Shown in pieces: positions 1 to 32,000 of a stretch of 32,000 bases of DNA. Numbering within the stretch: position 1 is the first letter of the stretch; the number at the start of each line of letters is the position of its first letter. The DNA is taken from contig JARROA010000037.1 in assembly GCA_037384425.1 (NCBI GenBank), positions 1-32,000 of the forward strand, written 5' to 3'. The position numbers were made by a program, and so were the translations under genes. Below the pieces are notes generated by a model, which did no database searches, was not told where the DNA came from, and saw only the letters and a list, made by a program, of their open reading frames with translations. This DNA comes from Candidatus Thiodiazotropha sp. GTDB lineage: Bacteria; Pseudomonadota; Gammaproteobacteria; Chromatiales; Chromatiaceae.

Positions 1-33
1 GGTGCCGGTGTGGTATCCAAGATTATCGAGTAA
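1..33 (+). CDS. tuf: 3' end of elongation factor Tu gene (partial; starts upstream of the window)
   Basis: Frame 1 reads GAGVVSKIIE-stop, which resembles the conserved EF-Tu C-terminus. It lies directly upstream of rpsJ, the usual str/S10 junction. Confidence 0.75.
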   Translation, partial: GAGVVSKIIE

Positions 34-39
34 GAGATA

Positions 40-351
40 ATGGCTAACCAGAGAATTCGTATTCGTCTGAAAGCGTTTGATCATCGTCTGATTGATCAAT
101 CTGCCCGTGAGATTGTGGAAACCGCAAAGCGCACCGGTGCGCACGTACGTGGCCCGATCCCGCTGCCGACCAAGAATGAGCGTTTCACCGTTCTCATCTC
201 TCCGCACGTCAACAAAGACGCGCGTGACCAGTATGAGATCCGCACCCACAAGCGGCTGCTCGACATCGTCGAGCCGACCGACAAGACCGTGGATGCGCTG
301 ATGAAGCTCGATTTGGCTGCCGGCGTCGACGTGCAGATCAAACTGAACTGA
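40..351 (+). CDS. rpsJ: 30S ribosomal protein S10
   Basis: 103-aa [24 protein letters not shown]... is canonical S10 and is the first gene of the S10 operon order. Confidence 0.98.
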
Positions 352-361
352 GGTTAAGAAG

Positions 362-1012
362 ATGGCGATTGGAATAGTCGGCCGAAAGGCGGGAATGACC
401 CGGGTCTTCACCGAAGAGGGTGTTTCCGTACCTGTGACGGTTATCGAGGTTGAGCCCAACCGTGTTGCTCAGCTCAAACGTGGCGAGACTGACGGTTACC
501 TCTCTATTCAGGTGACCACCGGCAGTAAGAAGGCCTCACGTGTCAACAAGCCTGCGGCGGGTCACTTCGCCAAGGCGGGTGTGGACGCCGGTCGTGGTTT
601 GTGGGAGTTCCGCGCTGAAGAGGCGGATCTCGAGGGTATCGAGGTCGGCAGCGAGATAAAGGTCGACCGTTTCGAAGCTGGTCAGATCGTCGATGTGCGT
701 GGGCAGACTCAGGGTAAGGGTTTTCAGGGTACCGTGAAGCGTCACAACTTCCGCACCCAGGACGCCACCCACGGCAACTCGCTGTCGCATCGCGCACCGG
801 GTTCGATCGGTCAGTGTCAGACTCCGGGCCGTGTCTTCAAAGGCAAGAAGATGTCCGGCCATATGGGTGCCGTACAGCGCGTGCAGCAGAATCTGGAAGT
901 GGTGCGTGTCGACACGGATCGCAACCTGCTGCTGGTGAAGGGCGCCGTGCCCGGTGCCAAGGGTGGCGATGTGATCGTCACGCCGGCCACAAAGATGAAG
1001 AACAAAGGGTGA
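362..1012 (+). CDS. rplC: 50S ribosomal protein L3
   Basis: 216-aa [23 protein letters not shown]... is canonical L3, in conserved operon position. Confidence 0.98.
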
Positions 1013-1017
1013 CAGGC

Positions 1018-1629
1018 ATGGATCTCAATGTACAAACAGCCGTAGGCGCTCAGACCCTGCAGGTATCCGACGAGATCTTCGGCGCCGATTTCAAAGAGGC
1101 GCTGATTCATCAGGTGGTGACCGCCTACATGTCAGCGGCGCGTGCCGGCACCAAAGCCCAGAAAAACCGCGCCGCGGTCAGCGGCGGCGGCGCCAAGCCC
1201 TTCCGTCAGAAGGGAACGGGTCGTGCGCGTGCGGGTACCAGCCGCAGCCCGATCTGGCGCAGCGGTGGTGTGAACTTCGCCGCCAGCCCGCGTAATTATG
1301 CGCAGAAGGTCAACCGCAAGATGTTCCGCGGCGCAATCCGTTCGATTCTGTCCGAGCTGAATCGTCAGGAGCGTCTGCTGGTGGTGGATCAGATCAGTGT
1401 CTCCGCGCCGAAGACCAAAGAGCTGATCGGCAAGCTGAAAGAGATGGATTTGAACGATGTACTGATCCTCGCCGTGAATCCGGACGAGAATCTCTACCTG
1501 GCTGCTCGCAACCTCTATGGTGTGGACGTCTGCGATGTCAACGAGATCGATCCGGTCAGTCTGATCGCCTATGAAAAAGTGCTGGTGACCGAGGGCGCGG
1601 TGAAGAAACTTGAGGAGCGTCTGGCATGA
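1018..1629 (+). CDS. rplD: 50S ribosomal protein L4
   Basis: The track ORF 814-1629 has an implausible N-terminal extension that overlaps rplC. The internal ATG at 1018 gives [12 protein letters not shown]..., 203 aa, typical L4 ([12 protein letters not shown] motif), starting 5 nt after the rplC stop. Confidence 0.95.
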
Positions 1630-1922
1630 ATAACGAACGTCTCATGAAAGTGCTGCTAAGCCCGGTGGTGTCCGAGAAGAGCAGTGTGGTCGCTGACGCC
1701 AATGGCCAGTACACCTTCAAGGTGGCTACCGACGCCACCAAGCGCGAGATCGCCAAGGCAGTCGAGAAACTGTTCGAGGTCGAGGTCGAGGCCGTTCAGG
1801 TTGTCAACGTGAAAGGCAAGCAGAAACGCTTCGGCATGATCCGCGGCAAGCGTTCCGACTGGAAAAAGGCATACGTACGTCTCAAGGCAGGCAGCGAAAT
1901 CGACTTCGCGGCCGGGGCCTGA
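1626..1922 (+). CDS. rplW: 50S ribosomal protein L23
   Basis: 98-aa [22 protein letters not shown]... Its start overlaps the rplD stop by 4 nt. Operon order fits. Confidence 0.97.
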
Positions 1923-1945
1923 GCAAAGATTACAGGATTGGGATA

Positions 1946-2773
1946 ATGGCAGTCGTTAAAACAAAACCGACCTCCGCAGGCCGCCGATTCGTGGTCAAGG
2001 TCGTCAATGCCGATCTGCACAAGGGGCAGCCCTATGCACCGCTTCTGGCGAAGAAGAGCAAGACCGGCGGACGCAACAACAACGGTCACATCACAACGCG
2101 TCATCGCGGTGGTGGTCACAAGCAGCGCTATCGCATTATCGATTTCAAGCGCAATAAAGAGGGCATCCCGGCTGTCGTCGAGCGTCTCGAGTACGATCCG
2201 AACCGTACCGCCCACATCGCGTTGATCCGCTATGCTGACGGCGAGCGTGCCTACATCATCGCGCCGAGCAACCTGCGCGCCGGTGATACTGTCGAGGCGG
2301 GTGTCAGCGCTCCGATCAAAACCGGCAACTGCCTGCCGCTGCGGAACATCCCGCTGGGTTCGGTGGTGCATTGTATTGAGATGAAGCCTGGCAAGGGTGC
2401 GCAGATCGCCCGCTCCGCTGGTGCCTCGGTGCAGCTGGTGGCTCGCGAAGGCGAGCACGCCACCCTGCGTCTGCGCTCCGGTGAGATGCGTAAGGTGCCT
2501 GCCGATTGCCGCGCGGTGATCGGCGAGGTCTCCAACTCGGAGCACAATCTGCGCTCGCTGGGCAAAGCCGGTGCCAAGCGCTGGAAGGGTGTTCGTCCGA
2601 CCGTTCGCGGTGTGGCGATGAACCCGGTCGACCACCCGCACGGTGGCGGTGAGGGCCGTACTTCGGGCGGTCGTCATCCGGTCTCCCCCTGGGGTACGCC
2701 GACCAAGGGTTACAAGACCCGCACCAACAAGCGTACGAACAAGATGATCGTACGTCGTAGAAACCGTAAATAA
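1946..2773 (+). CDS. rplB: 50S ribosomal protein L2
   Basis: 275-aa [22 protein letters not shown]... with [13 protein letters not shown] motif. Confidence 0.98.
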
Positions 2774-2792
2774 CTGATTAGGGGTTAGAGTC

Positions 2793-3065
2793 GTGCCACG
2801 TTCAATCAGAAAAGGCCCATTCATCGACCACCATCTGGCGAAGAAAGTGGAAGATGCAGTTGCCCAGAACAACAAGCGCCCGATCAAGACCTGGTCGCGT
2901 CGCTCGGTCATCCTGCCGGAGATGGTCGGTCTGACCATTGCCGTGCACAACGGTAAGCAGCATGTTCCGGTGCTGGTCTCCGAGAACATGGTCGGACACA
3001 AACTGGGTGAATTCGCGCTGACCCGCACCTACCGCGGTCATGCGGCGGATAAGAAGTCCAAATAG
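2793..3065 (+). CDS. rpsS: 30S ribosomal protein S19
   Basis: 90-aa ORF with GTG start, [15 protein letters not shown]..., canonical S19. Confidence 0.97.
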
Positions 3066-3077
3066 AGGATTTAGAAG

Positions 3078-3410
3078 ATGCAGACTACAGCCAAATTGCG
3101 TCACGCCCGCATCTCTGCACAAAAGGGCCGACTGGTGGCGGACCAGATCCGCGGCTTGCCCGTGGAGCAGGCGCTGAACATTCTTGCCTTCAGCAAGAAG
3201 AAAGGCGCCGTGCTGGTCAAGAAGGTGCTCGAATCGGCTATCGCCAATGCCGAGCATAACGAGGGCGCCGATGTGGATGAGTTGAAGGTATCGGTCATCT
3301 CCGTTGATGAGGGCCCGACCATGAAACGCATTCGCGCCCGCGCCAAGGGTCGTGCATCCCGGATTCTCAAGCGTACCAGTCACATCAACGTGACTGTCGC
3401 TGACAAGTAA
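3078..3410 (+). CDS. rplV: 50S ribosomal protein L22
   Basis: 110-aa [29 protein letters not shown]..., canonical L22. Confidence 0.97.
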
Positions 3411-3428
3411 CAGGCAAGAGAGGCCGAA

Positions 3429-4112
3429 ATGGGTCAGAAAGTACATCCAACCGGTATACGTCTCGGTATCGTCAAAGACTGGACGTCAAAGTGGTATGCG
3501 GATTCGAAGCATTATGCCAATCTGCTGAACAACGATCTCAAGGTGCGTGAGTTCCTGAAGAAACGTCTTTCGCAGGCGTCTGTCAGTCGTATCCAGATCG
3601 ATCGTCCGGCCAACAATGCGCATATCACGGTGCATACTGCCCGTCCCGGTCTGGTGATCGGTAAAAAGGGTGAGGATATCGATGCGCTGCGCTCTGAAGT
3701 CTCCAGCATGATGGGCATTCCGGTCCACATGAGTATCGAGGAGATTCGCAAGCCCGAGTTGGATGCGCAACTGGTTGCCGAGAGCATCGCCCAGCAACTT
3801 GAACGCCGCGTTATGTTCCGTCGCGCCATGAAGCGTGCCGTGCAGAACGCCATGCGTCTGGGCGCAGAGGGCATCAAGGTCAATATCGGCGGACGTCTGA
3901 ACGGTGCTGAGATCGCTCGCTCCGAGTGGTATCGCGAAGGCCGTGTGCCGCTGCACACCCTGCGCGCCGATATCGACTACGGTTTTGCAGAGGCCCGCAC
4001 CACATACGGCATCATTGGCGTCAAGGTGTGGGTCTTCAAGGGCGAGGTCTACGGTGATCACGAAGAGGCGGAAACCGAAGCCAAGGCCGCGCCCGCAGGA
4101 AAGAGGTCGTAA
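3429..4112 (+). CDS. rpsC: 30S ribosomal protein S3
   Basis: 227-aa [21 protein letters not shown]..., canonical S3 (KH domain). Confidence 0.98.
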
Positions 4113-4115
4113 GTC

Positions 4116-4529
4116 ATGTTACAACCGAAACGTACTAAATTTCGCAAACAGCACAAAGGCCGTAACCGCGGTTTGGCCATTACTGGAAGCAACGTTTCCT
4201 TCGGGGAATACGGCCTGAAATCGACTGGTCGTGGCCGCATCACGGCACGGCAGATCGAGGCGGCACGTCGTGCCATCACCCGTCATGTCAAACGTGGCGG
4301 CAAGATCTGGATCCGCGTCTTTCCCGACAAGCCGATCACCAAGAAACCCCTCGAGGTTCGACAGGGTAAGGGTAAGGGTAATGTGGAGTACTGGGTGGCA
4401 CAGATTCAGCCAGGCCGCATGCTGTATGAAATTGAGGGTATCTCCGAGGAGCTGGCGCGTGAGGCTTTCGCGCTCGCCTCGGCCAAACTGCCGGTCTCAA
4501 CGGCCTTCGTGAAGCGGACGGTGATGTGA
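4116..4529 (+). CDS. rplP: 50S ribosomal protein L16
   Basis: 137-aa [22 protein letters not shown]..., canonical L16. Confidence 0.98.
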
Positions 4530-4729
4530 TGAAAGCGTCGGAATTGCGTCAGAAATCCCAGGATGAACTGAACACGACCCTCAGCGAGCTGCTGAAGGAA
4601 CAGTTCAACCTGCGTATGCAGCAGGGAACCGGGCAGCTGTCCCGTCCTTCCCGCATGAATGAGGTGCGCAAAGACATTGCGCGCATCAAGACTCTTATGA
4701 ATGAAAAGCAGTCGGGTAATGCATCATGA
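4529..4729 (+). CDS. rpmC: 50S ribosomal protein L29
   Basis: [15 protein letters not shown]... is typical L29. The ATG at 4529 overlaps the rplP TGA by 1 nt. The track offers a GTG one codon upstream (4526) as an alternative start. Confidence 0.93.
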
Positions 4730-4986
4730 GCGAACAGGAAAACACTAACCGTACCCTGGTTGGCCAGGTTGTGAGCGATGCGATGGACAAGTCGATCACC
4801 GTGTCTGTCGAACGTCGTGTCAAACATCCGGTCTACGGAAAATTCATGCGTCGCTCCACCAAAGTGCATGCCCATGACGAGTCCAACGAGTGTCATGTGG
4901 GCGATACCGTGATGGTCGAGCAGTGCCGCCCGCTGTCAAAGACGAAGACATGGCGATTGGTGAAAGTACTGGAGCGCGCCAGCTGA
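4726..4986 (+). CDS. rpsQ: 30S ribosomal protein S17
   Basis: 86-aa [29 protein letters not shown]... Its start overlaps the rpmC stop by 4 nt (ATGA). Confidence 0.97.
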
Positions 4987-5036
4987 CGGCTGTGCGGAAC
5001 GCGTCCCATCAAATTATTTGGAATTAGGGCAATACC

Positions 5037-5405
5037 ATGATTCAGATGCAGACCAACCTCAGCGTGGCTGACAACAGCGGTGCCAAGCGGGTGCAGTGCA
5101 TAAAAGTGCTTGGTGGTTCTCATCGCCGTTATGCCGGGATTGGAGATATCGTCAAGGTTAGCGTGAAAGACGCGATTCCCCGCGGCAAGGTCAAAAAGGG
5201 CGATGTCTACAACGCCGTGGTCGTTCGTACCAAGAAAGGTGTGCGTCGTCCGGATGGCTCGATCATCCGCTTCGACACCAATGCTGCGGTATTACTGAAC
5301 AGCGCCCTGCAGCCCATCGGCACGCGTATCTTTGGCCCGGTCACCCGTGAATTGAGAAGCGAGCGGTTCATGAAGATCATCTCGCTGGCACCGGAAGTTT
5401 TGTGA
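5037..5405 (+). CDS. rplN: 50S ribosomal protein L14
   Basis: 122-aa [30 protein letters not shown]..., canonical L14 and first gene of the spc block. Confidence 0.98.
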
Positions 5406-5415
5406 GGCGGCACTA

Positions 5416-5736
5416 ATGGCAAGCAAGATCAAGAAAGGTGACGAGGTCATCGTCACGACTGGCAAAGACAAGGGCAAGCGCGGTACTGTCGTGCGGGTCT
5501 TCGACGACAATCGTCTGATTGTCGAAAACGTCAATATGGCGAAGAAGCACACCAAGCCCAATCCGAATAAAGGTGAGCCCGGTGGTATCCTCGACAAGGA
5601 GATGCCGCTGCATATCTCCAATGTCGCGCTCTACAATCCGACCACAGGCAAGGGCGACCGCGTTGGCTTTAAAATTCTCGAAGACGGCAAGAAGGTTCGC
5701 ATTTTTAAATCGAACCAAGAAGTCGTCGACATCTAA
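5416..5736 (+). CDS. rplX: 50S ribosomal protein L24
   Basis: 106-aa [26 protein letters not shown]... with KOW motif. Confidence 0.97.
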
Positions 5737-5749
5737 GGCGTGATCAGAC

Positions 5750-6289
5750 ATGGCTAGATTACAGCAACACTACAAAGAGACCGTGGTCAAGGAACTCATG
5801 GACAAGTTCCAGTTCAACAGCGTCATGGAGGTGCCCAAGATCACCAAGATCACCCTCAATATGGGTGTGGGTGAAGCGATTGGCGACAAGAAGATCCTTG
5901 AAAACGCTGTTGGCGACATGGAGAAGATCGCCGGTCAGAAAGCGGTCGTCACCCGTGCGCGCAAATCCATCGCCGGCTTCAAGATCCGCGAAGGCTGGCC
6001 CATCGGCTGCAAAGTGACACTGCGCAGAGAGCGCATGTATGAGTTTCTCGATCGTCTCATCAATGTGGCGATTCCGCGAGTCCGTGACTTCCGTGGCCTC
6101 AATGCCAAGGCGTTCGACGGACGTGGCAACTACTCCATGGGTGTGAAAGAGCAGATCATCTTTCCTGAGATCGATTACGACAAGATCGATGCCCTGCGCG
6201 GTCTCGACATCACGATCACCACCACGGCCAAGACCGACGAGGAAGGGCGTGCCCTTCTCGAGGCCTTCAAGTTTCCTTTCAAGAACTGA
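5750..6289 (+). CDS. rplE: 50S ribosomal protein L5
   Basis: 179-aa [23 protein letters not shown]..., canonical L5. Confidence 0.98.
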
Positions 6290-6297
6290 GTCCAGAT

Positions 6298-6603
6298 ATG
6301 GCAAAGAAGAGCATGATCGCACGTGAAAGCAAGCGTGCCCGTACCGCCTCCCAGTTTGCTGCCAAACGCAGTGCCCTTAAGGCGGTGATCAAGAATCCGA
6401 GCAGCACCTTCGAGCAGATCGAAGAGGCGACCCTGAAACTGCAGAAGCTGCCTCGCGATGCCAGTCCGGCGCGCAAGCACAACCGCTGCCAGATCACCGG
6501 TCGTCCGCACGGCTACTACCGCAAGTTTGGCCTCTGCCGTAATAAGCTGCGCGAAGCAGCCATGCGCGGTGATGTTCCCGGTCTTGTAAAAGCCAGCTGG
6601 TAA
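6298..6603 (+). CDS. rpsN: 30S ribosomal protein S14 (long form, not the four-cysteine zinc-ribbon type)
   Basis: 101-aa [27 protein letters not shown]... ending ...VPGLVKASW. Confidence 0.97.
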
Positions 6604-6623
6604 TTGTATAGTATTGCGCCTTT

Positions 6624-6649
6624 CCGGGCCCTGGCGGCCCGGTTTTGTT
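6624..6649 (+). terminator. Terminator-like or attenuator-like hairpin inside the spc block, between rpsN and rpsH
   Basis: CCGGGCC-ctggc-GGCCCGG (7-bp GC stem, 5-nt loop) followed directly by TTTTGTT. It lies in an unusually long 96-nt S14-S8 spacer. Confidence 0.45.
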
Positions 6650-6699
6650 AATTTTAGGGTATCGCGTCGTCAAAGGCGGACTGACCCCAGGAGCTCATA

Positions 6700-7095
6700 A
6701 TGAGTATGTCGGATCCTATCGCGGATATGCTTACCCGCATCCGCAATGGTCAGGCAGCCAAGAAGACGACCGTCGCGCTGCCCTCGTCCAAGCAGAAATT
6801 GGCAATCGCCAATCTTCTGAAAAATGAAGGTTATCTCCAAGAAGTCTCTGTCAACGAGAATGCAGGCAAGCCCACCCTGGTGTTGGAGCTGCGCTATTTT
6901 CAGGGCCGTCCCGTGATCGACTTGATCAAGCGGGTGAGCCGTCCTGGCCTGCGTGTCTATAAGGGCAGAGGTGAGCTGCCCAAGGTCCGTGGCGGCCTGG
7001 GTGTGGCGATCATCTCCACTTCGAGGGGCGTGATGAGCGATCGCGCAGCCCGCGAACTCGGCCAGGGCGGTGAAGTCATCGCCTTCGTCGCCTAA
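6700..7095 (+). CDS. rpsH: 30S ribosomal protein S8
   Basis: 131-aa [25 protein letters not shown]..., canonical S8. Confidence 0.98.
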
Positions 7096-7106
7096 GGGGG
7101 TCGGTC

Positions 7107-7640
7107 ATGTCACGTGTAGCAAAGAGTCCGATTTCGCTGCCCTCCGGTGTCAGCATCAAGCAGGATGAGGGTCTGCTCACCGTCAAGGGTCCCAAGGGTG
7201 AGCTGTCGCAGAAGATTCATCCTCTGGTCAGTCTGGATGAGGCCGACAACACCCTGACCTTGAAACCGGTGAGCGAAGACAAGCAGTCCTGGGCTATGGC
7301 CGGCACCATGCGTGCGCTGATCAATAATATGGTGACCGGTGTCAGCCAGGGTTTCGAGCGCAAATTGTCGCTGGTTGGCGTCGGTTATCGCGCACAAGCC
7401 GGTGGTAAGTCACTGAATCTGAGTCTGGGTTTCTCGCATCCCATCGATTATCCGGTGCCAGAGGGCATCGCGATCGCAACCCCGTCGGCCACCGAGATCG
7501 TGGTCTCCGGCAGCGACAAGCAGCGTGTCGGTCAGGTGGCGGCTGAGATCCGCGCCTTCCGCCCGCCCGAGCCTTACAAGGGCAAGGGTGTGCGCTATGC
7601 CGATGAGCAAGTGATGCGTAAAGAAGCCAAGAAGAAATAG
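7107..7640 (+). CDS. rplF: 50S ribosomal protein L6
   Basis: 177-aa [25 protein letters not shown]..., canonical L6. Confidence 0.98.
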
Positions 7641-7651
7641 GGTATAGAACG

Positions 7652-8008
7652 ATGGACAAGAAAGAATCACGTTTACGTCGCGGTCGTAAGACCCGTGCGA
7701 AGATTCGCGAACTGGGAGTGCACAGGCTGTCGGTCTTTCGCACGCCTCGCCATATCTATGCCCAGGTGATCAGCCCCGACGGTTCCCAGGTGCTGGCTAG
7801 CGCCTCCACCCTGGACAAGACGGTTCGCGGTGAGATCAGTGGTGCCACTGGCAACGTCAGTGCCGCTTCCGTGGTTGGAAAATTCATTGCCGAGCGGGCG
7901 AAATCCGCCGGCGTCGAAAGCGTCGCTTTCGATCGTTCCGGCTTCCGCTACCACGGCCGCGTCAAGGCTCTGGCCGATGCGGCGCGTGAAGCCGGTCTTC
8001 AATTCTAA
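7652..8008 (+). CDS. rplR: 50S ribosomal protein L18
   Basis: 118-aa [25 protein letters not shown]... ending ...AREAGLQF. Confidence 0.97.
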
Positions 8009-8019
8009 GGGTCAGGATT

Positions 8020-8526
8020 ATGGCAAATTTCAATGCAAAACCTGAAGGTGACGAGCTGCTTGAGAAGCTGGTCAACGTCAACCGGGTCGCGAAAGTGGTC
8101 AAGGGTGGTCGTCAGTTCGGTTTCTCCGCGCTGACCGTTGTAGGCGACGGCAAGGGTCGTGTCGGTTTTGGTACCGGCAAGGCTCGCGAGGTACCGATCG
8201 CCATCCAGAAGGCGATGGAAACCGCCCGTAAGAACATGGTCGATGTCAAACTCAGCGGCGATACGCTGCAGTACCCGCTGGTCGGTCGTCATGGGGCCGC
8301 CAAGGTTCACATGCAGCCGGCCTCTGAAGGTACCGGTATCATCGCCGGTGGCGCCATGCGAGCCGTGTTCGAGGTGCTCGGTGTGCACAACGTGCTGGCC
8401 AAGTGCATCGGCACCAACAATCCGATCAATGTGGTACGCGCTACGATCAATGGTCTGAGCGAGATGGACGATGCCGAGGCGGTAGCGCTGAAGCGCGGTA
8501 AAACCGTTGAAGAGATCCTGGGGTAA
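8020..8526 (+). CDS. rpsE: 30S ribosomal protein S5
   Basis: 168-aa ORF with [28 protein letters not shown] motif. Confidence 0.98.
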
Positions 8527-8529
8527 GTC

Positions 8530-8718
8530 ATGGCTGATAAGAAAACAATGCGTGTCACCCTGGTGCGAAGCATGAACGGGCGTCTCTCCAGCCATAAGGC
8601 CTGTGTCAGAGGCTTGGGCCTGCGTCGCATGCACCAGACAGTGGAAGTGGAAGATTCACCCTGCACCCGTGGCATGGTGAATAAGGTCAACTACATGGTC
8701 AGGGTCGAGGAGGCCTAA
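8530..8718 (+). CDS. rpmD: 50S ribosomal protein L30
   Basis: 62-aa [36 protein letters not shown]..., canonical L30. Confidence 0.96.
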
Positions 8719-8719
8719 G

Positions 8720-9151
8720 ATGCGTCTGAATACGTTACAGCCCGCAGCGGGCAGCAAGTCGGATCGCAAGCGGGTCGGCCGGGGCATCGGCAGTGGCCTG
8801 GGCAAGACCTGTGGTCGTGGCCACAAGGGTCAAAAATCCCGTTCCGGCGGTTTTCACAAGGTAGGTTTCGAGGGCGGTCAGATGCCGCTGCAGCGTCGCC
8901 TACCCAAGGTGGGTTTCGTTTCCCGTGTTTCGCTGACCACTGCGCAGGTGAGACTCGGTGAGCTGGCCAAGGTCGAGGGCGACGTGATCGATCTCGACAG
9001 CCTGAAAAAAGCCGGCCTGGTGGCCAAGGCAATGAAGCGCGCGAAAATCTTCGCTTCCGGCGAGATCGCGCGTGCTGTCAACGTCAAAGGCATCCCTGTG
9101 ACCAAGGGTGCCAAGGCCGCCATTGAGGCGGCTGGTGGATCGGTCGAGTAA
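8720..9151 (+). CDS. rplO: 50S ribosomal protein L15
   Basis: 143-aa [33 protein letters not shown]..., canonical L15. Confidence 0.98.
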
Positions 9152-9154
9152 GTC

Positions 9155-10507
9155 ATGGCAAAGCAAAGCGCACCAATGATGGGAGCTCTGGGCGGTATGG
9201 GGCGTGTGACGGAGTTGCGTCAGCGTCTGCTGTTCGTGGCCGGTGCGCTTCTGGTTTTCCGTATCGGCACCTTCATTCCGGTACCGGGAGTGAATCCGGT
9301 TGCCTTGGCTGCGCTGCTGGAACAGGCCCAGGGCTCGATCCTGGACATGTTCAACATGTTTTCAGGGGGTGCATTGAAGCGGGCCAGCCTTTTCGCGCTC
9401 GGCATCATGCCTTATATCTCTGCCTCTATCATCATGCAGCTGATGTCCTCGGTGATCCCGAGCCTGGAACAGCTCAAGAAGGAGGGCGAGTCCGGACGCC
9501 GCAAGATCACCCAGTACACCCGTTATGGTACAGTCCTGCTGGCTACTTTCCAGGCGGTGGGCATCTCGGTCGCGCTGCAGAGTCAGACAGTCGGCGGCGA
9601 ATCGGTGGTGACTCATCAGGGGATCGGTTTTGTGGTCACGGCGACGGTTTCGCTGGTGACGGGGACTATGTTCCTGATGTGGCTGGGCGAGCAGATCACC
9701 GAAAGGGGTATAGGTAACGGCATCTCCATGATCATCTTCGCCGGTATCGTGGCCGGACTTCCTGCGGCCATCGGTGGCACGTTGGAACTGGCGCGGACAG
9801 GTGAGATGAACGCCCTCACCATCCTGTTTCTGTTCGTACTGGCTGCGGCGGTGACCGCTTTCGTGGTCTTTGTCGAGAGGGGCCAGCGCCGGATTACGAT
9901 CAACTACGCCAAACGACAGCAGGGGCGTCGTCTGCTGGCGGCGCAGAGTACCCATCTGCCGCTGAAGCTGAATATGGCCGGTGTCATCCCGCCGATTTTC
10001 GCCTCCAGTATCATCCTGTTTCCCGCCACATTGGGGCAGTGGTTCGGTAATACGGAGGGTACCCGCTGGATCCAGGAGATCTTTTCTAAGCTTTCCCCTG
10101 GCGAGCCTGTCTATGTCATGGCGTATGCGGCGGCGATTATCTTCTTCTGTTTCTTCTACACTGCATTGGTCTTCAATTCGCGGGAGACGGCTGACAACCT
10201 GAAACGCTCAGGGGCCTTCATTCCCGGCATCCGGCCCGGCGAGCAGACTGCCAAATATATCGACGGCGTGATGTCGCGCCTCACCCTGGCGGGTGCGATC
10301 TATATCACGGCGGTGTGTCTGCTGCCGGAGTTTCTGATCGTAGGATGGAACGTGCCATTCTATTTTGGTGGCACCTCTCTGCTGATCATTGTGGTCGTGG
10401 TTATGGATTTTATGGCACAGGTGCAAGCACATCTGATGTCACATCAATACGAAGGCTTGATGAAGAAGGCCAATCTGAAGGGCACCGGAGCCGGGCTTCT
10501 TCGCTGA
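9155..10507 (+). CDS. secY: Preprotein translocase subunit SecY
   Basis: 450-aa polytopic membrane ORF with [18 protein letters not shown] and [23 protein letters not shown] motifs, in the conserved position after rplO. Confidence 0.98.
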
Positions 10508-10541
10508 TCAAGCTGGTTAACGAACGTTTGGAGTAGATTTC

Positions 10542-10655
10542 ATGAAAGTGCGTGCATCTGTGAAAAAAATCTGCCGCAACTGCAAAATTGTGCGTCGTAA
10601 CGGTGTTGTGCGGGTCATCTGCAAAGAAGGCCGCCACAAGCAGCGTCAAGGCTGA
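10542..10655 (+). CDS. rpmJ: 50S ribosomal protein L36 (Cys3-His zinc-binding form)
   Basis: Too short for the ORF track (37 aa). My own translation gives [37 protein letters not shown]-stop. GGAG lies about 8 nt upstream. Conserved position after secY. Confidence 0.95.
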
Positions 10656-10684
10656 TTGAGCTGAAAATAGATCGTCGCCTCTAT

Positions 10685-10713
10685 TGATAGAGAGAGCGAC
10701 GTAGAGTAATATT
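10685..10713 (+). promoter_or_regulatory. Candidate sigma-70 promoter for the alpha (rpsM) operon
   Basis: TTGATA (10685-10690), a 17-nt spacer, then TAATAT (10708-10713), about 52 nt upstream of the rpsM ATG. It lies in the 110-nt rpmJ-rpsM spacer. Confidence 0.5.
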
Positions 10714-10765
10714 GCGCGTTTCCCTTGGGTGGGATACCGCCAAGGTTGTTCAGGAGACTAGAGAA

Positions 10766-11122
10766 ATGGCTCGAATTGCAGGGGTCAACATACCGGATCG
10801 AAAACACGCTGTAATCGCGTTGACGTCGATTTATGGCATCGGCCGTTCGCGTGCCGGCGATATCTGTAAAGAGGCCGGTATCGAACCGCACGTAAAGATC
10901 CAGGAGCTGAGCGAAGATCAAGTAGAGAAGCTTCGCGGCATCGTCGCACGCTACACCGTCGAGGGTGATCTGCGACGCGAAATCTCCATGAACATCAAGC
11001 GCCTGATGGACCTCGGTTGCAACCGTGGTATCCGTCATCGCCGCGGTCTGCCGCTGCGTGGTCAGCGTACGCGTACCAACGCGCGCACCCGTAAGGGCCC
11101 GCGTCGACCCATCAAGCGCTAA
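10766..11122 (+). CDS. rpsM: 30S ribosomal protein S13
   Basis: The internal ATG at 10766 gives [26 protein letters not shown]..., 118 aa, canonical S13. The upstream 18 codons of the track ORF are leader sequence. Confidence 0.96.
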
Positions 11123-11159
11123 GTCACCAAACAATAGATTGAATCCGTAGGTACAAAAG

Positions 11160-11549
11160 ATGGCAAAACCGAGTAGCCGTACCAAGAAGAAGGTCAAGAA
11201 GAGCGTAACCGATGGTGTTGCGCACATCCATGCCTCCTTCAATAACACCATCATCACTATCAGTGACCGTCAGGGCAACGCACTGGCTTGGGCTACCGCC
11301 GGTGGATCCGGTTTCCGCGGCTCGCGCAAGAGCACGCCGTTCGCGGCTCAGGTGGCTGCCGACCGCGTCGGTCAGATGGTCAAGGAGTACGGCGTCAAAA
11401 ACCTTGACGTCAATGTCAAAGGTCCCGGTCCCGGCCGTGAATCCGCTGTGCGCGCACTCAACAATGCCGGTTTCAAGATCACCAGCATCTCGGACGTGAC
11501 GCCGATCCCGCATAACGGTTGCCGTCCTCCCAAAAAGCGCCGCGTCTAA
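11160..11549 (+). CDS. rpsK: 30S ribosomal protein S11
   Basis: 129-aa ORF with [31 protein letters not shown] motif. Confidence 0.98.
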
Positions 11550-11565
11550 TTTCTGGAGTTCTATC

Positions 11566-12186
11566 ATGGCAAGGTATATCGGACCGAAATGCAAGCTTAG
11601 CCGGCGAGAGGGTACTGACCTCTTCCTCAAGAGCCGAGTGCGCTCACTCGACTCCAAGTGCAACATGGAGAAGGTGCCGGGTCAGGCTGGTGATCGTCGC
11701 CGTCGCGTCTCGGACTATGGCCTGCAGTTGCGCGAGAAGCAGAAAGTGCGCCGCATCTACGGTGTCATGGAACGTCAGTTCCGCAACTACTACAAGGCGG
11801 CTGCCCAGAGCAAAGGCGCGACCGGTGAGAATCTTCTGCAGCTGCTTGAGACCCGCCTTGACAACATCGTCTATCGGATGGGCTTCGGCGCGACACGGGC
11901 GGAGGCCCGTCAGTTGGTCAGCCACAAGGCGATCGAAGTCAATGGCAAGGTAGTCAATATTCCGTCTTTCAAGGTTTCCGCCGAAGACGAAATTTCGATC
12001 CGTGAAAAGGCCAAGAAACAACTGCGTATCCAGGGTGCACTGGAACTGCAGGGCCAGTATGGCTTTGTAGACTGGGTTGAAGTGGATCCCAAGGCGATGA
12101 AGGGCAAACTCAAACGCGTGCCTGATCGTTCCGATCTTTCCGCAGAAATCAACGAACAGCTGGTCGTCGAGCTCTACTCCAAATAA
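11566..12186 (+). CDS. rpsD: 30S ribosomal protein S4
   Basis: 206-aa [26 protein letters not shown]..., canonical S4. Confidence 0.98.
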
Positions 12187-12211
12187 GTAGACACTGACGA
12201 GAGGAAAATAC

Positions 12212-13210
12212 ATGACCGAAAGCGTTACGGAGTTTCTCAAGCCTCGGATCGTCAACGTACAGCAGATCACCGGCACCCGTGCCAAAGTGACGCTGGAGCC
12301 CTTGGAGAGGGGTTTCGGGCATACCCTTGGCAACGCCCTGAGACGCATCCTGCTCTCCTCCATGCCAGGCAGTGCAATCACCGAGGTGGAGATTGCCGAT
12401 GTGCTGCATGAGTACACCACGATGGAGGGTGTGCAGGAGGATGTGCTCGATATCCTGCTGAATCTGAAGCAGGTCGCCATCATCATGCACAGTCGGGATG
12501 AGGCCACACTGCGTCTGCAGAAGAAGGGACCGGGCCAGGTTCTGGCCAGTGACATCACCCTGGATCACGATGTGGAAATAGCCAATCCGGACCATGTGAT
12601 TGCCACTTTGACCAAATCGGGCGAAATCAACATGACGCTCAATGTACGACGTGGTCGCGGTTATCAACCGGCTGCTGTGCGCCAGGGTTCCGCAGGCGAT
12701 GATCGTCCCATCGGTATGCTGCAGGTGGATGCCTCTTTCAGCCCGGTGCGCAATGTCGCCTACGCTGTTGAGTCGGCGCGTGTGGAGCAGAATACTGATC
12801 TCGATCGTCTGGTCATCGAACTCGAGACCAACGGCACCATCGATCCGGAAGAGGCGATTCGCCGCTCGGCGAGCATCCTGCGGGATCAGCTCTCTGTGTT
12901 CGTCGACCTGGAGGCCGAGGCTGCCGAGGCGGTGTCCGAGCCGGAAGAGCCGGCGATCGATCCGATCCTGCTGCGTCCGGTGGATGATCTCGAGCTGACC
13001 GTTCGCTCCGCGAACTGTCTCAAGGCCGAGAACATCTTTCTGATCGGCGATCTGATTCAGCGTACCGAAGTTGAGCTGCTTAAGACGCCCAATCTCGGCA
13101 AGAAGTCGCTGACGGAGATCAAGGACGTGCTGGCCCGCCGTGGCCTTTCGCTCGGCATGCGCCTCGAGCGTTGGCCGCCGGAAAACATTGAAGAGCAACT
13201 GGCTCACTGA
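12212..13210 (+). CDS. rpoA: DNA-directed RNA polymerase subunit alpha
   Basis: 332-aa ORF with [26 protein letters not shown] and a C-terminal [16 protein letters not shown]...[12 protein letters not shown] (alpha-CTD). Confidence 0.98.
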
Positions 13211-13253
13211 ACGAGCCGGTTAAACACTAATTTGAATTTGGGGAAGTCGACCC

Positions 13254-13652
13254 ATGCGCCATCGCAAATCAGGACGGCAGTTAAACCGTAACAGCAGTCA
13301 TCGTAACGCCATGTTCAGAAACATGGCTGCCTCTCTGATCAAACATGAGTTGATCAAGACCACCTTGCCGAAGGCGAAGGAGCTGCGCCGTGTGGCCGAG
13401 CCGCTGATCACACTGTCCAAGACGGACAGTGTCGCCAAGCGTCGTCTGGCTTTTGACCGTCTGCGTGATAAAGCTGCGGTCGGCAAACTCTTTGCCGAGC
13501 TGGGTCCGCGCTATCAGGAGCGTCCCGGTGGCTATCTGCGTATTCTCAAGTGCGGGTATCGCCCGGGAGATCAGGCGCCGATGGCTTACGTGGAGCTGGT
13601 CGATCGTCCGCTGGATGAAGGTGCGGAAGCTGAAGCGACCGACACTGAATAA
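13254..13652 (+). CDS. rplQ: 50S ribosomal protein L17
   Basis: 132-aa [28 protein letters not shown]..., canonical L17 and last gene of the alpha operon. Confidence 0.98.
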
Positions 13653-13675
13653 CAGCTGAGAAACGATAGGACATG

Positions 13676-13706
13676 AAACCCGCATGACTCGTCATGCGGG
13701 TTTTTT
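13676..13706 (+). terminator. Rho-independent terminator of the alpha operon
   Basis: AAACCCGCATGA-ctcg-TCATGCGGGTTT (12-bp perfect stem) followed by TTTTTT, 24 nt after the rplQ stop. Confidence 0.9.
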
Positions 13707-13810
13707 ATTGCTTCAGGGTTAGCGCGGTTTACCGGGTCACCTTGCTCCCTGGTGTTCCCATGCACTGCTCAACGTGGTTCTTCCGCAAGACGCAACACCG
13801 GCTCGAACAG

Positions 13811-14473
13811 CTACCGCTTGAGCTGTTTCATCAAGGCGTCGAGAGACACCGCTTGGGGACTGCCGCTTTTACCGGCCTCGCCCTCTCCCACGTCAAAAGC
13901 GCGAAATCCATTCACCATGGCGGAAATGTCGCCGCTTTTGGAGGACAAGTCGTGTGTGAAGACCGCCGGCAGGTGTAGCACTGTGAAGATGAGGATGATC
14001 TGGTAACAGAGTTGATGCAGGTCGAGCATGCTGATGGAGCCCAGCAGGTGCAGATCGTTGAGCAGCATCAGTCCACTCAGCGTGCTCAACGTCAGTATGA
14101 AAAAGAGGGCGATGTAGATCGGTCCCCAAAGCGGGTTGTGGCTGTACCATTTGGGCAATGGCGCTTTGCCCAGCGTAAGGTAGAAGCGAACCACCAGCCA
14201 TGCCTGGTTGAGACGATGCATGTTCGGTTCACAATCGGTCAGAAGGTCGGTGCCCTGACCGAAAAAGAGCAGGTAGAGACGCAGCAACAGGGCGGGTAGA
14301 AACACGCCGCTCAGGAGATAATGGATTTCTCCGGCCGTGGAGGTGATCGCCAAATCGATGCTCATCAGCCAACCGGTGGCGATCAATCCCAGTGTGGAGA
14401 GTGCCAGCGTCCAGTGGGCGAGTCTGAGCCAGCGGCTCCAGACGAGTACGTGGGAAACGGTTTTAGCATGCAT
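13811..14473 (-). CDS. Cytochrome b561 / Ni-Fe-hydrogenase-type b cytochrome family membrane protein (orphan)
   Basis: 220-aa ORF with 4-5 hydrophobic helices. It has the family N-terminal signature VWSRWLRLAHW...ATGW and further intramembrane His residues (EIHYLL, LHQLCY, VLHLPAVFTHD). AGGA lies 8 nt upstream of the ATG. Confidence 0.7.
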   Translation of the reverse strand: MHAKTVSHVLVWSRWLRLAHWTLALSTLGLIATGWLMSIDLAITSTAGEIHYLLSGVFLPALLLRLYLLFFGQGTDLLTDCEPNMHRLNQAWLVVRFYLTLGKAPLPKWYSHNPLWGPIYIALFFILTLSTLSGLMLLNDLHLLGSISMLDLHQLCYQIILIFTVLHLPAVFTHDLSSKSGDISAMVNGFRAFDVGEGEAGKSGSPQAVSLDALMKQLKR

Positions 14474-14597
14474 GGTAATATCCTGCTTTGGGTCTGAGGT
14501 TAGCCTTTCAGTGCCGATGTAACCACCCGGTATCAGTGTGTTTTTCGGTTGGCATAGGTCAGGGAGTTTAGCTGCAACTATCAGTTGGTTTCAGTTC

Positions 14598-15173
14598 ATG
14601 TTGCGACAACGAAAAAGCAAAAGGGAGAGACGCGAAGCCAGGGATCAGGCGATGCTGCGCTATACCAAGCAGCGACAGCGCAATCTACTGGCCAAGCCCG
14701 GTCCACACCCCTTTATCGTCGTCCTCGATCATATGAAAGCGGGTTTCAATGTGGCAAAGATATTTCGCAGTGCGGAGGTTTTTGGTGCCCGGGAGGTCCA
14801 GCTGATCAATATCGGTCCCTTTGATCCTGCACCGGGCAAAGGTGGCTTCAAAAAGGTACCCGCCCGCTTTTTCGAGACGTTTGCCGACTGTTATGCAGAT
14901 TTGAATGCGCGGGGATACAAGGTATACATGCTCAATGCCGAAAGTGAGCGCTCACTGGTTTCCACTGAGCTGGCGGAGAAGTCGGCATTTGTTCTGGGGC
15001 ATGAAGAGTGGGGGCACAGTTTCAAGCCGGAGGAGTATCCGGATATCGAAGGGCTTTCGATACCTCAGTTCGGACAGATCGAAAGTCTCAATGTGGCGGT
15101 TGCCGCCTCAGTCACCATGTACGAATACATCAGGCAGCACGGCCGTAAAGAGGGTTCCCGTTCTGAGGTGTAA
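14598..15173 (+). CDS. SpoU/TrmH-family RNA 2'-O-methyltransferase
   Basis: SpoU motifs are present: NVAKIFRSAEVFGAREV, FVLGHEEWG, IPQFGQIESLNVAVAASVTMYE. The start is uncertain: ATG 14598 is chosen here, the track uses GTG 14538, and ATG 14652 has the best AGGGA Shine-Dalgarno (SD, ribosome-binding) sequence. Confidence 0.85.
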   Translation: MLRQRKSKRERREARDQAMLRYTKQRQRNLLAKPGPHPFIVVLDHMKAGFNVAKIFRSAEVFGAREVQLINIGPFDPAPGKGGFKKVPARFFETFADCYADLNARGYKVYMLNAESERSLVSTELAEKSAFVLGHEEWGHSFKPEEYPDIEGLSIPQFGQIESLNVAVAASVTMYEYIRQHGRKEGSRSEV

Positions 15174-15205
15174 CGGAACCGGGGGTTGCCACGGAGGTGG
15201 TCGAT

Positions 15206-15289
15206 TCAGGATGGGATCTTGAATCGCTCCGTCACCAACAGTGAGAGAATGACGCCAGCGGCGGCGGGCAATAGCAGTAGCCAGATCAT
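15206..15289 (-). CDS. Hypothetical 27-aa single-helix membrane peptide (MIWLLLLPAAAGVILSLLVTERFKIPS)
   Basis: Not in the ORF track because it is shorter than 60 aa. GGAGG lies 6 nt upstream of the ATG. The peptide has a hydrophobic core followed by a charged tail. It sits downstream of, and on the same strand as, the phosphatase gene. No family recognised. Confidence 0.3.
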   Translation of the reverse strand: MIWLLLLPAAAGVILSLLVTERFKIPS

Positions 15290-15411
15290 AGGGTGCCTCC
15301 TCATCTCATGGTAAGGCTTCCGTTCCTAAAATCGTTTGGTTGTATTGCGTTAGTCGTTTAACTCTATCTTATGAAGATAATTCCGGGGATTGTTGAGATC
15401 TGGTTCTCAGT

Positions 15412-16017
15412 TCAGGCCGTGAGACGGGTTCTGCCGATAAACGAAACAGTGGGTGGGCGCTGTTCCTCGATCTGGATGCGAGACAGGCTGGCTGTGGCGA
15501 TCGAGAGGCGATACATGCTGCCCAAAGGGGCACCCAGGGTCGAGGTTAACGCGGAACGGATGACGCCGGCATGCGTCACGATCAGTATGTGTTTGCCCGC
15601 ATGGGTGTTTATGGCTGTTTGTAGGGCATTATCGACGCGCCGGCTGAAATCTTCAAGAGATTCAGCGCCTTGCGGTCTGTGATTGATGGGGTCGTTGTAG
15701 AACCGCTTGAGAATCTCATCGTCCTGGGCTCTCAACATCGCACCCGATTGTCCCTCCCAAACGCCAAAGCCCACCTCTTTCAAGCGTTCATCGATAGTGA
15801 TCGGCAACGAAAGCTTGGCGCTAAGTTGCTCGGCAAAAGCTCGGCAGCGACTCAGAGGCGAGCTGATGATGGTGTCCCAGGGCGTTTCTGCGGAGGTGGC
15901 GTACCACATCTCCTGCCAGCCACGTTCGCTGAGTGGGTCGTCCAGCTGTCCCCGGTATCGCCTGCCGCCAACGGGTTCGCCATGGCGCAGGAGGTCGATG
16001 ATGGTCAACTCAGACAA
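15412..16017 (-). CDS. Histidine phosphatase family protein (phosphoglycerate mutase / CobC alpha-ribazole phosphatase-like)
   Basis: 201-aa ORF with an N-terminal LLRHGEP...GQLDDPLSERG catalytic RHG motif and a later IVTHAGVIR motif. It starts 4 nt after the ampE stop. Confidence 0.85.
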   Translation of the reverse strand: MSELTIIDLLRHGEPVGGRRYRGQLDDPLSERGWQEMWYATSAETPWDTIISSPLSRCRAFAEQLSAKLSLPITIDERLKEVGFGVWEGQSGAMLRAQDDEILKRFYNDPINHRPQGAESLEDFSRRVDNALQTAINTHAGKHILIVTHAGVIRSALTSTLGAPLGSMYRLSIATASLSRIQIEEQRPPTVSFIGRTRLTA

Positions 16018-16021
16018 GGTT

Positions 16022-16909
16022 TCAGACGATGCCGGTGAGTGTCAGCAGGCCGGCGATGACGAGCCAGACCACCAGAGAGCGCCAGACCAGCGCCATCGCC
16101 GATTGAGGTAGGTGGCTGTAGTCATGCAGTTCGTCATCGTGTTCCCCGAGCAGAGTGGTCAGCCGCATGGCGCCGCTGCCGGTGCAGATCAATATGCCGC
16201 TGTTGCTATCACTGAACTCATCGTATCGCCGATCCTGATAGCTGCGCCAGCCATAGAGCGCATCCTCGAAACTGCCGGCGATGGCGTAGCATACGGCAGT
16301 GATTCGGGCGGGCAGCCAGTCCATGATCAACAGCAGTTGCTTGGCGCTGAGAAAGAAATCGATATCACGATTGGCCTGCTCCAGCCGTGGCAGCTGGGTA
16401 GCGATACGATAGAAGAGTGCGCCTACCGGACCCAGCAGTAGAAACCAGAAGAGTACGCCAAACTGACGCTGATTGGCCTGAAACAGGACACCTTCGGCAA
16501 CCGATTGGGAGAGCGCCGGCTCGCTGGTGGGCGGCTCGTCGTCGATGATCTCCTTCGCGATACGTCTCTGGCCGGCCTCGTCGTCATCCTCCACGGTGCG
16601 GATATAGTCGTTGATCAGGGTGTCGAGATCCGTGGGGCCGAGACAGAACAGAAGCACGGCGGCGGCGAAAGCGACGCTGGGAAGTCCGAACAGGCTGCCG
16701 GCGAGCATTTGCTGCAGCAGCGCGATGATCAGCACCGGGGGCAGCAGCTGAATGATCAGGCTCATCATGCCGTTTTGGGTCCATGCCGGCGCGTGCTGCT
16801 GGGCCAGCCATTGACTGTAGGCCTCCAGCCACCGCTTTTGGCGCAGGTGCTGGTAGTCGAGTAGAAACCGTTCTGCAATCAGACAGATGACAATGACGAT
16901 GAGGCTCAT
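16022..16909 (-). CDS. ampE: AmpE-like inner-membrane regulatory protein
   Basis: 295-aa membrane ORF. The N-terminus MSLIVIVICLIAERFLL... and the hydrophobic C-terminus resemble E. coli AmpE (MTLFTTLLVLIFERLFKL...). It lies directly downstream of ampD, as in enterobacteria. Confidence 0.75.
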   Translation of the reverse strand: MSLIVIVICLIAERFLLDYQHLRQKRWLEAYSQWLAQQHAPAWTQNGMMSLIIQLLPPVLIIALLQQMLAGSLFGLPSVAFAAAVLLFCLGPTDLDTLINDYIRTVEDDDEAGQRRIAKEIIDDEPPTSEPALSQSVAEGVLFQANQRQFGVLFWFLLLGPVGALFYRIATQLPRLEQANRDIDFFLSAKQLLLIMDWLPARITAVCYAIAGSFEDALYGWRSYQDRRYDEFSDSNSGILICTGSGAMRLTTLLGEHDDELHDYSHLPQSAMALVWRSLVVWLVIAGLLTLTGIV

Positions 16910-16992
16910 CGCGCAAGTTTCCGGTAATTCAGTGAAATTTTCAAGAAAGTGGCCGCGATTTCAATGCAGATGGGCGCCTGTATCCGATAAGT

Positions 16993-17550
16993 TCAGACGT
17001 ATTGCCCGGGTTCGCCCGTCTCCAGCGATGCCAGATAGCGGGACCAGTCGAAGCTGGGCCCCGGGTCGGTCTTGCGTTCGGGCGATATGTTCGCATGACC
17101 GGTGATGCGTTGCGGGTTGATCTGCGGATAGTGCCGACGGATTTCTCGGGTGGCCAGTGCGAGTGTGGCGTATTGGGCGTCGGTGAACGGCTGTTCCTCG
17201 CAACCTTCGAGTTCGATGCCGATGGAAAAGTCGTTGCAGCGTTCACGCCCGCAGAAATTGGAGGTGCCGGCATGCCAGGCACGACGGTTGAGCGGCACAT
17301 ACTGGATCAGCCGGCCGTCGCGTCGGATCAGCAGATGCGCCGAGACCCGGAGTTCGGCGATGTCACGAAAGTAGGGGTGTGCGTCAGGATCGAGCCGGTT
17401 CATGAATAGGTCGTCGATCCAGGGGCCACCGAATTCGCCGGGCGGCAGGCTGATGCTGTGGATCACCAGCAGGTCTACAGGCTCGCCTTCCGGCCGTTCG
17501 TCCCAGTTTTCGCAGGGCCGGTATTCCGCCTGGGGAAGCAGGATCTCCAT
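16993..17550 (-). CDS. ampD: 1,6-anhydro-N-acetylmuramyl-L-alanine amidase AmpD
   Basis: Only the C-terminal 185 aa of the 435-aa track ORF (from MEILLPQAEY..., ATG at 17550) look like a real protein. That part aligns by eye along its whole length with E. coli AmpD: LLVIHSISLPPGEFGGPWIDDLF, LRVSAHLLIRRDG, RAWHAGTS, RERCNDFSIGIELEG, KTDPGPSFDW. Confidence 0.93.
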   Translation of the reverse strand: MEILLPQAEYRPCENWDERPEGEPVDLLVIHSISLPPGEFGGPWIDDLFMNRLDPDAHPYFRDIAELRVSAHLLIRRDGRLIQYVPLNRRAWHAGTSNFCGRERCNDFSIGIELEGCEEQPFTDAQYATLALATREIRRHYPQINPQRITGHANISPERKTDPGPSFDWSRYLASLETGEPGQYV

Positions 17551-17558
17551 GGCGCTGC

Positions 17559-17972
17559 TCAGCTGCTTTCGTGCTTGCGCTTGAGGCCCTTGAGCACCAT
17601 GTCGGTGTAGCTGACGATCCCGACTACCTCGCCATGCTCTTCCACCGGGGCGCGGGAGAGGTCGAAGCGGCTGAAGATGCGGGCGCAATAGCGGATGTCC
17701 ATGTCCGGCGAGACGGTCAGTGCCGGTTTGGTCATGATTTCGTAGATGTTGACACGCTCGGGCGCCCGGTCGACAGCCAGCACCTGGCGTGCGATATCGG
17801 AGAGCATCACCAGACCGAACGCGTCGTCCGGATTGCGCTTCTTGACGATCAGCGACTTGGTCTCCACGTGGAGCATCTTCTCCAGGGCCATGGCGACCGT
17901 GTCCATGCCATCGACCGTGTCGAAGTCGGTCTTCATGACATCCCGCACCCGTATCAATTGGCGTTGGCTCAT
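17559..17972 (-). CDS. Stand-alone CBS-pair domain protein
   Basis: 137-aa ORF with two CBS repeats (VRDVMKTDFDTVDGMDTVAMALEKM... and IYEIMTKPALTVSPDMDIRYCARIF...EEHGEVVGIVSYTDMV). Its start overlaps the PII-like stop in ATGA. Confidence 0.85.
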   Translation of the reverse strand: MSQRQLIRVRDVMKTDFDTVDGMDTVAMALEKMLHVETKSLIVKKRNPDDAFGLVMLSDIARQVLAVDRAPERVNIYEIMTKPALTVSPDMDIRYCARIFSRFDLSRAPVEEHGEVVGIVSYTDMVLKGLKRKHESS

Positions 17973-18319
17973 AGCTCCTCCTCGATAACATGAGACAAAG
18001 TCTGAATCTGATGACTGACACCGACCGCATCCTCGATGTCGATCTGAAAGGCGATGCCGCTACCGGGTTGATCGTCGAAGTGGCCTGCCTCGGCGATCGT
18101 CTCCAGAATGGTACGGCTGAGATGCTCCTCCACCAGCAGCAGGAGCACGTCGCGCTGGGTCTCCAGCGTGAGACCGAAAAAGGTCTTCGGCTGCTGCACC
18201 CCTTCTCCTCGCGCCTGGTTGATGACGGTGGAGCCGGTGGCGCCGGCTGCGCGTGCAGCCTCCAGGACCTTGTCGGTGGTACTGTCCTCCACCAGGGCAA
18301 TGATGAGTTTAAAGTGCAT
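17969..18319 (-). CDS. PII-like (GlnB-fold) signal-transduction protein, non-canonical
   Basis: 116-aa ORF. It shows a beta-alpha-beta pattern FKLIIALVEDSTTDKVLEAARAAGATGSTV, a short T-loop-like segment ARGEGVQQPKTFFG, and a B-loop-like GSGIAFQIDIEDAVG. Length and layout match PII, but the GlnB/GlnK uridylylation context is missing. Confidence 0.7.
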   Translation of the reverse strand: MHFKLIIALVEDSTTDKVLEAARAAGATGSTVINQARGEGVQQPKTFFGLTLETQRDVLLLLVEEHLSRTILETIAEAGHFDDQPGSGIAFQIDIEDAVGVSHQIQTLSHVIEEEL

Positions 18320-18337
18320 GGGCTTATCCTCTGTGGA

Positions 18338-19111
18338 TCATGGATCGCTCCGTTTTGTGCGCCATTCGCTCAGTTGGGCGTAGGCCATGACGGACATGAT
18401 AGGAAACAGGCTGGCAAAGGCGATCAGGCCGAAGCCGTCGAGCAGGGGGTTGCGGCCGGGAATGTTGCTCGACAGTCCCAGGCCGAGGGCCGCCACCAGG
18501 GGTACCGTCACGGTGGAGGTGGTGACGCCGCCGGAGTCGTAGGCCAGGGCGATGATACTGCGTGGCGCGAACAGGGTCTGCAGAATCACCACCACGTAAC
18601 CGGCCATGATGTACCAGTGCAGAGGGGTGCCGCTGATGATGCGGTAACTGCCTAGGGCGATGCCGATGGCGACACCGATGGCGACCGCGATACGCAGCCC
18701 CCATTGGCTGATGGCGCCAGCGGAGACCTGGTTGGCCTTGATTGCTACAGCGATCAGCGAGGGTTCGGCGATGGTGGTGGAGAAACCGATGCTGGCGGCG
18801 AACAGATAGACCCAGAAATAGTGGTGCCACTGCGCCTGCAACGCATGCTCGATGTCGAGCAGTTCCGGTGAGGTCAGCTGGCTGGCCATCAGCTCACCCA
18901 GGGGGAAGAGTGCCAGGTCGAGCCCTTCCAGAAACAGTGTCAGGCCGACCAGTACCATGAGAAAGCCGATCAGCACCTCGCGCGGATTTCTCACTGGTCG
19001 CCGCAGGACCAGGAACTGAAAGCCGAACAGGATGGCGGCGATCGGCAGCACGTCGAGCAGGGTGCCCAGCATCACCTGAATGAAGTGGAGCAGTGCCGCG
19101 TTCATAGCCAC
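18338..19111 (-). CDS. DUF1538-family integral membrane protein (paralogue B)
   Basis: 257-aa ORF with about 6-7 predicted helices. It shares the motifs [42 protein letters not shown] and [13 protein letters not shown] with the upstream paralogue. Confidence 0.75.
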
Positions 19112-19833
19112 ATGCCGTAGCCCATGACGAAGATCATCGGCGTCAATGAGGCGAAGGCGATGAGACCGAAGCCATCGGTCATCGGGTTGCGCCCCTTGAT
19201 ACTCGAAGCCAGTCCAACCCCGAGAGCGGTGACCAGGGGGACGGTAATGGTCGAGGTGGTGACACCGCCGGAGTCGTAGGCGATACCGATGATCTCCGGC
19301 GGAGCCAGGGCGGTCATGACCACCACGCCGATATAGCCGCCCATGATCAGGTACTGGACCGGCCAGCCCTTGAGGATGCGCAGTACCCCCAACACGATGG
19401 CAAATCCCACCGAGAGCGCGACGGTATAGCGCAGACCGTCGGCATAACTCTCCTGGGACTCTTTTGATGCGTTGATCATGCCTCCATTTGCCGCGATCTT
19501 GGCAGCTTCATCCGCTATTTTGATCAGTGCGGGTTCTGCCACCGTGGTCCCGAAGCCAAGGGCGAAGGCAAACAGCAACAGCCAGTTCAGGCTGCCTTTG
19601 CGGGCAAAGTCCCAGGCCATGCCTTCACCCAGCGGGAACAGGGCCAAGTTGAGGCCCTGTACGAAGAGGGTCAATCCCAACACCACCAACAAGGTGCCGA
19701 TCAGTAATCCGCTCAGGTTGGGGATCGGTTGCTGCAACACAATCAGTTGAAAAAAACCGATGACGGCGGCGATTGGGGTCAGGTCACGAAGACTGTCGAC
19801 AAGGGAGGCTGTGAAGTGCCTGAGCAAGCGCAT
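19102..19833 (-). CDS. DUF1538-family integral membrane protein (paralogue A)
   Basis: 243-aa ORF with about 6-7 predicted helices and the motifs [43 protein letters not shown] and [13 protein letters not shown]. It overlaps paralogue B by 10 nt. Confidence 0.75.
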
Positions 19834-20261
19834 GCGGTTTTGGGGTCGGCTGAGCTACTGACGGAGACGACCTTACAGGAGTACGGGCGGCGCACGCAAC
19901 GGTCTGGGCAGGATGCGGGCCGCATCGCTGGAAGGGGAATCGCGAGTTAAAAAAATCGTTTTGTTCACAGGTTGGCTCGTGCCGGACCTGACAATCCCGA
20001 TTCGCGGCTGCGCTTATATCCCGCTCAAGTATCGTTAAGCTGCTGCCGATATTGATATTTGTTGAATATACAGGGCCTTGATGCTAGCTTTTAGTTACCG
20101 GTTTTGTGTTCGACTGGCGTGGACTCGCGGCATTCTGCCAGCTTTGTGAGGGTATTCTCAGTCCCCCTTTGGCAGCTGACATACCTTTAATGCAAGTGTG
20201 GAATCAAGCCGCGTTATTATTGACTCTCAGCCACCGGCGGTTTTTTCAGAAGTGTCCATAG

Positions 20262-21644
20262 ATGCCTGGTCAAGACAACATCATCACTTTCGGCTCTGCA
20301 GTGCCTCGTCGAAATACCATCACGCTTGACGTCAACGGGCGCCGGATTGCGGCTGAGTGCCGTAAACTCATCGTCCAGACAATGCCCAAGCTCATGGGCG
20401 GATTATTCGAGAATCTGGACGATGCCCTCTACGAAATGGCGAACAAGTCTGACAGCAATACGCTGCAGAACATCTATTTCGACTCCATGCGCGAGCTGCG
20501 CAAACAGCGGGTTGGCATCGAGCGTGTCTTCAGTCAGGAGCTGCTGCGTGTCTATGACCGCTATTGGGAGACCGGCGAAGTCGAAGTCCGGCAGCAGAGC
20601 CTGGAGGACCTGAGCAAGAGCTCCGAACTGGCGTTGCTGGATGATGAGGAGTTGGAAGACTCCCTGGCCATCACCAACATGATCACCAAGGCGGAGAACC
20701 ACTTCAACCGGGAGCTGTTTGCCCTGGGGCAACGCTTCGCCTTCGTTATCGGTGGCGGTCGGATCGATGAGCATCTGGCGCAACAGACACCGATCTCACC
20801 CGCCATTCTCTGTGCCGCCTTTCAGGTCGCCATGAGCAACGTACCGGTAGAGCTGCCGGTCAAGCTGGTGGTCTACAAGCTCTTCGACCGCCATGTCATG
20901 CACTTCATCGGAGGTCTCTACGACGAGATCAATATCCTGCTGGGCAAGATCGGCGTGATTCCCAAACTGACCCCCAAAGTGCGGCGCAATCCAGTTTCAC
21001 CGGCCTTGCGTCGGGGCGATGGCAGTGAGAGCCAACTGGCCGGCGAATCCTCCTATCTGCCCGATCCCAGCCAATCGGCCTACACTGCCACGGTTGCGGG
21101 TGAACCCGCTACCGGCGTCAGCGTCCAGGGCGAGGTCTTCGCCGCTTTGCAGCAATTGCTGGGCGTGCGCCGCGCCAGGCTTTCTGACGGCAGCCTCAGC
21201 TCCAGTATGATGTTGACCACCCCGGTCTCCGGCGTTCCGGTGATCGATACCGGCGAACTGTTGGGCGCGCTCAATGCCATCCAGCAGTCGAATGTGGTGA
21301 TGTTGCCGCAAGGGCGTCGCGTCACCCAGGCCCTGAGTCCGGATCAGATGCGCGAGCGCCTGGTCACTGATCTGCGCATGGCCCAGGAGGGCGGGCAGGT
21401 CACGCGCTCGCTCGGTGACGCGGACAACGACACCATCGACGTGATCTCGATGTTGTTCGAGTTCATCCTCGACGACTACAGCCTGCCGGACGCGATGAAG
21501 GCGTTGATCAGCCGCTTGCAGATTCCCATGCTGAAGGTGGCGATCATCGACAAGAGCTTCTTCAGCAAGAAGGTGCACCCGGCACGCCGGTTGCTCAACA
21601 CCCTGGCCCAGGCGGCTGTTGGCTGGAACGACACCCGGTGGTGA
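20262..21644 (+). CDS. DUF1631-like protein, N-terminal part (reading frame broken at about 21640)
   Basis: 460-aa ORF. The motifs LDDALYEMANKSDSNTLQNIYFDSMRELRKQR and HPARRLLNTLAQAAVGW are those I associate with DUF1631 proteins, which I recall as about 750 aa. It ends ...GWNDTRW-stop, while the next frame continues. Confidence 0.6.
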   Translation: MPGQDNIITFGSAVPRRNTITLDVNGRRIAAECRKLIVQTMPKLMGGLFENLDDALYEMANKSDSNTLQNIYFDSMRELRKQRVGIERVFSQELLRVYDRYWETGEVEVRQQSLEDLSKSSELALLDDEELEDSLAITNMITKAENHFNRELFALGQRFAFVIGGGRIDEHLAQQTPISPAILCAAFQVAMSNVPVELPVKLVVYKLFDRHVMHFIGGLYDEINILLGKIGVIPKLTPKVRRNPVSPALRRGDGSESQLAGESSYLPDPSQSAYTATVAGEPATGVSVQGEVFAALQQLLGVRRARLSDGSLSSSMMLTTPVSGVPVIDTGELLGALNAIQQSNVVMLPQGRRVTQALSPDQMRERLVTDLRMAQEGGQVTRSLGDADNDTIDVISMLFEFILDDYSLPDAMKALISRLQIPMLKVAIIDKSFFSKKVHPARRLLNTLAQAAVGWNDTRW

Positions 21645-22576
21645 AACGGGTGCTCAACGAATTTGTCGATGATCCGGGCATCTTCTCCGAACTGGACGAC
21701 GAATTCAGCAGCTGGTGGCAACAGGAGCAGCGCGGAGCCCAAATAGCCGAGCAGCGCACCAATCAGGTCACGCGGGGCAAGGAGCAGCTGCGTTCCGCCA
21801 AACAAGCGGTGGCTGAGGAGCTCAATCAGAGATTGCGCAGGGCGCAGGTCGTGCCCGAGGCGGTGATGGCACTGCTGGAAGACGGCTGGAAGGACGTCCT
21901 GCTGCTCAACTACCTGCGTCAGGGGGTAGACAGCAAGGAGTGGCAAGAGTCGCTGGAGATGGTCGACCGCCTGCTCTGGAGCGTGCAGCCGAAATCGGAC
22001 TACAACGAGCGTCAGCAGCTGTTGCGTGGCATCCCCGAACTGCTGCGAAACCTGCGTGAACGGCTCAACAGCATCTCGTTCGATCAGCACAAGATGGCCA
22101 GGCTCTTTAAAGAGCTGCAGAACTGTCACATCGGTTGTCTGCGTGGTGGCGACCCCAATCTGATACAGGGCTCCGGAACCCATCCCGCTTCCCTCAAGGA
22201 GATCCATTTTCCTGACAGCCAGATGGTCAGTGGAGACAGCCAGCTGTCGCAAGAGGTGGAGGATGCCGCCCTCAGCCATGACGAGGCCGCCCGCCAGGCG
22301 CGCGAGCTGGAAGTCGGAACCTGGGTCGAGATGCAGGACGGGCCGGTGAAGAACCGGGTCAAACTCTCCTGGAAGAGCAAGGTGACCGACACCTACATCT
22401 TCGTCAACCGCAAGGGTATGAAGGCGATGGAACTGACGACTGCCGGTCTCTCCAGGCGCTTTCGCGAAGGCACCGCCAAGCTGGTCGAGCTTTCGGAAAC
22501 CCCAATCATCGATCGGGCTCTCGAAGCCATGCTGACCGCACTCAAGAACACCTCTTCAGCCAGTGCGTCAGCCTAG
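21638..22576 (+). CDS. DUF1631-like protein, C-terminal part (continues the previous ORF in another frame)
   Basis: 312-aa ORF beginning VVKRVLNEFVDDPGIF... in a different frame, overlapping the upstream ORF by 7 nt. There is no independent SD sequence. Taken together the two ORFs look like one roughly 770-aa gene. Confidence 0.55.
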   Translation: MVKRVLNEFVDDPGIFSELDDEFSSWWQQEQRGAQIAEQRTNQVTRGKEQLRSAKQAVAEELNQRLRRAQVVPEAVMALLEDGWKDVLLLNYLRQGVDSKEWQESLEMVDRLLWSVQPKSDYNERQQLLRGIPELLRNLRERLNSISFDQHKMARLFKELQNCHIGCLRGGDPNLIQGSGTHPASLKEIHFPDSQMVSGDSQLSQEVEDAALSHDEAARQARELEVGTWVEMQDGPVKNRVKLSWKSKVTDTYIFVNRKGMKAMELTTAGLSRRFREGTAKLVELSETPIIDRALEAMLTALKNTSSASASA

Positions 22577-22844
22577 GGCCTGTTAACACTAAATCCGATA
22601 GGCTCTGCTGAGGCAATTTTTTCGTCCAGTAAGGTAGAATGAGCGTAGTGTAGCCGCGCTACATAAGCGAATGATAACGCCACTGGGCGAAAAAATAGCC
22701 CCAGCCCTCCGGGTTGCGTCTGAAAAAGCGCCACTCGGCGTTGCTTGTCGTTCATTTGGAGTGACCAAACTACACTCCTCGCGCCTTGATTGGCGCTTTT
22801 TCAGATGCAACAGAGCCTATCGGATTAGTGTTAACAGGCCCTAG
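22573..22844. repeat. MITE-like element with 34/35-nt terminal inverted repeats (272 bp)
   Basis: Left arm 22573-22607 is CTAGGGCCTGTTAACACTAAATCCGATAGGCTCTG. Right arm 22811-22844 is its reverse complement apart from a single-base indel. There is an internal 14-bp inverted repeat CTGAAAAAGCGCCA / TGGCGCTTTTTCAG. No credible ORF inside. Confidence 0.7.
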
Positions 22845-22903
22845 CCCCTGAGCGCTGTGATCGTCGGGCATCGGCCCACGCATTGACAGACCACCCATCC
22901 CCA

Positions 22904-23068
22904 TTACTGATCCGAAAGGAATATAGGCAACACTCAGAGCCCCAGGGATGGTTCGGATCAAGGCGTGATGCGCAGGCAATGGCAGGCCCTTGGCAAGCGT
23001 CGCAACGCAGAGCCGGAGCATCCCTGGGGCTCCCTGCGGGCTTGCCTATATTCCTTTCGGATCAGTAA
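22904..23068. repeat. Long imperfect palindrome (MITE/ERIC-like element, 165 bp)
   Basis: A perfect 27-bp inverted repeat, TTACTGATCCGAAAGGAATATAGGCAA (22904-22930) and its reverse complement (23042-23068). A second nested 13-bp inverted repeat, AGCCCCAGGGATG (22938-22950) / CATCCCTGGGGCT (23019-23031). Confidence 0.7.
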
Positions 23069-23130
23069 ACTCAGGCTCACCGCCCGCTCGGGCGCATCAT
23101 GAGCTGCGGCTCAACACGGGAGACTGACGA

Positions 23131-23475
23131 ATGAGTGAAAAGATCACCGATTCCGGCTTGAAGTACGAAGACATCCAGGAGGGCGACGGCGAACAGGCCG
23201 TGACGGGTCAGCGGGTCTCCGTACACTACACGGGCTGGCTGCTCGAAGGCGACAAATTCGACTCTTCACTCGATCGCAATCAGCCCTTCGACTTCACCCT
23301 CGGCAAGGGCATGGTGATCCGCGGCTGGGACGAGGGCGTAGCCGGCATGCGTGTGGGTGGCAAGCGACGCTTGACCGTTCCGCCTCAGCTCGGCTACGGC
23401 AGCCGGGGTGCGGGCGGCGTGATTCCGCCCAATGCCACCCTGGTTTTCGATGTGGAACTGCTCGCAGTTACCTGA
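23131..23475 (+). CDS. FKBP-type peptidyl-prolyl cis-trans isomerase
   Basis: 114-aa ORF with [57 protein letters not shown] and [14 protein letters not shown], a classic FKBP12-like domain. Confidence 0.93.
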
Positions 23476-24314
23476 TGAGTGCTCACCTCGATGAGGAGCT
23501 GATACACCGACAGGTCGCTCTCGCTTTGCAGGAGGATCTGGGAGATGGCGATCTCACGGCGGCGTTGATCGACGCGGAGGCGGTCTCCCGGGTCGAGCTC
23601 ATCTGCCGTGAGGAGGCCGTGCTCTGCGGCACTCCGTGGTTCGACGAGGTGTTTTGCCAGCTCGATCCCGATTTGACCATCGAATGGCTGGCCCGCGATG
23701 GCGAGCGACTGCAACCGGATCAGTGTATCTGTCGCATGCAGGGCCACACCCGAAGTCTGCTCAGTGGCGAGCGCACCGCCCTCAACTACCTGCAGACCCT
23801 CTCCGGTACAGCCACCCTGGCGCGGCGCTATGCGGATGCGGTGGCCGGTACCGGCGCGCGTGTTCTCGACACACGCAAAACCCTTCCGGGTCTGCGCCTG
23901 CAGCAAAAATATGCCGTACGGTGCGGTGGTTGTGCCAACCACCGCATCGGACTCTTCGATGCCATCCTGATCAAGGAGAATCACATCCATGCGGCGGGAT
24001 CGGCCCGACAGGCGCTGCAGGCGGCACTGGCCTCGGCGCCGGAAGGGATCGGTATCGAGATCGAGGTGGAGTCTTTGGAGCAGTTGAGCGAGGTGCTGGA
24101 GGCGGGTGCTCAGCGGGTGTTGCTCGACAATTTCGACCTGGAAGGCTTACGGCAGGCGGTGGCGCTCAATGCCGGTAGGGCGCGTCTGGAGGCCTCCGGC
24201 AATGTCACCCTGCAGACCATTCGCGACATCGCCGAGACCGGAGTGAACGACATCTCCGTGGGGGCGCTGACCAAGGATGTGAAGGCGGTCGATCTATCGA
24301 TGCTGTTTGTCTAG
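23475..24314 (+). CDS. nadC: Nicotinate-nucleotide pyrophosphorylase (carboxylating)
   Basis: 279-aa ORF with ALQEDLGDGDLTAALI, LSGERTALNYLQTLSGTAT, LDTRKTLPGLR and KYAVRCGGCANHRIGLFDAILIKENH motifs. Its start overlaps the FKBP stop by 1 nt (TGATG). Confidence 0.93.
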   Translation: MSAHLDEELIHRQVALALQEDLGDGDLTAALIDAEAVSRVELICREEAVLCGTPWFDEVFCQLDPDLTIEWLARDGERLQPDQCICRMQGHTRSLLSGERTALNYLQTLSGTATLARRYADAVAGTGARVLDTRKTLPGLRLQQKYAVRCGGCANHRIGLFDAILIKENHIHAAGSARQALQAALASAPEGIGIEIEVESLEQLSEVLEAGAQRVLLDNFDLEGLRQAVALNAGRARLEASGNVTLQTIRDIAETGVNDISVGALTKDVKAVDLSMLFV

Positions 24315-24391
24315 TCACGAACACCAATTGCGGACAGACAGCCTTTGCAGAGAAGGCCGAGGCCCAGCTTTACTGATTCAGGTGGGAAAAT

Positions 24392-24628
24392 TTATACCCG
24401 TTCGTCGAACAGGGTGCCGAGCATGTCGTCGGCGGTCTGCAGCGCCTTGACCGAGGCTTTGGTCTGATTGGCGTGCTGCTTCATCTCCACCATGGCGCGG
24501 GACAGGTCGGTGGGCTGGCTTTGAGACGACTGTTTGACGCTGGCGATCTCGGACGCCACGCGACGCATGCCCTGCAATCCCTTATGGATTCCCTGAAGTG
24601 CCGGTCCTGTGATCGAGTTGATGGCCAT
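24392..24628 (-). CDS. Flagellar rod/hook-like mini-protein (N- and C-terminal rod segments only)
   Basis: 78-aa ORF. The N-terminus ITGPALQGIHKGLQGMRRVASEIAS resembles the Flg rod N-terminal segment (SGL..A....L.V...NIAN). The C-terminus LSRAMVEMKQHANQTKASVKALQTADDMLGTLFD resembles the FlgEFG C-terminal segment (EEMV.LI.AQRAYEAN.KVI.T.DEML.TL). It is preceded by a sigma-28-type promoter. Confidence 0.5.
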   Translation of the reverse strand: MAINSITGPALQGIHKGLQGMRRVASEIASVKQSSQSQPTDLSRAMVEMKQHANQTKASVKALQTADDMLGTLFDERV

Positions 24629-24666
24629 GGTTTCCGCTTATTCCGCAAACACCTTCTCTAACCGGG

Positions 24667-24693
24667 TTGTTGGCAGCAACAGGGGATACTTTA
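24667..24693 (-). promoter_or_regulatory. Sigma-28 (FliA)-type promoter
   Basis: The minus strand reads TAAAGTAT-N11-GCCAACAA, against the enterobacterial consensus TAAAGTTT-N11-GCCGATAA (7/8 and 6/8, exact spacing). The -10 element ends 38 nt before the ATG at 24628. Confidence 0.6.
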
Positions 24694-24781
24694 ATCGATT
24701 CGCTCCCGAGTGTGGGGTTGTCAGCAACTTTCGAGAAACAGATTCCTTCGGGCCTGATCGGGGTTCCCAAATGGGGGTCGC

Positions 24782-25969
24782 TCAGGTCCATTGATGCCGT
24801 GCGGGAAAGACCAGCCGCGCACCGGCAAAGTGGTGGTGTGCGCTGGGGAGCGCCCAATGGCGGAGGCTGGCGCGCCGGAGTACCGGTTGGGTATGCAGAC
24901 TGGCGCCACGCAGTATTGCCTGCTGTTCGTCGGCGGTCGGCCGGCTGCCGGGAAACGGCTGGTAGGCGGGGTAGGTGTGGAAGTTATTGCTGCACCACTC
25001 CCAGATCCGGCCGGTCTGCTGCAGGACGCCGCTCCTGGCCGCGATTTCCCATTGGTATTCGTGCTGCAGTACCGCGCCCTCATACTCTGCTTGCTGCCGG
25101 CCGACCCAGTGGGCGAAGGCTTCGGCCTCATACCGGTTGATACCGGCGACGGGCTCATCCGGCGGTAGATCGCTGGTACCGTTGAGGGCGATTTCGTACC
25201 AACTGCCCTCGATGTCCTCACGCCAGTATTCGGGATGGTGGGGTGCAGTCCGCTGCAACCACTGACGCCCCTCCTCGCTCCAGAGTTCCGGCGAGTTATA
25301 ACCACCATCTTGCATGAAGGCGAGGTAGTGGGCATTGCTGACCGGAGTGAGGGCGATGCGGAAACTGCTGAGCTCCACCGCCTGGGGCGGCAGTTCATTG
25401 TCGTAGGCCTTGGGTTCGTCTCGGGCGCCGATACGATAGTGGCCCTGTGAGAGTTCGCGGGTCTCCCAATGCGGTGCAGCAGGGGTCAGTCGCTGTCGAC
25501 AGCGATGCGGTGGTGCCAGCTGGAGCTGGCGCTGGTTGAGTACCTCCAGCATCTGCTCGTAGAGTTTCGCCTGCTCCTGAACCAGGTGCCAGGCCAGGCG
25601 GTCTTCGGCCAGGTGGGGGTGCTCGGGCAATGCGCCCGGCGAGGCGAGCCGCCTCAGATGCTCGTCACGGATCTGGTCGGCCCATCGCATCAGGTGTTCC
25701 AGCGGCGGCAGTTGAGCGCACTGCTCGGCCAGACTCAGGTCGCCGGGAGTGAAGAGGTGGTCGACACGACGACTGAGTTCATCATCCCGTTCCAGAAACA
25801 CGCGCAGCCAGTGGAGTTCCAGATAGACGCCGCGGCCGTAGAGCCAGCTCAGCGACGGCAACTCGGGATGGTATTGGCGGTTCGCCTCTGCGGCTGGAAT
25901 GGTGCTCAGCAGTTGCTGTTGCATCTCATGCAGACTGCTGAGCTGCCCGAGCAGGGTGGGTGAGGTCAT
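24782..25969 (-). CDS. EgtB-like protein (DinB-like N-domain plus FGE-sulfatase/SUMF1 C-domain; sulfoxide-synthase family)
   Basis: 395-aa ORF. The N-terminal part has LSWLYGRGVYLELHWLRVFLE (DinB-like). The C-terminal half has YDNELPPQAVELSSFRIALTPVSNAHYLAFMQDGGY, PVAGINRYEAEAFAHW, RIWEWCSNNF and ILRGAS...FAGARLV, as in EgtB/OvoA/FGE enzymes. Confidence 0.75.
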   Translation of the reverse strand: MTSPTLLGQLSSLHEMQQQLLSTIPAAEANRQYHPELPSLSWLYGRGVYLELHWLRVFLERDDELSRRVDHLFTPGDLSLAEQCAQLPPLEHLMRWADQIRDEHLRRLASPGALPEHPHLAEDRLAWHLVQEQAKLYEQMLEVLNQRQLQLAPPHRCRQRLTPAAPHWETRELSQGHYRIGARDEPKAYDNELPPQAVELSSFRIALTPVSNAHYLAFMQDGGYNSPELWSEEGRQWLQRTAPHHPEYWREDIEGSWYEIALNGTSDLPPDEPVAGINRYEAEAFAHWVGRQQAEYEGAVLQHEYQWEIAARSGVLQQTGRIWEWCSNNFHTYPAYQPFPGSRPTADEQQAILRGASLHTQPVLRRASLRHWALPSAHHHFAGARLVFPARHQWT

Positions 25970-26269
25970 GCTTCGACTCCGGCCTCCAAAGCCGCGTATG
26001 GTAGCGACTCGGCCTCAGTCTGACAAAGGTCCGTGTCGCGGCCTCTCGGTCCCGATGAAATCCGTCGGGTCAGGTGGCAGTGCCCTGAGTGAAGAGATAG
26101 AGGAAAGATCTACGTCACATTGGCGGGACATACGCCCTGGATTGAACGGTAGGGTGGGGCCCTGCCCCACCATTTCGCTCAACAAGTACCCATTCGGGCC
26201 AGGGACTGATAACCGAGGAGGGTTACGCAACCGGGTAGTGAACTGCCTCCCCCGATGGCGAATCGAAAA

Positions 26270-26569
26270 TCAGACGCAACCGGTCGGTTTGGGCAGGCCA
26301 CCGTACTTCGTGATCGGTTTCATGGGGCCGGTGAGCCAGAGCTTGAACATGGCTTTCTGATCGGCGCCAAGATACTTGGAGAACTTGCGGATAGGCGGTA
26401 CCACGTTGAACTCATCGTAGTATTCACGGGCCTTGATGATCTGTTCCCACTTTTCGTCGGTCAGTTCGAAATTGTCCTCTTCGGCCATGGCCCGGGCGAT
26501 TTCCGGGGTCCAGGCATTCATGTCCGTGAGATAGCCGTCGCCATCACGATCGGGAATTGCAACACTCAT
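26270..26569 (-). CDS. TusE/DsrC-family sulfur-relay protein (single C-terminal Cys)
   Basis: Start reassigned to ATG 26569, which has AGGAG 8 nt upstream. The 99-aa product MSVAIPDRDGDGYLTDMNAWTPEIA...YGGLPKPTGCV aligns by eye with E. coli TusE (...GLPKPVKCI). Confidence 0.85.
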   Translation of the reverse strand: MSVAIPDRDGDGYLTDMNAWTPEIARAMAEEDNFELTDEKWEQIIKAREYYDEFNVVPPIRKFSKYLGADQKAMFKLWLTGPMKPITKYGGLPKPTGCV

Positions 26570-26668
26570 CTTGAAAACTCCTATTACCAACTAAAACGCT
26601 TGGTTATTGTCAGGGCCAAGTGTATGTGACGCGAAGGTGTCATTTCTACCCTTTGAAATTTCGGGTTA

Positions 26669-27421
26669 TCAGGCGGCCAGGGTGGTTTCCAGTCGGGTGA
26701 CGAACTCGCTCTCGTCGCTGATCGGCTGCGCGAAATGCAGACGGGAGAGTGTCTCTCCCTGACGCACGTCGAGCCCCCGGGGATCGGCCCCCACGGCATG
26801 CACCTGCCTCCTGAGTTCAACCCCGTAATGGACCAGAATGCGATCCAGGAGGTCGTGGTCGTGAGCGTTCAGCTGATAGAGGATCTCCAACTCGGCGGCG
26901 GTGTGGAAACCCGGTGCTTCAAGGATCCGGCCGACATCGAACCAACGGGCGGAGCCGAACCCGGCGATCAGATAGAGCTGACTCGGTCGCAGCCGGTAGA
27001 GAGTGAAGTTGAGTTCCTTGTGGTAGCGCCGACCGTCGGGAAAGTAGCGGCAGTAACGTTCGAGCGCGGTGCTCGAGGTGACCGGTTCCGCATCCGCCAG
27101 GCAGGTCAGGCGGGTCCACTGCAGCACATCGGCATGATTTGAGCGAACCAGCGTCAGTGAGCAGCGGGGATCGGAGTCGAGGTTGCGGGTATGCTGAGCC
27201 AGGTGGGAGATCATCATCAGAGGGTTACCCTGACCGTCGCGACAGATCGGAAGCAATGAGCCGAACGGGTAGCCCTCGAATTTGACGGAGTGAGTCGACA
27301 ACAGTCCATGGAAACTCTCAGACCAGAGTTCGCTGATCGTATGCGCCAGATCTTCGCTCGACGACATCTTGTTCATGGGTGCTCCACTCATCTGTTTCGG
27401 GTTCTCGGTAGGGTCACTCAT
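26669..27421 (-). CDS. HugZ-like / pyridoxamine-5'-phosphate-oxidase-fold protein with a DUF2470-like C-terminal region
   Basis: 250-aa ORF. FHGLLSTHSVKFEGYPFGSLLPICRDGQGNPLMMISHLAQHTRNL...CSLTL is the split-barrel FMN/heme-binding pattern. The start overlaps the upstream gene stop in ATGA. Confidence 0.6.
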   Translation of the reverse strand: MSDPTENPKQMSGAPMNKMSSSEDLAHTISELWSESFHGLLSTHSVKFEGYPFGSLLPICRDGQGNPLMMISHLAQHTRNLDSDPRCSLTLVRSNHADVLQWTRLTCLADAEPVTSSTALERYCRYFPDGRRYHKELNFTLYRLRPSQLYLIAGFGSARWFDVGRILEAPGFHTAAELEILYQLNAHDHDLLDRILVHYGVELRRQVHAVGADPRGLDVRQGETLSRLHFAQPISDESEFVTRLETTLAA

Positions 27422-27732
27422 TGCGCAACGCTACCGATCTTGCTTTGAATCGATTCGACTTTGCTCTGCAGGCGCCCGACAGGGCCCTCACGATAATCGA
27501 CTTTGATGGCGGCGTAGATGCGCTGACAACCGCGATCCTGCAGCAGTTGGTTGCAGCGCGCCACCAGTGCCAGTGCGGTATCGATTTGTTCGGTTTCGAC
27601 AAGGGTGCCCATGGCCGTGAGGCGGTAATCGACGCCACTCTCTCTGATCAGTTCGATCAGCTGGCTGACATGCGCACTCAGGCTGTCCCCCTGATCGAGT
27701 GGAAACATACTGAATTCAAGTAACACCGACAC
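27418..27732 (-). CDS. MTH1187/YkoF-family (DUF77, UPF0045) small ligand-binding protein
   Basis: 104-aa ORF MSVLLEFSMFPLDQGDSLSAHVSQLIELIRESGVDYRLTAMGTLVE..., the characteristic DUF77 N-terminus and length. Confidence 0.7.
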   Translation of the reverse strand: MSVLLEFSMFPLDQGDSLSAHVSQLIELIRESGVDYRLTAMGTLVETEQIDTALALVARCNQLLQDRGCQRIYAAIKVDYREGPVGRLQSKVESIQSKIGSVAQ

Positions 27733-28207
27733 TGTCGATTCCTCCCTTGTTTTTGTTGGTATTTCAACAAGCTTAGTCGATTTTCAGAGGGGATTCCCCT
27801 GCATCTGAGTGGTTTGGGTAGGATGGCGGCTGGAGGCAGAGGAGGGTCGTCGGGTGGAGTTTACAATTCTTCACAGGCGGTCGCTTTCCCCGCCCGCAGG
27901 AAATACCTAAGCTGCATCTGCATACGAAGACGGCCAGCTGTCAGGCGTGACGAGATCAGGTTTTGAGCGTTGTCTCAACAAGTGGTTCTCCCGCATGACC
28001 CAGTGCCGTTGCAGCGGATGAATATCCCGTTATTCAGTATGTTTTTTGAGGAATATCTTTCCTATGCTTCTGATATAAATGCCGGCAACCGTCACCAGCC
28101 GGCATGGCGATAGGCGGACCATCAACCTGCAGCGATCGGTGGCATCTTTAATCAAGGAGATCGGGCAGGTGGCGTTCAGGAATTGAGTCAATACAAGGGG
28201 AATCACC

Positions 28208-29026
28208 GTGGAACTTTCAGTCGATACCATTCTAAACACCTACATCATCCCGTGGGGGACCAAGATCGTACTGGCGCTGCTGGTCTTCGTGATCGGTCGT
28301 TGGATTGCGAAGCTGCTCACCAGGGGCCTCGAGAAGGTCATGGTCAAGGGCAATGTCGATCAGATGCTGGTGAGCTTTCTCGGCAATATCGCCTATGCCG
28401 CCTTGTTGGCGGCCGTCGTGCTCGCGGCACTCGAGCAACTCGGGGTCAACACCACCTCCGCACTGGCCATTCTCGGTGCCGCCGGCCTCGCCGTCGGTCT
28501 GGCGTTGAAGGATTCACTGGCCAGTTTTGCCGCCGGTGTCATGCTGATTATGTTCCGTCCTTTCAAACTGGGTGATTTCGTCGAGGCGGGCGGTGTCGCC
28601 GGCGTGGTGGAGGAGATCCGCATCTTCCACACCATGCTCAAGACCGGGGACAACCGCGAGATCACCATGCCCAACGCGCAGATCTACGGTGGCACCATCA
28701 CCAACTACTCGGCGCGCGAGACACGGCGTATCGATCTGGTGATCGGTATCGGCTACGGCGACGATATCAAGAAGGCGCGTGACCTCATCAACCAGGTGCT
28801 GGAGGCGGATTCGACCGTGCTGAAGGATCCCGCACCCACCGTCATGCTGTTGGAGCTGGGTGCCAGCAGCGTCGATTTTGCGGTACGTCCCTGGGTCAAG
28901 AGCGGTGACTACTGGTCGACCCGGGCCGCCTTGCTGGAGGCGATCAAGACCACTTTCGACAAGGAGGGCGTCTCGATCCCCTATCCGCAACAGGATATCC
29001 ATCTGTTTCAGGAGAGCGCAGCTTAA
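28208..29026 (+). CDS. Small-conductance mechanosensitive channel (MscS family)
   Basis: 272-aa ORF with a GTG start preceded by AAGGGGA. It has three N-terminal helices, including the pore-helix pattern GAAGLAVGLALKDSLASFAAGVMLIMFRPFKLGDFVE, and then the beta-domain. Confidence 0.9.
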   Translation: MELSVDTILNTYIIPWGTKIVLALLVFVIGRWIAKLLTRGLEKVMVKGNVDQMLVSFLGNIAYAALLAAVVLAALEQLGVNTTSALAILGAAGLAVGLALKDSLASFAAGVMLIMFRPFKLGDFVEAGGVAGVVEEIRIFHTMLKTGDNREITMPNAQIYGGTITNYSARETRRIDLVIGIGYGDDIKKARDLINQVLEADSTVLKDPAPTVMLLELGASSVDFAVRPWVKSGDYWSTRAALLEAIKTTFDKEGVSIPYPQQDIHLFQESAA

Positions 29027-29080
29027 GGAAGCGCTCAGCATTCAACAACTCGAAGCAAAAATGCGTTTTGGAGGTAGGAC

Positions 29081-29878
29081 ATGCAATTAAAGAAAATCAG
29101 TTTGGTACTGGCACTGGTCCCGATGGCATTCAGCACCGCCGTCCTGGCCGAGAAGGGAGTAGCCTACGACGCCACCAAGATGGGTTGGCGGACCAGTTAC
29201 GGGGAGTGCTGGACCACCAACTATCGCGATGCGGATCCGGCGCCCACCGGCTGTTTCGGTGAGCCCGAGGGTGATGCCGACGGCGACGGTGTGCTCGACA
29301 GCAAGGATCAATGCCCCGGTACGCCTGCCGGCGCCAAGGTCGACGCCAATGGCTGTGAACTCGACAGCGACGGCGACGGTGTGGTCGACAGCAAGGATCA
29401 ATGTCCCGGCACGCCAGCGGGCGCCAAGGTCGATGCCAAGGGCTGTGAACTCGACAGCGACGGCGACGGTGTGGTCGACAGTAAGGATCAATGTCCCAAC
29501 ACACCGGCCGGAGCGACCGTGGATGCAAGGGGCTGTGCTGTCGGACTGGTACTGCAGAACGTCCAGTTCCAGACCAACAGCAATGTGCTCACAGCTGATT
29601 CGAAAGCGGTACTCGACAAGGTGGCCGATAGCATCAAGGCCCGTGGCGACATCACCTCGCTGACGGTTATCGGGCATACCGACTCGATGGGTGCCGCCGA
29701 ATACAATCAGAGTCTCTCAGAGCGCCGTGCCAAGGCCGTTGCGGACTATCTGGCCAGCCAGGGTGTGGACGCCGGTATCCTGAGTTCCAAGGGCATGGGC
29801 GAGAGCGCTCCGATTGCCGATAACGGAACCGCCGCCGGCCGTGCCCAGAACCGCCGTGTCGAGCTGAGGGTCAACTGA
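29081..29878 (+). CDS. OmpA-family protein with three thrombospondin type-3 (TSP3) Ca-binding repeats
   Basis: 265-aa ORF with a signal peptide MQLKKISLVLALVPMAFSTAVLA. It has 3x DGDGV(L/V)DSKDQCPGTPAGAKVD..GCELDS and a C-terminal OmpA_C domain (IGHTDSMGAAEYNQSLSERRAKAVADYL...NRRVEL). Confidence 0.92.
   Translation: MQLKKISLVLALVPMAFSTAVLAEKGVAYDATKMGWRTSYGECWTTNYRDADPAPTGCFGEPEGDADGDGVLDSKDQCPGTPAGAKVDANGCELDSDGDGVVDSKDQCPGTPAGAKVDAKGCELDSDGDGVVDSKDQCPNTPAGATVDARGCAVGLVLQNVQFQTNSNVLTADSKAVLDKVADSIKARGDITSLTVIGHTDSMGAAEYNQSLSERRAKAVADYLASQGVDAGILSSKGMGESAPIADNGTAAGRAQNRRVELRVN
29279..29542 (+). repeat. Three tandem 90-bp coding repeats (TSP3 units) inside the OmpA-family gene
   Basis: Units start at 29279, 29369 and 29459. 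Units 1 and 2 differ at about 8 of 90 positions. Unit 3 matches for about the first 40 nt and then diverges. Confidence 0.9.
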
Positions 29879-29902
29879 CCGGAACGCTTGCGTGGAGTCT
29901 GT

Positions 29903-29942
29903 GAGGCAACGGTGTGGCGACATGCCGTTGCCTCATTTTTTT
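29903..29942 (+). terminator. Rho-independent terminator after the OmpA-family gene
   Basis: GAGGCAACGG-12-nt loop-CCGTTGCCTC (10-bp perfect stem) followed by ATTTTTTT, 25 nt after the stop. Confidence 0.85.
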
Positions 29943-30039
29943 GTGAGCTGGGTTGATTCGAGCTGTCGGGAGGGACGATGATGGCCTCTAGGTTCAATGC
30001 CCAGATCTCATCTATTGCCATACGGTTAGAAAATAAAAA

Positions 30040-30729
30040 ATGATTCGAATCGCCTATCTGGAAGACGACAAGGTACAGTCGGCGGTGATGAAAGAGTGGC
30101 TGGAAGCCGAGGGGTTCGTCTGTCGCACATTTGATAACGCCGACAGCTTCATGAAGGAGCTGCGCCACGAGACCTACGATCTGCTGATCATGGACTGGGA
30201 GCTGCCCGGCAAGAGCGGGGTAGAGGTCCTCACCTGGCTCCGGGGTGAGCGCGAATGGGATCTGCCGGTCTTTTTCATCACCCATCGAGACGGCGAAGCC
30301 GACATCGTGGAAGCCTTGGAAAAAGGGGCTGACGACTATCTCACCAAGCCGGTCAATCGTGAGATCATGCTGGCGCGGGTCAAGGCGCTGGTGCGCCGGC
30401 ACAACACACGTCGTGATAGGCTCGATGTAGGGCCTTTCCAGCTCTTCAAGGAGACCAAGTCCCTGCTGATCGATGGCGCGCCGGTGGAGATGACCGACAA
30501 GGAGTTTCATCTGGCCTGGATGCTGTTCAGCAACATCGGGCGTCTGCTCTCGCGCGACCATCTACTGGAGAGTATCTGGGGCTTCGGTCCCGGTCTCATG
30601 ACCCGCACGGTCGATACCCACATCAGCCGCCTGCGTCGTAAGCTCTCGCTGACACCCGAGAACGGCTGGCGCCTGAAGGCGGTCTATCACCAGGGTTATC
30701 GCCTCGAACAGCTGGAGGAGTCCGACTGA
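30040..30729 (+). CDS. OmpR/PhoB-family response regulator (receiver plus winged-helix)
   Basis: 229-aa ORF. The receiver residues are intact (LEDD, LLIMDWELPG phospho-Asp, FFITHRD, YLTKP). The C-terminal trans_reg_C is present (LTDKEFHLAWMLFSNIGRLLSRDHLLESIWG...VDTHISRLRRKL). Confidence 0.93.
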   Translation: MIRIAYLEDDKVQSAVMKEWLEAEGFVCRTFDNADSFMKELRHETYDLLIMDWELPGKSGVEVLTWLRGEREWDLPVFFITHRDGEADIVEALEKGADDYLTKPVNREIMLARVKALVRRHNTRRDRLDVGPFQLFKETKSLLIDGAPVEMTDKEFHLAWMLFSNIGRLLSRDHLLESIWGFGPGLMTRTVDTHISRLRRKLSLTPENGWRLKAVYHQGYRLEQLEESD

Positions 30730-30828
30730 GTGCGGCGGGTTGAAAAAGGCCACATGCCCCATCAGCCGTTGAAGGCCATGAATCGACGATCACTAGGAAA
30801 CCTCCTGGGTGCACCTATCCGACAGAGC

Positions 30829-32000
30829 ATGAAGAAGCGGTTTCTCGGCCTGATGGGGATCCTGCTGCTGTTGCCCGTGCTGCTGCAGACAGCCGCGGCG
30901 GAGGATTGGGTCTACCGACTGCACAAGGGGGAGAACCTGACGCTGGTGGCCAAGCGGTTTCTCAAGCCGCAATTCACCACGGAGCAGCTGCAGGTCTACA
31001 ACGGCGTGCTCAAGGATCGGGAGATGCCGGTCGGCACCGAGATACGGGTGCCGATGGACTGGTTGAAGCAGTCCCTGGCCGGGGTCAAAGTACGCTTCGT
31101 GGTGGGCGAGGCCATGCTCTACCGACGCGGCAGCAACGAGGCCGAAGCCATCGAGCGGGGTGACGATCTGGCGGCCGGAGATCGCGTGGTGACGGCTGGA
31201 AAGTCGGCTGTATCGCTCGAGTTCGCCGACGGTTCCTATCTGCTCCTCGGGCCTGACAGCGAGGTGGTCTTCGACACCCTCTCCAGCTTTGAAGGCCAGG
31301 GCATGCTCGACACCCGGATCCGCCTGCAACGGGGGCGGCTGGAGAACCGGGTCAAACCACTCACCACCCCCGGCTCCCGCTACGAGATCCATACCCCGGC
31401 GGCGGTGACGGTGGTGCGTGGCACCGAATTCCGCATCGCCGCGCAGAGCGACGGGATCAGTCGCAGTGAAGTGACCGAAGGCCGGGTGAGTGTCTCTGCC
31501 GAGGGACAGGAGGTGTCTGTGGGCGCAGGCGAAGGCACCCTCATAGAACCCGGTCAACCGCCGGCGGTGCCCCGGCAGCTGCTGCCGGCACCGGATCTCT
31601 CCGGGATCGCGTCGCGATTCACCCGTCTGCCGTCAACCCTCGTGTGGCCGTCGCTCGACCAGGCCGTGGCCTATCGGGTGCAGCTGATGAATCCCGAGGA
31701 GGCTCCCGTACTGAACCAAAAGGTCAGCCTCCCCTCCATCGAGTTGCCCCAACTTGAGCCAGGTCCGTACGAGTTGCGGGTAAGGGGCATCGACGCGCTG
31801 GGATTGGAGGGCTTTTCGGCGCGACAGGGCTTCGAGCTGGTCTCCGCCCCTGAGCCGACGGCGTCCATCCCCAGCGCGGCGCCGCTGTTGTCACCTCCGG
31901 TGTTTCAGGGCGGCTGGATGGGGGTCACTTGGCAGCCCGCTGAAGGGGCCTGGTCGCATCGGGTGATGCTGGCCAGGGCCCCCTCCTTTGACGCCCCGTT
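30829..32000 (+). CDS. Secreted LysM plus FecR-domain protein (partial; continues past the window end)
   Basis: An open frame, absent from the track because no stop is reached. My own translation gives MKKRFLGLMGILLLLPVLLQTAAA (signal peptide). This is followed by a LysM-like YRLHKGENLTLVAKRFL...VYNGV...PVGTEIRVP, a FecR-like GEAMLYRRG...GDDLAAGDRVVTAGKSAVSLEFADGSYLLLGPDSEVVFD...VVRGTEFRI, and then repeat-like modules. An alternative in-frame ATG lies at 30778. Confidence 0.75.
   Translation, partial: MKKRFLGLMGILLLLPVLLQTAAAEDWVYRLHKGENLTLVAKRFLKPQFTTEQLQVYNGVLKDREMPVGTEIRVPMDWLKQSLAGVKVRFVVGEAMLYRRGSNEAEAIERGDDLAAGDRVVTAGKSAVSLEFADGSYLLLGPDSEVVFDTLSSFEGQGMLDTRIRLQRGRLENRVKPLTTPGSRYEIHTPAAVTVVRGTEFRIAAQSDGISRSEVTEGRVSVSAEGQEVSVGAGEGTLIEPGQPPAVPRQLLPAPDLSGIASRFTRLPSTLVWPSLDQAVAYRVQLMNPEEAPVLNQKVSLPSIELPQLEPGPYELRVRGIDALGLEGFSARQGFELVSAPEPTASIPSAAPLLSPPVFQGGWMGVTWQPAEGAWSHRVMLARAPSFDAP

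Follow-up and report, generated by a model that had tools for sequence, protein, structure and literature searches.

A UmpAB-like DUF1538 transporter gene pair encoded with a divergent PII-like protein and a clade-specific CBS-pair protein in Candidatus Thiodiazotropha

Antiport of Na+/H+ and K+/H+ is central to salt and pH homeostasis, although to our knowledge little is known about the post-translational control of bacterial antiporters. A 32,000-nt stretch of DNA from Candidatus Thiodiazotropha sp. (contig JARROA010000037.1, positions 1 to 32,000; hereafter the window) contains a locus that raises this issue in a concrete form. Two genes for paralogous membrane proteins of the DUF1538 family, A and B, are followed by genes for two small soluble proteins, one PII-like and one made of a CBS pair. 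What does the membrane pair transport, and do the soluble proteins act on it?

The four open reading frames (ORFs) lie co-directionally on the minus strand at the positions given by the initial annotation, and their translational coupling is seen in the sequence (Table 1). Also as first described, 18 nt separate B from the PII-like gene, and the PII-like stop overlaps the CBS start in an ATGA (17969-17972). An overlap of A and B also exists, but it reaches the 10 nt originally claimed only with a GTG start at 19111 (ORF 18338-19111, 257 aa); with the ATG at 19105, which public gene calls use for B in an identical locus and in related loci, it is a 4-nt ATGA. Together with GAGGAGGAG, the ATGA overlap at 17969-17972 is a translational coupling signal from the PII-like to the CBS gene. 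A Shine-Dalgarno-like motif occurs at the same position in 67 of 74 related four-gene loci, and the 4-nt PII-stop/CBS-start overlap in 66 of them.

Table 1. Coordinates of the four-gene unit and its flanking features in the window.
Feature	Position	Strand	Basis
umpA-like gene, DUF1538 membrane subunit A, 243 aa	19102..19833	-	Pfam DUF1538 and NCBIfam UmpA
umpB-like gene, DUF1538 membrane subunit B, 255 aa from ATG at 19105	18338..19105	-	Pfam DUF1538 and NCBIfam UmpB
Shine-Dalgarno-like AGAGGA, 7 nt upstream of PII-like ATG, within the 18-nt B/PII spacer	18327..18332	-	sequence
PII-like protein, 116 aa, divergent PF00543 branch	17969..18319	-	Pfam P-II, AF2, Foldseek
GAGGAGGAG, Shine-Dalgarno for the CBS gene within the last PII-like codons (E-E-E)	17975..17983	-	sequence
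CBS-pair-only protein, 137 aa	17559..17972	-	Pfam CBS, two stretches
Upstream intergenic region, 428 nt, presumed promoter/5' UTR	19834..20261	-	no ORF with family match
ampD, context outside the system	16993-17550	-	Pfam Amidase_2 in identical public locus
ampE, context outside the system	16022-16909	-	Pfam AmpE in identical public locus

The cassette is unbounded at 17559, where ampD begins 8 nt past the CBS stop and is followed by ampE, and a consensus scan finds no terminator-like site between 15900 and 20400. An Rfam scan of 16800-20400 at E<=1 returned zero families, and within this span the upstream intergenic region (19834..20261) shows neither an Rfam family at that threshold nor a consensus sigma-70 site. 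A regulatory RNA in the unit was considered and dropped, Rfam being empty and the promoter and terminator consensus scans uninformative. Plus-strand ORFs overlapping the unit (17571-17993, 17990-18655 and others) were taken as shadow ORFs of a GC-rich coding region.

A Pfam profile search assigns A and B to DUF1538, the 116-aa ORF to P-II and the 137-aa ORF to CBS, in agreement with the families first proposed. The matches of A (1.7e-67, 227 bits) and B (1.5e-70, 237 bits) to DUF1538 (PF07556, gathering score 22.6) span profile positions 1-210 of 211. Their proposed paralogy is borne out by 53% identity and by the motifs quoted for it, which are common to both, and a heteromeric permease of two paralogous DUF1538 membrane proteins is judged to be supported. 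The initial annotation also held that no DUF1538 member had been characterised and that the substrate was open. That statement has to be withdrawn: a DUF1538 pair has been published, UmpAB of Halomonas zhaodongensis, and shown to be a heterodimeric Na+(Li+,K+)/H+ antiporter whose activity depends on pH (Meng et al., Sci Rep 2017; PMC5484666). UmpAB is membrane-located, its heterodimeric state was found by co-immunoprecipitation, and Na+, Li+ and K+/H+ antiport was measured in everted vesicles with a pH profile; the functional evidence consists of a complementation screen and fluorescence-quenching assays from one group (PMC5484666). A published assignment thus exists for the membrane pair of the cassette and not for its PII-like and CBS genes, partners that go unmentioned in the UmpAB paper (PMC5484666) and in the papers searched. 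The 4.2-kb UmpAB clone stops at umpB and yet is active in E. coli (PMC5484666), so that the soluble proteins are not required for transport, which fits modulators and not core subunits.

How close the window's pair stands to UmpAB can be read from the NCBIfam models. A matches UmpA best (NF041627, 374 bits, versus 191 bits for UmpB) and B matches UmpB best (NF041628, 364 bits, versus 212 bits for UmpA), both below the equivalog cut-offs of 490 and 500, respectively. Other non-Halomonas gammaproteobacterial homologues reach 367-401 bits; the equivalog models appear narrow, and by their scores A and B look like homologues at a probable orthologue level, below the NCBI equivalog level. The UmpAB-type arrangement is present in full, with adjacent A/B-type paralogues, a stop/start ATGA overlap and subunit-specific loops: A has a long loop III-IV insertion, as described for UmpA, and B a long loop II-III and a hydrophilic C-terminus, as described for UmpB. 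The homologue list of the UmpAB study includes Methyloglobulus and Methylosarcina at 54-57% identity (PMC5484666), and Methyloglobulus sp. L045 has the four-gene cassette. Halomonas is not among the names from cluster look-ups of 20 PII-like representatives. The AF2 model of A (pLDDT 85.6) contains 9 helices, and invariant membrane-embedded acidic residues, E100 and D187, fall at predicted helix breaks. Single-sequence and profile searches of the PDB, and Foldseek on a confident UmpA model, gave no solved relative of DUF1538, so that known folds give no guide to its mechanism.

The 116-aa protein matches Pfam P-II (PF00543, 3.1e-12, 47.2 bits, gathering score 25), the only Pfam family found at E<=0.01, with no match to PstA/DUF970 (PF06153); no NCBIfam model matches, those of GlnB/GlnK included. 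Its AF2 model (pLDDT 71.7) shows two beta-alpha-beta units followed by a C-terminal helix, and Foldseek aligns this model with GlnK1, GlnZ, SbtB and CPII (probability 1.0, E about 1e-6). Profile match and predicted structure identify it as a member of the PII superfamily, with a predicted double beta-alpha-beta ferredoxin-like fold and a T-loop. Canonical GlnB/GlnK proteins are marked by the B-loop T-G-x-x-G-D-G-K-I-F (K90), by R38/Q39 and Y51 in the T-loop and by the C-terminal R101/R103. Here the B-loop reads P-G-S-G-I-A-F, with Ile at the K90 position, the T-loop base reads G-E-G-V-Q, and a Tyr51 equivalent and the C-terminal arginines are missing. The earlier view of a PII fold that is yet not GlnB/GlnK is upheld, given the missing signature residues and the lack of an NCBIfam match. 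The basic residues that bind the ATP phosphates in canonical PII (R38, K90, R101/R103) are among those lost, and nucleotide sensing by the PII-like protein is therefore not assured.

The T-loop had been described as short and divergent. It is divergent, but 'short' was an overstatement: in the AF2 model the loop spans roughly residues 37-55, the same stretch as that of GlnB, and HMM alignments show 3-5 residues deleted close to the T-loop/beta-3 region. Within this loop the motif [T/S]-F-[F/L]-G-[L/M/I] is kept, with Gly49 invariant, in 28 sequences of 30-84% identity, a pattern that would be expected of a conserved docking element. The C-terminal tail V-E-E-x-[L/I] varies in step with whether a CBS gene is present. 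This acidic tail was considered as a CBS-docking element and the idea was dropped, as the tail is encoded by GTGGAGGA, the CBS ribosome-binding site (67 of 74 loci). In a representative library the PII-like branch comprises 1630 clusters at 50% identity. No link to amtB, glnA or nif was seen; DUF1538 genes lie alongside in 74 of 80 and 75 of 80 loci of the two samples described below and in every individually inspected locus. Several genomes carry a second PII-like paralogue, unlinked or divergently encoded, and a search seeded with a Saccharospirillum PII-like protein sampled the divergently encoded paralogue clade and not the operonic one.

The second soluble protein contains two CBS motifs (Pfam CBS, PF00571, 3e-18, 66 bits), which together make up the whole chain, and it aligns over its full length with solved CBS-pair proteins, in keeping with its original description as CBS-only. 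Its closest solved relative is the CBS module of CBS-CP12 (5nmu; 2.7e-20, 33% identity over 123 aa), a match confined to residues 4-126 of the 208-aa chain; the window's protein ends just past CBS motif 2 and has no CP12 domain. Binding by the CBS-CP12 module is specific for AMP, and its action as a regulator is AMP-dependent (PMC6142219). Orthologues of the window's protein keep the ribose-binding Asp of CBS motif 2 only to a moderate extent. The CbpB/DarB model (NF041630) gives 16.2 bits (E 0.007), below its cut-off of 125. Analogies with the c-di-AMP receptors DarA/PstA and DarB/CbpB, drawn in the initial annotation, have to be given up on account of this low CbpB score and the missing PstA-family Pfam match.

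Among the 80 closest species-representative genomes, the order A-B-PII-CBS is found in 74; the six exceptions comprise four with contig edges, Ns or apparent mis-assemblies and two with A-B-PII lacking CBS. The hosts of this clade include chemolithoautotrophs and methanotrophs (Thiodiazotropha, Sedimenticola, Beggiatoa relatives, Methylococcales, Gallionellaceae and Nitrospirota), and the family also occurs in the heterotrophs Colwellia, Thalassotalea, Marinobacter and Alkalimonas and, apart from these, in gut or digester Clostridia. A CPA2 Na_H_Exchanger with RCK domains is found among the neighbours in the haloalkaliphiles Marinobacter and Alkalimonas, a neighbourhood that fits cation/pH homeostasis. 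The next gene after CBS is ampD in 23 of the 74 four-gene loci.

Adjacency of DUF1538 and PII persists at 30-40% identity. A-B-PII occurs in Methylocystis, Chelativorans and a Rhodospirillales MAG, and a metagenome scan, seeded with a 4-sequence DUF1538 alignment because an 11-sequence alignment was too divergent, yielded Clostridia-type loci in which a fused DUF1538x2 gene adjoins a tandem PII gene in 75 of 80 cases; in four of the five remaining loci the contig ends within 220 nt. The CBS gene is missing from these distant clades (Clostridia-type metagenome loci and Alphaproteobacteria). The 'two stacked regulators' of the initial annotation are accordingly not a general feature: the CBS protein is a clade-specific addition and the PII-like protein the universal partner. 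The broader proposal that soluble proteins act on the transporter has, by contrast, gained strength from the family-wide DUF1538/PII synteny and from DUF1538x2-PII fusion proteins, which are found at four of these loci (fused domain 98% probability by hhalign). Such fusions amount to 'Rosetta stone' domain-fusion evidence and suggest physical contact. Single chains with three PII domains, encoded at two of these loci, would suit an assembly in which each transporter unit carries one PII (pseudo)trimer. The nearly constant company of a divergent PII-like protein, sometimes fused, seems to be an undescribed property of DUF1538 transporters.

The gene structure, translational coupling, family memberships, PII fold, near-obligate deep-clade synteny and DUF1538-PII fusions established here lead us to consider it fairly probable that the locus encodes a UmpAB-type cation/proton antiporter with a PII-like trimer on its cytoplasmic face and with a CBS adenylate sensor, particular to this clade, that provides a further input. 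A and B would form a heteromer in the cytoplasmic membrane that, by homology, most likely exchanges Na+, Li+ or K+ for H+ and contributes to salt and alkaline-pH homeostasis. The PII-like trimer would dock on the cytoplasmic face of the transporter through its conserved T-loop and modulate transport, most likely by inhibition or gating, as GlnK does on AmtB and SbtB on SbtA. The CBS protein, found mainly in a gammaproteobacterial clade, would be made in a fixed ratio with the PII-like protein through translational coupling and would supply a second, adenylate-type input (AMP/ADP/ATP), whereby proton-consuming cation extrusion would track the energy state. Physical docking, trimer state, ligands and sign of regulation are what we infer. 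The substrate is suggested by a single heterologous study, carried out on a homologue of about 55% identity; its origin in the assays of a single laboratory counts against this reading, as do the scores of A and B below the equivalog cut-offs, and an apparent mismatch in symmetry between a two-subunit transporter and a three-fold PII counts against the docking model.

The same architecture might serve another substrate, such as bicarbonate, ammonium or another small ion or metabolite. On this view the Na+/H+ antiport seen in E. coli would be incidental, and the PII-like protein, like SbtB and GlnK, would signal the status of the solute actually carried. The characterised PII-transporter pairs, GlnK-AmtB and SbtB-SbtA, indeed serve carbon and nitrogen acquisition, and many hosts of the close clade are chemolithoautotrophs or methanotrophs. 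The sole functional evidence is a complementation screen with fluorescence quenching from one group, and a fold without a solved relative implies no mechanism. However, DUF1538 is found just as much in heterotrophs and in Clostridia from guts or digesters, its distribution in haloalkaliphiles and the adjacency of CPA2 antiporters fit cation/pH homeostasis, the invariant E100 and D187 lie at helix breaks as expected of cation/proton sites, and the UmpAB antiport assays covered three cations and a pH profile. We regard another substrate as rather unlikely.

Signals could also flow in reverse. The transporter would then serve as a sensor or anchor in the membrane, sequestering the PII-like and CBS proteins in response to ion flux or to the state of the membrane, and the outputs would lie at cytoplasmic targets, as for AmtB-GlnK-DraG. 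Covalent fusion of the PII-like protein to the transporter in some lineages, the single-chain triple PII directly adjoining DUF1538 and a near-obligate adjacency with no other conserved neighbour argue instead for the transporter itself as the main partner and target. They make reverse flow improbable to our minds, even though canonical PII has several targets, membrane sequestration is established (GlnK-AmtB-DraG), CBS-only proteins (CBSX, CBS-CP12) act on soluble enzymes, and a second PII-like paralogue in several genomes hints at wider roles. That the soluble proteins are passengers or belong with ampD-ampE in cell-wall recycling, with no action on DUF1538, is hardly credible: the close spacing of ampD, the lack of a terminator-like site and the 23 loci in which ampD follows would favour such operonic convenience, but some two thirds of the clade, and every distant clade, have no ampD at this position, while the DUF1538/PII adjacency persists everywhere and fusion proteins exist. 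The comparative data have already largely refuted it.

Should the regulated-antiporter reading be correct, PII control by PII-like and CBS proteins that gate UmpAB-type transporters would reach beyond carbon and nitrogen acquisition into cation/proton homeostasis. A function would also be assigned to a large orphan PII branch that occurs in single, tandem, triple and transporter-fused forms and is now mis-annotated as 'nitrogen regulatory protein P-II'. A bolder proposal, which we advance tentatively as a possibility, would make the system a third widespread model of PII-plugged transport alongside AmtB-GlnK and SbtA-SbtB; a cation/proton antiporter would be plugged in this way for the first time, as would a membrane fold without a solved relative. 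One PII (pseudo)trimer would then serve each pseudo-symmetric DUF1538 pair, the co-translated CBS adenylate sensor would complete a two-tier sensor cap in the gammaproteobacterial clade, and the PII-like branch, its canonical ATP/2-oxoglutarate site lost, may sense AMP, cAMP, an ion or pH. For annotation, the label DUF1538 should give way to UmpA/UmpB-like antiporter subunits for A and B, and the PII-like gene should not be taken for a nitrogen regulator. With its membrane fold lacking a solved relative, DUF1538 is also a structural target. UmpAB antiport was already known; what seems new is the family-wide association with a PII-like protein, joined in this lineage by a CBS protein.

GlnK-AmtB, in which PII plugs the ammonium channel, is the accepted precedent for direct gating, and AmtB also sequesters GlnK at the membrane, controlling DraG and other targets. 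Like that pair, the window has a PII-fold gene directly adjoining and co-transcribed with a transporter gene, and a T-loop available as a plug or dock. It differs in a PII-like protein without K90, R38/Q39, Y51, the TGxxGDGKIF B-loop or an NCBIfam GlnB/GlnK match, in a partner from a cation/proton antiporter family of unsolved fold and not Amt, and in the extra CBS protein. SbtB, the PII-like regulator of the cyanobacterial Na+/bicarbonate symporter SbtA, is encoded beside sbtA and carries a C-terminal redox R-loop (CGPxGC). Like SbtB, the window's protein would be a PII-like regulator outside nitrogen control, devoted to a single Na+-linked transporter whose genes lie next to its own, and Foldseek matches it to SbtB about as well as to GlnK. 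However, the window has no SbtA-type neighbour, and its PII-like protein has no redox R-loop and zero cysteine; it has instead a C-terminal helix and belongs to a family with tandem, triple and transporter-fused forms.

With CBS-CP12 and CBSX, adenylate-dependent regulators of a partner protein, the window's CBS protein shares the lone CBS pair of about 130 aa and, over the 123 aa noted above, 33% identity to the AMP-specific Microcystis module; it has no CP12 domain, sits in a transporter operon coupled to a PII-like gene, and its adenylate ligand is putative, by analogy. CBS modules in cis (MgtE, ClC, OpuA/OpuC, CNNM/CorC) tie adenine-nucleotide or second-messenger status to ion or osmolyte transport, whereas the CBS pair of this unit is a protein of its own, is confined to part of the family and comes together with a PII-like protein. 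UmpAB itself is the nearest system: two adjacent, overlapping, paralogous DUF1538 genes of A/B-type identity, with the long loops and the hydrophilic UmpB C-terminus, and a homologue table that spans the clade of the window's pair. The window's pair scores below the equivalog cut-offs, with about 55% identity expected, and, where the published work covers the membrane genes only, its unit adds the PII-like and CBS proteins.

The four consecutive minus-strand ORFs recognized in the initial annotation lie exactly where it placed them, and Pfam assigns A and B (the UmpA-type and UmpB-type membrane genes) to DUF1538, the 116-aa ORF to P-II and the 137-aa ORF to two CBS motifs. A and B are paralogues, as proposed, sharing 53% identity in pairwise comparison together with the motifs quoted for both. 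Reading of the sequence also bears out the 18-nt gap from B to the PII-like gene, which holds AGAGGA, and the ATGA shared by the stop of the PII-like gene and the start of the CBS gene; GAGGAGGAG lies inside the final PII-like codons, just 5′ of this overlap. The 10-nt overlap described between A and B requires a GTG start at 19111, whereas public gene calls on contigs with an identical PII-like protein start B at an ATG at 19105, which makes B 255 aa long and reduces its overlap with A to the four nucleotides ATGA. The same contigs place the locus in a sulfur-oxidising gammaproteobacterium of Sedimenticolaceae / Candidatus Thiodiazotropha type.

Coordinates of window features (window positions) and of features in comparison loci (positions in each labelled locus)
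Feature	Coordinates	Strand	Remarks
A	19102-19833	minus	243 aa; Pfam DUF1538, 1.7e-67
B	18338-19111 (GTG start)	minus	Pfam DUF1538, 1.5e-70
PII-like ORF	17969-18319	minus	116 aa; Pfam P-II, 47.2 bits vs gathering score 25
CBS ORF	17559-17972	minus	137 aa; Pfam, two CBS motifs, 3e-18
ampD, then ampE	16022-17550	minus	ampD 5′ end 8 nt past CBS stop
DUF1631-family gene	20262-22576	plus	two ORFs, 460 aa and 312 aa
Three-PII single chains	L150 4790-5830; L154 4910-6013		digester-/gut-type metagenome contigs
DUF1538x2 with C-terminal PII-like domain	L143 3212-5113; L144 3254-5110; L160 3257-5098; L169 3-1901		digester-/gut-type metagenome contigs; tandem PII upstream
Second PII-like paralogue loci	L089 5001-9601; L090 2589-7354; L091 3369-5348
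DUF1538 remnant, then PII-like gene	L173 3567-4306		Nitrosomonas mobilis; 129 aa and 101 aa
A + B as single ORF	L080 4806-6668		gammaproteobacterial MAG; 620 aa
Lone UmpA	L019 5001-5732		Ca. Parabeggiatoa communis; 5 kb unrelated sequence downstream
Complete cassette	L064 3570-5882		contig binned as Bathyarchaeota; UmpA 75% identical

The best NCBIfam matches of A and B are the Na,Li,K/H(+) antiporter subunits UmpA (374 bits; UmpB model 191) and UmpB (364 bits; UmpA model 212), models that originate from Meng et al. 2017 (PMC5484666). The earlier statement that DUF1538 has no characterized member is thus wrong, and that of an unknown substrate is outdated. Halomonas zhaodongensis DNA was screened in E. 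coli KNabc, a strain deficient in antiporters, and yielded overlapping DUF1538 genes, umpA and umpB, both required for tolerance to NaCl, LiCl and alkaline pH; their products are membrane-located and co-immunoprecipitate, and in everted vesicles UmpAB exchanges Na+, Li+ and K+ for H+ in a pH-dependent manner (PMC5484666). The 4.2-kb Halomonas clone terminates at umpB, and P-II and CBS are nowhere mentioned (PMC5484666). The subunit-specific features of UmpAB, namely a long loop III–IV in UmpA and a long loop II–III with a hydrophilic C-terminus in UmpB (PMC5484666), are all found in A and B. Neither protein reaches its NCBI equivalog cut-off (490 bits for UmpA, 500 for UmpB), nor does any other non-Halomonas gammaproteobacterial homologue scanned (367–401 bits), and the homologue table of the UmpAB paper extends to Methyloglobulus and Methylosarcina at 54–57% identity (PMC5484666). 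The cut-offs are narrow, and on these grounds we class the two window proteins as homologues of UmpA type (A) and UmpB type (B), probable orthologues rather than proven equivalents.

A confident AF2 model of A, built with 58 sequences (pLDDT 85.6, pTM 0.75), has nine predicted helices broken at the invariant motifs of the family, A-E-P (100-101), D-S-G-G-V-T-T-S-T (187-196) and G-R-N-P / D-G-F-G; the charged residues E100, R152 and D187 are invariant family-wide. Such acidic residues at helix discontinuities would be typical of ion-coupled transporters. Foldseek returned no PDB relative of the model (best E 0.34, TM about 0.2), and sequence and profile searches found no solved relative of DUF1538 either.

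The four-gene linkage noted initially is conserved among close relatives. In a scan limited to a single genome for each species, with gene order scored by ORF and phmmer analysis, the order A-B-PII-CBS occurs in 74 of the 80 closest loci (UmpA 68–87% identical to that of the window). These are mostly gammaproteobacterial (Sedimenticolaceae, Chromatiales, Thiotrichales, Beggiatoa relatives, Methylococcales, Alteromonadales, Oceanospirillales), joined by Gallionellaceae, Hydrogenophilaceae, Nitrospirota and Rhodospirillaceae MAGs. Four of the six exceptions are truncated, contain Ns or are apparently mis-assembled; the other two, Thiosulfatimonas and Thiomicrorhabdus, keep A-B-PII and lack the CBS gene. 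Single loci show A and B read as one ORF, a lone UmpA, and a complete cassette on a Bathyarchaeota-binned contig that is probably mis-binned. Upstream of the window cassette, a DUF1631-family gene is split near 21630-21645 by a ~40-nt deletion relative to the intact 784-aa gene of L001, a public contig with an identical PII-like protein; the split reflects a frameshift/pseudogene or else an error in assembly.

Across distant clades the PII-like protein, rather than the CBS protein, is the universal DUF1538 partner. Distant DUF1538 genes (31–39% identity) lie on plasmids or chromids. Methylocystis, Chelativorans and a Rhodospirillales MAG carry two DUF1538 genes and one P-II gene, and Paraclostridium and Peptoclostridium carry one fused DUF1538 gene (~500 aa) and a tandem P-II gene (~222 aa). 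In a metagenome scan seeded with clostridial-type DUF1538, with neighbours called by HMMs from our own alignments, a PII-like gene adjoins DUF1538 in 75 of 80 loci, overlapping it in most, and four of the remaining five loci stop <220 nt from a contig edge; HMM search found a CBS gene in none of the 80. Gene fusions are classic evidence for physical association, and four metagenome loci encode DUF1538x2-PII fusion proteins (613–633 aa) beside a tandem PII; the fused C-terminal domain, missed by the Pfam P-II model, belongs to this PII-like family (98% probability, hhalign). Two metagenome loci encode three PII-like domains in one chain, in keeping with a single PII (pseudo)trimer for each transporter unit. 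The fused DUF1538-PII-CBS units of Marinobacter nauticus and Alkalimonas amylolytica stand in a cation/pH context, beside a CPA2 Na_H_Exchanger with RCK domains (Na_H_Exchanger/TrkA_N/TrkA_C). They also adjoin a second, divergently encoded PII-like paralogue, whose clade is found in haloalkaliphiles (40–44% identity to the window protein) and neighbours a DUF1538 pair in Natronospirillum operosum. The Nitrosomonas mobilis locus, where only a DUF1538 remnant and a PII-like gene are kept, appears to hold a degenerating copy of the unit.

The AF2 model of the PII-like protein (pLDDT 71.7) displays a double β-α-β PII fold whose T-loop is modelled with low confidence and to which a C-terminal helix is added, and matches GlnK1, GlnZ, SbtB, CPII and TTHA0516 in Foldseek (probability 1.0); in sequence the protein is remote (E 0.02–0.5 as a single sequence, 3.5e-7 at best with the family profile). 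Unlike canonical PII, it has Ile at the K90 position of its B-loop (P-G-S-G-I-A-F) and no R38 at its T-loop base (G-E-G-V-Q), and alignments to canonical PII found neither a Tyr51 equivalent nor the C-terminal arginines. These absences uphold the view that it is not GlnB/GlnK; its T-loop is divergent, as described, but not clearly short in HMM alignments and the AF2 model. A basic residue kept in the family (QRD or PEKE) may correspond to K58, and to judge from the residues present, ATP/2-oxoglutarate binding of the canonical kind looks unlikely. An SbtB-like redox loop is excluded because the window protein contains no cysteine. Among 28 members (30–84% identity), the invariant residues are mostly glycines (G26, A27, T31, G49, G88, G100), and the T-loop retains the motif [T/S]-F-[F/L]-G-[L/M/I]. 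Clustering at 50% identity (E<=1e-3) splits this large family, which has single and tandem forms, into 1630 clusters. Public sources call the window protein, like related ones, 'nitrogen regulatory protein P-II', 'transcriptional regulator' or 'YaaQ'; neither gene context nor signature residues support any of these names, which thus constitute systematic mis-annotation.

The CBS protein consists of a CBS pair and nothing else; among solved structures it comes closest to the CBS module of Microcystis CBS-CP12 (2.7e-20; 33% identical across 123 aa). That module binds AMP and not ADP, ATP or cAMP, and is dimeric without the CP12 domain (PMC6142219). Given its AMP binding, the CBS protein may reasonably be inferred to sense adenylates; the ribose-contacting Asp of motif 2 is only moderately conserved among 71 aligned orthologues. 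The comparison with DarB/CbpB fails, that identity being ruled out by an NCBIfam score of 16 bits against a cut-off of 125. Nor are there two co-equal regulators, as had been supposed: the PII-like protein is universal, whereas the CBS gene is absent in distant clades and is a clade-specific add-on. In this clade the two genes are tightly joined, with the 4-nt stop/start overlap in 66 of the 74 four-gene loci and, in 67, an SD-like motif within the closing PII codons. Of the 74 PII-like proteins with a CBS partner, 73 carry the C-terminal tail V-E-E-x-[L/I], which is missing from two close PII-like proteins without a CBS gene and from the CBS-less distant clades. In the DNA this tail corresponds to GTGGAGGA-N-ATGA, which serves the CBS gene as ribosome-binding site and start; it is therefore evidence for translational coupling, not protein contact, and was rejected as a docking motif.

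We consider it fairly probable, taking the mechanism as a whole, that an UmpAB-type heteromer would exchange monovalent cations for protons while a PII-like trimer, docking onto its cytoplasmic face via the conserved T-loops, would modulate transport. This modulation would most likely be negative, since UmpAB is active in E. coli without partner genes on the clone and since GlnK and SbtB, in the two solved PII-transporter precedents (GlnK-AmtB, SbtB-SbtA), both act as inhibitory plugs. The CBS protein, produced in this clade in fixed stoichiometry with the PII-like protein through translational coupling, would add an adenylate input. The data directly establish the structure and coupling of the genes, their family and fold assignments, the fusion proteins and a near-obligate synteny that spans deep divergence; substrate, docking, oligomeric state, ligands and sign of control are inferences from them.

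A physiological substrate other than that of UmpAB-type cation/proton exchange appears rather unlikely. It is more doubtful still that PII signals are meant for other targets, with the transporter as their sensor or anchor. In the window, the 8-nt gap to ampD and the failure to find a terminator-like site between the cassette and ampD-ampE indicate that the cassette is probably co-transcribed with these peptidoglycan-recycling genes. However, of the 74 four-gene loci only 23 have ampD next, in some cases overlapping the CBS gene by 4 nt, so this tight packing is lineage-specific; mere operonic hitch-hiking with ampDE is largely excluded by the comparative data and highly improbable.

The initial interpretation is supported in part, and its idea of a regulated transporter emerges strengthened. 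What is new is the near-obligate DUF1538/PII-like partnership, in tandem, triple and fused forms, together with the coupled PII-CBS pair. The association is broad, directly testable with the existing assay and apparently undescribed, the full-text literature searched, whose coverage stops short of subscription-journal reviews, containing no description of it. In principle it is not very surprising, because annotated genomes already place 'P-II family' beside 'DUF1538': the unit is a variation on the PII-gated transporter theme, in an antiporter family of unsolved structure.
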